64,000 bases of DNA from positions 4,224,001-4,288,000 of the forward strand of contig OY776510.1 in the NCBI GenBank assembly GCA_963675665.1. The letters run 5' to 3'. The position numbers were made by a program, and so were the translations under genes. The DNA is from Spirochaetia bacterium. Lineage in GTDB: Bacteria; Spirochaetota; Spirochaetia; UBA9216. This document shows, in pieces, positions 1 through 64,000 of the stretch (within the stretch, counting starts at the first letter, position 1; each line of letters begins with the position of its first letter). The notes beneath the pieces were generated by a model. It saw nothing but the letters and a program-made list of their open reading frames with translations, was not told where the DNA came from and ran no database searches.

Positions 1-1
1 T

Positions 2-1582
2 CCAGACAGTATAATGATCAAGAGGATTTTTGTTAAGGAATCCGGCTGCAGATTTTTTTGCAGTTATTCCCCTGAAATTGGGTGTTGAGAAAGCAAACAC
101 ACCTCCGGGCTCAAGCAGGTTGTTTATTCTCGACAGTACAGCGGGCAGGTCATGCATATGCTCTATTACATACCACATGGTTACCGCATTAAAATCTGCG
201 TTTTCAGATATAATCGCCTCAGGCTGCTCTATCGATACGGCTTCGGCTTTATAACCAAGTTCGTTTTTTATCCAGTCGACGGCATTTAAAGATACATCAA
301 TTCCCCTGACCTTAAAACCTGATTCATCTGCAGCCGCCAGAAACGGTCCGTAGCCGCATCCGATATCAAGCAGCATACCGTCCCGCCGGTATTTCCTGAT
401 AACTCCGCATCTTCTGATTCCGTCGGTTTTAATTTTTTCAAAATCTTCAAGATATGTACGGCCGTACTGTTTTTTATAGTCTTCAAAAAAATATTCTGAC
501 CCGTAATCCGGAGTTTTATTGCCGAAATACATCTGGTTTACAAGCCCGCAGGCATCACATTGAAAAAAGCTTCGATCCCGATCCCGGTAAATAATTTTGT
601 GCTTGACGCTGCCGCATCCGCGACATTTCCGTACGGATAACTTTAAATTCATTATATAATCGGCAAGATCCATCCTTGAAACTTTTGAATAGGAATCAAC
701 AGCCCTGAATAATCTTTCTGTATTCTGCAGCAGGTTATCCAGCTTGGCGGCATCAGGTTTATTGATGCCTATTTCGGGTATTCCGGCCCTTACCGAAAGA
801 CTTCGATGATATGCCGAGGGATTTAAAAGAACAACCGGTGTCATACTGTACAGAGCTTCAAAACAGGTAAGCCCGAAAAGAGTAAAAACAAGATCATAAT
901 TTCTTAACATGGCAGCCAGGTTCTCAGGCGCTTCAAGGATTTTAACTTCCGCAGGCAGATCCGCATTCCTGAAAAACGGACCTTTGACAACTGTAATCTG
1001 ATCGAGTCTTATTATCCCGGTATCATCAATCATTTCCAGAAGCCTTTCAGTCAATCCCCCGCCGTCTTCACCGCCGAAGGATACCAGGACGTTTTTAAAA
1101 TTTCCGGTAAAACCTGAATTTTCCGCCGGCGGCTGTTCCGGAAGGTTCAGAAACCCCGGAGAGCCGATGTTCGGCTCTGTCTTTTCAAGATTCGGCAGAA
1201 CATCTATCAGGTAATCAAAGAATTCCCTCGCTGCTCCGCCTTCATCTATTCCGACAGTGAATGTTCTTCCCAGGAAATTTGAAAGCCGCGGCACAGAGGT
1301 TTCTCTTGTATCAAAGATGCAGATGTCCCATTCCGACGGAACAGCCTCGGTTAATATTTCTATTTTTCGGACGCTTCCGGCGGGAAACAGCTGCCGGATA
1401 TCTTCTTTTGTATAGCAGTCGTGAGATCTTGAGGTAACGGAATCAGCAAAAATGTAAGCATGGGCTCCGCATGCCGACAGCCTCTGCGCCAGCTTTATCG
1501 ACCGCCTGATATGCCCGCTTCCGTTTCCCTTTTTTATGGACGGAATAATCAGTATCCGTTTTTTTTGAATACGGGGGCTCAT
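2..1582 (-). CDS. PseG/SpsG-like GT-B sugar-nucleotide hydrolase fused to Zn-ribbon + class I SAM methyltransferase (3' end runs off window)
   Basis: Missing from ORF track; hand translation from ATG 1582 (overlaps upstream TGA, ATGA): KKGNGSGHIRRS, VLVSFGGED, FGLTCFEAL, then CRGC..CDAC, LLDIGCGYG, MWYVIEH, FAFSTPN; open to window edge. Confidence 0.8.
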   Translation of the reverse strand, partial: MSPRIQKKRILIIPSIKKGNGSGHIRRSIKLAQRLSACGAHAYIFADSVTSRSHDCYTKEDIRQLFPAGSVRKIEILTEAVPSEWDICIFDTRETSVPRLSNFLGRTFTVGIDEGGAAREFFDYLIDVLPNLEKTEPNIGSPGFLNLPEQPPAENSGFTGNFKNVLVSFGGEDGGGLTERLLEMIDDTGIIRLDQITVVKGPFFRNADLPAEVKILEAPENLAAMLRNYDLVFTLFGLTCFEALYSMTPVVLLNPSAYHRSLSVRAGIPEIGINKPDAAKLDNLLQNTERLFRAVDSYSKVSRMDLADYIMNLKLSVRKCRGCGSVKHKIIYRDRDRSFFQCDACGLVNQMYFGNKTPDYGSEYFFEDYKKQYGRTYLEDFEKIKTDGIRRCGVIRKYRRDGMLLDIGCGYGPFLAAADESGFKVRGIDVSLNAVDWIKNELGYKAEAVSIEQPEAIISENADFNAVTMWYVIEHMHDLPAVLSRINNLLEPGGVFAFSTPNFRGITAKKSAAGFLNKNPLDHYTVW

Positions 1583-2259
1583 CCGGACCGCCTTTCACTC
1601 TTCAGCCATGGAATTATTTCTGTTATCGAAAGCGGTCTACCCTCGTACAAATCCGAATACAGCGACTGCAGCTTTTTATAATCAGCTGCAGTATCAACGG
1701 TTACGGAGGAACCCGGAAAACAAAATTTTTCAGGGGCTCTGATTCGATTTATCCTGAACCTGTCGGGATTCCTGTAAAGATACGGGCTTACATGTTCATG
1801 ATCATACGGCTCATCCGATTCGGCAGCGGCGGTTTGCAGCGCGGCAAGATTCAAAACCTCGACGCCTGTACCAAGCGGCATATCATCATAACCGCTGTAG
1901 TCGGCGCCGGAATCAATATGCGATGCAAGTATCATGGCCGCAGCATTGCTGTCGACCAGCGGGTTGTCACCGGTTGCCCTGATAATAACAGTCGGGCCGA
2001 ATTTTTCGGCAGCTTTGATAAACCTGTCGAGAACATCCTCGGCCGATCCCTCAAAAATACTGAAACCGCAGGCTTCCGCCAGCGGCTTTAAGCCTGAATA
2101 ACTTTCATGATCGGTCAGAATGACATGATCATCCGTTTCGACCGATCCGAGCGCTTCCATTGCATGAGTTATTATTGCTTTTCCTTCCAGTTCAAGCAGC
2201 GCCTTTCCGGGAAGCCGCGTTGAACCGAGTCTGGCCTGAAGAAAAACTGCCGTTTTCAA
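1579..2259 (-). CDS. spsF: SpsF-like cytidylyltransferase family protein
   Basis: LQARLGSTRLPGK, GSAEDVLDRF, IRATGDNPLVD, EHVSPY, VTVDT motifs. Confidence 0.88.
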   Translation of the reverse strand: MKTAVFLQARLGSTRLPGKALLELEGKAIITHAMEALGSVETDDHVILTDHESYSGLKPLAEACGFSIFEGSAEDVLDRFIKAAEKFGPTVIIRATGDNPLVDSNAAAMILASHIDSGADYSGYDDMPLGTGVEVLNLAALQTAAAESDEPYDHEHVSPYLYRNPDRFRINRIRAPEKFCFPGSSVTVDTAADYKKLQSLYSDLYEGRPLSITEIIPWLKSERRSG

Positions 2260-2261
2260 GC

Positions 2262-3224
2262 TTAAATCTCCGGAGCTTCCCAGATTTCAGTGATGCTGCG
2301 GGCATCCATCTTAAACCTGTATTTATTCTCTTCAACCCATTCGCGGGCTTCGCGGAACTCTCTGAGGGCTGTAAAAAGGCCTTCTCCGCTGCGGAGATAA
2401 TATGACATGAACCTGTTTTTCGGAATAACTCCGTAATCGCCGTCAAAACGAACTGTAAGGTTCTTAAGATAAAAAAACCTGTAACTTTTTCCGGGCGTGG
2501 TGGATTCCTCCGGAATATCATCAAGGTATTTAACCCGAAGAGAGGTCTTGCACTGGATTTTTTCACCCCACATATAAGCCCTGAAACCGAAATCCATCTT
2601 CTGCCACCATCTGCTGTTGATTCTGCCGTCGTAGCCTCCGAGCCTGATAAACAGTTCCTTGTTATATATACCCGAATAATCAAAGGGAAAAAGACTGTCC
2701 ATACCGTCAACCGACGGCGGCAGCTGAACAATCTTCAGCGAACGCTTCATAAACGCCGGACTCATTATGGTCGGAACTGTAGACTGCCGGCGCGACTGTA
2801 TAAGAGGCACAGCGCAAAGCGAATCGGAAAGCGAAACCTGTTCAAGAAGCCTGTCGGACAAACTGCCTGCTGCGGCATTCATATCATCGTACATAACAAA
2901 CACGTATTTTGATTCCGACTCTTCAATACCGATATTAATCTTTTCGCCTTCAGTGGTTTTTTTATGAATTCTTATAAACCGAATTGCGGGGAACCTTACG
3001 GACAACGATTCAACATCATACCCGGCACCGCCGCCTTCAATGGAAATTATCTCATGCACATTCAATTTACTGAGAACTGAAAGGGTTTCGGATTTAAACA
3101 CCCTCCCCGCCCTGTTCAGCAGCACTATGGAAATCAGGGGCGGTCGGCGTCTTACCTCCGGCTCGCGCTTCCCCCCGATAACAGTATAATTAACTTTATC
3201 AATAGTTATAGGTATAGTATTCAT
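2262..3224 (-). CDS. Glycosyltransferase family 2-like protein
   Basis: GT-A-like features (ISIVLLNR, YVFVMYDD, FIRLGGYD, DFGFRA); lies in a glycan operon. Confidence 0.65.
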   Translation of the reverse strand: MNTIPITIDKVNYTVIGGKREPEVRRRPPLISIVLLNRAGRVFKSETLSVLSKLNVHEIISIEGGGAGYDVESLSVRFPAIRFIRIHKKTTEGEKINIGIEESESKYVFVMYDDMNAAAGSLSDRLLEQVSLSDSLCAVPLIQSRRQSTVPTIMSPAFMKRSLKIVQLPPSVDGMDSLFPFDYSGIYNKELFIRLGGYDGRINSRWWQKMDFGFRAYMWGEKIQCKTSLRVKYLDDIPEESTTPGKSYRFFYLKNLTVRFDGDYGVIPKNRFMSYYLRSGEGLFTALREFREAREWVEENKYRFKMDARSITEIWEAPEI

Positions 3225-4704
3225 CGCATTTCCCGCAAATGCCGGGATACTCCCCTTTCAAATGCTGTCGGTAATTTTTATTTCCTTTTTCCCATATTTC
3301 CCGGAGATTATCTTTGAAGATATTCCCGCAGACCATCGAACTGTCGAGATCATCCCGGCAAAGCGGGACCGTGCCGTCAGTCAGGATAGCCAGATCTCTT
3401 TTTAGATGCCAGCAGGGAAGCCGTTTCACGGGAGAAAGATCTGTAACTTTTCTCTGTTCAAGGCGGCCGCAGCACCAGTCATATTTCTGTATGATAACAT
3501 TATTTGTCTTCTCTTTCCAATATTTATAGAACTGTTCTGTATCTTTCTCGTTCATCTTCATTCTGACGGTCTGTATCCAGGTATTTGAGGGAAACTCCGA
3601 AACAAGCATCTCTGCAAATGCGTATGCCTCAGCCCGGCCGTCTCCGCGCAATTCACTATACAGCTGTTCATCAAGGGCATCCAGATCAACTATCCATGTC
3701 AGCCGGCTCTGATCCAGACCTGATATTTTGTCAAGCTCAGCCTGCTTCCAGCCGATTCCGGATGTTTCCACAAGCAGATTAAAGTCCGGATAGGATAAAA
3801 CCCTTTCTGCCATGCCTGATGGGCTGCTGTGAAGGGAAGGTTCGTTCCTGATTGACAGGCTGATTACTGCATCTTCCGAAAAATCGGCTATCCCGGCAAG
3901 CGCTGTTGAAAAATCTTCAACCGCCATCTCGCCTCCGTTATCTATTCCGCCGCTTTGCCAGGGCTCCGGCATATAACTGATTTTCTGTGGATGAACGGAC
4001 GTAATTTCAAATTCATAGAATACGGGAAGAGATCTGAGAAACTCGCCCCTGCTGCGTACTGTTTCGAGAATTGAATCTGCACAGCCTGTTTTATCCGATA
4101 CCTTCACCGCGGAAGTGATTGATTTTAACTGTAAATAATTTCGTCTTGTATCGGGGAAAAGCGAAACTCTAAGAAGCCGCTGATCATCCGGCGAGATTTC
4201 GGTTTCAATCTCAAAAGCATTAATATCTTTTTCGATTAAAGAAAAAAGGGTGTCTCTGCCTGCCTCGACTTCGGTTCCTTCCGCCAGTTTTGCCAGCATG
4301 GGCAGCACGGAGGTTTTAATAATCTCAACCCCGATACCTGCCGGAAAGCCGTCGGCGAATGTATATTCGCAAAAGTATTTTACATGGTTCTTATACATTT
4401 TATCTGCGAGCTTCGGATCAACAAGAGGGCAATCACCGAAATAATAGATAATATTATCATACCCGGCTGACAACTTCGTTAAAAGTTCTATCAGGCCGGC
4501 TGCAGTCAGCATTGAAGACCTGTATACATCAAATCCCGGAAACGCTGTTTCCGATTGCTCTGAAGTGATAATCGTTCTGCCTTTAATATCAGGCATCTGA
4601 ACTGCGGCTTCGGTTGCATAATCGATTGAGGATTTTCCGTCTGTTAATTCTTTGTATGCATATTTTGAAACATTTAAAATATTGAGTATTACGATATTAT
4701 TCAT
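3199..4704 (-). CDS. Spiro-SPASM protein (cytidylyltransferase-like + degenerate radical SAM + SPASM)
   Basis: N-term GDCPLVD/YTFADGFP; C-term PCWHL..DGTVPLCRDD..GNIF..CGKCDEY; CxxxCxxC replaced; start taken at ATG 4704. Confidence 0.88.
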   Translation of the reverse strand: MNNIVILNILNVSKYAYKELTDGKSSIDYATEAAVQMPDIKGRTIITSEQSETAFPGFDVYRSSMLTAAGLIELLTKLSAGYDNIIYYFGDCPLVDPKLADKMYKNHVKYFCEYTFADGFPAGIGVEIIKTSVLPMLAKLAEGTEVEAGRDTLFSLIEKDINAFEIETEISPDDQRLLRVSLFPDTRRNYLQLKSITSAVKVSDKTGCADSILETVRSRGEFLRSLPVFYEFEITSVHPQKISYMPEPWQSGGIDNGGEMAVEDFSTALAGIADFSEDAVISLSIRNEPSLHSSPSGMAERVLSYPDFNLLVETSGIGWKQAELDKISGLDQSRLTWIVDLDALDEQLYSELRGDGRAEAYAFAEMLVSEFPSNTWIQTVRMKMNEKDTEQFYKYWKEKTNNVIIQKYDWCCGRLEQRKVTDLSPVKRLPCWHLKRDLAILTDGTVPLCRDDLDSSMVCGNIFKDNLREIWEKGNKNYRQHLKGEYPGICGKCDEYYTYNY

Positions 4705-4797
4705 AGTCAGATTATCGACAGAAAAAAGTGACTGTATAACCGATTTTGCCTGCAACTCTTGCCGACTCCGTACAGAAGTTGTATTCTGCTAAACGAA

Positions 4798-6015
4798 ATG
4801 TTTGATTTTAAAGACAAGATTTTTTCGGTTACCGAGATTACCGGCCTAATAAAAGATACCCTTGAAGAAGGTTTCCGAAACGTTCAGATAAGCGGTGAAA
4901 TATCCAACTGCAGACCGTCAAGCACAGGCCATCTGTATTTTACTCTTAAAGACAAAAACGCAATGATAAGTGCGGTAATGTTCAAAGGGCGCCAGAAAAG
5001 TCTTAACTTCACTTTGCGCGACGGAATGCTTGTAAAGGTTTCGGGAAATATCTCCGTTTACGCGCTGAGAGGCTCATACCAGATAATCTGCGACAGTATT
5101 GAGAAATCCGGCGAAGGCGATATTCTCGCAATGCTTGAGGAACGGAAAAAAAAGCTGGCTGCCGAAGGCCTGTTTGATCTTGATAGAAAAAAAGCTGTGC
5201 CGATGTTCCCTTCCAGGGTTGCAGTCGTCACATCTCCGACAGGAGCAGCTATAAAAGACATCCTCCGGGTAACTGCAAGGCGTAATCCGGGGCTTGATAT
5301 ATTCATTCTGCCTGCCCCTGTACAGGGAGAATCTGCGGCGGCAAAAATCGCCGATCAGATCAAACGGGCCGGAGACTATAACCTTGGAGAAGTGCTGATA
5401 ATCGGCCGCGGCGGGGGCTCGCTTGAAGATCTGCTGCCCTTTTCGGATGAAGCCGTTGTTAGGGCAATTGCCGACTGCCCGCTGCCGGTGATATCAGCCG
5501 TGGGGCATGAGATAGACACCTCCCTTTCCGATTATGCAGCAGACATTTCAGCGCCAACGCCTTCAGCCGCTGCGGAGATAGTAAGCGCAGGCAGGGACGA
5601 ACTGCTGCATCGTGTCGGCGGTCTCTATGAATCAATCCGGTATGAAATAAGCCGTCAGACGGAGAAAATAAGAATCCTTGCCTCTCAATACAGCGGTGAA
5701 AACCTTGAGGAAAGTTTTTTCATCCTCATACAGCCCGTACTGGCCCGGTTTGACGATTTAAAGGAAGACCTTATAAAAAACATCACCGACAGGATCCGTG
5801 ACCATCAATACCGCCTTGATTCGGCAATAAGGGAACTAAATGCTGTGTCGCCCCAGGCAACGCTTGAGCGCGGTTATACAATAATGACGGATGAAGAAAC
5901 GGGAACGCTAATAAGTTCAGTGAAAGATGCGATACCGGGAAGAAAAGCCGGAATAAAATTTCATGACGGAACCGCAGGAGTACTTATCAGGGAGAATACA
6001 AATGAAAAACTTTGA
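4798..6015 (+). CDS. xseA: Exodeoxyribonuclease VII large subunit
   Basis: GEISN..SSTGHLYFTLKD, TSPTGAAIKD, RGGGSLEDL, SAVGHEID, APTPSAAAE. Confidence 0.96.
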   Translation: MFDFKDKIFSVTEITGLIKDTLEEGFRNVQISGEISNCRPSSTGHLYFTLKDKNAMISAVMFKGRQKSLNFTLRDGMLVKVSGNISVYALRGSYQIICDSIEKSGEGDILAMLEERKKKLAAEGLFDLDRKKAVPMFPSRVAVVTSPTGAAIKDILRVTARRNPGLDIFILPAPVQGESAAAKIADQIKRAGDYNLGEVLIIGRGGGSLEDLLPFSDEAVVRAIADCPLPVISAVGHEIDTSLSDYAADISAPTPSAAAEIVSAGRDELLHRVGGLYESIRYEISRQTEKIRILASQYSGENLEESFFILIQPVLARFDDLKEDLIKNITDRIRDHQYRLDSAIRELNAVSPQATLERGYTIMTDEETGTLISSVKDAIPGRKAGIKFHDGTAGVLIRENTNEKL

Positions 6016-6235
6016 AGAAAGACTTAACAGGCTTGAAGAAATAAACTCTGAAATCAAGAGCGGAGGAAGTCTTGACAACTCGCTCAAACTCTTTGAAGAA
6101 GGGGTAAAACTGGCAAAGGGACTGGAAAAAGATCTCATGAAAGTTGAAAGAAGAATTGAGCTGCTGGTGAATGAGCCTGTTAAGGAAGAAGCGGAGGAAC
6201 CGAATTTCGAACTCTTTCCTGAACTGAATGATTAG
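6002..6235 (+). CDS. xseB: Exodeoxyribonuclease VII small subunit
   Basis: FEERLNRLEEI..LDNSLKLFEEG; overlaps xseA end. Confidence 0.93.
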   Translation: MKNFEERLNRLEEINSEIKSGGSLDNSLKLFEEGVKLAKGLEKDLMKVERRIELLVNEPVKEEAEEPNFELFPELND

Positions 6236-6254
6236 TTCGTTATAAGATCAGGCA

Positions 6255-6695
6255 TCAATCCCCAAAATCGACAAGATCACCGGGTTCGATACCGTTTGAA
6301 TCAAACCAACCCTTATTCATCTCAAGAGCGAAGCGAACCGAAGAAACCGACTCAACCGGACGAAGAGATTCGGGTTTCATATCGTAAATTTCCATAATTT
6401 CACCATCGACGGAAATATAGGCGATGGATAATGGTATGAGAGTGTTCTTCATCCAGAACGACAAGCGCTGATCGCTGTCGAAAACAAACAGCATTCCGTG
6501 ATTTTCCGGCATTGTTTTACGATTCATCAGCCCGGTGCGCCGTGATTCCGTATCATCGGCTATTTCCGCCTCAATTTCAATCCCGTTGATGCTTATTATT
6601 CTGGTATCCAGTTTCTCGCGGCCGCCCATGGCAATAAGCAGAAAACATCCTGCGGCTATCACAAAAATCAGTAATATATATATGCCTCGTTTCAT
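6255..6695 (-). CDS. DUF192 domain protein
   Basis: EIADD..RRTGLM, GMLFVF, FWMKNTLIPLSIAYI, ALEMNKG. Confidence 0.9.
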   Translation of the reverse strand: MKRGIYILLIFVIAAGCFLLIAMGGREKLDTRIISINGIEIEAEIADDTESRRTGLMNRKTMPENHGMLFVFDSDQRLSFWMKNTLIPLSIAYISVDGEIMEIYDMKPESLRPVESVSSVRFALEMNKGWFDSNGIEPGDLVDFGD

Positions 6696-6706
6696 TAAAA
6701 TACCTT

Positions 6707-7279
6707 TTAAAATGAATTAATAAAATCCTGTCTCAACATGGTTTCCATGGAAGATTCGGCGCTGCCCTGCTCCTGAAGGCGCTGAAAAACTTCCCGGTCA
6801 ATATATTTTATGGAAAGCGGCCGCTCAAGACTGACAGTTATTTTCTCATCCTGCCAGATAATTCTGGACGGATTAAGTGATTCCGGCTCGCCGTATTTTC
6901 CGGTCAAAGCAGTATAGATGCTGTAATGATCGATATATTCCCTGTCAAGCACCATGGTTATAAGGTAAAGAATATCTTCATCAAACTGAAAATAAGCCCG
7001 CTCGACAAAACCCACGCCCTCACAGTCTATCACCTGCTGATCCCCGGAAGGCCGCATTGATACATCCGCATCTCCCCGGTAAGCGAAATTAGGCTCTTCC
7101 GCCAGCATTCTTTTTACCGTTTCAATGTCCATTCCAAGCTCAATCAATCCGTATCCGGCAGGAAGCGGCTGAATTAGATTTTCGTTATTTTCAGGTGTTA
7201 TATCGGACTGTGCAGCAACTGCTGCAGCCGCAAGAATAAGAATAGTTGATAACACTACCAGGAATCTGATGATACGCAT
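6707..7279 (-). CDS. Exported hypothetical protein
   Basis: 190-aa ORF with signal peptide; co-oriented with neighbours. Confidence 0.7.
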   Translation of the reverse strand: MRIIRFLVVLSTILILAAAAVAAQSDITPENNENLIQPLPAGYGLIELGMDIETVKRMLAEEPNFAYRGDADVSMRPSGDQQVIDCEGVGFVERAYFQFDEDILYLITMVLDREYIDHYSIYTALTGKYGEPESLNPSRIIWQDEKITVSLERPLSIKYIDREVFQRLQEQGSAESSMETMLRQDFINSF

Positions 7280-7310
7280 ATTATATTATCGGTTTTTTTT
7301 AACTTTCTGT

Positions 7311-8069
7311 TCAGGGTTTAATCGCAATCCTTCCCGTATAATCAATCCTGTTAAGCAGGAGGTGTTTATCCGAAGCCGAAAAATATTCGTCGACTGCCAA
7401 TTTTGCTCCGGTAAAATGGCCGTAATCATCCAGAATAAGCACCCCGCCGGAGGATAATACCGGATAGAGATGTTCAAGCTCGACCCTTGTTGATTCGTAC
7501 CAGTCCGTATCCAGACGCAAAAGGCAGACTGAATCAGGAGCATCGGCAGGCAGGGTCTCTTCAACAGGTCCTTTTATAAAAATCAGTCTTTCGGCTGGAT
7601 ACCCGGTTTTACCGGTATTTGCTTTTACAGTATCAAGGCTGACCGCCCATTCGGTAAAATTCTTTGCGGTACCCTTAAGATCGGCATCCCATTTATCCCT
7701 GACGCTTCGGCCGTTCCACGCGATAAAGTCGTTATCGCCGGGTTCGGTCATCCCTTTAAAAGTATCGTACAGATAAATATTCCTGTCTTTTATTCCCGCG
7801 TTCATAAGCACAAGGGCCATCAGCATGCATGAGCCGCCCTTCCATACTCCGCACTCAACAAAATCTCCGGCTATATCGTTTTCAATAACATATCTGACTG
7901 CTTTATAAAGGGCGTAACCGCGTTCAACTGACGTCATGGTATAATCCCGAATTTCAGTCCAGATCTTTCTGAAATCTTCTTCCATGTCGATCCGGTACTG
8001 TTCCGGAGGAATTATCCCATACCCTTTCTGTTCCAGGATTCTGATCATTTCTTTTTCAGTTGCATTCAT
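7311..8069 (-). CDS. TylF/MycF/NovP-family O-methyltransferase
   Basis: GDFVECGVWKGG, LYDTFKG, LRLDTDWYEST, ILDDYG. Confidence 0.92.
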   Translation of the reverse strand: MNATEKEMIRILEQKGYGIIPPEQYRIDMEEDFRKIWTEIRDYTMTSVERGYALYKAVRYVIENDIAGDFVECGVWKGGSCMLMALVLMNAGIKDRNIYLYDTFKGMTEPGDNDFIAWNGRSVRDKWDADLKGTAKNFTEWAVSLDTVKANTGKTGYPAERLIFIKGPVEETLPADAPDSVCLLRLDTDWYESTRVELEHLYPVLSSGGVLILDDYGHFTGAKLAVDEYFSASDKHLLLNRIDYTGRIAIKP

Positions 8070-8070
8070 G

Positions 8071-10059
8071 CTAATTTCCCGTCAGGTGCATAAATTCAGC
8101 CTCATCAACTATTCTGACGCCAAGTTTTTCCGCTTTTGCCCGCTTGCTTCCGCCGCCTTTTCCGCAAAGCAGATGGGTGGTATTCCCGGTAATCGATGCA
8201 ACTGTCTTGCCGCCGCGTTTTTTAATCTCTTCAAGAGCATTTTCCCTCGGTTTGAAATTCTCAAAACTGCCGGTTATACACCAGCTTTGACCGGAAAAAA
8301 CGCCGTTTCCGGTATTCAGCTCATCATCCGCCGCTTCGAATCTCAGTCCGCGAGAACGCAGCGCATTAATCCTGGCCCTGGTTTCAGGTATCTTCAATTC
8401 GGAAATAATAATGTCTGCTGTCCGCTCGCCTATTCCGTGAACGGCAGTCAGACCTTCCTTATCACCGGCATCTGAAGCCGCAAAAAGCTTGTCAATCGAA
8501 TTGTAGCCCGCATCAATCAGCAGTTCGGCAACCTTGCGTCCAAGTTCCGGTATTCCAAGCGAACTTAACACAGTACGGAACGGCTGATTCAGACTGGCAG
8601 CTATACCCGCTTTTATAAGAGTAACCTTTTTTTCACCGAAACCTTTTTCATCAACCAGTTTTTCATACGGACAGGTATAAATATCTTCAACGTCCCTGAT
8701 CATGTCCCTGCCGATCAAAAACTCAACCGTTTCAGGCCCGAAATTCTCTATATCCATCTGTTTGCGGTCTATGAAAAAGAAGATCCGTCCCCTCACCTGA
8801 TCGGGACAGTTCCGGTTGGGACAGAAGTGGTGCGCACCCTTTCGTATTAATTCTGTTTTGCAGGAAGGACATTCGGCCGGCATCTCCCAGACGGGCGCTG
8901 AGTCGTCTCCCTTTTCAAGGACTTTTTCGACTGCCGGAATTACGTCTCCGCGCTTTGAAACGGCAACGGTATCGCCCGGAGCAACTTCAAGCATGTTTAT
9001 GTATTCCTGGTTATGCAGAGTGACATTGGATACTGTTGAACCTCCAATCTGAACCGGTTCTACCCGCCCTACCGGGGTTATCCGCCCGGTCCTTCCAACC
9101 TGGATATCTATTCCGTTCAATACGGTAGCGCCCTGCATTGATTCGAACTTATATGCGATTGCCCATCTGGGATGGTGTCCGGTATAGCCAAGGAATTCAC
9201 GGGCCGGAATCTCATTCACCTTGATTACAAGCCCGTCGATTTCATAGGGCAGACTGTCCCGTTTGGAACTGCTTGTTTCTATATATTTCGAAAGATCTTC
9301 ACTTGAGTCGAGAAATAGGTGCCTGGGATTTACTCTGAAACCGAGGTCTTTCAGCCTGTTGATTATTTCCTTCTGCTCTGACGGCTGCTCTTCAAAAAAC
9401 CCTTCGTATACAAAAATATCAAGCGGTATCCTGGCTGTTTCAGAGCTTTTTATCCTGCGGATTGTACCGGCTGCAAGGTTTCTCGGATTGGCATACGGAG
9501 GATCTATTTCCCTGTTCAGCTCCTCAAAGCGGTTTTTGGGCAGATAAATTTCACCCCGTACTGCCACATTAACCGGTTGCGGAAGTTTAAGCGGCACCGA
9601 GCCGATTGTTTTAACATTGGCCGTCACATCATTGCCTGTGTATCCGTTGCCGCGTGTAACTGCACGGGCAAGAAGTCCGTTTTCATAGTAAAGAACTATT
9701 GAAATACCGTCGATCTTTTCTTCAACCGAAAAAGTTATTGAATCTCCAGCATTTCGCCGGGTTTTATCCATCCAGGTTTTAACCTCGGCAACGGAATAGG
9801 CCTTGTCCAGGCTCAGAACAGGTATGCTGTGTTCCGCTTCGGGAAGGTCCGAAGCAAGGTCTGACCCTACCCTGGAGGTTGGAGAATCGGGAGCCTTTAA
9901 CTCCGGGTTCTCCGTTTCGAGTTTAACAAGCCTGTCGAACATGGAATCATATTCAAGATCAGTTACCTGCGGATCCGCAAGAACATAGTATTGATGCTGA
10001 TATAAACGAAGGAGATCCGAAAGCCTCCGAATCTCCTCCTGTATTTCTTCTTTCTGCAT
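8071..10059 (-). CDS. ligA: NAD-dependent DNA ligase
   Basis: EEKIDG, TRGNG, RGE, YEIDGLVIK, PRWAIAYKF, Zn finger, BRCT. Confidence 0.98.
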   Translation of the reverse strand: MQKEEIQEEIRRLSDLLRLYQHQYYVLADPQVTDLEYDSMFDRLVKLETENPELKAPDSPTSRVGSDLASDLPEAEHSIPVLSLDKAYSVAEVKTWMDKTRRNAGDSITFSVEEKIDGISIVLYYENGLLARAVTRGNGYTGNDVTANVKTIGSVPLKLPQPVNVAVRGEIYLPKNRFEELNREIDPPYANPRNLAAGTIRRIKSSETARIPLDIFVYEGFFEEQPSEQKEIINRLKDLGFRVNPRHLFLDSSEDLSKYIETSSSKRDSLPYEIDGLVIKVNEIPAREFLGYTGHHPRWAIAYKFESMQGATVLNGIDIQVGRTGRITPVGRVEPVQIGGSTVSNVTLHNQEYINMLEVAPGDTVAVSKRGDVIPAVEKVLEKGDDSAPVWEMPAECPSCKTELIRKGAHHFCPNRNCPDQVRGRIFFFIDRKQMDIENFGPETVEFLIGRDMIRDVEDIYTCPYEKLVDEKGFGEKKVTLIKAGIAASLNQPFRTVLSSLGIPELGRKVAELLIDAGYNSIDKLFAASDAGDKEGLTAVHGIGERTADIIISELKIPETRARINALRSRGLRFEAADDELNTGNGVFSGQSWCITGSFENFKPRENALEEIKKRGGKTVASITGNTTHLLCGKGGGSKRAKAEKLGVRIVDEAEFMHLTGN

Positions 10060-10063
10060 GCGC

Positions 10064-12403
10064 CTATTCTATCCTCCTGATAAAGGCATCAGAATACCCG
10101 CCTGCTCTGAAATTGTAAAGCATTATGCCGCTTTCGTCCGCCGTAAGCGGCCCTAGAAGAAGTTTATAGCTGACGCCGGCCGGTGCTTCATCAGTCAGGA
10201 TTGTAACCGGATAATTAGCCTCAAGACGGCCCGCAGCTTTTAAAGCCGAGTTTTTCTCTCTGTAAGCGCCGAGCTGCAGATAGTGTTTCTGCTGCTGCAG
10301 CTTGGATACCATCATTATATGCTCAGGTGTAATCAGTTCAGGTTCCGGTGCTGTTACAGGCGGGGCCTCAACAACCGTCACCGGCTCAGATACAACAACC
10401 GGTTCAGGTTCCGGCGCAGGCTCGGGTTCCGGCTCGGGTTCGGGTTCCGGCTCTGCAACAGTTACAGTTTCAACAACAGCAGGAGCGATTTCAGTCTCAC
10501 CAGTTTCTACATCAGGGCTGTGTTCGGCAATATCAGTTTCCAGAGTCTCCGCATCCTCAGGTTCGCTCTCCATGAGGCCGGTTTCCTCTTCAACCAGTTC
10601 CGGAGGCCTTACCTCGGCAGGAACAAGTGTAACATCAAGGCTTTCATCATATTCCGGAACAGCCGGGGCGACATCAATCGCTTCCGCTTCATCATCGCCG
10701 GCCGCTTTTACAATCTCGGGAACATCCTTCATCCCCGGCATAGTACTGAAATCTTCTTCCGGGGCCGGGCTGTAGGCAAGCTCTTCACCGGTTTCAGGAA
10801 TTTCAGCAGGCTCTTTTTCGGTACTGTAATTCGGGTAATCCCTGACAGCCCCGGTAAACTCTGCTTCTTCCGGTAAAAGATATCCGTTGGCAACATCAAC
10901 AAGCTTCCCTTCGTCCTTTCCGGGAATGACGGGAAATGATTCGGCAATCAGGTCTGAACCGTCGGCAATCAATGGAAACGCCTCAAGCAAATCAACAGCC
11001 GGAGCGGAATCTTCTCCATCCATAGCGGCAACAAGTACCGGAGTATCCATATAACCGCTGCTGACTTCAATAACGGCCGGGGTCGATTCTGCTATAAACA
11101 GATGATCTCCCACCAGCATTGCAATGACCTCTTCCGGAATTTCAGGCTCGGGAACAGGCAGGCCGGTACCGGAAACAGCAGCTTCCTTTTCCGTCGGACT
11201 GTAATAATCACTGACTTCAGTTATATACTCTTCATCAGTGACTTTCTCGGCGATCTCGGGAATTATATTCAATTCGAAACTGTCTTCAGCGCTGTAGGCA
11301 GGATTTGTCTCGCCTATACCCGAAGAAACAAGTTCAAGATTTGCAGCCGGAACATCCATTTTACTGTCGCCGGTAACATCATCAGCTTCAGCCGGGTCGG
11401 CTGCTGCAATATCATCATTCATAACAACAAGTTTTTCAGCTGCTTCTGCGGCTTCGCTATCTTCCGGACTCTCACTGTCAGGCCATAACGGGCTGGTTTC
11501 AGGAGCATGGATCTCTCTGCCGGGTCCGCTTTCAATGCTGAGAGGGCTTCCTTCAGCAAGTTCATCCATTGTCAGGTAAAGTGGTTCAGGTTCCGGTTCC
11601 GGTTCAGGCTTGATGATTCCGTCCGGCCAGTCAAAGGGTTTTTCCGGAATATCCTCTGCTATGTCGGCAGGAACTTCTTCTTCTCTCACCAGGATTTCTG
11701 CTTCGCCCAATCCTTCTTCTTTCGGGGGCAGTTCCGAAAGTACAGGAAAATCGGATTCTCTTCCGTTAACCGCTTCCGGTTCTTCAACCGGTTCAGGCTC
11801 GGCAGCTGTTATCGTTGCCGGTTCGGGTTCGGGTATCGTTACTGCTTCCGGTTCCGGCTCGGGTTCGATCTCCGGCTCTGGTTCGGGTATCACTGCAGGT
11901 TCCGGTTCAACAATTGTTTCAGACACGGAAACCGCCCTCGATTCGACTATTTCCTGGTTTACAAGATCTTCAGGCTCCATAAGCGAGGCAGCAGGGTTCA
12001 GATCCGGATCAGGATTATAGGCAAGGTCATCGTATTTGGGGTCCTCAACGGTAGTGCCGCGGGAAATCATCCGTACCTTGATTCTTGCTATATCGCTCTG
12101 ATATATGCCGAGTTCCTGTGCCGCCTGGTTTGAAACAAGCATTAAAAGCCCTGAATCTGTAAGCCTGTCGACAATAATTACGCGCGTACGTTTTCCGTTT
12201 TCAAGATTTTCAACCTCAACAAAAGCATTCTGGGGAAAGGAATTGGAGGCACCGTAATATCCCGTAAACGGGAATTCTCCATACCTGCCCATTGCTGCGC
12301 TTCCTTCCCATACTTTATCTGCATATATATGGAAAACAGCTGAACTTATAAGCATTACAGCAGCTAAGAGAATTATTTTCGTTTTTTTAGAATTTCCTGA
12401 CAT
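10064..12403 (-). CDS. SPOR-domain protein with N-terminal RlpA-like DPBB domain and very long acidic Pro/Glu-rich linker
   Basis: Signal peptide; ASNSFP..VEVENLENGK..VIIVDR; PEPEPE tracts; C-term YLQLGAY..YKLLLGP..DAFIR; start ATG 12403 has AGGAG SD. Confidence 0.8.
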   Translation of the reverse strand: MSGNSKKTKIILLAAVMLISSAVFHIYADKVWEGSAAMGRYGEFPFTGYYGASNSFPQNAFVEVENLENGKRTRVIIVDRLTDSGLLMLVSNQAAQELGIYQSDIARIKVRMISRGTTVEDPKYDDLAYNPDPDLNPAASLMEPEDLVNQEIVESRAVSVSETIVEPEPAVIPEPEPEIEPEPEPEAVTIPEPEPATITAAEPEPVEEPEAVNGRESDFPVLSELPPKEEGLGEAEILVREEEVPADIAEDIPEKPFDWPDGIIKPEPEPEPEPLYLTMDELAEGSPLSIESGPGREIHAPETSPLWPDSESPEDSEAAEAAEKLVVMNDDIAAADPAEADDVTGDSKMDVPAANLELVSSGIGETNPAYSAEDSFELNIIPEIAEKVTDEEYITEVSDYYSPTEKEAAVSGTGLPVPEPEIPEEVIAMLVGDHLFIAESTPAVIEVSSGYMDTPVLVAAMDGEDSAPAVDLLEAFPLIADGSDLIAESFPVIPGKDEGKLVDVANGYLLPEEAEFTGAVRDYPNYSTEKEPAEIPETGEELAYSPAPEEDFSTMPGMKDVPEIVKAAGDDEAEAIDVAPAVPEYDESLDVTLVPAEVRPPELVEEETGLMESEPEDAETLETDIAEHSPDVETGETEIAPAVVETVTVAEPEPEPEPEPEPAPEPEPVVVSEPVTVVEAPPVTAPEPELITPEHIMMVSKLQQQKHYLQLGAYREKNSALKAAGRLEANYPVTILTDEAPAGVSYKLLLGPLTADESGIMLYNFRAGGYSDAFIRRIE

Positions 12404-12459
12404 AAAGAGACTCCTGATCATATAATCGGACGGAAACCGGGTGAAATTAATCTTTTTTG

Positions 12460-12975
12460 CTAAAACACCTGCAGTCCCGAAATCATCTTCGACGCAATTT
12501 CAATTCCGATTTCGGTAAAACTGTCGAGGAGTTCTTCTTCGCCTTTTTCTTCCGCTATCTCAAGAACAGTCTCAGTCTCCTGAAAAACTGTTTTTCCTGT
12601 ATTACTGTACATTGTGTACCTGGCCTTTACCGGAACAGGCAAATCATCGGAAAATGCCTCGGGAAAAATGATCTCCATAATCATTACTCTGTCGGCGCCC
12701 ATTCGGCTTCCCATTATCTGTGCTACATCCGCTTCATTTTCGGCATCTTTACCGGCAATGTCCCTGCATTCGTTAAGAAAGGAATTTGTTACAATATGGC
12801 CGGCATCAAAAAAAGCATCCATAACGCCGTCTTCAAATGCCCTGAGTACCGAAACCGTCCAGGCTGTCGGCTCTTCCTGATCAGTGTTATCGCTTATACA
12901 GAAAAGGACTGTGTCCGCGGCAGCTGCAGCAAGGCAGACGACCGTAAAAAATAAAATAAAAACTGTTTTCTTCAT
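12460..12975 (-). CDS. Exported hypothetical protein
   Basis: 171-aa ORF with signal peptide; GVMDAFFDAGHIVTN block. Confidence 0.7.
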   Translation of the reverse strand: MKKTVFILFFTVVCLAAAAADTVLFCISDNTDQEEPTAWTVSVLRAFEDGVMDAFFDAGHIVTNSFLNECRDIAGKDAENEADVAQIMGSRMGADRVMIMEIIFPEAFSDDLPVPVKARYTMYSNTGKTVFQETETVLEIAEEKGEEELLDSFTEIGIEIASKMISGLQVF

Positions 12976-13041
12976 GCACAGATTATCGGAAATTTGAAGT
13001 GAATCTTGAAGCTAATCAATATCCGTGATAGTTTACTTTAC

Positions 13042-14301
13042 ATGTCCAATGAACAAAATATTATAGAACAGAACAACGAAGATGAAATATCCCTGATGGA
13101 TTTGGTTTCCGTCATTGCAAAAAGATGGAAATTTATTTTCTTCAGCACCCTTATAGCAGCAGTCCTTATTTTCAGCTATTCGCTGTATACAGTGAAGGCG
13201 GCGCCGGAGGCGCCCTTTAACAAACTGCCGAATGTTTACCGCCCGCAGGTGATTGTCAGGCTCCAGGAAGCGTCAAGCTCGTCATCCACTCTCCAGAAAA
13301 TGCTGAACAGCAGCGATCTGGGCATTCTTTCCGGAATAGTATCCACATCCGGCGGAACATCCAACGCAGATCTTGCACAGGCCCTTATTAAGGGCAATAC
13401 GATCGCCGATCAGATAGCTGAAGAATTCGACTTTATAAACCGGTTTGAAATTGAAAAAAATCCGAGGACCAGCAGCAGGAGATTTTACACCGAAAATCTG
13501 CAGGTTGAATTTGAGGATGCAACCGGTTTTCTTACTGTAGGATATGAAAACATAGATCCTGTTTTTGCTACCGAGGTCGTCAACCGTTCTCTTGAGCTTC
13601 TTGAAGAGCGTTTCCGCGGACTGACCATGGACAGCATACTAACAAAAAAAACTTTTCTTGAGGAACAGCTTGCCGAACAGGAATCGGCGCTGTCCCGGGC
13701 TCAGAATACTCTTATCGACTTTCAGAAACGCTATGGCATAGTGGATATAGAAAGCCAGACTGCCGCCCAGATAAGCGAATTGACCTCAATGAACTCGTCG
13801 CTTGTACAGAAAGAGGTTGAACTGAAAGGTCTGCTTGAGAAAAGACGCCCGGAAGACCCCCAGGTACAGCGCCTGCAGAATGAAATTGCCCAGCTCAAGG
13901 AGCTGATTAAAGCCAAAACCATCGGGTTCAAAGACTATTCTTCAGATTCCGATTATATTCCGCAGAACAAACTGCCGGAACTTTCAGCAATATATGCCAA
14001 CCTGCAGAAGGAAGCGGAACTCCAGGCTACGCTGTATCTGTCGTTTAAAACCCAGTATGAATCGGTAAAGCTTGAAGAGGCTGACAACTCAAAACAATTT
14101 CAGATTATTGAGCGTGCGGAAGTTCCGGAGCTGAAGGCAAAACCGAGCCGTTCAAAAATCTGCATGATAGTGACTATTGCCGTGATGTTTTTATCAGTGT
14201 TTCTTTCATTCATTTTCGAATATTTCGACAGGGTAAGACGTGATCCGGTTGAATCAAAAAAATTGAACGAGATCAAAAAGTACCTGAGACTAAGAAAGTG
14301 A
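13042..14301 (+). CDS. Wzz/GumC-family polysaccharide chain-length regulator
   Basis: DEISLMDL, two TM segments flanking coiled coil, IIERAEVPELKAKPSR; no kinase domain. Confidence 0.88.
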   Translation: MSNEQNIIEQNNEDEISLMDLVSVIAKRWKFIFFSTLIAAVLIFSYSLYTVKAAPEAPFNKLPNVYRPQVIVRLQEASSSSSTLQKMLNSSDLGILSGIVSTSGGTSNADLAQALIKGNTIADQIAEEFDFINRFEIEKNPRTSSRRFYTENLQVEFEDATGFLTVGYENIDPVFATEVVNRSLELLEERFRGLTMDSILTKKTFLEEQLAEQESALSRAQNTLIDFQKRYGIVDIESQTAAQISELTSMNSSLVQKEVELKGLLEKRRPEDPQVQRLQNEIAQLKELIKAKTIGFKDYSSDSDYIPQNKLPELSAIYANLQKEAELQATLYLSFKTQYESVKLEEADNSKQFQIIERAEVPELKAKPSRSKICMIVTIAVMFLSVFLSFIFEYFDRVRRDPVESKKLNEIKKYLRLRK

Positions 14302-14846
14302 ATTATTACGCTGTCCAGGTCAGGACCGGCAGGGAAGAATACTTTCTGGAACTGGCCCGGCAGGCCATGCTGCGTAAGGATTTTGATGAAAAAATCTGCA
14401 ATAATCTGATCTGGCCGAGACGACGGCTTGTAGAGCGCAGGCTCGGGAAAAAACACGAAGCTGTAAAACCTCTGTATCCGGGATATATATTTTTTATAGG
14501 CGATGAAATCACCAATGATCTTCACTGGATAATCAGACGCACTCCCGGTTTTTTCCGTTTTCTGAAAGATAACAAAGATATCCAGCCACTTGTGGGAAGA
14601 GACCGCGAGATCCTGATGCATTTTCTTAAATTTGGAGAAGTAGCCGAAAGTTCAAAAGTGTACTTCAATGAAAATAATAAAATAGTTGTACTATCCGGCC
14701 CGATGGCGGGTCTTGAAGGCTTAATTGAACGTGTAGATCGCAGAAAAGGCCGCGCAAAGATAAGACTTTCAATTAAAGACAATTCTATGCTTGTAGATCT
14801 GGCCTTTGATGTTATAAAATCAGCAGAAGAAAAGAATGGAAAGTAA
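14298..14846 (+). CDS. loaP: NusG-paralogue antiterminator, LoaP-like
   Basis: YYAVQVRTGRE, PLYPGYIF, KOW VLSGPMAGLEG, DRRKGRAKI. Confidence 0.82.
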   Translation: MNYYAVQVRTGREEYFLELARQAMLRKDFDEKICNNLIWPRRRLVERRLGKKHEAVKPLYPGYIFFIGDEITNDLHWIIRRTPGFFRFLKDNKDIQPLVGRDREILMHFLKFGEVAESSKVYFNENNKIVVLSGPMAGLEGLIERVDRRKGRAKIRLSIKDNSMLVDLAFDVIKSAEEKNGK

Positions 14847-16311
14847 AAATACCAGGATTTACATTATCGGCGCCGGTTTTGCCGGTCAGGAAATTGCAAA
14901 CGACCTCAGACGCAAGGGAATTTTCGGAAAAGCCATAGGTTTTATCGATGACAATCCTGAAAAAATAGGTACCGAAATAGACGGCATCCCGGTAATGGGC
15001 CCTATATCAAAAATGAGCAGCATTCAGAAGGAGAATCCGGCTGATGAGGCAATCATTGCGATACCTGGAGCTCCGGGCGATACGCTTAAGCGTATCTATT
15101 CAATAATGAAAAATACCGATATCGGTTCGATTCGTCTTCTTCCCGGTATATCCCAGATAATCGACGGAGACGCTCACCTTATCCAGACCCGGAAAATTTC
15201 CGCTGAAGATCTTATCGGCCGGGATTCTGCCGTAATCTCCTTAAAAGAGAGTCTTAGCTATCTGAGAGGGAAACGAGTGCTTATAACCGGCGCAGGAGGC
15301 AGTATCGGCAGCGAACTGTCGCGCCAGCTTCTGTCGGGAGGCGCACAGCGGCTGTATTTGCTTGATCACGGAGAAAACAGCCTTTATGAAATCGAAGCCG
15401 AGCTCAAACTGCTTCAGGAAGAAGGCGTCGGAGAGGCGGCTACAATCGTACCGGTTGTAGGAGATTTGCAGGACCGGGAGTTCATGCACTTTATCCTTTC
15501 ACGCTTGAAAGCCGACGTTATTTTCCACTGCGCCGCCTACAAACATGTTCCCATGATGGAAATGAATCCTGTTGAAGCAATCAAGAATAACGTATTCGGC
15601 ACCCGCAACCTTGTAGATGCAGCATTACACAGCGGAGTATCAAAATTCGTACTCATCTCGACCGACAAGGCGGTAGAACCGGTCAGCATTTACGGTTCAT
15701 CAAAAATGATCGCTGAAGAAATCGTTCTTCTGGGAAATTCACCGAGCACAGAAATGCTGGTAGTCCGTTTCGGCAATGTTCTGGGCTCCCGCGGCAGTAT
15801 TGTTCCCCTGTTTCAAAAGCAAATCAGCAAAGGAGGACCCGTAACTATAACTCATCCGGAGATCAAACGATATTTCATGACAATACCCGAAGCGGCTTCG
15901 CTCGTGCTGAAAGCCGGAGGTGTCGGCCGGGGCGGCGACCTGTATCTGCTCGATATGGGTGATCCCATTAACATCCGGGATCTTGCCGAACAGATGATCA
16001 TTTTTTACGGGTTCAGGCCTGAAAAGGATATTTCCATTGAAACAATAGGGCTTAGACCCGGAGAAAAGCTTGAAGAAAAATTATGGTCCGCCGATGAAAC
16101 ACCTCTTTCAACAGAATATCCCGGTATTGTTAAACTTGTAAGGGATTCGCGCTTCGACGGTAAACTCGGCAGGCTTCTGTCGGATGTAACCGATATATGC
16201 TTCTTTAATCCCGGACAGTCCGAATATTACCGCAACCGGAGCAAACTTAGAAAAATGCTGAAAAAATATATTCCAGAACTGGAAATACCTGAGAATGAAC
16301 CTGAATACTGA
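14836..16311 (+). CDS. CapD/PglF-like NDP-sugar 4,6-dehydratase (no N-terminal TM domain)
   Basis: GAGGSIGSEL, HCAAYKHVP, ISTDKAV, RFGNVLGSRGS, GLRPGEKL. Confidence 0.93.
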   Translation: MESKNTRIYIIGAGFAGQEIANDLRRKGIFGKAIGFIDDNPEKIGTEIDGIPVMGPISKMSSIQKENPADEAIIAIPGAPGDTLKRIYSIMKNTDIGSIRLLPGISQIIDGDAHLIQTRKISAEDLIGRDSAVISLKESLSYLRGKRVLITGAGGSIGSELSRQLLSGGAQRLYLLDHGENSLYEIEAELKLLQEEGVGEAATIVPVVGDLQDREFMHFILSRLKADVIFHCAAYKHVPMMEMNPVEAIKNNVFGTRNLVDAALHSGVSKFVLISTDKAVEPVSIYGSSKMIAEEIVLLGNSPSTEMLVVRFGNVLGSRGSIVPLFQKQISKGGPVTITHPEIKRYFMTIPEAASLVLKAGGVGRGGDLYLLDMGDPINIRDLAEQMIIFYGFRPEKDISIETIGLRPGEKLEEKLWSADETPLSTEYPGIVKLVRDSRFDGKLGRLLSDVTDICFFNPGQSEYYRNRSKLRKMLKKYIPELEIPENEPEY

Positions 16312-17488
16312 TTTTATCCCGTTCGCACGGCCATCCTTTTCTGATGCTGAAAAAGAGGCAGTAATCAAAGTGCTGCAAAGCGGCTGGCTGACTACCGGTT
16401 CGGTAACAGCTGAACTTGAGAATAAAACTGCAGAAAAAGCCGGTGTCAAACATGCGCTTGCAGTAAATTCGGCAACTTCCGGGCTTCACCTGGCGCTTGA
16501 ATCGTCCGGCGTAGAGGCCGGCGATTATGTAATCACAAGCCCTTATACTTTCACGTCTACGGCTGAGGTGATCAGGTATCTGGGCGCTCATCCTTTATTT
16601 GTCGACATTGAACCCGGAGGTTACAACATTTCTCCGGAAAAGATTGTAGAAACCATGGAAAACCGTAATATGCAGGCCGAACGGGTATCTGCAATAATGC
16701 CTGTTCATGTGGCCGGACAGTTGTGCCGAAGACGGGAAATTTTTGATATAGCGGATAAATATAATCTCGCAGTGATCGAAGACGGTGCACATCTGCAGCC
16801 GGAGCCTTTACTGACAGATCTAAAAAGTATTCTTGTTTACTCCTTTTATGCAACCAAATGCATTACCACCGGCGAAGGCGGAATGGTAATAACCAACAAC
16901 GATGATGCCGCCCGCCGAATGCGAACAATGCGCTTTCACGGAATCGACAGGGAAGCCTGGGACCGCTACAGGAAAAAAGGCGCCGGGTCGTGGAATTACG
17001 ATATAATCGCGCCGGGATTTAAATACAACCTGCCTGATATTCTTTCTGCAGTAGGACTTGTACAGCTTGAACGGGCCGCCGGGATGCTTTCCCGAAGAAG
17101 GGAAATTGCCCGGATTTACGATTCAGCTTTCACGAACTGCGATTTTCTTAAAACTCCTCCTGCCGATGACAGCAGCAGCTGGCATCTGTATATTTTACGG
17201 ATTGTCCCGGAAATGCTGACGATAGATCGTGATGAATTAATAGGTATTATAAACGACAAAGGCATAGGTTTATCCGTTCATTACAAACCACTGCATATGA
17301 TGTCTTACTACAGTAAGAAGTATAATCTCTCACCCGGCGATTTCCCGGAAAGTCTGAACCGGTATAACAATTCTTTCAGTATTCCGATTTTTCCCGATTT
17401 GACTGACAGCGAGATTTCGAGGATAATTGAAACAATAATCGGGACCGGAAACCGTTTCAGGAAGAACAAAAAAAACATATCCGTGTAA
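16295..17488 (+). CDS. DegT/DnrJ/EryC1/StrS aminotransferase
   Basis: VNSATSGLHLAL, IEDGAH, SFYATKCITTGEGG, GFKYN. Confidence 0.93.
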   Translation: MNLNTDFIPFARPSFSDAEKEAVIKVLQSGWLTTGSVTAELENKTAEKAGVKHALAVNSATSGLHLALESSGVEAGDYVITSPYTFTSTAEVIRYLGAHPLFVDIEPGGYNISPEKIVETMENRNMQAERVSAIMPVHVAGQLCRRREIFDIADKYNLAVIEDGAHLQPEPLLTDLKSILVYSFYATKCITTGEGGMVITNNDDAARRMRTMRFHGIDREAWDRYRKKGAGSWNYDIIAPGFKYNLPDILSAVGLVQLERAAGMLSRRREIARIYDSAFTNCDFLKTPPADDSSSWHLYILRIVPEMLTIDRDELIGIINDKGIGLSVHYKPLHMMSYYSKKYNLSPGDFPESLNRYNNSFSIPIFPDLTDSEISRIIETIIGTGNRFRKNKKNISV

Positions 17489-17554
17489 CTTTTTTGTTAT
17501 CATGCCATTCAGGCTGCCGTGCAGCTTCGGCATATTTTTTATAGGAGTTTGCTG

Positions 17555-19651
17555 ATGCCGGAAACATATAAAAACAACCGTTTTATATGTGATTACTATA
17601 CCCTTGGAATGATTATTATCAGAATCGTACGGGCGGAAGTTCCTGAAGGGACGATAAGCGAGATTGATATTCCCGAATTGCCGGACGGCACTGATATCAT
17701 TCAGTACGGTGATATTCCTTCCGAAAAAACGCTCAGCGTATTCAACCGTTCAATGCCCCTGCTCTGCGACGGAAAAGTCAGGTATGAAGGAGAACCAATC
17801 CTGCTGCTGTACGGACCGAATGAAAAAGCCCTGGACTGGATTGTCTCCGGTATCAAAATAAAATATGAAACCGACTATACAATCTCTACGATGGAAAATT
17901 ACACGGACGATCAGATTGATCGCAAACTTGAATTTACCCGCGGTAAACCTGAACGCAATTTTGAAAAAGCATTCGTGATTGTGGAGGAAGAATACTCTAC
18001 ATCATCACAGAATCACTATGATCTTGAACCTCAGGGCGCCGCAGCCGAAATGACGGACGACGGGATAACAATAACCTCCGCCACCCAGTGGCCTTTCAAT
18101 GTCAGGGACAACGTATCAGGCTGTCTGGGAATCCCCAAAAAGAAGGTTACAGTAAATGTCCCGGCAATGGGCAAGACACACAGCGGGAAATTATGGTATG
18201 CCGGCCTTCTTGCCTGTTACGCGGCCATTGTAACCTGGAAAACCGGAAAACCGTCGATCTGTGTAATTCCCAAAACCGAATCCATACTTTATACACCCGG
18301 GCGGGCTGCTTCGGTGATAAAACATAAAACCGGGCTGGATGAGGAAGGAAAGATACTGTGCCGAAGTATCGACATCTCAATCGATTCAGGCGCCTACCCA
18401 ATGTTGTCCCAGGAGGTTATCAACAGGGTCTGTTTTTCCGCCGCCGGTGTTTACTCAGTTCCGGCCCTGAAAATCACGGCAAGAAGCCTCAAAACAAACA
18501 ACCACCCTTCCGGCGCTTTTAACGGCATGGGTTTTCACCAGAGTTTTTTTGCAGGAGAGTCACACAGCAATACTGTCGCAAAAGCGGCGGGACTCTCACC
18601 GCTGGAATGGCGGCTTAAAAATATTGCAACAAAACATATCAATCTGCCCATCGGGTGGGAAAGCCGAAAACCTATCCAGCTGAAAAAGCTGCTTGAAAGT
18701 GTTGCAGCAATGTCCGACTACCGGCGAAAACATTCGGCATACAGCCTTTCGTCGAAAATGCAGAATGATTTTTCAGGCAGAAAAAGGGGAATCGGCATTT
18801 CCGTCTGCTGCCAGGGAAACGGTTTTATGGGCAAGGTTGAAGAAAATGAAAAGTATACGGTATCGGCAAGACTGGATAAGGGCGGTGTACTGTCGATTTT
18901 TACATCAGCCGTTCCTGAAAACTTTCAGACTTCAAGCTTATGGCGTGATATCGCAGGCGGAATTCTGGAAATTAACCCTGATGACGTCAGAATTGCGACA
19001 ACCGATACTTCACTGGTTCCGGATTCGGGCCCGAGCCTGTTCTCAAGAAACATTACAATAATTACCCAGCTTATTGAAAAATGCTGCACAGCAATTAAAA
19101 AGAGTCGGTTCAGGCTGCCTCTGCCTATCGAGGTTAAGCGGAGTTACCGGCTTCCGGGAACAAACGGCTGGGATCCGGAAAGTTTCAGCGGTAATCCTTT
19201 CCCCATAGTCAGCTGGGGCGCAGCGGTTGTTGAAACAGAAACCCACCCTATTACTCTTGAGACATCCGTAAGGGGAGTATGGTTTGCCGCCGACTGCGGA
19301 AAAATTATGAATGCCGAACTGGCAAAAGCCGAGGTTGAGAGCGAAATCTACCAGGCCATTATCAGCAGCACAATGAAACCCCCGGCTTCCAAATATGCAA
19401 AGGAAGGTATTCCTCTCACTCCGGTACAGCCCGACAACAATCTGCCTGTCACTATTGAGTTCCTTGAAAGCAAAGAGACTAAACCCGGGGGGATAGGAGA
19501 ACTTCCCGACAGCCTGATTCCTGCCGCGCTGTCTGAAGCAATAGCGATGGGACTCAATATTAAACTGAACGAACTCCCTTCCACTTCCGAAAAACTGTTC
19601 CGGTTAATCGAACACCGGAAAAAAACGGAGGAATCAGAAGATGAAGATTGA
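17555..19651 (+). CDS. Xanthine dehydrogenase-family molybdopterin-binding (large) subunit, divergent
   Basis: KVRYEGEP, LEPQGA, TQWPF, DSGAY, TDTSLVPDSGP, GIGE; ATG 17555 with AGGAG SD. Confidence 0.85.
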   Translation: MPETYKNNRFICDYYTLGMIIIRIVRAEVPEGTISEIDIPELPDGTDIIQYGDIPSEKTLSVFNRSMPLLCDGKVRYEGEPILLLYGPNEKALDWIVSGIKIKYETDYTISTMENYTDDQIDRKLEFTRGKPERNFEKAFVIVEEEYSTSSQNHYDLEPQGAAAEMTDDGITITSATQWPFNVRDNVSGCLGIPKKKVTVNVPAMGKTHSGKLWYAGLLACYAAIVTWKTGKPSICVIPKTESILYTPGRAASVIKHKTGLDEEGKILCRSIDISIDSGAYPMLSQEVINRVCFSAAGVYSVPALKITARSLKTNNHPSGAFNGMGFHQSFFAGESHSNTVAKAAGLSPLEWRLKNIATKHINLPIGWESRKPIQLKKLLESVAAMSDYRRKHSAYSLSSKMQNDFSGRKRGIGISVCCQGNGFMGKVEENEKYTVSARLDKGGVLSIFTSAVPENFQTSSLWRDIAGGILEINPDDVRIATTDTSLVPDSGPSLFSRNITIITQLIEKCCTAIKKSRFRLPLPIEVKRSYRLPGTNGWDPESFSGNPFPIVSWGAAVVETETHPITLETSVRGVWFAADCGKIMNAELAKAEVESEIYQAIISSTMKPPASKYAKEGIPLTPVQPDNNLPVTIEFLESKETKPGGIGELPDSLIPAALSEAIAMGLNIKLNELPSTSEKLFRLIEHRKKTEESEDED

Positions 19652-20123
19652 TTTTTCTCTAAACGGCAACAAGGTTTCAGTCGATACCCTGCCGGAGAAA
19701 CGGCTTATAGACGTTATCAGGGAAGACTTCGGACTTATGCAAACCAAGAACGCCTGTTACTCCGGAGAGTGCGGCAGCTGTATAATCCAGCTCGAAGGCA
19801 AAGCCGTTCCTTCATGCCAGATTCCTGTTTTCAGTGTAAGAGCCAAACATGTCATAACAATTGAGGGCTTTTCAGGTACCGAAAAATATATGGACATTAT
19901 CAGCGCTTTTAATGATGTAAAATGCGTCCCCTGCCCTTTTTGTTTCGCCGGAAAGATTCTTGCCGTGGACAGCCTTATTGACAACAGGCGGTCGCCCCAG
20001 ACTTCGGAAATCATGGATCTGCTGTCGGATCATACCTGCAGTTGCACTTCAGTATCGAAATTTATTGAAGGAGTAAAAATCGCATACCAGAACAGGGAAA
20101 TCAGGGGGGAACTGCTCAGATGA
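19641..20123 (+). CDS. XDH-family (2Fe-2S)-binding small subunit
   Basis: CYSGECGSC..C and CPFC..CSC cysteine sets; ITIEG. Confidence 0.88.
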   Translation: MKIDFSLNGNKVSVDTLPEKRLIDVIREDFGLMQTKNACYSGECGSCIIQLEGKAVPSCQIPVFSVRAKHVITIEGFSGTEKYMDIISAFNDVKCVPCPFCFAGKILAVDSLIDNRRSPQTSEIMDLLSDHTCSCTSVSKFIEGVKIAYQNREIRGELLR

Positions 20124-20977
20124 AAAGAGCCACCCGATCGCCTCTTGTGTATTATCCGAAAACAATCAGCGAATTGCTTGCTCTCTATAAATCCATGCCG
20201 GACAGCCTTATTTTTTCAGGCGGTACAGGTATACTGAGAAAACTTACGACAAAGTATCCCGAGTTCCCGGGAAATATATTTTATCTGAGAAGAATTGAAG
20301 AGCTTTCGGTTATCCGCAGATCCGAAGGATACCTTGAGATAGGAGCCTGTGCAAGGCTTAACAGGATTCTAGGTATTGGAGAGCATGTTCTTAAACCGGC
20401 GCTGTTTGCCGCCCTGCAGAGCATCGGAACCAGAGAAGTCAGAAACCTTGCTACCCTTGGAGGAAATATCTGCAGCAATGATCGCCGGAAAACACTTTTT
20501 CCGCTCCTGGCATTGCTTGACACCAGGCTTGAACTCAGAAAACACGGCGGTTCAAGATGGATAAATATCAAGAAATTCATGCTTCCCGATGAAGGTCTTC
20601 AGCAGGGAGAAATCCTTACAAGAATAAGAATACCGTTCAACAATTTTGAACACCAGTCATTTACAGTATCCGGCGACCTTAAATCGGATTACCGCAGTGC
20701 AATGACGTTTGCCTGTATTGCATCCGTGCAAAAAGAAGTTATAACCGGCTTGCGGTTCTCGGCAGGATTCGGAACAGACGGGCTGTTCAGGGCACGCGAT
20801 TTTGAAGATGCAATGGAGGGACGAAAACTTCCCATCTACGGACTCTCCGAAGATCCTGTCTATAACAAGCTTACAACTGCATTGAAAAGCAGAAATGAAG
20901 AATTATTATCGTTTCACAGACAGCAGATTGAAGGTTTGTTTCTCGGGTTCATGCACAGCCTTAATGACATGCTGTAA
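20120..20977 (+). CDS. XDH-family FAD-binding medium subunit
   Basis: SGGT, LEIGA, VRNLATLGGNI, GEILTRIRIP. Confidence 0.87.
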   Translation: MKRATRSPLVYYPKTISELLALYKSMPDSLIFSGGTGILRKLTTKYPEFPGNIFYLRRIEELSVIRRSEGYLEIGACARLNRILGIGEHVLKPALFAALQSIGTREVRNLATLGGNICSNDRRKTLFPLLALLDTRLELRKHGGSRWINIKKFMLPDEGLQQGEILTRIRIPFNNFEHQSFTVSGDLKSDYRSAMTFACIASVQKEVITGLRFSAGFGTDGLFRARDFEDAMEGRKLPIYGLSEDPVYNKLTTALKSRNEELLSFHRQQIEGLFLGFMHSLNDML

Positions 20978-21002
20978 TCAATACGTTTATGATCCAAATC
21001 AG

Positions 21003-21031
21003 TTGAAAAATTTCCGGTTACTAAGTATTAT
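21003..21031 (+). promoter_or_regulatory. Sigma70-type promoter of dnaE, probably leaderless
   Basis: TTGAAA-17 bp-TATTAT, 6 nt before GTG start; no SD. Confidence 0.6.
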
Positions 21032-21037
21032 TTTATA

Positions 21038-24000
21038 GTGGCTGAAATACCTGATTTTGTTCATCTTCATACGCATTCCGACTACTCATTACTGGACGGA
21101 GCTTCGTCAATAAAAAAAATGGTTGCCAAAGCCGTATCTCTCGGAATGAAGCACATAGGGCTAACCGATCACGGCAATATGTTCGGTGCGCTGCGGTTCT
21201 ACGAAGAATGCACGGCAAACAACATCAACCCCGTAATAGGATGTGAATTTTACGTCGCCCCGGGATCAAGGCTGGTAAAATCAGGCTCGGAAACCGGGAA
21301 CAAGTATTATCACCTTGTTCTGCTTGCAAAATCTGAAAAGGGATATAAAAACCTTATTGAACTCTGCTCAATCGGGTATACAGAAGGATTTTATTATAAA
21401 CCGAGGATTGACGACGAGATACTTTCCCAATACAGGGAAGACCTTATTGCTTCCAGCGCATGTATAGCAGGCGAGATTCCCCAGCTGATACTGGAAGGGA
21501 AAAAAGACGAGGCGGAAAAAAAATCCGTCTTTTACAATGAGTTATTCGGGGAAGGGAATTTTTATCTTGAACTTCAGGACCACGGAATTCCCGAACAGCT
21601 GAAAGCCAATGAGGAACTGATAAAGATTTCACGCAGAACAGGCATTCCCCTAATAGCGACAAACGACAGTCATTATATCGACAGGGAAGATGCAAATGCC
21701 CAGGATATCCTCCTGTGTATAGGCACCGGCCGGCATAAAAATGAAACCAACCGTATGAGTTTTGAAGGAAACGAGTTTTATTTTAAAACCCGGGAAGAAA
21801 TGTATTCAAAATTCAGTCATATCCCCGAAGCTCTTTCAAATACTGTAAAGCTTGCGGAAAAATGTAAAATAGAGATTAACTACCCCGGCCCGCTGCTGCC
21901 AAAATACGAGATTCCCGCCCCGTATGAAGGCCCTGCGGATTACCTTCGCGGACTTACATACCAGGGACTTGAAAAGCGTTATGCCGAAGTCACGGATGAT
22001 ATCAGGGCCCGCGCAGACTTCGAGCTGGATACTATCATTGATATGGATTTCCCAAGCTATTTCCTGATAGTCTGGGACTTCATTCACTGGGCACAGGAAC
22101 ATGATATCCCGGTCGGCCCGGGCCGCGGCTCCGGAGCAGGATCAATTGTCGCATACTCGCTGAAGATCACCGACATTGATCCCCTTAAGTACAACCTGCT
22201 CTTTGAGCGATTTCTGAATCCCGAACGTGTATCAATGCCGGACTTCGATATCGACTTCTGCTTCGAAAGAAGACAGGAAGTTATCGATTATGTAACGCAG
22301 AAATACGGTAAGGAAAAAGTCGGCCAGATTATTACTTTCGGTACGCTGAAAACAAAGGCTGTACTCAAGGATGTTGCCCGCGTGCTTGACATCCCGTTCG
22401 CCGAATCCGACCGGATTTCAAAGCTTGTGCCGGAAGACAGAAAGATGTCGGTTGATAAAGCCCTGGAGATGGAACCGGAACTCAAGCAGTTTGCCGAACG
22501 CGGCGGCGCTTTCAATGAACTTTTCGATACGGCAGGAAGGCTTGAAGGGCTTAACAGGCATGCATCAACTCATGCCGCCGGCATTGTTATCGGACAGAGC
22601 AAACTGACCGATTATGTTCCGCTGTACCGTGATAAAACAGGCGCAATATCAACCCAGTATACAATGGACCAGATTGAGCCCTGCGGCCTCGTCAAGATGG
22701 ACTTTCTGGGACTGAAGACGCTTACTCTTATACGTAATACTGAAAAACTCGTTCAGAAAAAAATCTCCGGTTTTTCCATCTCTGAAATCCCTGAAGATGA
22801 TGAAAATACATTCCGAATGCTCGGCGAAGGGAAAAGCACCTGCGTGTTCCAGTTTGAAAGCTCCGGAATGCAGGGAATTCTAAAAGATGCAAAACCCAAT
22901 TCAATTGAAGATCTCATCGCATTGAACGCGCTTTACAGACCCGGCCCCATGCAGTATATACCGCAGTTTATTAAAAGCAAAAAGGGAGAAATTCCCATCA
23001 CCTACCCGGACCCCGACCTTGAAGAAGTATTGAAACCTACATACGGAGTTATTGTATACCAGGAACAGGTAATGAAGGTTGCCCAGATAATAGGCGGCTT
23101 TACTCTCGGTAAAGCGGATATTCTCCGCCGGGCAATGGGGAAAAAGAAAGTCAAGGAAATGGAAAAGATGAAGATCGAATTTATCGACGGCGCAGTGGCC
23201 CAGGGCTACGATAAAAAGCATGCCGACGTTATTTTCGAACTTCTGGTCCCCTTCGCAGGCTACGGTTTCAATAAGTCGCACGCTGCAGCTTATTCGGTAC
23301 TTGCATATCAGACCGCCTATCTTAAAGCCAACTTTCCCGCCGAGTTTATGGCAGCGAACCTGACAAATGAAATCAACAGCCCGGACAAGCTGACTGAATA
23401 TATTTCGGAAGCCCAGGATATGGGAATAGAGCTGTTGGCGCCCGATATGAATCTTTCGGAAAAAAACTTCACGGTAGTTGATGATAAAATTGTTTACGGA
23501 CTGATCGGCATCAAAAATGTCGGAGACGCTGCCGTAGAGGAAATACTTGCACAGAGAGAAAAGGACGGACCGTTTAAATCATTTATAGATTTCGCCGAAC
23601 GCGTTGATTTAAAAACAGTCAATAAGAAGGTCCTTGAAACATCCATACAGACAGGACTGTTTGACTCGATGGGAATGAACAGGGCAAGCCTGATGCATAA
23701 CCTTGACAGAATACTTGAATTTGTCAGCCAGACCAAGGCGGACCAGGGAGTCGGCCAGGTCTCGCTTTTTGAAGCCCCGGAACATACCGAATTTCATTCC
23801 GTTGAGACGGAAGAAATTGACGAATGGCCCCAGAAAGAGCTTCTGAAATTTGAGAAAGACTTTCTCGGTTTTTATGTATCCGGTCATCCTATGGACAAAT
23901 ACAGAAAACTCTGGGAGAAATCCACAAACCTTGATCTGTCCAATACGGATCGGGCTACGAACAAAAAATCGTATAAAATACTGGGTATAATTAAATCAAT

Positions 24001-24460
24001 CAGATCACTGATAACCAAAAAAGGCGACAAAATGGCTTTTGCAGTGATTGAAGACTTCCGCGGATCGATTGAGGCCGTAATTTTTCCGAAAACTTATGCC
24101 GTATACGAACCAAGCCTGAAAGTCGATGAGGTTTACGGGTTTGAAGGAAAATTCGACAATTCGAGGGGCAGACCTTCATTCCAGCTCGACAAACTGATTT
24201 CACCCGAAGAATTTGAAAATAATACTGTCAAGGAATTTCATATCAGACTTAACGGCGGCTCGGAAAATGAAGACAACCTTCAGGATCTGAGAGAGACGCT
24301 GCTTCATCATACAGGAAGCAGTCCGGTCTTTTTTCATCTCAAGGACAGCAGCCGTGAAATAATTATAAAGGCATCAAACCAGATCCTGGTCGATCCGAAC
24401 AGCATGCTGCTGGAGAATTTAAAGACGAAACCGGAGATTTCGGATGTCTGGAAAGAATAG
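21038..24460 (+). CDS. dnaE: DNA polymerase III alpha subunit
   Basis: PHP HLHTHSDYSLLDG, GRGSGAGS, MPDFDIDF, KMDFLGL, GFNKSH, OB fold. Confidence 0.98.
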   Translation: MAEIPDFVHLHTHSDYSLLDGASSIKKMVAKAVSLGMKHIGLTDHGNMFGALRFYEECTANNINPVIGCEFYVAPGSRLVKSGSETGNKYYHLVLLAKSEKGYKNLIELCSIGYTEGFYYKPRIDDEILSQYREDLIASSACIAGEIPQLILEGKKDEAEKKSVFYNELFGEGNFYLELQDHGIPEQLKANEELIKISRRTGIPLIATNDSHYIDREDANAQDILLCIGTGRHKNETNRMSFEGNEFYFKTREEMYSKFSHIPEALSNTVKLAEKCKIEINYPGPLLPKYEIPAPYEGPADYLRGLTYQGLEKRYAEVTDDIRARADFELDTIIDMDFPSYFLIVWDFIHWAQEHDIPVGPGRGSGAGSIVAYSLKITDIDPLKYNLLFERFLNPERVSMPDFDIDFCFERRQEVIDYVTQKYGKEKVGQIITFGTLKTKAVLKDVARVLDIPFAESDRISKLVPEDRKMSVDKALEMEPELKQFAERGGAFNELFDTAGRLEGLNRHASTHAAGIVIGQSKLTDYVPLYRDKTGAISTQYTMDQIEPCGLVKMDFLGLKTLTLIRNTEKLVQKKISGFSISEIPEDDENTFRMLGEGKSTCVFQFESSGMQGILKDAKPNSIEDLIALNALYRPGPMQYIPQFIKSKKGEIPITYPDPDLEEVLKPTYGVIVYQEQVMKVAQIIGGFTLGKADILRRAMGKKKVKEMEKMKIEFIDGAVAQGYDKKHADVIFELLVPFAGYGFNKSHAAAYSVLAYQTAYLKANFPAEFMAANLTNEINSPDKLTEYISEAQDMGIELLAPDMNLSEKNFTVVDDKIVYGLIGIKNVGDAAVEEILAQREKDGPFKSFIDFAERVDLKTVNKKVLETSIQTGLFDSMGMNRASLMHNLDRILEFVSQTKADQGVGQVSLFEAPEHTEFHSVETEEIDEWPQKELLKFEKDFLGFYVSGHPMDKYRKLWEKSTNLDLSNTDRATNKKSYKILGIIKSIRSLITKKGDKMAFAVIEDFRGSIEAVIFPKTYAVYEPSLKVDEVYGFEGKFDNSRGRPSFQLDKLISPEEFENNTVKEFHIRLNGGSENEDNLQDLRETLLHHTGSSPVFFHLKDSSREIIIKASNQILVDPNSMLLENLKTKPEISDVWKE

Positions 24461-24469
24461 GAGGTAAAC

Positions 24470-25060
24470 ATGCAGATAGCTGCAAGAGTAATAAGCGCAA
24501 TACTTTCAGCGTATATGATAGTACTGATGATAAGGGTAATGCTTACATGGTTCAGAACAGCGCAGAGCAGTCAGCTTTATTATTATCTGGCGCTGGTAAC
24601 TGACCCGTATCTCAACTGGTTCAGACGATTTTCATCATTAAGATTCGGGATGATTGATTTTTCCCCGATTGTGGCTTTTGTGGTTCTCGGTTTCATAATA
24701 AATATAAGTAAAAGTATCGCCACCTACGGCACGATTACTGTCGGGATTATTCTCGCTTTGCTTATCAACGGGATATGGTCCATTATCTCTTTTATAATTA
24801 TTCTGGTTGTAATACTTGCAGTTATAAGACTTCTGAGCGCAACCGTTTTCCGAAGCGGATTTTTTGTCCAGATGGCGCCCGGAATTGACGCCGTCATTGA
24901 ACCGATCACATCATGGGTAAGACGAACAATCTTCCGGAACCGTTTTACACCGTACAATACCCAGCTTGGAGTAGCAATTGCGCTGTTGATCGTAGTTAAT
25001 ATCGCCGGAAGATTCCTCTTCAGTTACCTGACTCACCTGGTTGCCGGGCTTCCGTTCTGA
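24470..25060 (+). CDS. yggT: YggT-family membrane protein
   Basis: TDPYLNWFRR..IDFSPIV; duplicated YGGT repeat. Confidence 0.88.
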   Translation: MQIAARVISAILSAYMIVLMIRVMLTWFRTAQSSQLYYYLALVTDPYLNWFRRFSSLRFGMIDFSPIVAFVVLGFIINISKSIATYGTITVGIILALLINGIWSIISFIIILVVILAVIRLLSATVFRSGFFVQMAPGIDAVIEPITSWVRRTIFRNRFTPYNTQLGVAIALLIVVNIAGRFLFSYLTHLVAGLPF

Positions 25061-25067
25061 GCGGAAC

Positions 25068-27218
25068 ATGTTTCAGGGAGAATTGAAGCAGCCTGTCTCA
25101 AGACTGCAGGGCATAGGCCCCAAAACATCATCAATTCTCTCTGCGGCCGGAATTATTACAATAAATGACATTCTTAAACACTACCCGCGCACATATGAAG
25201 ACCGGAAAAGAATAACCGGCCTTGCGCCTGCGCTGCGATCACCTGAACCGGTGACAATAAACACGACAGCAAGAGTTATTGCTCACGATTTCTTCGGCAA
25301 GCCGCCGAAACAGACTTTAAAAGTAATTATAGAAGACCCTGAGGGCATCCCCGCTTCCCTTGTATGTTTCGGTCGTAATTTTCTCGCCGACAAGCTGACG
25401 CCGGGCTGCAATATTCTTATATACGGTAGTTTTCAGAACCGTTTTAATGAACTGCAGTCCGCAAGCTTTGAATTTGAACTTCTACCGCAGCAGGACCAGG
25501 CGGACAATTCTGCAACCATATCCGAAAAAGACCTTTTTGGTCATTCCAGGACATTCGGACGTATTCTGCCTGTCTACCCGCTTACAGCCGGCCTAAGCCA
25601 GCACAGTCTGCGGAGAGCTGTAGAGCATGCGCTCAGCGAATGGGCAACGAATGTGGAAACCGAAATACCCGAGAGAATCCGCAGGGAATACAGCCTTATG
25701 TCAAAACCCGAATCACTCAGTCAGATTCATTTTCCTGATTCGGATAAGAAACAAGCAGCTGCCGCATACAGTCTGAAATTCGAAGAACTTTTTCATTTCC
25801 AGTTTGCAGCTGTAAGAAGGGCTTATCTGCGAAAAAGTGTTCAGAAACAAAATCCGGTAATCACTAATACGGCTGATACAAACCGTCTGAAAGACCTTGA
25901 ACAGCGACTGGTTAATAACCTTAAATTCAGACTTACAGCATCGCAGGAAAAAGTGCTTGAAGAAATAAAAACCGATATAAATTCCGACCGACCGATGTCG
26001 CGCCTGCTTCAGGGAGATGTCGGCAGCGGAAAAACCCTGGTGGCGTTCATTTCTTCGCTTGTTGCTATTGCATCAGGCGGGCAGGTTGCATTTATGGCCC
26101 CGACAGAACTTCTGGCAAGGCAGCATGCCGATAATGCGGACAAACTTCTAACCCCGCTTGGAATCAGGATAGCCCTGCTTACCGGAAGCGTGAAAGCCGA
26201 CAAGCGCAGGCTTCTGCTAAGCGCGCTTGCCGCAGGTGATATTGATTTTGTAATAGGAACCCATTCGCTTTTCGGCGAAAATGTGGACTTCCGCAGGCTG
26301 TCGTTTATAATTATCGACGAGCAGCAGCGTTTCGGCGTTATGCAGAGACTTGCCCTTTCCGGGAAGAACAGCAGCGCCGACCTGCTCTTAATGACTGCAA
26401 CACCGATTCCAAGGACCCTGGCACTAACCGTTTTCGGCGACCTTGACGTCTCTACAATTTCAGAATTGCCGCCGGGACGTACTCCGGTAGAAACCCATCT
26501 TGCAGCTATCGGGAATGAGCGAAAAGTCTACGCTTTTGTAAAGAACGAGCTGCTAAAAGGCCGCCAGGCATACTTTGTATACCCGTTGATAAGTCCTTCG
26601 GATAAAATCGGGCTCAAGGATGCCGAAACCATGTTTGAGACCCTCAAAAGCAGATACTTCCGGGAGTTTGAAATCGGCCTGATTCACTCCCGGCTCGATG
26701 AAAAAACCAAAAAAGAAATGATGGACGACTTCAGGGCCGGGAAAATTCATATAATTGCAGCAACAAGCGTTGTTGAAGTCGGAGTAGATGTTCCGAATGC
26801 AACCTGTATGATTATAGAACATGCCGAACGTTTCGGACTCTCCGCACTGCATCAGCTCAGGGGCAGGGTCGGCCGCAGAAAACATAAAGCATACGCTTTT
26901 CTTGTTTACAGCACTGAATTGACCGAAACCGGAATAGCACGTTTGAAAATCATGAAGGAAAGTACCGATGGATTCTACATTGCCGAAGAAGACCTCAAAA
27001 TACGGGGACCGGGCAATATGAGCGGCCCGGAACAGTCGGGGTTCCTTCCGTTTACGATAGCCGACCTTAATACCGATTTCGAAATACTGAAACAGGCCCG
27101 TTCGGCAGCCGCTGAGCTGATAGAAACCGATCCCGGGCTGCTTTCTGCGGAAAACGGTACGCTCAGACGGCTGCTTGAAGTCTGCCCGCCCTTTTCAGAC
27201 GAATTAATCGGAGGCTGA
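25068..27218 (+). CDS. recG: ATP-dependent DNA helicase RecG
   Basis: LLQGDVGSGKT, APTELLARQH, IDEQQRFGV, MTATPIPRTL, HQLRGRVGR. Confidence 0.97.
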   Translation: MFQGELKQPVSRLQGIGPKTSSILSAAGIITINDILKHYPRTYEDRKRITGLAPALRSPEPVTINTTARVIAHDFFGKPPKQTLKVIIEDPEGIPASLVCFGRNFLADKLTPGCNILIYGSFQNRFNELQSASFEFELLPQQDQADNSATISEKDLFGHSRTFGRILPVYPLTAGLSQHSLRRAVEHALSEWATNVETEIPERIRREYSLMSKPESLSQIHFPDSDKKQAAAAYSLKFEELFHFQFAAVRRAYLRKSVQKQNPVITNTADTNRLKDLEQRLVNNLKFRLTASQEKVLEEIKTDINSDRPMSRLLQGDVGSGKTLVAFISSLVAIASGGQVAFMAPTELLARQHADNADKLLTPLGIRIALLTGSVKADKRRLLLSALAAGDIDFVIGTHSLFGENVDFRRLSFIIIDEQQRFGVMQRLALSGKNSSADLLLMTATPIPRTLALTVFGDLDVSTISELPPGRTPVETHLAAIGNERKVYAFVKNELLKGRQAYFVYPLISPSDKIGLKDAETMFETLKSRYFREFEIGLIHSRLDEKTKKEMMDDFRAGKIHIIAATSVVEVGVDVPNATCMIIEHAERFGLSALHQLRGRVGRRKHKAYAFLVYSTELTETGIARLKIMKESTDGFYIAEEDLKIRGPGNMSGPEQSGFLPFTIADLNTDFEILKQARSAAAELIETDPGLLSAENGTLRRLLEVCPPFSDELIGG

Positions 27219-27222
27219 CAGG

Positions 27223-27765
27223 ATGAGAATAACCGGCGGAAATTATCGTGGAAGAACAATTGCATGCCCAAAAGGCGTTATCAGGCCCGCAATGGACAGG
27301 ATGCGCGAATCGCTTTTTTCCATCCTCGGGGATATTGAAGGCTGCTCCTTTCTTGATTTATTTTCCGGATCCGGGTGCGTCGGAATCGAGGCAGCAAGCC
27401 GCGGTGCCGAGCCTGTTGTGCTTGTGGAGAAGGATTTTAAAAAGAAACCGGTTATCCTGAAGAATATTTCCTTTGTTGAGGAAGAAATCAGTCTGAAAAT
27501 GATGTCGGCGGAAAAATACATGAAAATTTGCGGCCGCCGCTTTGACCTTGTCTACATGGATCCGCCCTTTCCTATGAGCGGAAAAATCAAACTGGTTGAA
27601 CGCGCCTCGGAAGCGAAAATTCTTGAAGAAGACGGAACACTTATAATCCACTACCCTTCCGAAGAAAAATGGCCTGAGATAGTAGGAAATCTCCGGGTTA
27701 CAGATCGGCGTACTTACGGCAGATCCATTCTTCTGTTTTTCAGGTATCAGCAGGCCGGCGGTTAA
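27223..27765 (+). CDS. rsmD: 16S rRNA m2G966 methyltransferase
   Basis: MRITGG, RP..DRMRESLF, LDLFSGSG..GIEAASRGA, DPPF. Confidence 0.93.
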   Translation: MRITGGNYRGRTIACPKGVIRPAMDRMRESLFSILGDIEGCSFLDLFSGSGCVGIEAASRGAEPVVLVEKDFKKKPVILKNISFVEEEISLKMMSAEKYMKICGRRFDLVYMDPPFPMSGKIKLVERASEAKILEEDGTLIIHYPSEEKWPEIVGNLRVTDRRTYGRSILLFFRYQQAGG

Positions 27766-27771
27766 AAATTT

Positions 27772-28548
27772 TTAATCCTTCCAGGGATTAAGGTATCGGG
27801 GATACAGCTCCGGGTCAGCATATTTCCCCCTTATCAGGATTGCATTAACAGGACAGCGATTATAACAGCGCATGCATGCAGTACAGCTGCCGGCAAAGCT
27901 TAAAGTTCCGTCGACTTCGCTTATGCTGCCCGTTGGGCAATCGTCTACACACTTCGAGCATCTTATACACATGTCTGAAGATACGGATAGTTGTTGATAA
28001 TGATTTTTCATCCTGGTTCCGAACATCTTCCTTATGAATATTCCGGCTGCGAGATATGGCGCTGTTCCGTCAATATGTTTTTCTTTTTCCAGTAATAACT
28101 TTATTTTTCTGTTTATTTTTCCCTCAATATCATCTTTCATGGAAACCCTAACAGGAAGGCTAACAACCCTGCTTTTAAGTTCCGGGGTTGTAATATTATT
28201 AAACATCCTTATATTAAAATACCATTTAATATTTTTATTAACGCGTTTCCTTTCGGCAAAATACCCAAGCGCATTTACATAACCGAAGGTTGAAATAATG
28301 ATTCTGATCTTATTCTTTACCTCAATGTTATAATTTAGAAACTCAGCTACTATTTCCGGCATATCGGCGCCGTAAACAGGATGCGCAAGCCCGATCAGTT
28401 CAAACGAAGAGATATCAGTCACGGACGGCCGTTTTTCAATGTTAACCGCCTCAACAGTATGATTGCGTTTCTCCAGTTCGCTTTTTATATGCTTAACAAC
28501 CCATTTTGTATTGCCCGTTCCGCTGAAATAGAAAAATATTATCTTCAT
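27772..28548 (-). CDS. EFR1-family flavodoxin + 2x[4Fe-4S] ferredoxin
   Basis: YFSGTGNT; CIRCSKCVDDCP; CTACMRCYNRCP. Confidence 0.88.
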   Translation of the reverse strand: MKIIFFYFSGTGNTKWVVKHIKSELEKRNHTVEAVNIEKRPSVTDISSFELIGLAHPVYGADMPEIVAEFLNYNIEVKNKIRIIISTFGYVNALGYFAERKRVNKNIKWYFNIRMFNNITTPELKSRVVSLPVRVSMKDDIEGKINRKIKLLLEKEKHIDGTAPYLAAGIFIRKMFGTRMKNHYQQLSVSSDMCIRCSKCVDDCPTGSISEVDGTLSFAGSCTACMRCYNRCPVNAILIRGKYADPELYPRYLNPWKD

Positions 28549-28652
28549 CCGTGTTATTATCCATTATACCTTCACCGGTGACAAGATTATTTTTCGGTTG
28601 TATTCAGGGCACCCTGAAGCCCGGTTATAATGAACTTCAGGGCAGTTAAATT

Positions 28653-29495
28653 TTAAATTATACCGGAAACGGCAAATGTCACGTTTTTACCGTTCCATTG
28701 ATCCGTTTCCGCAAGAACATCATTATTAAATGAAATAACCCTGAGATTCTGCTCTTCAAGAATTGCCTCCAAATCATCGTGAGAAAAAAAGTGAGTCCAG
28801 AAATGGTAAGTTCTATACGGTTCCTGCTTATCAACAACCAGATGCTGGTATAAAACAACTTTCTTATCAGTATATATTCTGGAATTATAAAGATGGAGAT
28901 ACGGATTTTCGCTCCAGAACCCGGATTCTTCAAAATCCCAGGTCCTCTCAGGTTTCTTTTCAGAAAATGTCAAATCATTCAATACGTCAAAAATAAAACG
29001 TCCGTTAGGTTTTAAGGCGGCCCTGACCCTTTTCAGCAGAAGGCTGCGTTCCATCGGTGATAATACGCCGAAATCAGTATATATCATGATTACCAAGTCA
29101 AATTCGGATTGACCGAAATCCAGTTCAAGATAATCACCTTTTATATAGGAAATATCTGTTTGGCTTTCTTTAGCCTTTAACGCTGCATAATTTATTGATT
29201 CACTGGATATATCAATCCCTGTTACCTGATGGCCGAGCTCCGCCAGTCTCTGCGAATACAACCCGGGACCGCATCCCAAATCAAGAATTTTCATCTTCTT
29301 CTCATAAGACTTAGACAACAACCAGTCAATTGTTGTTTCAATGGATGATTCTTTCCTGCTGGCCAGATCAATTTCTTTATCAAGATGAACTTTCAACAGC
29401 TGCTTTGATATATATGGATCAGTCCACATAAAACTGTTGCCTTTTGCATATAATTCAGGCTTTGAGAAGGCCTGCATCATTTCATATATTTTCAT
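28653..29495 (-). CDS. Class I SAM-dependent methyltransferase
   Basis: ILDLGCGPG, GIDIS, IYTDFGVL. Confidence 0.9.
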   Translation of the reverse strand: MKIYEMMQAFSKPELYAKGNSFMWTDPYISKQLLKVHLDKEIDLASRKESSIETTIDWLLSKSYEKKMKILDLGCGPGLYSQRLAELGHQVTGIDISSESINYAALKAKESQTDISYIKGDYLELDFGQSEFDLVIMIYTDFGVLSPMERSLLLKRVRAALKPNGRFIFDVLNDLTFSEKKPERTWDFEESGFWSENPYLHLYNSRIYTDKKVVLYQHLVVDKQEPYRTYHFWTHFFSHDDLEAILEEQNLRVISFNNDVLAETDQWNGKNVTFAVSGII

Positions 29496-29656
29496 AAAAA
29501 TCTCCCCTGAATCGGAAATTAACCGATTCCTGTTCTGAGTATCGGTATTAAATAAAACTGAGAATTTGGTATGGAAGATTCTTATTCGTTCATAATACGA
29601 TATTTTATTATTCCGGCATAATTGTCAAGTGGCTTAATTACCCACATTGATGCCGG

Positions 29657-30271
29657 TTATTCTTTGCTGAAAGCCAGTCTGGCTGCAAACCCGATCAAAA
29701 CAACACCGAATCCCTGCTGGATACGGTGAGTCAGCCCGGGTGATTTGATAAATAATTGCTTAAAATAATTCGACAGCACCCCGTACACAATAAAAACCGC
29801 CAGCGTTAATCCCATAAAAACCAGGCTCAGCAGAATCATATGGGAAATATATTTCATATTTGAGCCGTTTATAAACTGGGGCAAAAACGAGAAAAAGAAC
29901 AGGGTAAGCTTGGGATTCAACAGATTAAGCAGTACACCCTTGCCGATAATTTTCAGATAACTTTCATTATGGTCTTTTTCATCTACCTCGATTTTATTCC
30001 TGCTGGTTAGCAACCCGAAACCGAGATAAAGCAGATATAACACGCCGACGATTTTGATTATCTGAAATATCTGTGCGCTGGCATGCAGTATTGCCGAAAT
30101 TCCGAATACACCTGCAGTCAGATGAGGAATTATACCCAATGTACACCCGACAGCAGCTGCAATACTGTCTTTTCTGCTTCCCGCCAGTCCTGTCGAAACA
30201 GTATATATAACGCCTGTTCCGGGAATTACAACAACTATCAATGATGTAAGAATAAATCCCAAACTAATCAT
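29657..30271 (-). CDS. LysE/RhtB-family exporter
   Basis: PGTGVIY, YLLYLG, NLLNPK..FF..FLPQF. Confidence 0.9.
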   Translation of the reverse strand: MISLGFILTSLIVVVIPGTGVIYTVSTGLAGSRKDSIAAAVGCTLGIIPHLTAGVFGISAILHASAQIFQIIKIVGVLYLLYLGFGLLTSRNKIEVDEKDHNESYLKIIGKGVLLNLLNPKLTLFFFSFLPQFINGSNMKYISHMILLSLVFMGLTLAVFIVYGVLSNYFKQLFIKSPGLTHRIQQGFGVVLIGFAARLAFSKE

Positions 30272-30288
30272 TTTTTATCACTCCTGTT

Positions 30289-31242
30289 TTATTCTGTACT
30301 TCTGGTTGTACAGCCATAGTCTTCCGGCCTCTTTTTCTTTATTTGAACCAATATCGCACCTGCAGCTATTACGAACAGAGAGAGCAGTTTCTGTGTCGAT
30401 AAGTACAAATCCAAAAAGATTATGGACAATATGGCTATTTGAATCAACATTGTTCCGTTGATTATACTTGATTCCATCGCAGTTAAAGTTCTTAATGATA
30501 AATTCCACAGTGTAAAAGCAAATGCCGTATTGATGAACGCTAACCAGACCAGAGATACCAGGTTTTTCAGGCTGAGCATATAAAAACCTTCTATTGTTAA
30601 TCCTGCCGCCAACAACACCGTTGCTCCCGCGCCCATGCTTATCAAAGTTACATTTACAGGATCTATTTCCTGTTTCATATTGATTTTTCTTCCAAGAACA
30701 GAGGAAAAAGCATTAGCCAGTACACCCAGCATCATTATAAAAATCCCGTTTTTTTCTTCGTTCAAAATATCGAAAGGTTTAAAATATAAGAGTATTCCGA
30801 TAATAAAAATCAAAACCCCTGCCCCCTGCAGGATATTCGGTTTCTCTCTCAGAAAGACCATCCCCAATATTACGACAACCAGAGGTGTAAAATTCAACAT
30901 CAGGCTTACAGTAACGGTTGATATCATCGAAAGCCCGATAAATTGTATTCCCTGGGTAATAGTATAGAACACAAGACCGAGCAGAATCAGCAGCATCCAG
31001 TTCTTTCTGCTCAGCCTTCCAAGCTCTTTAATTTTATTTCTCCTGCAGGCAGCAGGAATCAAAATCATAAACGCCAGAAAATATCTAAACCCTGCGAATG
31101 TAATCGGGGGTATCTCACCCAGTCCGTTTTTAATAATTATAAATGATGTTGACCATAAAAAAGTTACAACGAGCGCCAGGAATATTGCCTTCAACTTTTG
31201 TTTCCTGTTCTTTTTCAGTTCTGAAAACTTATTTTTTTTCAT
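30289..31242 (-). CDS. DMT/EamA-family transporter
   Basis: LWSTSF, AGFRY, FLREKP, NTAFAFTLWN; about 10 TM; start ATG 31242. Confidence 0.88.
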   Translation of the reverse strand: MKKNKFSELKKNRKQKLKAIFLALVVTFLWSTSFIIIKNGLGEIPPITFAGFRYFLAFMILIPAACRRNKIKELGRLSRKNWMLLILLGLVFYTITQGIQFIGLSMISTVTVSLMLNFTPLVVVILGMVFLREKPNILQGAGVLIFIIGILLYFKPFDILNEEKNGIFIMMLGVLANAFSSVLGRKINMKQEIDPVNVTLISMGAGATVLLAAGLTIEGFYMLSLKNLVSLVWLAFINTAFAFTLWNLSLRTLTAMESSIINGTMLIQIAILSIIFLDLYLSTQKLLSLFVIAAGAILVQIKKKRPEDYGCTTRSTE

Positions 31243-31304
31243 ACCAGACCTTAATAAACTGCAGCCGGTCATTTTATCACAAAAACAGAATTTTCCAAAC
31301 TTTA

Positions 31305-31754
31305 TTATTCCCACTTCTGAATTTCAACGATATTGCCTTCAGGGTCTCTTGCATAAACAACTGAAATCTTTCCCGCCCCTTCAATATACGTATCAACCAG
31401 TTTGCCCAAAACCGTGCCGCCGTTATCCAGCAGAAGATTCAGTTTCTCTTCAACATTCTCAACAGCGAATGCGATATGTCCGAAACCTTCCATATTTATC
31501 CGTTTGCCCGGATTTTCCAGGTTATGGTTGTATTCAAAAATTTCCAGTGTAGGCCCGTCGGAGACGTATCCCGGAAGCTGAAGATGCATCCCTCTTATCA
31601 CTGCGCTGTCAAGATCTGTCAGGTCATCAACCCACTCTCCGGCTAAATTCCTTTCCGAAGATCCGGGCCTGCAGTCGAAGACCTTTATATAAAAATCCGC
31701 CAACTCTCTCCAGTTCCCCGATATTATGTTTACATGTGAAAATTTTGTTTTCAT
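31305..31754 (-). CDS. VOC/glyoxalase-family protein
   Basis: HVNI..FY..VF, LEIFEY, HIAFAV, DPEGNIVE. Confidence 0.9.
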   Translation of the reverse strand: MKTKFSHVNIISGNWRELADFYIKVFDCRPGSSERNLAGEWVDDLTDLDSAVIRGMHLQLPGYVSDGPTLEIFEYNHNLENPGKRINMEGFGHIAFAVENVEEKLNLLLDNGGTVLGKLVDTYIEGAGKISVVYARDPEGNIVEIQKWE

Positions 31755-31780
31755 CCAAAACTCCTTTTTTATTTTATTTC

Positions 31781-32092
31781 TTATCTCGAATATGCCTGTA
31801 TTTTATCAATACAGCCGCTACTGTACGCCTTGTTTATTAATTTCCAGTCATTTCTTCGTTCAAAAAATAATGCACAGTAATTACGCTGAATCTGCGTGCC
31901 GTAAAAAAGATAATAAGATAAACGTTCTATCCCCTCCCTGTTCGTTACAAAACCCAGATAAAAATCAACAGCCCGGGTTATCGGCAAATCAGCATTATCC
32001 AATTCCGTCATTATAAAATCAATATCAGAAGAATCACCTCTTTGAGCTTTTAATTTTATGGAATCAAAAAGATCTGTGTAATTCACCTTCAA
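31781..32092 (-). CDS. Small hypothetical protein coupled to MarR
   Basis: 103-aa ORF overlapping MarR stop (TTGA); alternative GTG 32086 has a better SD. Confidence 0.65.
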   Translation of the reverse strand: MKVNYTDLFDSIKLKAQRGDSSDIDFIMTELDNADLPITRAVDFYLGFVTNREGIERLSYYLFYGTQIQRNYCALFFERRNDWKLINKAYSSGCIDKIQAYSR

Positions 32093-32538
32093 GCTCCTCT
32101 GCCTCTATCCTTAAAGCGTATTTTGCCGAGTAATTCGATAAGCATCTGTTTATCTTTTTCGGTCAAGCCTGCGCTGATTTTCAGGATTCGGCTGTTATAC
32201 TCCGGGATAATCTTATTCAACAGGTCCTGACCTTTCATAGTTACAGCCAGCTTTTTCTTGCGCCCGTCGTTAAAATCGCTATTGATAGACAAAAATCCCT
32301 GTTCCGACAGTTTTTCAATTGTTCTGGTAATTGCAGGCCGGCTTTTCCCGGTAATTGCCGCAATTTCATTCGGACTGACAACACCGTCAACCGATGCTGT
32401 GACGGCCAAAAGAATGGAAAGCCTGGCCTGGGACATCTTTAACGGTCGCAGATAGTCTTCCAAATCATTTAAAAGCCACATCCCGCTCTGCAGAACGCTC
32501 AGCATTGCATTGAAGGTTAAATCATCCATCTCATTCAT
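32089..32538 (-). CDS. MarR-family transcriptional regulator
   Basis: LSILL..SPNEIA..SRPAITRTIEKL..DGRKK..TMKG; start placed downstream of the TTGACT-17-TAACAT promoter. Confidence 0.88.
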   Translation of the reverse strand: MNEMDDLTFNAMLSVLQSGMWLLNDLEDYLRPLKMSQARLSILLAVTASVDGVVSPNEIAAITGKSRPAITRTIEKLSEQGFLSINSDFNDGRKKKLAVTMKGQDLLNKIIPEYNSRILKISAGLTEKDKQMLIELLGKIRFKDRGRGA

Positions 32539-32541
32539 ATT

Positions 32542-32577
32542 AGTTAACATGTTAACTTCTTTTACGAATAGAGTCAA
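32542..32577 (-). promoter_or_regulatory. MarR promoter with perfect 16-bp operator palindrome over the -10 box
   Basis: AGTTAACATGTTAACT (32542-32557); -35 TTGACT 32577-32572; -10 TAACAT 32554-32549. Confidence 0.7.
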
Positions 32578-32645
32578 TACACATCGGGAACCTCCGTATT
32601 TTCGACAGCCTTGTCTTTTCATGACAATACAGGTAATATCTGCAT

Positions 32646-33758
32646 ATGAACGATACGACAAAAATGAAAATTCCTCAGGGTTCCGAAAGTTTCTTCTTCG
32701 AAGAAGCATTTGTTCACCGGAAGGTAACTGAATCTCTTCAGAACCTGTTCAACAGCTGGGGATATCTTCCTGTAGAAACCCCGGTATTCGATCTTTTCGA
32801 CGTATACCGCTCGCTCATTCCGGAAAATGATACCGATAAAATTTACCGGCTTATCGACAGGGAAGGTGATCTTCTTATGCTTCGCTCGGATATTACGCTT
32901 TTTCTGGCCAGGCAAATGGGACTAATATTAACCGATGACGATCTCCCGACAAGAATATGTTATTCAGACAGTATTTTACGACATCAGCATTCCGAAGATA
33001 TTTCGCATAATGAGTTTTTTCAATCCGGTATAGAGCTTGTAGGCAAATCCGGCTTCGAAGGCGATATGGAGGTTCTTCTGCTCCTGAACAAAGTTATTGA
33101 ACTTCTCGACATCCCTGCAGAAATACACCTGGGTTCACATGCTCTTTTTAACCATGTTTTTAAATCATTTTCTGAGGAACAAAAGACAAAGATCCTAAGA
33201 ATGACCGAGTTAAGAGATTTCAACGGGCTGATCAAGTTCTGTTCTGCCGTATCAGGCAAGGAAAAGGCGGCAGCGGAAGCAGAATTATTGAGTTTTATAG
33301 GCCCTGGAAATGAACTTAAGGATTTGATGAAAATCAAGGCTGCCGGAAGAGATAAAATAAAAGGACTTTTCGGAGAACTTGCTGCAGAAGAACTTGAATA
33401 TCTAATCAGGATTTCCGAAGCGATTGAGAAAGCAGGCTTCGGCGAAAAAATGCTGATTGACCTCAGTGAAGCCGGCAGCCAGGCTTATCATACCGGAATT
33501 GTTTTCCAGGTATATATGCACGGAATGGACTCTGCCGTTATTTCAGGCGGCCGATACGATAATCTTCTGGGCAAATTCGGAATTGATGCTCCCTCGGTCG
33601 GGTTCTCATTGCTGCAGCGAAAAATGGAACCGGGGCTTGGAAACCGGCAGCGCTTTCTGCCGCCGTCGGAGCCGGTAAAAGCCTCCGACACCGATATACT
33701 CAAAGCATTCAAAAAAGCCGAACAAATGAGAAAAGAAGGAAAAACAGTAATATTATGA
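32646..33758 (+). CDS. hisZ: ATP phosphoribosyltransferase regulatory subunit
   Basis: HisRS-like motifs LRSDIT, EFFQSGIE, YHTGIVF, SGGRYD; adjacent to short hisG. Confidence 0.92.
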   Translation: MNDTTKMKIPQGSESFFFEEAFVHRKVTESLQNLFNSWGYLPVETPVFDLFDVYRSLIPENDTDKIYRLIDREGDLLMLRSDITLFLARQMGLILTDDDLPTRICYSDSILRHQHSEDISHNEFFQSGIELVGKSGFEGDMEVLLLLNKVIELLDIPAEIHLGSHALFNHVFKSFSEEQKTKILRMTELRDFNGLIKFCSAVSGKEKAAAEAELLSFIGPGNELKDLMKIKAAGRDKIKGLFGELAAEELEYLIRISEAIEKAGFGEKMLIDLSEAGSQAYHTGIVFQVYMHGMDSAVISGGRYDNLLGKFGIDAPSVGFSLLQRKMEPGLGNRQRFLPPSEPVKASDTDILKAFKKAEQMRKEGKTVIL

Positions 33759-34387
33759 CAAATCAGCCCTTGGTATTCGCTCTGCCGAAAGGCAGGCTTA
33801 TGGAAAAAACGAAGGATCTTTTCAAGAGTTTTGGAATAGATTTTTCATTCGAGGATCGAAAACTTGTTGCCGACGACAGTTCGGGAAACTACAGATTTTT
33901 CCTGGTTAAAAACTCCGATCTGCCCACTTACGTTAATCACGGAATAGCCGGTATGGGAGTCTGCGGATCAGATGTTATCTATGAATCAGGATATGATTTT
34001 TATAAACTGCACACTTTTTCTTTCGGCGGAACAGTTATGTGTCTTGCGGGATTGAAAGGCGCTCATAATTACGGAAACGATGCAGCATTAAAGATTTCAA
34101 CCAAATTTACAAAATTCACCCGCGATTATTATAACCGAAAAAACACTCCCGTAGAGGTAATCAAACTGAACGGTTCTGTTGAACTCGGCCCGGTACTGGG
34201 GCTTTCGCCTTATATTGTAGATCTTGTTGAAACAGGAAACACGCTTAAAGCAAATAATCTTGAAGTAATAAAAACACTTGAAGAAATCAAGGTTCATCTC
34301 ATAGTCAATCCGGCCTATTACAAACTAAACTATAAGCGTATAAACAAATTTGTCGAAGATATAAGGACAGGAGAAAATTTAAAATAG
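33755..34387 (+). CDS. hisG: ATP phosphoribosyltransferase (short form)
   Basis: ALPKGRL, DLPTYV, KLNGSVEL, IVDLVETGNTL. Confidence 0.96.
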   Translation: MTNQPLVFALPKGRLMEKTKDLFKSFGIDFSFEDRKLVADDSSGNYRFFLVKNSDLPTYVNHGIAGMGVCGSDVIYESGYDFYKLHTFSFGGTVMCLAGLKGAHNYGNDAALKISTKFTKFTRDYYNRKNTPVEVIKLNGSVELGPVLGLSPYIVDLVETGNTLKANNLEVIKTLEEIKVHLIVNPAYYKLNYKRINKFVEDIRTGENLK

Positions 34388-34479
34388 CTTCCATGCTATT
34401 TTAAATTTTTGAAGTTTGTTTTTAACAAACTTCATTTACCCATGCTTGCCATCCATGGCAAGAAGTTCTAAAGCAGGAG
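34374..34479 (+). repeat. Three-hairpin structured intercistronic element, copy A (hisG-hisB)
   Basis: 15-bp stem/TTCCAT loop; GAAGTTTGTT-TTT-AACAAACTTC; CTTGCC-ATCCAT-GGCAAG; then AAGTTCTAAAGC-AGGAG. Confidence 0.75.
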
Positions 34480-34484
34480 AAAGA

Positions 34485-35072
34485 ATGGAACCGAGAAGTA
34501 CGGAAATAAAAAGAAAGACCAAAGAAACCGACATTACTGTAGAGCTTAACCTCGACAGCAGTAAAACGCCCGATATTAACACCACCCTGCCCTTCTTTGA
34601 TCATATTCTTTATTCAATGGCTTTCCACGGCGGATTCTTCCTTAAAATAACCGCAAGCGGCGATATCGACGTCGATCCCCACCACCTGGTTGAAGACACA
34701 GGACTTGTTCTTGGAGACGCATTTAAAACTGCAGCATCCAAAGGCGGCGCCATCAGCCGGTTCGGGCACTTTCAAATACCGATGGACGACTCCCTGTCCG
34801 AAATAACGCTCGATGCAGGCGGAAGGCCTTATCTCGTATACAGAGCCGAATTCCCACAGCAACAAGCCGGCAGTTTCGATATTTTTCTGATTAAGGAATT
34901 TCTTAAGGCCTTCAGTGATAAAGCCGGAATTAACCTTCATGCCGAATGCAGATACGGCGAAAACAGCCACCATATGGTCGAAGCATTGTTTAAATCACTC
35001 GGCAAAGCCCTTGGGCAGGCCTATAAAACAGCCGAAGTCAATAAAGTGCGCTCAACAAAGGGAACGTTGTAA
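34485..35072 (+). CDS. hisB: Imidazoleglycerol-phosphate dehydratase
   Basis: RKTKETDI, FFDH, DPHHLVED, PMDD, NSHHMVEALFK, STKG. Confidence 0.97.
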   Translation: MEPRSTEIKRKTKETDITVELNLDSSKTPDINTTLPFFDHILYSMAFHGGFFLKITASGDIDVDPHHLVEDTGLVLGDAFKTAASKGGAISRFGHFQIPMDDSLSEITLDAGGRPYLVYRAEFPQQQAGSFDIFLIKEFLKAFSDKAGINLHAECRYGENSHHMVEALFKSLGKALGQAYKTAEVNKVRSTKGTL

Positions 35073-35116
35073 TAATTCTTGATTTTATATAAATAATTTA
35101 CTATAGTTTAAACTGG

Positions 35117-35449
35117 ATGCAGGAAAAGTACGAAAGTGTATTAAATAATATTCCCCGCGAAGGCTTTATCAAGCTTTCGACAGAACAGCCAGACGGCCTT
35201 TCCAGCGCTGATAAGGCAGCATTAATCAGAAAAGGGAATGTGTTCTTTAATTCCGGCGAATACGAAAAGGCCAAACGTATTTTCATTACAACCGGTTACA
35301 CTGACGGTCTTATCCGTATCGGCGATTTATACCTTAAGCAGGGTGATCCGATTGAAGCAATGAGAATGTACTGGCTGGCACCTGCCCCTGATAAAATTGA
35401 ATCATGGATTGGAAAAGCAGCAGGGATAATCAGCAGATGGATGGACTGA
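35117..35449 (+). CDS. Small TPR-like hypothetical protein
   Basis: LIRKGNVFFNSGEYEKAKRIF; helical pattern. Confidence 0.7.
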   Translation: MQEKYESVLNNIPREGFIKLSTEQPDGLSSADKAALIRKGNVFFNSGEYEKAKRIFITTGYTDGLIRIGDLYLKQGDPIEAMRMYWLAPAPDKIESWIGKAAGIISRWMD

Positions 35450-35482
35450 TATTTAATATGTATATTTACGAAGGAAGGGGAT

Positions 35483-36637
35483 ATGGCAGACATACCAACT
35501 TATCCGGATAGTGAGCCGGAAGAAGGATTCAGAGAAGAAACTGAAGAAGAAAAACTTCTCAATGAAATTTCCGAACTATCCAAAAGAGGCTACCAGCTTC
35601 TTAAGGAAGGTTTGGTTGAAGAAGCAGAGGACTGTTTTCATCAGATTATAGATAAAGATGAACTTAATAATTATGCTTTGGTCGGTCTTGGTGATGCGGC
35701 AAGAAAACGCGGGGATTTCAGACAGGCTGTTGTCTATTATCAGAAATGCCTTGAAATTCACCCAGGGAACAATTATGCGCTCTTTGGTCTGGCCGACTGC
35801 TATAAAGCCCTGAATAAATATAACCAGGCAATCAGAATCTGGGAAGAATATCTGCTCCATGATGATTCCAATATTACCGTTCTGACAAGAGTTGCCGATG
35901 CTTACCGCAAGGTTCGCGACTTCAAGAAATCACGTGAAATATATCTTCGCGTCCTGGAAATGGAACAGGATAATGCATACGCTCTTATAGGACTGGGACA
36001 TCTTCATTATGATTTCAGGGAATACAGGGAAGCACTCAAATACTGGGAAAGAATGTATGAGCTGAACCGAAGCAACGTTGACATAAGGGTACTGACTTCT
36101 CTGGGAAACTGCCATCGAAAACTTCGAACATTCGAGAAAGGCACATTTTATTTTGACAAAGCCCTTGAACTCGAACCGAACAATTTTTATGCGTTGTTCG
36201 GAATGGCCGATTGCTACAGAGGAATGAATGCTCATGCTGAGTCGCTTCAGTACTGGGACAAAATCCTTAATAAAGACCCTGACAACAAGGTCATTCTTAC
36301 CCGTGCCGGAGATGCCTACAGAAATCTTGAGGAATACGACAAAGCTGAAGATTATTACTCAAAAGCTCTCAATATAGAATTTGACGTATATGCCATTCTC
36401 GGACTTGCCCTGATAAACAAACTCAGAGGCAACTATGAAAACTCTATAGAAAGTCTTAAAGGGCTTCTCAGAAATGACCCCAAAAACCACAGGCTGTATA
36501 CCGAAATAGCCGAATGTTATATGCTGCTTGGAGATAAAAACAAGGCTATTGAGATTCTGTCGGATTTTCAGAAACTCGGCATCAGAAACACCTTTGTATC
36601 CAACCTGATTGACAGGCTCAGATCAGGTAACCGTTGA
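35483..36637 (+). CDS. Tetratricopeptide repeat protein
   Basis: Multiple 34-aa TPRs (NNYALVGLG, NNYALFGLA, NAYALIGLG, NFYALFGMA). Confidence 0.92.
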   Translation: MADIPTYPDSEPEEGFREETEEEKLLNEISELSKRGYQLLKEGLVEEAEDCFHQIIDKDELNNYALVGLGDAARKRGDFRQAVVYYQKCLEIHPGNNYALFGLADCYKALNKYNQAIRIWEEYLLHDDSNITVLTRVADAYRKVRDFKKSREIYLRVLEMEQDNAYALIGLGHLHYDFREYREALKYWERMYELNRSNVDIRVLTSLGNCHRKLRTFEKGTFYFDKALELEPNNFYALFGMADCYRGMNAHAESLQYWDKILNKDPDNKVILTRAGDAYRNLEEYDKAEDYYSKALNIEFDVYAILGLALINKLRGNYENSIESLKGLLRNDPKNHRLYTEIAECYMLLGDKNKAIEILSDFQKLGIRNTFVSNLIDRLRSGNR

Positions 36638-37680
36638 CGGATTCTGCTGAGTCAGATAATACCTGCTCTCTTGCCGGCCTTACAGCTGATGAAATTTCGG
36701 CTGTAACAGGGATAAAAGAAAAATACCGCGGCCGGCAGATAGCCGAATGGCTTTTGAAAGGCGTAAAATCATTCGATGAAATGACAAACCTCCCGTCTGC
36801 CCTTCGCGAAAAACTTAAGTCGGGTTTCAGAATATTTTCCTCAGCAGTTGTAAAATCTGATCTTGATTCAGACGGTACCGCAAAAATTGCAGTTCAGCTT
36901 GACGACGGCCTGCTTATAGAAGCTGTAATGCTTACTGATGAAAACAACAGAACTACAGCATGCCTCTCTTCTCAGGCCGGCTGCGCAATGGGCTGCACTT
37001 TCTGCCGAACCGGCAAAATGGGATTGAAAAGAAACCTGAGATCTGCCGAAATAATTGAACAGTTTTTACATCTGAGGAACCTCTACGGTGATATCGGAAA
37101 TATTGTCTATATGGGTATGGGTGAACCGCTGTGCAATACCGATGAGCTTATAAAATCATTAAATTACTTCACCGGGAATCCTGGCCTGAATATGAGCGCC
37201 CGTCGAATAACGGTATCTACATGCGGTGTAATCGAGGGAATCGACAGACTCTGCAGGGATGCCCCGCCTGTCCGCCTGGCGGTTTCACTTGTAAGCGCAG
37301 TCCCCGACGTCAGGACCCGGATAATGCCCGTAACAAAAACCAATAACCTCACTGAACTGAAAAACTCCCTGTTGCGCTATCAGAAAACCGGAGGAAGGCG
37401 AATAACTCTTGAGTGCGCCATAATAAAAGGAATAAACGACTCAGTAAAAGACGCCTCGCTGATTGCCGAATGGTCAGAGGGTTTAAGAGTCAATGTAAAT
37501 GTAATTCCATGGAATCCCGCATCTGAAATTGACTACAAAGAACCTGATCAACGTCAGCTTGAGGCTTTCTGCCGGGAACTGGAACGGAAAAAAATTCCCT
37601 TTACCCGTCGTTACCGAAGAGGAAGAGGTCTGAACGCCGCATGCGGACAACTTGCCACAAACCTGAATACAGAAAGTTAA
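36634..37680 (+). CDS. rlmN: 23S rRNA m2A2503 methyltransferase
   Basis: CAMGCTFC, MGMGEP, ITVSTCG, AACGQL. Confidence 0.95.
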   Translation: MTDSAESDNTCSLAGLTADEISAVTGIKEKYRGRQIAEWLLKGVKSFDEMTNLPSALREKLKSGFRIFSSAVVKSDLDSDGTAKIAVQLDDGLLIEAVMLTDENNRTTACLSSQAGCAMGCTFCRTGKMGLKRNLRSAEIIEQFLHLRNLYGDIGNIVYMGMGEPLCNTDELIKSLNYFTGNPGLNMSARRITVSTCGVIEGIDRLCRDAPPVRLAVSLVSAVPDVRTRIMPVTKTNNLTELKNSLLRYQKTGGRRITLECAIIKGINDSVKDASLIAEWSEGLRVNVNVIPWNPASEIDYKEPDQRQLEAFCRELERKKIPFTRRYRRGRGLNAACGQLATNLNTES

Positions 37681-37749
37681 CCCGCCGGCTTTCCTGCGGA
37701 TTTGAACTGTTTTATTGATAAGCTGTTTCAATTCAGCTATAATTCTTCC

Positions 37750-40194
37750 ATGAAAAATGTAAAATATCTTTCGGCATTTAGCTTTTTTTTATTTTTTCTT
37801 GTTATAAACAGCTTTGCCCTGGATATGAGCGGCAAAGTAACCGCAGAAAACAGCAGCAAAATAGAAAATGCCACCTTAGTCCTGCTTGAACTTGATATGA
37901 TTACAGTAACCGACGCAGAAGGTAATTTTGACTTCCGGGATATACCCGAAGGCTTGTATACAGTTCTGGTTATGGCTCCGGGGTACCCGGAAACGGAATT
38001 CCCCGGCATATCCGCCGGGTATCCGGTAATACTCAGACTTGCGCCCGAAATAATCGAAATGGAAACAATAACAGTAAAGGCGGAAAGAGAAGCAGTAAAA
38101 AATATTAATGACGGGGTAACATCCGAAGAACTTGAAAGACAGCCGGCAGGCTCAGATCCGTTCGATGCGGTTGTTATGGAAGAAGGCATCCTTGATAATC
38201 TAAATATTATGACAGCAGCGGTCTCCGTCAGTGTCTCTCAAAGCAGCCCTGAAACAGGCTCTATAGTGCTGCCCGAAGGAAGACTCTCAAGAACAGGCTA
38301 CGATACAATTTCAGTTTACGGCGGTGAGGCGGACTGGAATAATTATTATTATGATTACATCAGAATGCCGTCAAACAAGCATGATTTCGGATTTCCGGAG
38401 GCCGAACCGGTCATACCGATTGAAGCTGTAGAATCCATTGATGTCTACAGGGGTGCATACCCGCTGGAATACGGTCCGGGCATAGGCGGGTGCTTCGTAC
38501 TGAACCCGATAAAGGCTGCCGACGGCTGGACGGTAGAACTGACTCCTACAACCTCGCAGCTTGCCGGAATCTCGACAATCAGTTTTTCCCCGAATGTAAG
38601 CCTGCTGGCTTCCCTGACACAGTCTATTCTCAATATTACAACACTCCCGTTCATCAATATACTTTTAAAAGCAGAAACTGAAGACGATTTAAACAGTGAA
38701 GGAACTCCTACAAGCATAAACTACGGAGACTTGCTGCTCAGTCTTCGGATAACTCCACCTGATCACCAGGTTTCGGTAGACTTGACAGGTTTCTATGATA
38801 ACTACGGTTTCGACCTCAACGTAAATGAATCATTTTTCAAAATGGATAATATTCCGTATTTTCTTGCTGCCGGGGCCAGATGGCTTTGGTCTGTCACTCC
38901 CGGAATCGGGAATTCTCTTTACCTGTTCGGTTCGCTGTATCAGAATACAGGGAATTTTGATTACGATTTCAGGGGCGAGGCGTTTTATGACAACATCTCT
39001 GTTTTTCATCAGGACTGGGTCTCCAGGGCAAGATCACTACAGGCGGGCGAAGAAGTACAGATAGCCGTAACACCCGATACGCTTCTGTTAACCGGCGCTA
39101 CCGGCCGTATCTCATCGCTGTACGGGACATTGACCGATGATCAATACGCAGAAACCAGCGAAGGAATAATTCTCGCCGATTATTCTCATAGTATCCTGCT
39201 CGAAGATTTGCTGGCGTCTGTTTACGGCTACGGTAAAATAATCGGAAGCATAAAAAACATGGATTATCAACTGGGCTCCGGCGTTTTGTGGTATCCTGAA
39301 ACAATGACGGTAAGACCTGCAGTTGAAGGTGAAGCTGTTTACTCACTGAAAAACAGTTCTTTTGCGTTGTCTGCGGGCTGGTCACCGGGTATTATCGATG
39401 AATTTTCCTTTATAGATCGCCGTCTGGATGAGCTCTATTATAAACTTGAGACGGAAACCGTTGCCGATCAGCCGCCAATGACTGTTACGGGAGCAGGACA
39501 GACGGTTTTCCTGTTTAATGAAGACGACTCTCTTAAATTCTCGCCGTATTATTCCTGGTATTATGATCTTACCGGTTTAAACATGAGTACTTCTTATACC
39601 GATCTCGAAGATACATTCATCTCGCTCGAGCCTTCCGAAGGATATTCCACAGGCATTGATATTAAATGGAGCAGCAAATATGGAGAACATTTCAAATATG
39701 ATATCGGTTATGCTTTTTCCAGGACAAGATATCTGACAAAAGAGTCTGGCTGGATTGTCCCCGGCACTGAGGTTCAGCATGCACTCAAGGGCAGCGCAAC
39801 ATATAAGAAAGAAGGGTTCAAAGCAGGGTTAAAACTCCTGATATACTGCGGGCAGCCGTTTACACCGGAGATTGTTCAGGATTCAATCCCCGAACCGGTA
39901 ACAGTTCTGGGTGATTACAACTCGGCATATAACTATGTTCCTTCATACGAACTTACCGCCAATCTCTCATGGGAAGATCATTCCGATAAGTTCGATACAA
40001 AACTGTTCTTCAACAGTTCCAATCTTGTCGACGGTCTGAACTTCAGCATGTCCGGGTTAAAAGAGGAACTTAAATCTACCGTCGGCGCCACTTCGGCGGA
40101 TTTCAACTCAAGAGATTATAATTTCGATTATACTCTGACTGATCTTTTAATCATGCTGTTAACCTGTGAGATTGGTTTCAGCATATCATTTTAA
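37750..40194 (+). CDS. TonB-dependent receptor-like outer-membrane protein with N-terminal extension
   Basis: Signal peptide; TDAEGNF..GLYTV extension; plug ESIDVYRGAYPLEYG; beta-rich C-term ending ISF; next to exbBD-tonB. Confidence 0.8.
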   Translation: MKNVKYLSAFSFFLFFLVINSFALDMSGKVTAENSSKIENATLVLLELDMITVTDAEGNFDFRDIPEGLYTVLVMAPGYPETEFPGISAGYPVILRLAPEIIEMETITVKAEREAVKNINDGVTSEELERQPAGSDPFDAVVMEEGILDNLNIMTAAVSVSVSQSSPETGSIVLPEGRLSRTGYDTISVYGGEADWNNYYYDYIRMPSNKHDFGFPEAEPVIPIEAVESIDVYRGAYPLEYGPGIGGCFVLNPIKAADGWTVELTPTTSQLAGISTISFSPNVSLLASLTQSILNITTLPFINILLKAETEDDLNSEGTPTSINYGDLLLSLRITPPDHQVSVDLTGFYDNYGFDLNVNESFFKMDNIPYFLAAGARWLWSVTPGIGNSLYLFGSLYQNTGNFDYDFRGEAFYDNISVFHQDWVSRARSLQAGEEVQIAVTPDTLLLTGATGRISSLYGTLTDDQYAETSEGIILADYSHSILLEDLLASVYGYGKIIGSIKNMDYQLGSGVLWYPETMTVRPAVEGEAVYSLKNSSFALSAGWSPGIIDEFSFIDRRLDELYYKLETETVADQPPMTVTGAGQTVFLFNEDDSLKFSPYYSWYYDLTGLNMSTSYTDLEDTFISLEPSEGYSTGIDIKWSSKYGEHFKYDIGYAFSRTRYLTKESGWIVPGTEVQHALKGSATYKKEGFKAGLKLLIYCGQPFTPEIVQDSIPEPVTVLGDYNSAYNYVPSYELTANLSWEDHSDKFDTKLFFNSSNLVDGLNFSMSGLKEELKSTVGATSADFNSRDYNFDYTLTDLLIMLLTCEIGFSISF

Positions 40195-40203
40195 GGAGTG
40201 AAG

Positions 40204-40773
40204 ATGAACACTACTTTTTTATCACTTTTTGAATCCGGCGGTATCTTCATGTGGCCACTGCTGATTTTCTCCATAACTGCCGTTGCGCTTATTCTTGAAT
40301 GCATCATCCAGACAATTTTATTCAAACAGAAAATTTCTTCCCTTCTTTTATTTCTGAATTCCGGAGGAGAAAAAGGGAATACATTTTTCCGGTTGGAGGG
40401 AGTTAATTTATTCAGGCTTTCTTCTGAAGATTTTGATAAAATAGTCGGCAGGGAAGTTCAGCTTCCGTTCGACAGAATGTTTCAACGCCTCGAATACATA
40501 TCCGCCATAAGCGCAATAGCCCCGCTTCTGGGCTTTATAGGCACAGTCTCCGGCATGATTTCATCATTCCAATCCATAGCGGACGCAAACAAGGTATCAG
40601 TAAATCTTGTTGCCGGAGGCATTTCAGAAGCTCTGATAACAACAGGATACGGTCTCATTATAGCTGTAGTATGTCTGGCGGCAGAACATCTGTTCAGGTT
40701 TATTCTTACCGCAGCAGCCCACAAAACTGAAGAGACAGTTACTCTGGCCGGCAGTAAAACAAAGGCATTATGA
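40204..40773 (+). CDS. exbB: MotA/TolQ/ExbB proton-channel protein
   Basis: GGIFMWPL, APLLGFIGTVSGMI, GGISEALITT. Confidence 0.9.
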   Translation: MNTTFLSLFESGGIFMWPLLIFSITAVALILECIIQTILFKQKISSLLLFLNSGGEKGNTFFRLEGVNLFRLSSEDFDKIVGREVQLPFDRMFQRLEYISAISAIAPLLGFIGTVSGMISSFQSIADANKVSVNLVAGGISEALITTGYGLIIAVVCLAAEHLFRFILTAAAHKTEETVTLAGSKTKAL

Positions 40774-41213
40774 AAATTATAATAAGAAAACACAGCAGGA
40801 ACCGCGATTTTACAGGCGCGATGACTGATATTTCTTTTCTGCTGATAATCTTTTTTCTGGTAACCGCTGTCTTCATGTCCTCACAGGGAATTATTTTAAA
40901 ACTTCCCCGTAAAAATGAACAGCCGCGTCATCTTACACCTGATAAAATTGTGTTTGTAGAACTTCTGCCGGATGATAGATATTTGGTTAACAGCAAACCG
41001 GTTAAAAACAGGGAAAGTCTGCCGGAATATATTAAAGCCGGCTCTTCAGGCCTGTCGGAACCTGTTCTTGTCCTTCAGATAAATGATAATGTCAGCTACC
41101 AGGAGGTTCTTGACATTCTTGAGTTGTCCAAAACGGCGGGGGTTTCAGTATTCTCAATCCGGTATATGGAAGATAAGCCAAGGGGCCTGCGAATAGAGGC
41201 CGGCACCTTATGA
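40770..41213 (+). CDS. exbD: ExbD biopolymer transporter
   Basis: MTDISFLLIIFFLV. Confidence 0.88.
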   Translation: MKIIIRKHSRNRDFTGAMTDISFLLIIFFLVTAVFMSSQGIILKLPRKNEQPRHLTPDKIVFVELLPDDRYLVNSKPVKNRESLPEYIKAGSSGLSEPVLVLQINDNVSYQEVLDILELSKTAGVSVFSIRYMEDKPRGLRIEAGTL

Positions 41214-41602
41214 AGTTAAGAATACCTTCAAAAAAGTATTCGGTCACGATGTTTGCAATGCCGGATATAGCCTTTCTTCTGCTTATATTTCTGATTCTGA
41301 CAGCAAGTGTGGATGAATACGGAAACATTGAACTTCCAGCATTTGAATTTGCCGGAGAAACAGAATATCCTCAAACTGTTACAATAAATGTCGATTCAAA
41401 CGGCGTCTGCGGAATCAGCGGAGAATATTATGATAGAACGACGTTCAATAATCTGCTTGGCAATATTCCATACGCTTCCGTAATTTATCTGGTTGCTGAT
41501 AAAAAATGCCCTTACAGTCGCATAGACGGGGTTCTTTCAGATCTTCAGAATGCAGATTTGTTTGATGTTGTATTGATAATGGACGAAACTTCCCGGGAGT
41601 AA
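41210..41602 (+). CDS. exbD: Second ExbD
   Basis: MPDIAFLLLIFL, ADKKCPY. Confidence 0.85.
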   Translation: MKLRIPSKKYSVTMFAMPDIAFLLLIFLILTASVDEYGNIELPAFEFAGETEYPQTVTINVDSNGVCGISGEYYDRTTFNNLLGNIPYASVIYLVADKKCPYSRIDGVLSDLQNADLFDVVLIMDETSRE

Positions 41603-42229
41603 ATGAACCGAAACCTTATTTTTTTTATAGTATCAGTTGCCGTCTCAATTGCGCTTCATGTTCTTGTTTTATCTTTATCATTTGAAATAAAATCCTCTGA
41701 TCCTGTCGAGAATGCGGAACCGTTTATCAGGGTTGTTGATGCTGTAATCATTGATGCGCCGGAACCTTCAGTTACAATACAAAAAAAACCGCAGCCTCCT
41801 GAACATGAGATTATTGAAGATGTTATTGCGGCAACTGTCCAGCCCGAAGACCCCGGGTCTGATTTAAAACCGCAAAAAGTACCGGAAACTGAAAAACAGC
41901 CTGAAGTATCAGGTTCGCGCTCCGAACCGGGCGGCACAGATGATTTTCTACCCTTCTACCGGGTAGATATAAGACCTGAGTTTATTCACAAGGCGGAACT
42001 CAAATATCCGTTGCAGGCGAAACGACAAAAAGTTGAAGGAACCGTTATTATAGAAGCGGATATCGACAGCAGCGGGAATGTACAGACGATAAGGACCGTG
42101 AAATCAGCAGGTTTCGGTTTTGATGAAGCAGCAATTGAAATGATAGAACAGTCTGCATTCAGTCCGGCCTCTGCCGGCGGACTGAATGTAGGAGTACGCA
42201 TGCGTTTTACTGTTAAATTTGAACTGTAA
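41603..42229 (+). CDS. tonB: TonB energy transducer
   Basis: SIALH TM motif, Pro-rich linker, YPLQAKRQKVEGTV..FDEAA. Confidence 0.9.
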   Translation: MNRNLIFFIVSVAVSIALHVLVLSLSFEIKSSDPVENAEPFIRVVDAVIIDAPEPSVTIQKKPQPPEHEIIEDVIAATVQPEDPGSDLKPQKVPETEKQPEVSGSRSEPGGTDDFLPFYRVDIRPEFIHKAELKYPLQAKRQKVEGTVIIEADIDSSGNVQTIRTVKSAGFGFDEAAIEMIEQSAFSPASAGGLNVGVRMRFTVKFEL

Positions 42230-42249
42230 CCGACAGGGAAAACCGAGTG

Positions 42250-44046
42250 TCAGGCGCCCTTTTCAAGAACGGCCCTGATTCGCCGGACGCCGGCGGAAGA
42301 GGATTGCTCCTTGACAATTCTAAACCTGCCCATATTGCCGGTATTTTCTACATGCGGCCCCCCGCAGACTTCCTTGGAAAAATCGCCTATCGTATAAACC
42401 TTAACCTGTTCTTCATATTTATCTGCAAAAAATGCGATTGCGCCTTCTGTTCTGGCTTTTTCCAGATCCATTATTTCCATGCTTACCGGCAGATTGCGCT
42501 TAATCTGTTCATTTACAATATCTTCTACTTTCCGGATCTCTTCATCACTCATTTTATCCGGATGATTAAAATCGAACCTGAGTCTTTCAGTAGTTATATT
42601 GCTCCCCTTTTGCATTACATGCTCGCCCAGAACCGTTCTGAGGGCTTTATGAAGAAGGTGCGTAGCCGTATGCAGTGCGGTCGTCAGTTCCGACTGATCA
42701 GCAAGACCGCCCTTGAAAACCTTCTCGGCGCCCTGCTTGGACATTTCCTGGTGTTTTTTATATGCTTTATCGAAACCTTCACGATCAACGACAAAGTCAT
42801 GTTCGGCAGCCAGTTCCTCGGTTATTTCAATCGGAAAACCATAGGTGTCGTAAAGCTTGAAAGCAAGTCTTCCGGGAATTATCCGCTTTGAACTCTTCAT
42901 CAGGTTTGGCAGCAGTTTTTCAAATTCGTGCTCGCCTTTCTGCAGGGTGCGCAGAAATTTATCTTCTTCCGCTTCAAGTTCTTTCAGAATAAAATCGCGT
43001 TTTTTCCCGATTATCGGATATACGTCCCTGTATAAATCAACAACCTTCTCTGCAATTTTACCCAGAAAAATTCCTTCAATTCCCAGTTTCCGGCCGTGCC
43101 GCAATGCACGTCTGATCAGACGCCTGAGAATATAGCCCTGTCCAAGGTTTGAAGGTGTCACACCCTGTTCATCACCCAGAATCATGGTCGCTGTTTTAAC
43201 ATGGTCAGTAATAATTCTAACGGAAATATCACTTTCCTCCGATTCGCCGTATTTAATCGCAGCAGCATTTTCCACGGCATTAATAAGAGGAATAAAAGCC
43301 TCGGTTTCATAAACAGACTGCTTGCCCTGCAGAATTGCGGAAGTGCGCTCAATTCCCATCCCGGTATCAACGCACTTTCTGTCCATTAATCTGAAGCTGC
43401 CGTCTTCCTGCTTGTTATACTGCATAAAAACATCATTCCAGATCTCAAAATACTTGCCGCAGTGACAGCCCGGTTTACAGTCCGATCCGCAGGCTTCACG
43501 CCCTGTATCTATGAACATTTCTGAATCAGGTCCGCAGGGGCCGGTCTGTCCGGCAGGACCCCACCAGTTATCGTTTCGTGAAAGAAAATGTATGCGTTCT
43601 TCGGGAATGCCCAGTTCGCGCCATACCGATGCCGATGTTTCATCGCGTTCGACTTCATCATCACCGGCAAAAACAGTTACCGAAAGCTTGTCGATCGAAA
43701 GACCGAGCCATTGCGGGCTGGTAAGAAACTCAAAACTCATTCTGATTGCTTCATCCTTGAAGTAATCTCCCAGCGACCAGTTGCCCAGCATCTCGAAAAA
43801 AGTCAGATGATGAGGGTCTCCGACAGCTTCAATATCGCCGGTCCTTATACACTTCTGAAAATTCACAAGCCGCTGTCCTGCCGGATGAGTTTCTCCGAGA
43901 ATATACGGTACAAGCGGATGCATACCTGCGGTGGTGAACAGAACAGTCGGATCATTTTCCGGAATGAGCGACTTTCCCTTTATTTCCTGATGGTTTTTCG
44001 TCTTGAAAAACTTAATGTATTTTTTACGTAATTCGTTGCCAGTCAT
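42250..44046 (-). CDS. alaS: Alanine-tRNA ligase (short form without C-Ala domain)
   Basis: LFTTAGM, FFEMLGNWS, GPCGPDSE, DTGMGIER, HTATH, CGGPH, GVRRIRA. Confidence 0.97.
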   Translation of the reverse strand: MTGNELRKKYIKFFKTKNHQEIKGKSLIPENDPTVLFTTAGMHPLVPYILGETHPAGQRLVNFQKCIRTGDIEAVGDPHHLTFFEMLGNWSLGDYFKDEAIRMSFEFLTSPQWLGLSIDKLSVTVFAGDDEVERDETSASVWRELGIPEERIHFLSRNDNWWGPAGQTGPCGPDSEMFIDTGREACGSDCKPGCHCGKYFEIWNDVFMQYNKQEDGSFRLMDRKCVDTGMGIERTSAILQGKQSVYETEAFIPLINAVENAAAIKYGESEESDISVRIITDHVKTATMILGDEQGVTPSNLGQGYILRRLIRRALRHGRKLGIEGIFLGKIAEKVVDLYRDVYPIIGKKRDFILKELEAEEDKFLRTLQKGEHEFEKLLPNLMKSSKRIIPGRLAFKLYDTYGFPIEITEELAAEHDFVVDREGFDKAYKKHQEMSKQGAEKVFKGGLADQSELTTALHTATHLLHKALRTVLGEHVMQKGSNITTERLRFDFNHPDKMSDEEIRKVEDIVNEQIKRNLPVSMEIMDLEKARTEGAIAFFADKYEEQVKVYTIGDFSKEVCGGPHVENTGNMGRFRIVKEQSSSAGVRRIRAVLEKGA

Positions 44047-44191
44047 GGGTATACATAGTATTTATGAACAGCCCCAGTGTCAATGGGCAGCCTGATGTTG
44101 TTTGTCCCGGCCGTCTGAATAATCAATTTTTCCTTGTTGCCGAAACCACATATTGATAATAAAATAAACCGGTTAAAGAAAAGGACGGCTG

Positions 44192-45799
44192 ATGAGTAAA
44201 GAAGGTCAATTTGAAATATTTTATAAGGACAATTATGCATGTCTGACCGTATTTCCTCCCTCAGACAACAGGGAAATTGTTTACCCTGAGGATGTAATAG
44301 GCCGGCTTAAAATTCTTAATATCAGGGGTTACCGAAAGCAACTTATTTTCGATGTAATTGATGAAGCTTCAGGCAAACCTGTCCCTCTCGTCCAATGGCC
44401 TGAAGGACGGACCCTTGGACCAAGACTCAGCCTTGATACAGATAAAGACGGAATGACGGCAACGGTAAGCATTGAGCCGGAACGACAGGGCGGAGAACCG
44501 CTTTCAGCCGGACTGATTCGCCGGTTTCTGAATGATAATAAAATCATATCCGGAATAGATGCTGAAATACTGGAGACAATTGTTTTAAAAAAAATATTCA
44601 GACAGCCGGTCAAGGTCGCATTCGGAACCCCGGCAGTAAATGAAAAAGCAGCCGAACCGGAATACTTCTTTCTTGTCGACCGTGGAAAACCTTTCAGGGA
44701 ACTTGAGTACCAGCGGATAGATCTCAAAGAGCTTAACTTTATTCAGAACAGGCACAAAGGCGATTTGTTGGCAAAACTGAATGAACCGCAGCCTCCGGTT
44801 GACGGCACCGATATTTACGGAAAAATTCTTACAGCCCTTCGCGGCGCTTCTCCTCCGATGTTTTCGGCCGGAGAGGGCGCAGTTTTATCTGAAGACGGCA
44901 AGAGTATTTTTGCTGCAGAAGACGGAAACGCCCGGCTTCACAACGGCTGCGTTATCGTGGAACCGATCATAACTGTCGAAAACGTCGATTATTCAAACGG
45001 AAATATTGATTTCGAAGGATCGGTGGACATCAGCGGGCGAATTGCAGACGGCTTTACGGTCAAAACACGCGGAGATATCCAGATTGGAAAATCAGTAAGC
45101 AAAGTCAGTATTTCCTGCGGAGGCGACATCATCCTGAAGGCCGGGATTTCAGGAAACGATGAAGGCATAATCGTATGTGAAAGAGACCTTTATGCCCGTT
45201 ATATCGAAAGCGCTGTGATCATATGCAAGGGAAACGTTTTCGTGGAAGAAGCAATAATGCATTCTTCGGTTAAAGCCGGCGGAGATGTAATTCTGACCGG
45301 GAAACGGGCTGAGATCTTCGGCGGCAGGATTTTTGCGGCCGGCACTATAAAATGCAAGAAGCTCGGCTCAATAAATGAACCCGTAACAGATCTCTTTCTT
45401 GGAACCGATCTTGATTCTTTTACCGCAATGGAAGAGCTTCAAAAAACCGTATCAAGACACAGCGCCAGGGTTGATGAACTCGACACTCAGATACGGCAGA
45501 TTAAACATGCCTTGCAAGGTCACGACAATCCTGAGATAGTACCTGAAAAACTGAGCGCTGCGCTTGAACAACTTCAGCACGAATCTGCAACCCAGAATGA
45601 AAAGCTCAGCAGCACCCTGAAGGAGCTTCATGAACTGAAAAGAAACATAGTGCTGAATGAATCATCCATGCTTGATGCAGAGCAGCAGATATACGGAAAG
45701 GTTCATGTTTATTTTAATCATCTTCGCTGGGATTCACCCGGCAAGGGCACCGGCAAAACCAGACTTATTGTTAAAAACGGAAACCTTCTTGAAAAATGA
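44192..45799 (+). CDS. FapA / DUF342 family protein
   Basis: IDLKEL, GTDIYG, NVDYSNGNIDFEG beta-helix, coiled coil. Confidence 0.85.
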   Translation: MSKEGQFEIFYKDNYACLTVFPPSDNREIVYPEDVIGRLKILNIRGYRKQLIFDVIDEASGKPVPLVQWPEGRTLGPRLSLDTDKDGMTATVSIEPERQGGEPLSAGLIRRFLNDNKIISGIDAEILETIVLKKIFRQPVKVAFGTPAVNEKAAEPEYFFLVDRGKPFRELEYQRIDLKELNFIQNRHKGDLLAKLNEPQPPVDGTDIYGKILTALRGASPPMFSAGEGAVLSEDGKSIFAAEDGNARLHNGCVIVEPIITVENVDYSNGNIDFEGSVDISGRIADGFTVKTRGDIQIGKSVSKVSISCGGDIILKAGISGNDEGIIVCERDLYARYIESAVIICKGNVFVEEAIMHSSVKAGGDVILTGKRAEIFGGRIFAAGTIKCKKLGSINEPVTDLFLGTDLDSFTAMEELQKTVSRHSARVDELDTQIRQIKHALQGHDNPEIVPEKLSAALEQLQHESATQNEKLSSTLKELHELKRNIVLNESSMLDAEQQIYGKVHVYFNHLRWDSPGKGTGKTRLIVKNGNLLEK

Positions 45800-46021
45800 T
45801 CTCGCCGGAAACAGGATCATTTCTGCATTGGAATTCAGGGATAAAAACACTGCTTTACATTTTTTATCGCACCATCCGAACGTCTCTCCGGCCCTGATGA
45901 TTATATCTCTGCCGTCGGCTGTAATCCAGATTGTACCGCGGATACATTTCACTTCCATTCCCTTTTCAAATCTGACGGATGCGGGCTTGTTCATTATCAA
46001 TTTTGTTGTCTGCACATTCAT
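45734..46021 (-). CDS. DUF2917-like small protein
   Basis: VKCIRGTIWITADGRDIIIRAGETF; AAGGAG SD; divergent from MocR. Confidence 0.7.
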   Translation of the reverse strand: MNVQTTKLIMNKPASVRFEKGMEVKCIRGTIWITADGRDIIIRAGETFGWCDKKCKAVFLSLNSNAEMILFPARSFFKKVSVFNNKSGFAGALAG

Positions 46022-46187
46022 CTCCTTTAACCGGGTTTTAATGAAATATGCACCGATATACCGGTAAAAAAAAGCTACAAAATTGTTTTTATTTCAGGTA
46101 ACATCAGAAAAACCCTGCATACTGTGCCTTATATAATCTGTAAAATTGTACCTTTCCGGCCATTATCTTTTAATCTATAATCGAGAT

Positions 46188-47633
46188 ATGCAACGATCTT
46201 CACATTATGAAAAGAAAAAAGAGACGCTTTACGGAGAGGTCGCCGCAACTATAGAAATGCAGATACTTTCCGGAACATATCAGCACGGAGAAAGACTTCC
46301 GTCTCTCCGTGATCTGAGCCGGCGGCTTGGAATAAGTATAAATACGGCCCGTGAAGCATACGGGAACCTTGAAAACAGGCGTATTATCAGAGGTGTTCCG
46401 CAATCCGGTTACTACGTTAACAAAATGGAAAACGGATCGGAATGCTGTTCTCTCGACAAGCCCCGTACCGTGCGTGATGATTTTATTACGGACTATAACT
46501 CAATGATGGATGAATTTCTTAAATCGGACATCAATCCTTTCAGCAGCGCCATGTTTGATCTGGCATCGCTTCCGTATGCGAAAAAGATGTATCTCAGCCG
46601 TGAAGATCAGCTGAAAATGAATCTTTTCGAGTACCCTCCCCTTGCAGGGCTTTACGAACTCAGGGTCGAAATTGCCAGGCGAAGCATAGATTCCGGACTG
46701 AATGTTACAGCCGACGATATTATAATCACCGACGGCGGCATGGCCGGCATTGCGCTGGCAATAAAATACTTTACCAATCCCGGCGATACAGTGGCACTGG
46801 AAAGTCCGTTTTATTACAACTTTCTTTTTCTGCTTAAAGCCTTCGGCCTTAAAGTAATTGAAATACCGATGAATCCCGACTCGGGAATGAATCTTGATGT
46901 GCTCGAATTCGTTCTTGAAAGACATCCGGTAAAAGCAGTCATTTCAATTCCGACAAACAGCAACCCTATCGGTTCAACAATGCCGCTTGAAAATAAAAAA
47001 AGACTTGTTGAGATGCTTACAACCCGGGATATCCTTCTGCTTGAAGATGACATATACGGAGACATCAGTTTCGATGACCGGAGAGCGCCGGTATGCAAAA
47101 CATTCGACACAAAGGGCAATGTAATACTTTGTTCTTCATTTTCAAAAAGCCTGGCTTCCGGTCTGCGTTTGGGATGGATGGTTCCCGGCAAATATTACGA
47201 CGAGATGCTTGCCGTAAAAACAATGACAAACGTTGCGACATCCGCCCTGCCCCAGCATATGGCGCTTAACTTTATCTCGGGAGGCCACTATGACCGCCAT
47301 ATGCGCCAGCTTAATAAAACAGCTGAAGAGAGAGTCTCTGCACTGAGAGAAACGATTAAACTATATTTTCCTCCCTTGACGCAGGTAACTGAACCGGGGG
47401 GAGGTTTTGTGCTTTGGGTAACACTTCCGGGCAGTGGAAATATGAAAGAGATATACGAAACGGCCAAACAGCAGGGAATTCTCTTCACCCCCGGAAGCCT
47501 GTTCAGCCTTGAAGGCAGATGGGACAATTGCATGCGTTTGAGCGCCGGATATTATACAAACGAATTGGCGCCCCAAATCCGACGGCTGGGAAAAATCGTC
47601 GAAGAATACTGGAGCTTTCCTGAATCCCGTTAA
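46188..47633 (+). CDS. MocR/GntR-family PLP-dependent regulator
   Basis: wHTH LPSLRDLS..ISINTAREAY; aminotransferase domain EDDIY, SSFSKSLASGLRLGW. Confidence 0.93.
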   Translation: MQRSSHYEKKKETLYGEVAATIEMQILSGTYQHGERLPSLRDLSRRLGISINTAREAYGNLENRRIIRGVPQSGYYVNKMENGSECCSLDKPRTVRDDFITDYNSMMDEFLKSDINPFSSAMFDLASLPYAKKMYLSREDQLKMNLFEYPPLAGLYELRVEIARRSIDSGLNVTADDIIITDGGMAGIALAIKYFTNPGDTVALESPFYYNFLFLLKAFGLKVIEIPMNPDSGMNLDVLEFVLERHPVKAVISIPTNSNPIGSTMPLENKKRLVEMLTTRDILLLEDDIYGDISFDDRRAPVCKTFDTKGNVILCSSFSKSLASGLRLGWMVPGKYYDEMLAVKTMTNVATSALPQHMALNFISGGHYDRHMRQLNKTAEERVSALRETIKLYFPPLTQVTEPGGGFVLWVTLPGSGNMKEIYETAKQQGILFTPGSLFSLEGRWDNCMRLSAGYYTNELAPQIRRLGKIVEEYWSFPESR

Positions 47634-48550
47634 AGTCTTTTAACTTCAATCAGATCATGAAAATATCCCGGAGGCTGCTTTTCCGACCAGCCAGGCCCGG
47701 CTATTATCAGTTTTGAAGCGGCGGTTGCCGTTGCAAGCCGCAGGGCTTCCGGCGGGCTTTTGTCCATAGCCAGTCCCGCAATAAAACCTGCAAGAAAGCT
47801 GTCGCCGGCGCCGACTGTATTCGAAACCTTGACGTCGGGGGCCCCGGCTTCATATATCCCTTTATCGGTATACAATCTGCTGCCTGCCGCGCCCATGGAA
47901 AGCGCAACCATTTTTACTTTGGATAAAAGCCCCGAAGTTTCAATATCATCTGTTCCGAAAGCGTCCTTCAGCTCATGAATGTTCGGTTTAATCATATTCA
48001 GGCAGCCGGAATCAACTGCTTTTACAAGCGCTTCCCCGCTGGTATCAACCGCTGTAAATACACCCTTCCCTGCAGCTATTGATGCAAGCTCGGCATATAT
48101 GTCCGGTTTCACCCCCTCCGGAAGGCTACCCGACATTATTATAAAATCATAATTCCCGGCAATCTCTCTGAAATCTATAAGAAACCTGTCGATATCTTTC
48201 TGATCTACACTAAATCCCCTGAAATTAATATCGGTAGTTGAATGCTGCGTCGAATCAACGACTTTAATCCCTTCCCGGGTATTACCGTTTATATAAATAA
48301 ACCGATCGTCAAGATGATAACGTTCGAAATGTTCCCTGAAAATGGAACTGTTATCAGATCCCATAAATCCGGTAACTGCAGTTCTCAACCTGTATCGGGA
48401 TGTAATTGAAGCAACATTTATTCCCTTGCCGCCCGGATATCTGTGTCCCCCCAGCGCCCGGTTAACATACCCCGGCCTGAAGCCCGGGGCCTCTACGGTA
48501 TAGTCAATTGCCGGGTTAAGCGTAACTGTTAATACCTTTTTGCCTGTCAT
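47630..48550 (-). CDS. 1-phosphofructokinase-family hexose kinase (PfkB)
   Basis: TVTLNPAID, GGKGINVA, SGSLPEG, IKPN, TVGAGDS. Confidence 0.9.
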   Translation of the reverse strand: MTGKKVLTVTLNPAIDYTVEAPGFRPGYVNRALGGHRYPGGKGINVASITSRYRLRTAVTGFMGSDNSSIFREHFERYHLDDRFIYINGNTREGIKVVDSTQHSTTDINFRGFSVDQKDIDRFLIDFREIAGNYDFIIMSGSLPEGVKPDIYAELASIAAGKGVFTAVDTSGEALVKAVDSGCLNMIKPNIHELKDAFGTDDIETSGLLSKVKMVALSMGAAGSRLYTDKGIYEAGAPDVKVSNTVGAGDSFLAGFIAGLAMDKSPPEALRLATATAASKLIIAGPGWSEKQPPGYFHDLIEVKRL

Positions 48551-48667
48551 GCTGAAAAGTTATCAGATGACCGGAGACTTGTCAAAGAGGTTCTTGCTGG
48601 ACTCAGACAAGTTATTCACTTTATTTAACAAGTAGTCAAAACCTGAATTAATGGTTAAACTGCCGCC

Positions 48668-49120
48668 ATGAGATTTGTAATCCAGCGTGTTAAAAGTGCA
48701 ACGGTAACTGTAAACGGAACTGATAAACGAAGCATCGGTCGCGGCTTGATGGTACTTGCCGGAATAGGAAGAAATGATTCTGAAGAAGATTTAAAATGGA
48801 TCTCGAAAAAACTTGTGAATCTGAGAATCTTCGAAGATGCTGCAGGCAAGATGAACCTCTCGGTTCAGGATATAGCCGGAGATATTATGATTGTCAGCCA
48901 GTTTACCCTGTATGCCACAACAAGAAAAGGAAACAGACCCGGGTTCAGCGCATCTGCGCCGCCTGAAGAAGCTGTTCCGCTTTATGAAAAACTAATCAGT
49001 CATCTCGCGGAAATTACCGGTAAAGCACCTGTATCAGGCGAGTTCGGGGCCGACATGGAAATCGACATGATCAACCAGGGTCCCGTAACAATAATAATAG
49101 ATTCTACAAGCCGGGAATAG
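48668..49120 (+). CDS. dtd: D-aminoacyl-tRNA deacylase
   Basis: QRV, LRIFED..GKMN, SQFTL, KGNRP, NQGPVT. Confidence 0.96.
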   Translation: MRFVIQRVKSATVTVNGTDKRSIGRGLMVLAGIGRNDSEEDLKWISKKLVNLRIFEDAAGKMNLSVQDIAGDIMIVSQFTLYATTRKGNRPGFSASAPPEEAVPLYEKLISHLAEITGKAPVSGEFGADMEIDMINQGPVTIIIDSTSRE

Positions 49121-49142
49121 CGGTCCTCCGGCTATTTTTTTT
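49116..49142 (+). terminator. Probable intrinsic terminator after dtd
   Basis: AATAGCGG-TCCT-CCGGCTATT followed by T-run. Confidence 0.55.
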
Positions 49143-49161
49143 CCGGATTAAATTCAGATGG

Positions 49162-49356
49162 TTATCCGTTCTGCTCCATATATCTGATGACGCTGCCTAC
49201 ATCGATGAAATCCATATCAACAGCAATTTCTCCAAAAAGACGCTTGTCGCCGTTTTTCTGAGACTCAAGCACTTTCAGTACCTGTTCTTCGGTCATTTCT
49301 CCCATCCGAACCAGCCCTTCGCCTATTCTGCCGCCAATCAGTTCCTCTATATCCAT
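49162..49356 (-). CDS. Stand-alone MshEN-like (c-di-GMP-binding) peptide, 64 aa
   Basis: RIGEGLVRMGEMTEEQVLKVLESQ matches RLGxxLLxxGxxxxxxLxxxLxxQ; second half-motif LFGEIAVDMDFI. Confidence 0.72.
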   Translation of the reverse strand: MDIEELIGGRIGEGLVRMGEMTEEQVLKVLESQKNGDKRLFGEIAVDMDFIDVGSVIRYMEQNG

Positions 49357-50471
49357 TCCTCATCTCCCCGCGGTATTGCAATCCGGCCTTTCTGCTCAAG
49401 TTCCATAAGGTATTCAATAAACTCACGTGTCGATTTATCAACATCAGATCGCCGCATCTCTCCAAGATAGATAGATTCCTCTTCAATCATAACCCTTCTT
49501 CGCTCAGAAAGATTATCAAGAAGCTTTGTCCGAACGGAATCACTTTTTCCCTTTATAATAATCGCAATTTCCGAATTATCAAAATCACGCAGCAGATACT
49601 GTACATCTTTATCATCCATTCTGAGCAAAAGATCCACAGTATAGATGTTTTCCTTTATCTGTTCCGCCAAATGTTTGTTCTCATTTTCGAGCTCTTCGAG
49701 AATGGATTCTTCCGCCCTGATATCCATATGCTTGAGGATGCCCGCAAGCACTGATTTACCATCTATTTCCTCAGTTACAATCCTTCCCTGAGCCCTTATG
49801 CGATCACGGAAAACACCTTCCATTTTATCAATTACGCCCGGAGCAATCTCACCCTGCCTTGCAATACGAAAAATAATTTCTTTCCTGCTGTCGGGCTGAA
49901 GCTTGCTTATTATATGAGAGGATAATTCAGGCTTTAAAAAGGACAGGACTATGCTCATAACATACGGTGGTTCATTTTTAAGAATCATAAGGATTTGTTC
50001 CGGCTGCAGATCATCCAAAAAATCAAACGGTTTCCGTCCGCCGAACGGCAAAACCTTATCAAACATTTCCTGCCCGCGCTCGGCGCCAAAAGCGGACAAC
50101 AACATCTCTTTGGCCTTATCAGGACCACCGGGAATAGTTTCTCCCGGGGCAGGCAGTTGAGCCGCTTTATTCTCTGCTTTAAATCTGCCGAATTCCCTGA
50201 TGATACCGGCAGATTCTTCCTTTCCCACTTTTCTTACTGCTGCTATCTCTTTTACAATTCGTTCAACATCTTCAGCTGAAAATTGTTTCAGTACTTCCGC
50301 CGCCTGCTGCGGACCTACAAGCAACAGGAATTTTGCAGCTTTTAGATACCCGGATTCATTTTTAGAATCCTTTTTCGACAGTCTTTCCGATTTTGTTTGC
50401 TGAGAATCTACTGATGTCTTAATAAATCCGTTTTTCTGATATGCCGCAGCTGCACGATCGAATTTCTTCAT
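49347..50471 (-). CDS. fliG: FliG paralogue (orphan, FliG1-like)
   Basis: KAAKFLLLVG, PFDFL, NEPP, IDGKSVLAGIL, NLSERRR..EE..LG. Confidence 0.85.
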   Translation of the reverse strand: MKKFDRAAAAYQKNGFIKTSVDSQQTKSERLSKKDSKNESGYLKAAKFLLLVGPQQAAEVLKQFSAEDVERIVKEIAAVRKVGKEESAGIIREFGRFKAENKAAQLPAPGETIPGGPDKAKEMLLSAFGAERGQEMFDKVLPFGGRKPFDFLDDLQPEQILMILKNEPPYVMSIVLSFLKPELSSHIISKLQPDSRKEIIFRIARQGEIAPGVIDKMEGVFRDRIRAQGRIVTEEIDGKSVLAGILKHMDIRAEESILEELENENKHLAEQIKENIYTVDLLLRMDDKDVQYLLRDFDNSEIAIIIKGKSDSVRTKLLDNLSERRRVMIEEESIYLGEMRRSDVDKSTREFIEYLMELEQKGRIAIPRGDEEWI

Positions 50472-50501
50472 ATCCTATAATAACAGCACAGGACGCTATC
50501 T

Positions 50502-52019
50502 TCAATCGGGAAAATACAGGAAATTGTCACGGCAGCCGTTCATAAACTCTTCAAATTCTTCAACCGGCAACGGTTTACTGAATAAATAGCCCTGAAATGT
50601 TCTGCAGCCTAATTTATATGCCTCTCTTAGCTGCGAAACCTCTTCAATGCCCTCAAAAACGATATCCATGTTAAGTTCATGTCCTATGCGAACAATAGAT
50701 TTTATCAGATCCCGTTTCTTGCCTTCTTCAGTCAGACCATCAGTAAATATTTTATCAATCTTCAGAACGTCCGCTTTAAATTTATTCAGATAACCGAGAG
50801 AAGAATAGCCTGTGCCGAAATCATCAAGTGAAATATTAAAACCGAGCGAACTCAGTTTCTCGATTTCTTCAGAAGCATATTCATGGTCGCTGAAAAGACA
50901 GGATTCGGTAATCTCCAGGTAGATATCGTTCGGATTGGCTCCGGTACTTTTCAGCAGTTCTTCAAGCTCCTCCGAAAAATTGAAACTGAAAAACTGTCTT
51001 GGAGAAATATTTATTGAAAGTTTTAAATCAAAGTACTCTCTCTTCCATTGAACAAGCTTCAACATCGATGCTTTTATTAACCATTTGCCGATTGGAAGGA
51101 TTAGTCCCGTCTCTTCGGCAACTTCAATAAGGTTGCGGGGAAGAACCGATCCACGGTTAGGATCCTTCCACCTAATCAGAACCTCAGCCTTGAATTCCTT
51201 GCAGTTTATTCCTCCCTCATCAAGACTGTTTACGGTAATAATCGGTTGAAAATATAGGTTAAAATTATGACTTAATTCAAAAAGCGTATCAATTTCAATT
51301 GCGGAAAGAAGATTATCCTGCATTTCAAGATTACCCATAATATGGTGCCGCATATCTTCAGAGAAAAATACTACATCCACACCGCGGCCAATAGCATAAC
51401 TTAAAGCAATATCAGCGCTTGAGAACAGCATACGTTTATTCAGTCCGTCTTCAGGAAAGCTTGCAACGCCTATTCTGCAGCCGACTTTGACCTTGTATAC
51501 CTGGTTGTCGATAGTAGTCTCTATATTATCGCGAATATCATAGGCAAAAAGGGCAAGCTCTTCATCAGTCATACTGTCAAAGATAAAAATAGCAAATTCA
51601 TCCGGCCTGGTATGATAAAGCACGCCGCGCTGTTCAATCATTATATTCAGACGTTCCGCAAGCGTATATAAAATATTTTGAAAAACTTCCTCATTAAATG
51701 CCTGCCTGACATTATTGAAATTCTCGTCAAGTTTTATGATCAGAAGACTAATCTTGGGAGGATTTGGAATATTAAAAAACTCCCAGAGTAATGTACCTAC
51801 ATCACGCTCCATTTTAAGGTGATTCGGAAGTCCTGTAACCTCGTCATACATACGTTGTAAACTGGAATTCTGATAGCGTCTCTCCGCGCTTTCCAACCTG
51901 ATCATAAGAGAACGAATTTTATCAAGAAGAGCTTCCCGATCCTTTTTTAACTCACTTATGACTTTTTCAGCTTCTGCGAGGGTTGTTATTTTTTTATCTT
52001 CAAAAACATCTTCACTCAT
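50502..52019 (-). CDS. Coiled-coil + degenerate GGDEF + intact EAL protein (probable c-di-GMP phosphodiesterase)
   Basis: DEVTGLPN, RPDEF instead of GGDEF; EVLIRW, INIS, EITES, DDFGTGYSS, KIDK, EGIE, QGYLFSKP. Confidence 0.9.
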   Translation of the reverse strand: MSEDVFEDKKITTLAEAEKVISELKKDREALLDKIRSLMIRLESAERRYQNSSLQRMYDEVTGLPNHLKMERDVGTLLWEFFNIPNPPKISLLIIKLDENFNNVRQAFNEEVFQNILYTLAERLNIMIEQRGVLYHTRPDEFAIFIFDSMTDEELALFAYDIRDNIETTIDNQVYKVKVGCRIGVASFPEDGLNKRMLFSSADIALSYAIGRGVDVVFFSEDMRHHIMGNLEMQDNLLSAIEIDTLFELSHNFNLYFQPIITVNSLDEGGINCKEFKAEVLIRWKDPNRGSVLPRNLIEVAEETGLILPIGKWLIKASMLKLVQWKREYFDLKLSINISPRQFFSFNFSEELEELLKSTGANPNDIYLEITESCLFSDHEYASEEIEKLSSLGFNISLDDFGTGYSSLGYLNKFKADVLKIDKIFTDGLTEEGKKRDLIKSIVRIGHELNMDIVFEGIEEVSQLREAYKLGCRTFQGYLFSKPLPVEEFEEFMNGCRDNFLYFPD

Positions 52020-52086
52020 GAAAATCCTTTTGTTGTTTTTCTATTTTAACTTTAGTGCAAATAAATAGATTTTGCAAAATAAATTC

Positions 52087-52120
52087 AAAAAAAAGGACCG
52101 TTTAAAAAAACGGCCCCTTT
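52087..52120 (-). terminator. Intrinsic terminator of the sulfur cluster
   Basis: Minus strand AAAGGGGCCGTTTTTTTAAACGGTCC followed by T8. Confidence 0.75.
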
Positions 52121-52143
52121 AATAATCATATATACAGCAAAAT

Positions 52144-53082
52144 TTACTGTACTACCGGAAAACCTTCGTTGGCCCAGCCGGTATCGCCTGTTACAGGCGT
52201 TCCCATTCCGCTTTTCAATGATACTGCATCATAACCCAGCAGCCTTAAAATGGCTACAGTTTGTCCGGCAGTCTGTCCTGAATAACAATGAACTACGAAT
52301 GTCTCATCTTTCGGAAGATCGGCAAATTTCTCCTGCATTCCCTGTCCCCATGGAATAAGAATTGCGCCTTCAATATGGCCTGCATCATATGCATCCTGCT
52401 GACGAATCGAAACTATTGTAGTAATTTCTTCGGCGTCATAGGCTTCTTTAACTTTTGCAGCAGGCCAGATATTACTTCCCTTCTCGGGAATATCGTTGAA
52501 ATATGCTTCAACTGCAGCTTTTATATCCGGATCATATTTGACGCCTGACGCATCGGGAGCAGGTGTAGGCTCTGTCGTAATAAAAGCATCTATTCCTTCG
52601 GTCTTTGAGATCCCGAGGTTCCAGCCGTATTTAATAGACTGAGCCTGAATACCGGCAACATTTAAAGCTGCAATAGTCTGACCGGCAGTCTGACCGGAAT
52701 AGCAGTTTACGAATACGGGGATATCATCCGGAAGCCATTCAAGCGCATCCGCAAGAGCCGGTCCCCATGGAGCATTTATAGCGCCTTTAAGGTGTCCTGC
52801 ATCATAGTCAGCTTCTTTTCTAATGTCTACAAGCATGAACTCTTCACCGGCATCCATCATTTCGATTATCTTTTCAGTAGGGATAATCCTGTTTCCGGGA
52901 AAATCTGCGAAATACGCAAGCGCGGCTTCTTCAACTGCATTCACCTTCACTTCAGGCGCCGCAGCTTTTTCAACTACCTTCTCTTCAGCAGCTGCAGGAG
53001 CAGCAGCTTCTTCCTTTGCACATCCGGCTACAAAACCGAATACGAGCGCCAGCATGAGAAGCATTACGATAATTTTTTTCAT
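52144..53082 (-). CDS. Tandem-rhodanese lipoprotein
   Basis: Lipobox VAGC; two domains, each GH(L/I)xGA..CYSGQTA. Confidence 0.88.
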   Translation of the reverse strand: MKKIIVMLLMLALVFGFVAGCAKEEAAAPAAAEEKVVEKAAAPEVKVNAVEEAALAYFADFPGNRIIPTEKIIEMMDAGEEFMLVDIRKEADYDAGHLKGAINAPWGPALADALEWLPDDIPVFVNCYSGQTAGQTIAALNVAGIQAQSIKYGWNLGISKTEGIDAFITTEPTPAPDASGVKYDPDIKAAVEAYFNDIPEKGSNIWPAAKVKEAYDAEEITTIVSIRQQDAYDAGHIEGAILIPWGQGMQEKFADLPKDETFVVHCYSGQTAGQTVAILRLLGYDAVSLKSGMGTPVTGDTGWANEGFPVVQ

Positions 53083-53175
53083 TGATAACTCCTTTACAGA
53101 AAATTAATCCTTATAAAAAGGATTATTTATTCCCCCTGAAAAAACAAGGGGAATTAATTCATTTATTCAACTATA

Positions 53176-54093
53176 TTATGATGCGTCCTGAACCTGAATC
53201 TGAACCTGACCGGGAACTTCCGGCTTGTAAACCGGCAGCGAATCGTCTGAACCCCATTCAAGCCATGCTCCATCATAGATCTTCAGATTCCGATATCCGG
53301 CATTATATAAAGCTGCCCAGGTTTGGGCGGCCCTGATAGAACTTTTACAGAACATCACGATCATGTCGTCAGGCATAATTCCGTTATCTTTATAGAGAAT
53401 ACGTATCTGCTGTACAGGTTTATACGTAACATCCGGAAAATCATTTTCCAGATACTCTATATGAACAGCACCCGGAATTGTGCCGTCATTGTATTCTTCA
53501 TCGGTTCTGACATCAATTATTGCATAGTTCTCAGGCGGGTTATTAATCAGCTCAAGAACTCCGGCCTTATCAATCAACATTGACGAATCCAGACTGCCGG
53601 GCTTGTAAGTTGAAGATGATACTTTGGAACTTCCATCCGTTATCGATGCTCCGTCGGCCTTTAAAGCTGAAAGTCCGCCTGAAACAACCTTAATCTGCCC
53701 TTTATGACCATAAATCATAAAAGTCCAGGCAAGACGTCCCGAATCCATATTGTTATTATCATCATAGATGATTATATCTGATTCTTCAGTTATACCGGCC
53801 TTTCCCGCTGCTTCGGCGAGTTGTGAAGCCGGCGCAAGCATGTTTGAAACCTGTCGGGTTACGGTGATGTCTTTTCGCTCAATATTAACTGCGCCGTCAA
53901 CATGTTCCTTCTCATAAGAAGTAGTTTTCTGCGCATCCAGAAGGACCCAGCTGCCGCTTCCGGCAAGCTCGAGTGCTTCATCTGCATCAATGATAAGCAT
54001 CCCGGACTCAGCGTAGTTTCCGTTTCCGCAACTGAAAAGCAGCAGCGCTGCCGAAACAAGAATCAGAATGCTGAATATATTTTTCCTATTCAT
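53176..54093 (-). CDS. Sulfurtransferase (SseA/rhodanese-type) lipoprotein
   Basis: Lipobox LFSC; HVDGA, IDVRT..GTIPGA, CKSSIRAA, YDGAWLEW. Confidence 0.88.
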   Translation of the reverse strand: MNRKNIFSILILVSAALLLFSCGNGNYAESGMLIIDADEALELAGSGSWVLLDAQKTTSYEKEHVDGAVNIERKDITVTRQVSNMLAPASQLAEAAGKAGITEESDIIIYDDNNNMDSGRLAWTFMIYGHKGQIKVVSGGLSALKADGASITDGSSKVSSSTYKPGSLDSSMLIDKAGVLELINNPPENYAIIDVRTDEEYNDGTIPGAVHIEYLENDFPDVTYKPVQQIRILYKDNGIMPDDMIVMFCKSSIRAAQTWAALYNAGYRNLKIYDGAWLEWGSDDSLPVYKPEVPGQVQIQVQDAS

Positions 54094-54105
54094 TTCTGTT
54101 TCCTT

Positions 54106-55332
54106 TTACTCTGCAAGAGTGGATTTTACTTCTTCCGGATCAAAATCCTCATCAAAAACCTTGACGATCTGACCGCCTTTAATAATTGCAAGTTTAGGCA
54201 CTTCTTCTATGTTCATCCTGTTTGAAATACCCTTCGATTTGTATATATCTACTTTGGTAACACCGTGATGCTCTGCAATCTGACGTTCAAGGTCTTCAAC
54301 AAGACTCAAACATTCGCGACAGCCTTCTTCTGATGCATCATATACAAAGACTACACCGTCACGCGCAAGAATCTGGCTGTGATACATTTCTTCTTCTGCA
54401 ATGTATTTTTCAGCCGCATAACCCGCAATTGCCCCGTCGCCTACTGCAGTTGCAACCTGTTTCAGGAACTTGTCAGTTACGTCACCTACAGCAAAAACCC
54501 CTTCGATGTTTGTATTCTTGTTTTCGGTTGTAATTATATAGCCCTTGTCGGTCATCTTTACCTGATCTTTGAAAATCTCGGTGTTGGGTAGATAACCTAT
54601 AAACTCAAAACAGGTCGGGACATTTACAACGATTTCTTTCTTGTTTTTAACATTCTCAAGGACTACACTCTCCAGCCGATCAGAACCTTCGAATCTTTTT
54701 ACAACAGTATTCCAGACAAACTCCATTTTGGGATTTGAAAGAGCTTCAGCTTTAGCTATCTCGTTACAATCCATTTTACCTTCATCATGTATAACTGAAA
54801 CTATAACCTTGTTGGCAAACTTTGTAAGAAACATACCCTCTTCAATCGCTGCATCACCTGATCCGATAATCAACACATCTTTGCCGGTATTTGCCGCAGC
54901 ATCACAAGTCGCGCAAAAACTGATTCCTTTATCAAAAAGATAATCTTCCTCGTTGACTGCGCCTGTAACTCTGGGTCTTCCGCCTGAAGCAATAATAACA
55001 ACCTTACACTTATAGATATTTCTAAAAGTTTCTACAATTTTTACTTCTCCGCTTAAATCAACGGATTTCACATCAGTACCTTTAAACTTTACACCGAATT
55101 TCTTTGCCTGTTTTTCAAAAAGGCTCATCAGCCCCAATCCGGTTGTACCTTCGGGAAATCCCGGATAGTTCTCAATTTCATTTGTATATGTTGCAAGTCC
55201 TCCGACGAGAGCTTTCTCTATCAGCAGCGTCTTCAGTCTTGCTCGTCCGCAATAGATTCCGGCGGTCAATCCGCCGGCGCCCCCGCCGATAATAACTACA
55301 TCATATTCTTCTATCTTCTTTTCTCTGGCCAT
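54106..55332 (-). CDS. Thioredoxin reductase-like flavoprotein with C-terminal thioredoxin-like extension
   Basis: IIGGGAGG, CATCD, GSGDAAIEE, FAVGDV..QVATAVGDG; extra ~95 aa with CREC and EEVP; ATG 55332 with AGGAGG SD. Confidence 0.88.
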   Translation of the reverse strand: MAREKKIEEYDVVIIGGGAGGLTAGIYCGRARLKTLLIEKALVGGLATYTNEIENYPGFPEGTTGLGLMSLFEKQAKKFGVKFKGTDVKSVDLSGEVKIVETFRNIYKCKVVIIASGGRPRVTGAVNEEDYLFDKGISFCATCDAAANTGKDVLIIGSGDAAIEEGMFLTKFANKVIVSVIHDEGKMDCNEIAKAEALSNPKMEFVWNTVVKRFEGSDRLESVVLENVKNKKEIVVNVPTCFEFIGYLPNTEIFKDQVKMTDKGYIITTENKNTNIEGVFAVGDVTDKFLKQVATAVGDGAIAGYAAEKYIAEEEMYHSQILARDGVVFVYDASEEGCRECLSLVEDLERQIAEHHGVTKVDIYKSKGISNRMNIEEVPKLAIIKGGQIVKVFDEDFDPEEVKSTLAE

Positions 55333-55535
55333 TATTCCTCCTATTAAAAAGTTCACGCCATGGAAGGCGTATAGTGAAGGGAAGTTTGCATTGGCAAACT
55401 TCAAAATGATAAAACACACGGAGGTGTTTTATCATTCCTCCTATTAAAAAGTTCCCGCCATGGGAGCTGAAAATCAGCCTGGCCGGCGGGTCTGCAAAAG
55501 GAAGTTTATAAAAGGCTCAGCCTTTTATAAACTTC
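55333..55535 (-). repeat. Structured intercistronic element, tandem copies B and C
   Basis: 30-bp direct repeat at 55334-55363 and 55434-55463 (1 mismatch, 100-bp period); hairpins GAAGTTT..AAACTTC at 55381-55402 and 55501-55535; GCC..CCAT-GGC hairpins. Confidence 0.8.
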
Positions 55536-55570
55536 AGGAACAAATCAAACTGATATATCTAATTTATTCA

Positions 55571-56104
55571 CTACATGAAAAACTTGACAAGAAGCTTGCT
55601 TCCTACCCATGCGCCGAGAAACAGAAATACCGCATATACCCATCCGGATAGAGAAAATGAAGTAATACCGCTGAAAAGCGCGCCTATGTTACAGCCGAAT
55701 CCGATTCGGGCACCGTATCCCATAGCCAGTCCGCCCAAAACAGCTGCGACAACCTGTCTCCACGATTTAATCTTCTTGATTTTAAACTGGGAGGCCATAA
55801 GGGTTGCAAAAAGAGCGCCGAGAATAATCCCGATGTTTCTCATACTGCCGGGATGGTTTAAAAATCCGTTCTCAAGGGTTTTCTGCGCTCCTTCAGAAGC
55901 AAAATAATACCATTTATCAACAGTCCCTCCGACTGCTTCATACAACCAGGCTCCCCAGTTGGCAAGCACTCCTGAGACACCCCAGGGACTGCCGGTAGAA
56001 GCAAGGGTATAGATCTGAAAAACAGATAAAAGAACCGCTCCCGTCAGATAAGGCCAGGCGTCCTTAAACCACATCTTATAGAATTTATTATCTTTAAGAG
56101 CCAT
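55571..56104 (-). CDS. YeeE/YedE thiosulfate-transporter family, C-terminal half
   Basis: WPYLTGA, PWGV, GGLAMGYGARIGFGCNIGA. Confidence 0.87.
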   Translation of the reverse strand: MALKDNKFYKMWFKDAWPYLTGAVLLSVFQIYTLASTGSPWGVSGVLANWGAWLYEAVGGTVDKWYYFASEGAQKTLENGFLNHPGSMRNIGIILGALFATLMASQFKIKKIKSWRQVVAAVLGGLAMGYGARIGFGCNIGALFSGITSFSLSGWVYAVFLFLGAWVGSKLLVKFFM

Positions 56105-56106
56105 AA

Positions 56107-56334
56107 TTAGTTCACTTTCTCAATTACAACTTCCCATTCACCGTCATCAACTTCTTCTATTTCAACGTTGTGACCTTCTTTTCTTGCCCATTCGGGAAGG
56201 TTCTTCATTGCACAGCTGTGATCAATCTGTACAATAAGAATATCACCTGCTTCAAGTTCTTCAATTTTCTTTTCAGCCTTTACCAGAGGTATCGGACAAG
56301 CTTCTCCCAAACAATCGAGTTCATATTCTGCCAT
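56107..56334 (-). CDS. YeeD/TusA-family sulfurtransferase
   Basis: LDCLGEACPIP, DHSCA. Confidence 0.9.
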   Translation of the reverse strand: MAEYELDCLGEACPIPLVKAEKKIEELEAGDILIVQIDHSCAMKNLPEWARKEGHNVEIEEVDDGEWEVVIEKVN

Positions 56335-56394
56335 AATTAAAATCTCCTGTATAATTTAAAATTTATTCTGAACGCTTACAGCGTTTGAAAATAT

Positions 56395-57099
56395 CTATGC
56401 GTTTTCTTTATTTTTTCTGTTTTCCCATTTATCTGCTGCAATAAACAGACAAACAATTATCAACAGCTGTACAATAAGTGCTCCCGCCCAGCCGAATACA
56501 TCGGGCAGAAAGACAGCTTTTCCGTTACTGATGACATTAAGTTTCCACCAGCCGAAATCATGTGCTCCCCAAAGCGAACCGACAACAAAAAAGAACAGTG
56601 ATAAAATCTGCATAATGAAGCCTTCTCCGACTCTCATTAATGTACCTGATGCACAACCTCCGGCAATAACCATACCGATTCCGAAGATAAATGCGCCGAT
56701 AACTGTCGAGAAGCTTACAGGGACTACGTACGACTGCCCCGGAACAGGAAGCCCCTGCTGTGCATAACCGTATTTAATTGCCCAGAAACCTATTGAGGTT
56801 AATGCAAACGCAATCAAAACTGCTCTGGTAACGGTCGTACTGCCTGTTAATGACGGATCCCGCATACTTGCTGTAAAGCAAAACCTTGATTTTTGAAGAA
56901 TAAATCCAAAGAACATCCCGGTAAACCAGAAAAGTCCGAGCTTTGGATCCTTTAATGAAAGAAGAATACCCAGAATTATTATTACCACACCGACAATGAT
57001 ACCGACAGGCAATTGATTTTTCTTCTTCCTTCTGGTTCGGGTGCTGCTGGAGCGTCTTATGCTTCCGGTTGAAACATTGCCGTTAGAAGCATCACTCAT
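56395..57099 (-). CDS. YeeE/YedE family, N-terminal half
   Basis: GFILQKSRFCF, GMVIAGGCASGTLMRVGEG. Confidence 0.88.
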   Translation of the reverse strand: MSDASNGNVSTGSIRRSSSTRTRRKKKNQLPVGIIVGVVIIILGILLSLKDPKLGLFWFTGMFFGFILQKSRFCFTASMRDPSLTGSTTVTRAVLIAFALTSIGFWAIKYGYAQQGLPVPGQSYVVPVSFSTVIGAFIFGIGMVIAGGCASGTLMRVGEGFIMQILSLFFFVVGSLWGAHDFGWWKLNVISNGKAVFLPDVFGWAGALIVQLLIIVCLFIAADKWENRKNKENA

Positions 57100-57139
57100 T
57101 AAATACCCCCTTCTGTAAAATATTAGTTTATTTTTTAGA

Positions 57140-57161
57140 ACTATCTACAATAGATAGTCAA
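57140..57161 (-). promoter_or_regulatory. Inverted-repeat operator overlapping the -35 of the sulfur cluster
   Basis: ACTATCTA-CAA-TAGATAGT (57140-57158); TTGACT at 57161-57156. Confidence 0.55.
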
Positions 57162-57286
57162 ATCTAACTTCCTTTATATTGACTTATTCTTATAAATATT
57201 CTTTCATACATTATAGGCTAGTTATATTCAGAATGCAATATTAAGGATGTTAAATTATCGATATAAATTGCACTTGACAGGCTGAA

Positions 57287-58954
57287 ATGTCCCAAATAGG
57301 ATTGTGTGTGGAGAAAGATCGAACATTATTTCACAATACGTCGATAAAATATCTTTTTATCTGGACAGTAATTAACCTTAGTTTTTTGGTCATCTTTCCA
57401 TTTGCGCACTCTGACGAGTCCTGGCTTGCAGGGCTCAGCAGGGCTATACTCGCGGAAGGAAATGCTGCCGCGACCGAGCCCTTCTTTAATCTTTTCCCCC
57501 GGGCTCCGCACGCAGTTAAAATTCTGTTTCATATCCTTCAGATTATTTTTATAAAAATATTCGGCTACAGCCTGTTCAGCGTCAGACTTGTTTCATTATT
57601 AACGGGAACAGCCGCTGCCGCGGTTTTCGGACTTCTCTGTAACCGTTTGGATATAGACAGGTTAACCGGCAGAATACTTCTTTCAATACAGATACAGTTT
57701 CTCTATGCATCACATTTCGGCCGTCAGGAAATTCAACTTATTTTATTAATGTTGCTTTCACTGTATGTGCTTTTTTCTTACGACACTGATACCCGTTCGG
57801 TGAATAAAAACGCTGTTCTATTTCGAAAAGGGCTCCTCTCCGGGCTGCCGATATCAGCAGCGATCGGGTTTCATCCCAATGCATTTATTATTGCCTGGCC
57901 CGCCGGGCTGATTATGCTTACTGAAATAATACGGAAAAGGCGCAAAATAATTGAAGGAGCCGGGTTTCTGCTGCTGCCCGCCGCTGCCGCTATTGTAATT
58001 ATAATACTGAGCCTGCAGTTCAACAGCAGCTTCGTTTCAGATTATACCGGGTTCGGTGAAGAAGTCGGGGTGATGGAACCGATTGATATAAAACTTCTCG
58101 GATTTGATGATTTTTACCGGAAATTGTTTCTGCGGATAAGCGGCACCTATTATACGCCCCGAATATGGCCGGTTTTTATACTGGCTGCAGTCTCTGCCGC
58201 AGGCATTATACTGTCAGGTATTTATAACAGTTTAAAATCAAACCGGATGCAAAAAGAGATTAAAACGATATCTGCAAATTCAGCTTTACAGACGGCGATA
58301 ACAGGTATTATCGGTATAAATACAGGCATCATTCTACTGGGAAAATACAGCGCACCTTCGATTATATTTATAATCCCCTTCCTTGTTCTTTTGGTTGCAA
58401 CCGCTCTGCAAAACATCAGAAAAACCTCGCTGCGCCGCGTATTATCTGCAGCAGCCATTCTGTTTCTTTCAGTTAATTCAGTAGTGATGATCCATCATGA
58501 GATATCGGGAAAACGGGAGACATACGCTCAATTTTTAAACAGGATAGAATCAGCGGTCGGACCGCAAGCTGAGGGGGCAAAAGCTGAACAAAGCCGTGTG
58601 CTCGGCCCCCTGTCTGTTGAATTCGCTCTCGATTACGGTCGGCTGCTTGACTGGAGAAACCTGACAGCCCTGCCGGAAATTCAACAAAGCGTCGCTGATT
58701 ATATTAAAGAAAATAATATTGAATACATAATCTATACTGAAGAATATGACGTTATTTACCGCGACAGGCCGGTCTGGAATATTCTTTACGGCAACCCGGT
58801 TAACTACCATGAACAGCTTCAGGTCTTTTTGCGAAACGAATGCGAACTGGTTGATAAATTTGCCAGTCCCGGTTACGGAACACGAATAGTCATGCACCGC
58901 TATAAACAGGACTGGCAGGTTAAGGTTTACAGGGTTATTCAGAACAGCAGGTAG
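57287..58954 (+). CDS. GT-C (ArnT/PMT-like) membrane glycosyltransferase
   Basis: HSDE after first TM, FGYSLFSVRLVS, HFGRQE, HPNA; about 11-13 TM plus periplasmic C-term domain. Confidence 0.75.
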   Translation: MSQIGLCVEKDRTLFHNTSIKYLFIWTVINLSFLVIFPFAHSDESWLAGLSRAILAEGNAAATEPFFNLFPRAPHAVKILFHILQIIFIKIFGYSLFSVRLVSLLTGTAAAAVFGLLCNRLDIDRLTGRILLSIQIQFLYASHFGRQEIQLILLMLLSLYVLFSYDTDTRSVNKNAVLFRKGLLSGLPISAAIGFHPNAFIIAWPAGLIMLTEIIRKRRKIIEGAGFLLLPAAAAIVIIILSLQFNSSFVSDYTGFGEEVGVMEPIDIKLLGFDDFYRKLFLRISGTYYTPRIWPVFILAAVSAAGIILSGIYNSLKSNRMQKEIKTISANSALQTAITGIIGINTGIILLGKYSAPSIIFIIPFLVLLVATALQNIRKTSLRRVLSAAAILFLSVNSVVMIHHEISGKRETYAQFLNRIESAVGPQAEGAKAEQSRVLGPLSVEFALDYGRLLDWRNLTALPEIQQSVADYIKENNIEYIIYTEEYDVIYRDRPVWNILYGNPVNYHEQLQVFLRNECELVDKFASPGYGTRIVMHRYKQDWQVKVYRVIQNSR

Positions 58955-59544
58955 ACCAGCCGGGTTATTCCCTTCTCAAGCGCTACCCCTACAGCAGATT
59001 CTTCGCCTATTGTTCGGCTGCGATCCTGCTTTAACGCAACTGCATTAGTTCGCTGGGACGTTTCCGAAACTGTTTCGGCTACATATTCCATTCCGGTTTC
59101 CAAATCCAGTATTCTAAGCTGCATTTTAAGCTGATAAGCCTGCCCGGAAGACGAAGCAGCGCCAATAAAGAATTTCACTGAAGGCTTATCATAAGACATT
59201 ATTTTAAGAGTTGCCAAATAATTTATGCCCGTTTCATCAAATATTCTTTTCTGCAGCTCAATTCTTGCTGCAATTTCTTCATATTCGGCAACATCGGCGT
59301 CCAGACTGCCGATTTGACAGTTTCCGCTCATTATCAGTTCTTCTTCAAGGATAACATTCGCCCTTGAAACCGATAAAGTGTCGGGCAGATTTTCAGGCGT
59401 TGGATACACACTTTTTACTATTGCGATTTTGCTTCCTTCTGCTGAGGCAGGCAGCCTGGCGCTTGCATAATCCGACGGGGTCGAAAGGCACCCCGTCAGA
59501 GAAATGGCCATAACGGTAAACAGAATGACCTTTTTCTTATTCAT
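58939..59544 (-). CDS. Lipoprotein, possibly CsgG/TolB-N-like fold
   Basis: MNKKKVILFTVMAISLTGC lipobox; QLRILDLETG strand. Confidence 0.65.
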   Translation of the reverse strand: MNKKKVILFTVMAISLTGCLSTPSDYASARLPASAEGSKIAIVKSVYPTPENLPDTLSVSRANVILEEELIMSGNCQIGSLDADVAEYEEIAARIELQKRIFDETGINYLATLKIMSYDKPSVKFFIGAASSSGQAYQLKMQLRILDLETGMEYVAETVSETSQRTNAVALKQDRSRTIGEESAVGVALEKGITRLVYLLF

Positions 59545-59545
59545 T

Positions 59546-60589
59546 TCAGAACCTGTAGCTTGAACCAAGAGAGATACCTATTGTACCTGCCGAATCAAAA
59601 TCAGTTATGTACTGACCGCCGACTTCCAGATAAAATGAATCAGAAATATAATATGCTACGCTTCCGCCGAAATCAAAAACAAGTGAACTGCCCGATATAA
59701 ACATTCCGTCATTCATGGAAATGCCACCCATGCTTGCAGTTCCCGAACCATATGCTGAAATAAACAGGTCCCGGGTTAATCCTGAAATAATATTCATGCC
59801 AAACGCATAACCGTGCGCCAGAGCGGTTTTATCGATAGTCAGATTATATGCCAGACCGGCTGAGGTCTTGGTAGACTCACTGATATAAAATCCCGCACCG
59901 ACCATAAAGTTGAACCCCATAGAGAATCCGATGTTGTTTAAAATAGAATCATAATAGCCTAGAAGCATTCCCATTCCGATCAGTAGATCTGAAGCATCAC
60001 CTAATTTGCCCATACCGGTATATCCCAGATCAAGTCCGATATCCATGCCGCCGCCTTCAAGTGCATAATCAATCCATGGTTTAATATGAAAATTTAATGC
60101 GGGCTGCTCTCCTGCTATGCCGGCTGCAACATGCAGAACAGAACCGCTTTCAAACATCAGATAGGAAAAATCCGGAACAATTGAAATTACCATTTTCTTT
60201 TTCTCAATTTCTTCTGCATCAGTATTATCTTCAGTAACTTTATCCAGCATTCTTGTTCTTATTGTCGAAGAATTTGCAACTGTGTTATTGATAGTTGAAG
60301 CTATTGCGGAAAAAGACTGAATAACACTTCCTCCGGTGCTCGCAGGATACAGATCTTCAATTATGTCAAGGAGCCATTGTTCATAAGTTCCGTCCATGAA
60401 ATCATCGTATGTAAACGTCCTTGTGTTTTCAAAAAAAGTAATTGTATAAGTCAGGTCATCATTTACAGTAATGGTATAGTCGTAATATTCTCCGGTATAC
60501 GGATGAGGGATCTGTGCAGTATATGTATATGCTGCAAATAAAGACGCCGAAACTGTTATAAAAAGCAGTATTAAAATAATCTTTTTCAT
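59546..60589 (-). CDS. Predicted outer-membrane beta-barrel protein with small N-terminal domain
   Basis: Signal peptide; alternating Gly/aromatic strands; ends ISLGSSYRF. Confidence 0.68.
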   Translation of the reverse strand: MKKIILILLFITVSASLFAAYTYTAQIPHPYTGEYYDYTITVNDDLTYTITFFENTRTFTYDDFMDGTYEQWLLDIIEDLYPASTGGSVIQSFSAIASTINNTVANSSTIRTRMLDKVTEDNTDAEEIEKKKMVISIVPDFSYLMFESGSVLHVAAGIAGEQPALNFHIKPWIDYALEGGGMDIGLDLGYTGMGKLGDASDLLIGMGMLLGYYDSILNNIGFSMGFNFMVGAGFYISESTKTSAGLAYNLTIDKTALAHGYAFGMNIISGLTRDLFISAYGSGTASMGGISMNDGMFISGSSLVFDFGGSVAYYISDSFYLEVGGQYITDFDSAGTIGISLGSSYRF

Positions 60590-60604
60590 TTTTTCTTCCT
60601 TTTT

Positions 60605-61279
60605 CTATTTGATTCTTTCTATTAATTTCAATACAGCCGCACGAACAGCCCGTTCAGTCGATAATCCGACCGTAGACTGATCGAACGGAAGATCCGCGTT
60701 CATCCATATTGACTGGGAAAAAGACGAGGCTTCACCAATACCGGAGGCAGGTATAAATTTTCCGCTTTCAGAATCAAGAAGCCGCAACTGGATCCCTATA
60801 ATTGTTGTCTTTTCTTCCTCAGCCGCTCCGGCAACAACCTTTTCGTTCTGCCTGATTGCAAAATCATATATTTCCGCATAGATAAAATAATCAGGAGTTT
60901 GCAACGTCCCGATCTCAAAATCATCTTCATCAATTGTTATTCCGCTGGCTTTCATTTTCCAGTTTTCGAGTATCTTGTCGCGCATTGATTCTTTTTCCTC
61001 GATGAAACTGAATCGCCCTGATTCATAACAGATGTCAATTATCCTGCTGCACATACCCCACCCGACCCTTTGATCATTGAGTTCAGGATATCTGGTCAGT
61101 GTTTCAGCCGGGATTGAAAACTCAACAATCTGGACATCCAGCGGTTCACCTGAATATGGAGGAAAACTGATCTTTTCAACCGAAGCACCGGCAGCATCCT
61201 TATGAGCTTCTGTTGTTACTGATGCACAACCTGAAAGGACTGGCAAAATGATAAGTAAAATAACAATATTTCGTTTCAT
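60605..61279 (-). CDS. CsgG/HfaB-family lipoprotein
   Basis: Lipobox LSGC; ESGRFSFIEE, DYFIYAEIYDF, IGIQLRLLDSESG..G.GEA; start ATG 61279. Confidence 0.75.
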   Translation of the reverse strand: MKRNIVILLIILPVLSGCASVTTEAHKDAAGASVEKISFPPYSGEPLDVQIVEFSIPAETLTRYPELNDQRVGWGMCSRIIDICYESGRFSFIEEKESMRDKILENWKMKASGITIDEDDFEIGTLQTPDYFIYAEIYDFAIRQNEKVVAGAAEEEKTTIIGIQLRLLDSESGKFIPASGIGEASSFSQSIWMNADLPFDQSTVGLSTERAVRAAVLKLIERIK

Positions 61280-61384
61280 AATTTTCCACCTAAAACATGC
61301 ATACACATATCATCACAACCTACCGTGATTACCTTTATGCTATATTCTTCGATATGAGTATCATGCAAACGGAACAGACTGTCA

Positions 61385-61489
61385 TCAGTAATATTACTGA
61401 AAACAAATCGGTATTTTTACTGTATTCAGGATTTAAATCAGAACAGGTATTTAAAATGTTTTTGTAAATGATGGCAGTTGAATTACTGC
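61385..61489. promoter_or_regulatory. Three CAGT-N6-ACTG-type palindromic boxes upstream of the CsgG-like operon
   Basis: TCAGTAATATTACTGA (61385-61400, perfect), TCGGTATTTTTACTGT (61408-61423), GCAGTTGAATTACTGC (61474-61489). Confidence 0.65.
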
Positions 61490-61525
61490 AACAGGTGCAG
61501 CGTTTACAGACTTTTCAGTATCTGT

Positions 61526-64000
61526 TTAATTGCTGCTATAGAGTTTATTAATCAATTCTACCCGGTTTTGTGTACCTGTTTTCTGAAAGAGATGGCTAAG
61601 GTGTGAGGAAACTGTACGCGGAGAAACGGAGAGTTCGTTTGCAATTTCCTTATCCTGCAGTCCAAGACGGACAAGCTCCACTACCCTCTGTTCTGCTTTT
61701 GTTATTCCGAAGTTTACCCTTTCCTGATGAGAAGGCTCAGAGATTATTCCGGCGGCAATCCGGCTTAAACGCTCGGTGCTTTGCCTGTCTTTAACAGCCT
61801 GCATATAAGATGATTTATGGCTTTCAACAAGGTTTCGCACCTTAAGCAGCAGTTCGTTTCCAATAAACGGCTTCTGAATATAATCTACCGCACCGGTTTT
61901 CAACCCCTCTGCTTTCTCCATAGGGTCGGCCAGCGCTGTAAGATAGATGAAAGGGAGATTACTGTAACCGTTGTTATTAAGAAGGTTCCGACGAAAGCCG
62001 AAACCACTCATTCCGGGCATCATTACATCACATATAATCAAAGACAGCGGAGGTCCGGTTGTAAGCCAGGAAAGAGCATCCTCTCCGCTGGAGCACCATT
62101 TCAGGTTGTATTCAGACGACAGGAGGTCCTGCAGGACAATCCACATGTCAGGATTATCCTCGACAATCAGGATTGTATCCTTCTTATCATCTTTTACACC
62201 GTCATTTTCCTGTTTGGGGAACAATAATCCGGGTTCCACACGCTCCTGCCTGCGGCTGTATAGTGTCTGATCTGCAGAACCATCAGCCGTAATTAGTCCG
62301 CCGCTATCTGCTGCCTGCATTATGATGGAAAATTCCGAACCTTCTCCCGGCCGTCCTTCAGCTTCAAGCCCCCAGCCGTGCCTTTCTGCAATCTCTCTGA
62401 CCAGAGCAAGCCCCAGGCCGGCGCCTTCCCTGTGTCTTTCCCTGCTTTCTTCCGCCTGAGTGAATCGTTTAAAAATCTGCGATTTATCCTCAGGTGTAAA
62501 ACCGATTCCGGAATCTTCGACGGTTAATACAATCTTTTCATTATCCTGAGTTTTACTCATTATGATCCTGATTCCGCCGTTTTCTGTAAATTTCAGAGAG
62601 TTATTCAGTAAATTAAGCACGGCTGTTTCAAGCAAAGAATGATCAGCCTTTATAAAAACTTTTTCTGCTCCCGTACGGTTGTCAACGGTCAGATAAAGCC
62701 CCTTTTTTTCGGCAAGAGATTCCAGTTCCGCTGCAAGCCCGCGGCAGTAGCCTATCAGCTCTATTAATTGCGGTTCGTATACCATTGTTCCGAGATCAAG
62801 CCTTGAAAAATCAAGCAGCTGGTTGATCTGATTTTTAAGCCTTATGACATTACGCTCAATCAGACTGAAAACATGGTTTTCAGAGTCAAGTTTTTTTCCG
62901 TAACGGCCGTTCTTGATACCTTCAAGCGGTACGGAAAGCAGCGTAAGAGGGGTGCGCAATTCATGTGATACGTTCGCTATAAAATTGGTTTTACTCCGGT
63001 CAAGCTGTTTAAGCTGCTCCAGCGCTTCATTGAGCTCGGCTGTACGCTCTTTAACCTTCTTATCAAGAGCATTGCGCTCAGCAAGCAGTTCGTTTGTGTT
63101 TGCCTTTAGAGAATCGAGTTGTTTGCTGATTACATCCTGCGACTCCCGGAACATTGCAGTAACTTTTTTCAACTTTTCCCGCCAGTTCAAAGAAAGCAGA
63201 ACAAGAGAGAAAGAAAGCGCTGATATTATAATTCCTGATTCCACAGGCAGGATCTTCGAAGAAATAAATAATCTGCTGAAATAAACGATCGGGAAAATAA
63301 CTGCCCCGGACATTGCGGCAGCAAACCAGATCACGGGCGAAGACAGCTGTGTTCTCCAGCCTACCCTGATCCAGAATGAGTATGGATTATCCTTCACAGG
63401 GATTACCTTTACATTTGTCTTTTGCTTAACAGAAAGTTCAATAAAGGCCCGGTGTACAGAAGGAACCGCATTTAAAATACCCCCAACTGCATTGGAGCGG
63501 TATAGTCCGAACATCCCGGTCTGCACCTGCTTTCGGAGATTAATCCTTATCCGAAAACTTCTCAGACCGCTTTGGAATTCCATATTGTAGAGATTATTTG
63601 TGCGCAACTGCCATTCCTGAAAACTTTCTTCAAGAGAAAGCTCCGACTTAAGAAAGATTGCCTTAGCCAGTGTGCTGTAGTTTTTAAATCCGTAATAGAA
63701 TGCTTTTGCAGCAAAAAGTTCATCGTTAGAGAGGGACCGTAAAAGATTGACAGCCAGACACATAAACTCAAAACTGACCATGACTCCTTCCTTGTTGAAA
63801 AAGTCGCGATCCATCCGGTATTTTTCAGGAATACAGCTGTTCAGAAATCCAACAGCTTCATCCGAAAGCTTTCCGCCCAGGACGGCCTGATCATCTTTAG
63901 AACCCGGCAAAAGGTACTCATCCTCAATATAATAGAACATCACCGTTACATTGACTATTGAAATATAGCCGCTTTTATTGTTCCCGTCATCAACTATCCA
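61526..64000 (-). CDS. Hybrid sensor histidine kinase-receiver-LuxR HTH (5' end beyond window)
   Basis: SHELRTPLT, NLLNNSLKFT, DSGIG, GAGLGL; REC IVEDN..CDVMMP..KP; LuxR DKEIANELSVSPRTVSSH; frame open from 63943 to window edge. Confidence 0.9.
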   Translation of the reverse strand, partial: WIVDDGNNKSGYISIVNVTVMFYYIEDEYLLPGSKDDQAVLGGKLSDEAVGFLNSCIPEKYRMDRDFFNKEGVMVSFEFMCLAVNLLRSLSNDELFAAKAFYYGFKNYSTLAKAIFLKSELSLEESFQEWQLRTNNLYNMEFQSGLRSFRIRINLRKQVQTGMFGLYRSNAVGGILNAVPSVHRAFIELSVKQKTNVKVIPVKDNPYSFWIRVGWRTQLSSPVIWFAAAMSGAVIFPIVYFSRLFISSKILPVESGIIISALSFSLVLLSLNWREKLKKVTAMFRESQDVISKQLDSLKANTNELLAERNALDKKVKERTAELNEALEQLKQLDRSKTNFIANVSHELRTPLTLLSVPLEGIKNGRYGKKLDSENHVFSLIERNVIRLKNQINQLLDFSRLDLGTMVYEPQLIELIGYCRGLAAELESLAEKKGLYLTVDNRTGAEKVFIKADHSLLETAVLNLLNNSLKFTENGGIRIIMSKTQDNEKIVLTVEDSGIGFTPEDKSQIFKRFTQAEESRERHREGAGLGLALVREIAERHGWGLEAEGRPGEGSEFSIIMQAADSGGLITADGSADQTLYSRRQERVEPGLLFPKQENDGVKDDKKDTILIVEDNPDMWIVLQDLLSSEYNLKWCSSGEDALSWLTTGPPLSLIICDVMMPGMSGFGFRRNLLNNNGYSNLPFIYLTALADPMEKAEGLKTGAVDYIQKPFIGNELLLKVRNLVESHKSSYMQAVKDRQSTERLSRIAAGIISEPSHQERVNFGITKAEQRVVELVRLGLQDKEIANELSVSPRTVSSHLSHLFQKTGTQNRVELINKLYSSN

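Follow-up and report, generated by a model that had tools for sequence, protein, structure and literature searches.

A hairpin-rich spacer between hisG and hisB in a Spirochaetia genome looks like a copy of selfish mobile DNA of the Rfam TD-2 family

Structured units in two intergenic spacers

The window, that is, the whole stretch of 64,000 nucleotides that was analyzed, contains three copies of a structured unit. Copy A lies on the plus strand in the spacer between hisG and the IGPD gene hisB and consists of three perfect inverted repeats. The new hisG stop codon, TAG at 34385-34387, is located inside hairpin 1 of this copy, and the working Shine-Dalgarno (SD) sequence AGGAG at 34475-34479 is followed by the hisB ATG at 34485-34487. 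The features of copy A are as follows.

34368..34376, plus strand: upstream direct repeat CAGGAGAAA; relatives have one ACAGGAGAA-N5-ATG here
34374..34409, plus strand: hairpin 1, 15-bp stem with arms 34374-34388 and 34395-34409, loop TTCCAT
34410..34434, plus strand: hairpin 2, arms 34410-34420 and 34424-34434 (11 nt), conserved base GAAGTTT/AAACTTC and variable top
34445..34462, plus strand: hairpin 3, arms 34445-34452 and 34455-34462 (8 nt), G+C-rich stem with TCCAT in the loop
34463..34482, plus strand: 3' tail with the downstream copy of the direct repeat, CAGGAGAAA, at 34474-34482

The preliminary description of this DNA, made from the sequence alone, had let the unit begin at 34374; with the upstream direct repeat included, the start is corrected to 34368. 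Copies C and B are arranged in tandem on the minus strand, in the spacer from the stop codon of a yeeE-like Sulf_transp gene (55571-55573) to the ATG of a trxR-like oxidoreductase gene (55330-55332).

55438..55535, minus strand: copy C, without hairpin 1 (nhmmer E = 4.2e-9 in the unit profile)
55501-55535, minus strand: copy C, hairpin 2
55454-55490, minus strand: copy C, hairpin 3 with an inner extra stem
55438-55453, minus strand: copy C, tail and AGGAG; the same AGGAG is the 5' core of copy B
55337..55442, minus strand: copy B, full unit (nhmmer E = 8.9e-26)
55438-55442, minus strand: copy B, AGGAG core
55405-55436, minus strand: copy B, hairpin 1, loop CTCCGT
55381-55402, minus strand: copy B, hairpin 2
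55355-55370, minus strand: copy B, hairpin 3
55337-55354, minus strand: copy B, tail and AGGAGG, with the trxR-like ATG next at 55330-55332

Copy A matched the unit profile with an nhmmer E-value of 4e-20. The shared hairpin architecture ending at an SD sequence, as originally described, was seen in all three copies, and the lack of the first hairpin in copy C was borne out. The pattern GAAGTTT-N2-30-AAACTTC occurs three times in the window, as compared to 0.02 expected occurrences, and none of 100 shuffles reached three. In a scan by consensus alone, hairpin 3 and the tail were flagged as terminator-like in copy B and nothing was flagged in copy A.

A repeat family at start codons

We searched the source genome (G000; 5.15 Mb in a single contig, 96% complete) with the unit profile and obtained 101 matches at E<1e-2 and 82 at E<1e-5, the latter representing 82 units at 72 loci. 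The units are small (about 100-145 nt), non-coding and multi-copy, and the identity between units from different loci does not exceed 90% (median 66%). The initial count of three copies is thus correct for the window but not for the genome, where about 80 are present. At 64 of the 72 loci, the unit is followed by an SD sequence and an ORF start (minimum ORF length, 60 amino acids). An insertion sequence (IS) comes next at five loci, with the gene located after the IS, and neither was found at the remaining three. In sum, a start codon comes next at 69 of the 72 loci, either immediately or after an interposed IS. The upstream ORF is on the same strand as the unit at 56 of the 72 loci. The downstream genes are unrelated and include those for IGPD, a pyridine-nucleotide oxidoreductase and both acetolactate synthase subunits (histidine, branched-chain amino acid and redox functions).

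The observation that the copies always lie on the sense strand reflects a real orientation, which holds genome-wide at 69 of the 72 loci. The orientation tracks the downstream gene rather than the replichore; a replication-strand bias was considered and rejected, since the leading strand carries 49 units and the lagging strand 33. The sense bias is explained equally well if insertion at the asymmetric AGGAG takes place in one orientation, and it is therefore no argument for a function as RNA. Hairpin doublets of the same type were also observed in both rRNA-operon regions and on the 3' side of tRNA genes.

Empty sites in related genomes

The spacer is missing between hisG and hisB in all six relatives (6/6), which display a single ACAGGAGAA-N5-ATG instead, and the site is also empty on a 91%-identical contig in run X6. 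The source genome shows a 106-bp period at this junction, with CAGGAGAAA on either side. By this comparison, CAGGAGAAA at 34368..34376 is evidently the original hisB SD sequence, today located within the end of hisG. Both acetolactate-synthase junctions are empty in four of four relatives each, and the yeeE/trxR spacer is occupied by unrelated sequence in 4/4 relatives. The preliminary description had proposed a search for orthologous empty sites, and these were found at hisG/hisB and at the two acetolactate-synthase junctions.

The alignments show that the units are insertions, each at the AGGAG of the downstream gene and with AGGAG on both sides afterwards. The flanking duplication that we claim comprises the AGGAG core alone, plus 9 bp at hisB; flank identity as a sign of duplication beyond the core was only slightly higher within than between units, in a set including tandem-internal units, which inflate the value.

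Correspondence to Rfam TD-2

As judged from model matches, the hairpin unit family is not new but already catalogued as Rfam TD-2 (RF03162, clan CL00124), on the strand antisense to the genes. A window-wide Rfam search at the gathering threshold gave no matches. A permissive search matched copy B to TD-2 on the plus strand (55354-55440) with 44.1 bits and E = 1.5e-5, which is below the gathering score of 48.7 bits. The alignment covers TD-2 positions 1-98 in full, with the three stems in model order and AYGGA loops on the outer two. Copy A, which is too diverged, gave no TD-2 match at E<=10, and no match was obtained for copy C. Application of the TD-2 model to the genome, with 150 of 681 candidates scored, gave at least 33 matches at E<=0.01 and at least 18 above the gathering score, the best with 67.5 bits. 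The window copies are tied to TD-2 via the family, in that the same nhmmer profile recovers them together with other members above the threshold. The unit had been presented as unannotated; the Rfam search suggested along with that claim thus removed its novelty.

TD-1 and TD-2 were described as motifs of Treponema denticola by Weinberg et al. 2007 (PMC1950547). The available part of that article reports covariation, modular stems, overlap of TD-1 with the reverse complements of TD-2, and a location of TD-1 5' of genes. There the motifs are called T. denticola-specific and handled as candidate RNAs, whereas the units appear here as inserted DNA. Both TD-2 and the units have three hairpins in the same order, outer AYGGA-type loops and a middle base of the form (A/G)AGTTT..AAACT(C/T). 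The units differ in their position at start codons and in an extra AGGAG-flanked module, composed of an IS-like 5' end and a T-rich 3' end with AGGAG; T. denticola-like copies have the three hairpins without the 3' SD module (12 loci, inspected by eye). TD-1 was never among the matches in permissive Rfam scans of 20 loci. The TwoAYGGAY model (RF01731) also has AYGGAY-loop hairpins and gave matches on the TD-2 strand that all stay below the 43-bit threshold; copy A reached 17 bits and tandem T. denticola-like copies reached 37-39. It differs in that the middle hairpin of the units changes the architecture. No paper in the literature searched called TD motifs mobile or placed an IS110 element at SD sequences.

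Folding and covariation

RNA folding gave z-scores of -5.2, -6.5 and -5.7 for copies A, B and C, and the opposite strands fold almost as well (z = -5.0 for A and -5.5 for B). In 36 aligned genome copies, 94.6% of the cells were paired, as compared to 77.4% in shuffles, and 143 double-sided changes were counted, as compared to 37.8 in shuffles; none of 500 shuffles reached the observed values. Slid controls were 41-46% paired. One-sided changes were found in just 9 of 891 cells, against the 143 double changes. The compensatory changes noted at first among three copies thus hold for the 36. Pairing was also kept in hairpin 1 at two orthologous sites. One is a T-A to G-C change between the source genome and a 95%-identical contig; the other is a site shared with genome G004, where stem bases changed.

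When read on the sense strand, the 2108 stem pairs comprised 2018 Watson-Crick pairs, 17 G-T, 23 A-C and 50 other mismatches, with no G-U excess on either strand. A single folded RNA strand would tolerate G-U but not A-C, and the 17 G-T against 23 A-C pairs do not display this pattern. Since no G-U excess is seen and both strands fold equally well, the covariation is no proof of RNA function. In 33 units, the mean unpaired probability was predicted as 0.33 (5' GGAG), 0.39 (working SD sequence) and 0.51 (start codon), and the predictions gave no clear design signal for SD accessibility. For the ATG directly behind the 5' AGGAG, pairing is predicted in the 33 units (median unpaired probability 0.01).

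An IS110-family element with the same ends and target

The genome also contains 15 copies of a 1.39-kb IS, with 98.8-100% identity, which encodes DEDD_Tnp_IS110 and Transposase_20 domains; the encoded proteins are identical among copies. All 15 copies are located between AGGAG and N5-8 ATG. The first approximately 33 nt of the IS align with the 5' ends of the units and the last approximately 12 nt with their 3' ends. IS and units have the AGGAG target and the orientation in common (15/15 IS copies and 69/72 unit loci). A 14-mer from the left end occurs 36 times, as compared to approximately 0.12 occurrences expected by chance. It was found 15 times in the IS, in 17 scored units, in two more units recognized by eye and at two plain gene starts; a minimal element with hairpin 1 alone between two AGGAGs was not seen among the 36 matches. 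Five of the 15 IS copies lie directly behind a full unit and two more behind unit remnants, and 8 to 10 are located at SD sequences without a unit. The units thus resemble MITEs in being small, non-coding and multi-copy, in their presence or absence with a flanking repeat, and in sharing their ends with an autonomous element.

Relatives of the IS, with 52-79% protein identity, are present in Spirochaetota and Desulfobacterota MAGs and keep both ends as well as the SD-ATG position. The 5' non-coding region of the IS folds with z = -4.6 into two modules, with AGGAG in both. In a by-eye guide assignment, the 5' strands of the modules are complementary to the left end of the IS and to an A-rich spacer with its ATG. 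For the right half, the agreement between the prediction and the 15 flanks is only moderate, at 3 to 7 of 8 positions in the five flanks counted. We tentatively assign these strands as candidate guides of an IS bridge RNA.

Around 80 loci with relatives of the IS, a search with the unit profile gave no match within 700 nt. Among 11 family genomes, the IS is present in one (G000), against TD-2 matches in seven, and four T. denticola-like genomes, with at least 21 TD-2 matches each, contain no IS homologue at E<=1e-10. TD-2 matches were found in none of five genomes with relatives of the IS (0/5). Counts of the left-end 15-mer ranged from 2 to 14 in these five genomes, without a repeat-scale excess, and in the two compared the counts of 9 and 11 match the IS copies listed. 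IS and units thus do not co-occur across genomes in either direction. A second IS110 family of the source genome sits in another palindromic repeat.

Origin of the units

The hisG-hisB spacer looks like a copy of selfish mobile DNA and not like a new regulatory RNA. The explanation that we prefer, and rate at about even chances, is that SD-homing IS110-family recombinases gave rise to the unit, a non-autonomous element, and also move it; we infer this mobilizer from the shared ends and target. The data above show the repeat family, its identity in Rfam, its insertion at SD sequences and the ends and target that it has in common with the IS. The unit is a small, non-coding, palindromic mobile DNA of the TD-1/TD-2 family that homes to SD sequences in the source lineage. 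Integration takes place in one orientation at the AGGAG of a ribosome-binding site, with the old AGGAG staying at the 5' end of the unit. The 3' end brings a T-rich sequence and a new AGGAG, so that the downstream gene keeps an SD sequence 5-8 nt before its start. At hisG/hisB, the insertion split two overlapping genes and supplied the new hisG stop codon. An IS110 recombinase with its bridge RNA would, at present or in the past, recognize the IS-like unit ends around the common AGGAG core. Since the preferred target would be rebuilt at the unit's own 3' end, tandem arrays and IS copies docked behind units would be explained. The hairpins may be DNA palindromes, with hairpin 1 made up of the IS-type left end and its inverted complement, and hairpin 3 serving as a stem-loop just upstream of the target; we infer their purpose from these positions, and RNA effects on operon mRNAs would be side effects.

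Several observations do not fit this explanation well. Most repeat-bearing genomes are without the IS and the IS-bearing genomes are without the repeat; the ages differ, with units at most 90% identical (median 66%) and IS proteins identical; the T. denticola-like copies at the 12 loci inspected by eye are without the 3' SD module; and pairing was kept in place at two orthologous sites, which is not predicted for a purely selfish, decaying repeat.

The interpretation first offered was either a new structured cis-RNA or a REP/MITE-like family recognized as single-stranded DNA by a HUH-type (RAYT/IS200) enzyme. The REP/MITE-like character stands, in that the units are multi-copy, palindromic and inserted, with empty sites; the HUH class does not, and the cis-RNA is weakened. 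A REP/REPIN-type element moved by a HUH transposase would agree with a palindromic, multi-copy, intergenic repeat, but the orientation does not follow the replication strand and Pfam Y1_Tnp (PF01797) has no match in the whole genome, in a search that was positive in 6 of 14 control genomes. The enzyme that shares ends and target with the units is instead of the IS110 family (DEDD), and the HUH reading is close to refuted. The units may alternatively form an independent REP-like palindromic family with a mobilizer unknown or lost, to which an IS110 element homes, its ends and bridge RNA having evolved to match the abundant SD-type target. This is a clearly less probable explanation than the preferred one, although it accounts for units that are old and widespread in IS-less genomes and for 5-7 of the 15 IS copies docked at unit 3' ends. 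IS110 insertion into repeated palindromes is documented in the available parts of PMC12288879 and bioRxiv 10.64898/2026.03.19.712850, and the second IS110 family of this genome provides a further case. However, the ends of the IS have been kept in relatives from other phyla, with TD-2 in 0/5 of those genomes, and therefore belong to the IS lineage and were not copied from a local repeat. The common left end moreover extends approximately 33 nt into hairpin 1, far more than would be required for matching a target, and 8 to 10 of the 15 IS copies are located at SD sequences without a unit.

A cis-RNA useful to the host, spread by insertion and then selected in operon mRNAs as an intercistronic stabilizer, partial terminator or translation insulator, is in our view unlikely. 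As an insulator, hairpin 1 would bury a decoy SD sequence and ATG, and a fresh SD sequence would follow after an A/U-rich tract, consistent with the predicted pairing of the ATG after the 5' AGGAG. The units are co-oriented with genes, including the upstream ORF at 56 of 72 loci, compensatory change preserved pairing at two orthologous sites, and hairpin doublets of the same type occur in the two rRNA-operon regions and on the 3' side of tRNA genes. Hairpin 3 and the T-run of copy B were flagged as terminator-like, but no such site was found in copy A, and the working SD sequence is predicted to be only about 39% unpaired. The units are also missing at three orthologous junctions in related species, the downstream genes have no relation to one another, the two strands fold equally well, and 2018 of 2108 stem pairs are Watson-Crick, without the wobble tolerance that would mark the folded strand. 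The identity with TD-2 on the opposite strand weakens the claim of a new cis-RNA further. CsrA binds GGA in hairpin loops, and a functional antisense strand, with TD-2 as a small RNA whose two AYGGA loops bind a GGA-recognizing protein such as CsrA, may be envisaged. The TD-2 matches do lie antisense to the genes, the scores of tandem T. denticola-like copies approach the threshold of the TwoAYGGAY model (37-39 as compared to 43 bits) and the genome has one CsrA gene. However, neither a promoter nor a terminator was identified for an antisense RNA, the antisense strand has no G-U excess (23 A-C and 17 G-T in the sense reading), and the orientation is set by the SD sequence of the downstream gene and not by an antisense unit. 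We consider this reading very improbable.

Relation to known systems

A small RNA module mobilized on its own by an IS110 transposase is described in the available part of PMC12288879, for ISPpu9 and ssr9 of Pseudomonas putida. Like ssr9, the unit is short and non-coding, has IS-type ends and is found on its own in the genome. Unlike the mobilization of ssr9, which propagates through the IS110 transposase, that of the units is a reconstruction; ssr9 as described there has few copies, usually still IS-attached, whereas the approximately 80 units are old and diversified and the IS arrived recently. A target-encoded stem-loop that aids target recognition by an IS110 element is reported in the available part of bioRxiv 10.64898/2026.03.19.712850. 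In the REP-targeting ISPpu10 and similar IS110s, a G+C-rich stem-loop lies just 5' of the insertion site; comparably, hairpin 3 is located approximately 12 nt before the AGGAG where 5 of the 15 IS copies docked. Compared with ISPpu10 as presented in that source, most insertions of the IS studied here are at plain SD sequences without a stem-loop, and the target is a translation signal before most genes, not one repeated intergenic sequence.

More broadly, the TD-1/TD-2 motifs may be non-autonomous partners of a previously undescribed, multi-phylum clade of bridge-RNA-guided IS110 elements that home to SD sequences. IS and miniature element would both insert between SD sequence and start codon and carry a replacement SD sequence, and the hairpins would stay paired in the long term. 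We rate this wider proposal at somewhat below even chances. If true, operon junctions would be colonized, overlapping genes split and riboswitch-controlled SD sequences uncoupled, with the downstream gene not silenced. Homing to ribosome-binding sites while bringing a spare SD sequence is without precedent in the literature searched, and the ribosome-binding site would provide a landing site that is tolerated and nearly universal. As natural bridge-RNA systems whose target is defined and conserved, the members of the IS clade would be open to direct tests. An orphan candidate-RNA family from 2007 gains a concrete identity as inserted DNA, with the warning that strong covariation in palindromic repeats need not signify a functional RNA. 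The units also matter for annotation, in that they alter the spacing within operons, the ends of genes, as at the hisG C-terminus, and possibly the coupling to riboswitches.

The units share with REP/BIME and REPIN-RAYT systems that they are short, abundant intergenic palindromes, sometimes in tandem and co-transcribed within operons. They differ by the lack of a RAYT/Y1 transposase, three distinct hairpins, the exact position at the SD sequence and the fixed orientation relative to the downstream gene. Correia elements are bacterial MITEs co-transcribed with genes; they are small, non-coding, multi-copy and insertion-polymorphic, and fold in mRNA. The units have these traits in common with Correia-type MITEs but display no simple long terminal inverted repeat, and their flanking repeat is the AGGAG core. 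Their likely partner is a DEDD/IS110 recombinase, as compared to a DDE transposase for Correia-type MITEs.

Structure and copy number of the units

The spacer between the HisG and IGPD (hisB) genes, as assigned by Pfam, contains one three-hairpin unit (copy A) ending at a Shine-Dalgarno (SD) sequence, with the following features:

34374-34388/34395-34409, plus strand: inverted repeat 1, perfect
34385-34387, plus strand: hisG stop codon, within hairpin 1
34410-34420/34424-34434, plus strand: inverted repeat 2, perfect
34445-34452/34455-34462, plus strand: inverted repeat 3, perfect
34475-34479, plus strand: downstream AGGAG
34485-34487, plus strand: ATG of hisB

Two further units stand in tandem on the minus strand, where a Sulf_transp (yeeE-like) gene is separated from a pyridine-nucleotide oxidoreductase (trxR-like) gene (Pfam); copy B is complete and copy C lacks hairpin 1, as stated in the preliminary description. 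The motif GAAGTTT-N2-30-AAACTTC was found 3 times in the window (0.02 expected) and 66 times in the 5.15-Mb genome. The inverted repeats, the AGGAG at hisB and the three motif matches confirm the proposed multi-hairpin architecture ending at an SD. The reported number of three copies was too low: a search with a profile of 31 oriented copies gave 101 genomic matches below E = 1e-2, 82 of them below E = 1e-5, and these 82 represent 72 loci. The consensus unit reads, in order:

AGGAGGA, hairpin 1 (ATGATAAAA.. stem, loop C-NTCCRT-G), TT
hairpin 2, with a constant base (GAAGTTT/AAACTTC) and a variable top
linker of about 10 nt, hairpin 3 (CYGCC..TCCATGG..)
AATTTTTTATAGGAG, N5-8, ATG

A tandem array of five units (G000:C1:1652319-1652891; period 112-113 nt; 93-99% mutual identity) lies directly upstream of a 267-aa ORF.

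Insertion at Shine-Dalgarno sequences

The hisG/hisB spacer is absent in all six relatives (loci L043-L048), in which hisG overlaps the start of hisB by about 25 nt and the SD, a single ACAGGAGAA-N5-ATG or close variant, lies within hisG. The window's genome (G000) has CAGGAGAAA, the unit, CAGGAGAAA and agaATG; the insertion (within window positions 34340-34490) has parted hisG from hisB and exchanged the last hisG residues, which by eye now read ...TGENL K-stop versus ...TGEAKWNLERRK-stop. In the run data, the hisG/hisB site is empty in a 91%-identical contig and occupied by the unit in a 95%-identical one, in which T34378G and A34405C convert a T-A pair of hairpin 1 to G-C. The genes for the large and small subunits of acetolactate synthase are preceded by a plain SD-ATG in 4/4 relatives and by partly deleted units in G000. 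The yeeE/trxR spacer consists of unrelated sequence in 4/4 relatives.

The contexts downstream of the 72 loci are:

64 loci: SD, then an ORF start (ORF length 60 aa or more)
5 loci: the 1.39-kb insertion sequence described below
3 loci: neither

The upstream ORF is co-directional with the unit at 56 of the 72 loci, and orientation is independent of the replication strand (49 units leading, 33 lagging). The REP/MITE-like alternative of the preliminary description is upheld by a palindromic, multi-copy repeat with empty hisG/hisB sites in relatives, and the spacer very probably holds one copy of a TD-family repeat that is mobile and palindromic and inserts at SDs.

At one minus-strand locus (L006; G000:C1:1791990-1792320), a unit (L006 about 101-230) adjoins a molybdenum-cofactor riboswitch (RF01055, 66.2 bits, L006 206-325) and overlaps it with its 5' end. 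This unit seems to have been inserted at a riboswitch-controlled SD, shifting the working SD about 110 nt from the aptamer.

Covariation and strand symmetry

The anticipated compensatory changes were recovered in 36 aligned units, with double-sided changes at 21 of 25 predicted pairs, 94.6% paired cells (77.4% in shuffles) and a covariation score of 0.423 (0.110 in shuffles, none of 500 as high; 0.06-0.08 in slid controls). One-sided changes of the G-U type were confined to 9/891 cells. Of the 2108 stem pairs in 76 distinct units, 2018 were Watson-Crick, the mismatches being 17 G-T, 23 A-C and 50 others. The window copies folded far better than shuffles (z = -5.2 to -6.5), and their reverse complements nearly as well (z = -5.0 and -5.5). 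Wobble is tolerated on neither strand and folding is equal on both, so that the covariation, although real, is no marker of an RNA. The suggestion of a cis-RNA is weakened accordingly. The stems have the appearance of perfect DNA palindromes. Template switching corrects palindromes at the DNA level, a known mutational process that might give rise to "compensation" of this kind with no RNA function involved.

Relation to the Rfam family TD-2

The Rfam scan of the whole window gave no match at the gathering threshold. In a permissive scan, copy B matched the whole TD-2 model (RF03162) on the gene-antisense strand with 44.1 bits (threshold 48.7), and copy A was too divergent for the model. Genome-wide, 18 copies passed the threshold; the repeat is thus no new family, contrary to the novelty first considered possible. 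In the 2007 report (PMC1950547), TD-1 and TD-2 were candidate RNAs known from Treponema denticola only, with covariation and modular stems already noted, and TD-1 was mostly 5' of genes and overlapped reverse complements of TD-2. Within the literature searched, both the variant flanked by SDs and its link with an SD-homing IS110 clade appear to be new. TD-2 matched 10 of 151 sampled genomes of the class, namely G000 and four of its family, four genomes (2.7-2.8 Mb, one genus) regarded here as T. denticola-like, and a single weak match.

An IS110 element with the same ends and target

Five units are followed by one identical 1.39-kb sequence, an IS110-family element (the IS) present in 15 copies of 98.8-100% identity in G000, all outside the window:

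G000:C1:3764801-3766185 (L001 201-1585): one copy; 14 further copies elsewhere

Its 370-aa product contains the DEDD_Tnp_IS110 and Transposase_20 domains. AGGAG closes the left flank of 15/15 copies, and the right end, ..GACTTTTTATAGGAG, is followed by N5-8 and the ATG of a gene; position and orientation are therefore those of the units. Insertion falls between the gene's AGGAG and its start codon, the replacement TATAGGAG being supplied at the right end of the IS. The left end aligns with the 5' ends of units over about 33 nt, reaching the hairpin-1 loop, and the right end shares TTTTTATAGGAG with their 3' ends. Genome-wide, 36 matches to the left-end 14-mer were counted (15 IS copies, 19 units and 2 ordinary gene starts; about 0.12 expected by chance). 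Tandem unit-unit junctions match the sequence expected of joined IS ends.

The 5' non-coding region of the IS folds strongly (z = -4.6) into two similar modules, each with a GGUCYGCGAGACC hairpin cap and AGGAG, which fits a bridge RNA with two loops as in IS110 elements; we regard our assignment of particular guide segments as tentative. In several phyla, IS relatives with 52-79% protein identity have both ends conserved and retain the SD-N5-8-ATG position, so that SD homing characterizes an entire IS clade. Their hosts are:

Oceanispirochaeta, Marispirochaeta, Treponema/Treponemataceae, Leptospira, Syntrophales and Desulfobacterales MAGs

A second IS110-family element (387-aa protein; G000:C1 about 553740-555270 and 6-7 other copies) is inserted in a palindromic repeat of another kind (..CCTCT.ATAA.CCC......GGG..ATTAG | CAGAGGTTCC). 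Near 2621185, one of its copies interrupts hairpin 1 of a unit.

Origin of the units

The best available mechanism, to which we give an even chance, is that the units derive from SD-homing IS110 elements and are or were moved by them, since this would explain the shared ends, core, target and orientation, the tandem arrays and the docking of the IS. Under this mechanism such IS elements would have to come and go, with the small units outlasting them. An independent repeat merely targeted by the IS is the main rival, and is rather unlikely. Several findings oppose the simple view that the units are MITEs of this IS. The IS is present in 1 of 11 family genomes versus units, or TD-2 matches, in 7 of 11. 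This distribution and the identical proteins encoded by the IS copies indicate a recent arrival of the IS. The units are old, with identities between loci of at most 90% (median 66%). No IS homologue was found at E<=1e-10 in the four TD-2-rich T. denticola-like genomes, whose copies, as read by eye at 12 loci, are without the SD module. None of five genomes with IS relatives had a TD-2 match or a left-end excess on the scale of a repeat (2 to 14 matches each). At a site common to G000 and the related genome G004, G000 retains hairpins 1 and 2 only, and hairpin-1 stem bases differ with pairing preserved; together with T34378G/A34405C, this shows that pairing is maintained in place.

A cis-RNA role useful to the host, as a secondary effect, is possible but unlikely. 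An antisense sRNA, to which the strand of the TD-2 match would correspond, is highly improbable. The single CsrA gene (G000:C1:3853309-3853467; PF02599, 89 bits) bears only on the idea of antisense GGA loops. Mobilization by a HUH-type (RAYT/IS200) enzyme, the candidate originally named, is scarcely credible: G000 encodes no Y1/HUH transposase, and the element with common ends and target is of the IS110 family (DEDD_Tnp_IS110).

Hairpin doublets outside full units

Doublets in which a variable hairpin is followed by TT(T) and then by a hairpin of the type GAAGTTT..AAACTTC, lacking hairpin 3 and SD, were observed at:

G000:C1 88043, 88354, 90066, 94975, 4030095-4032253, 3219067, 4690592 and 4758493

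They lie 3' of tRNA-Ala and tRNA-Gln and in two putative rRNA-operon-like regions, and at one of the sites G004 has two full units. The doublets could be old remains of units or an RNA signal used by the host. Adjoining one doublet, the minus strand of G000:C1:4690540-4690600, for which ARAGORN made no call, resembles a tRNA 3' portion, with T-arm, acceptor stem and CCA, and could represent a fragment of a tRNA or tmRNA, or else an old attachment site.
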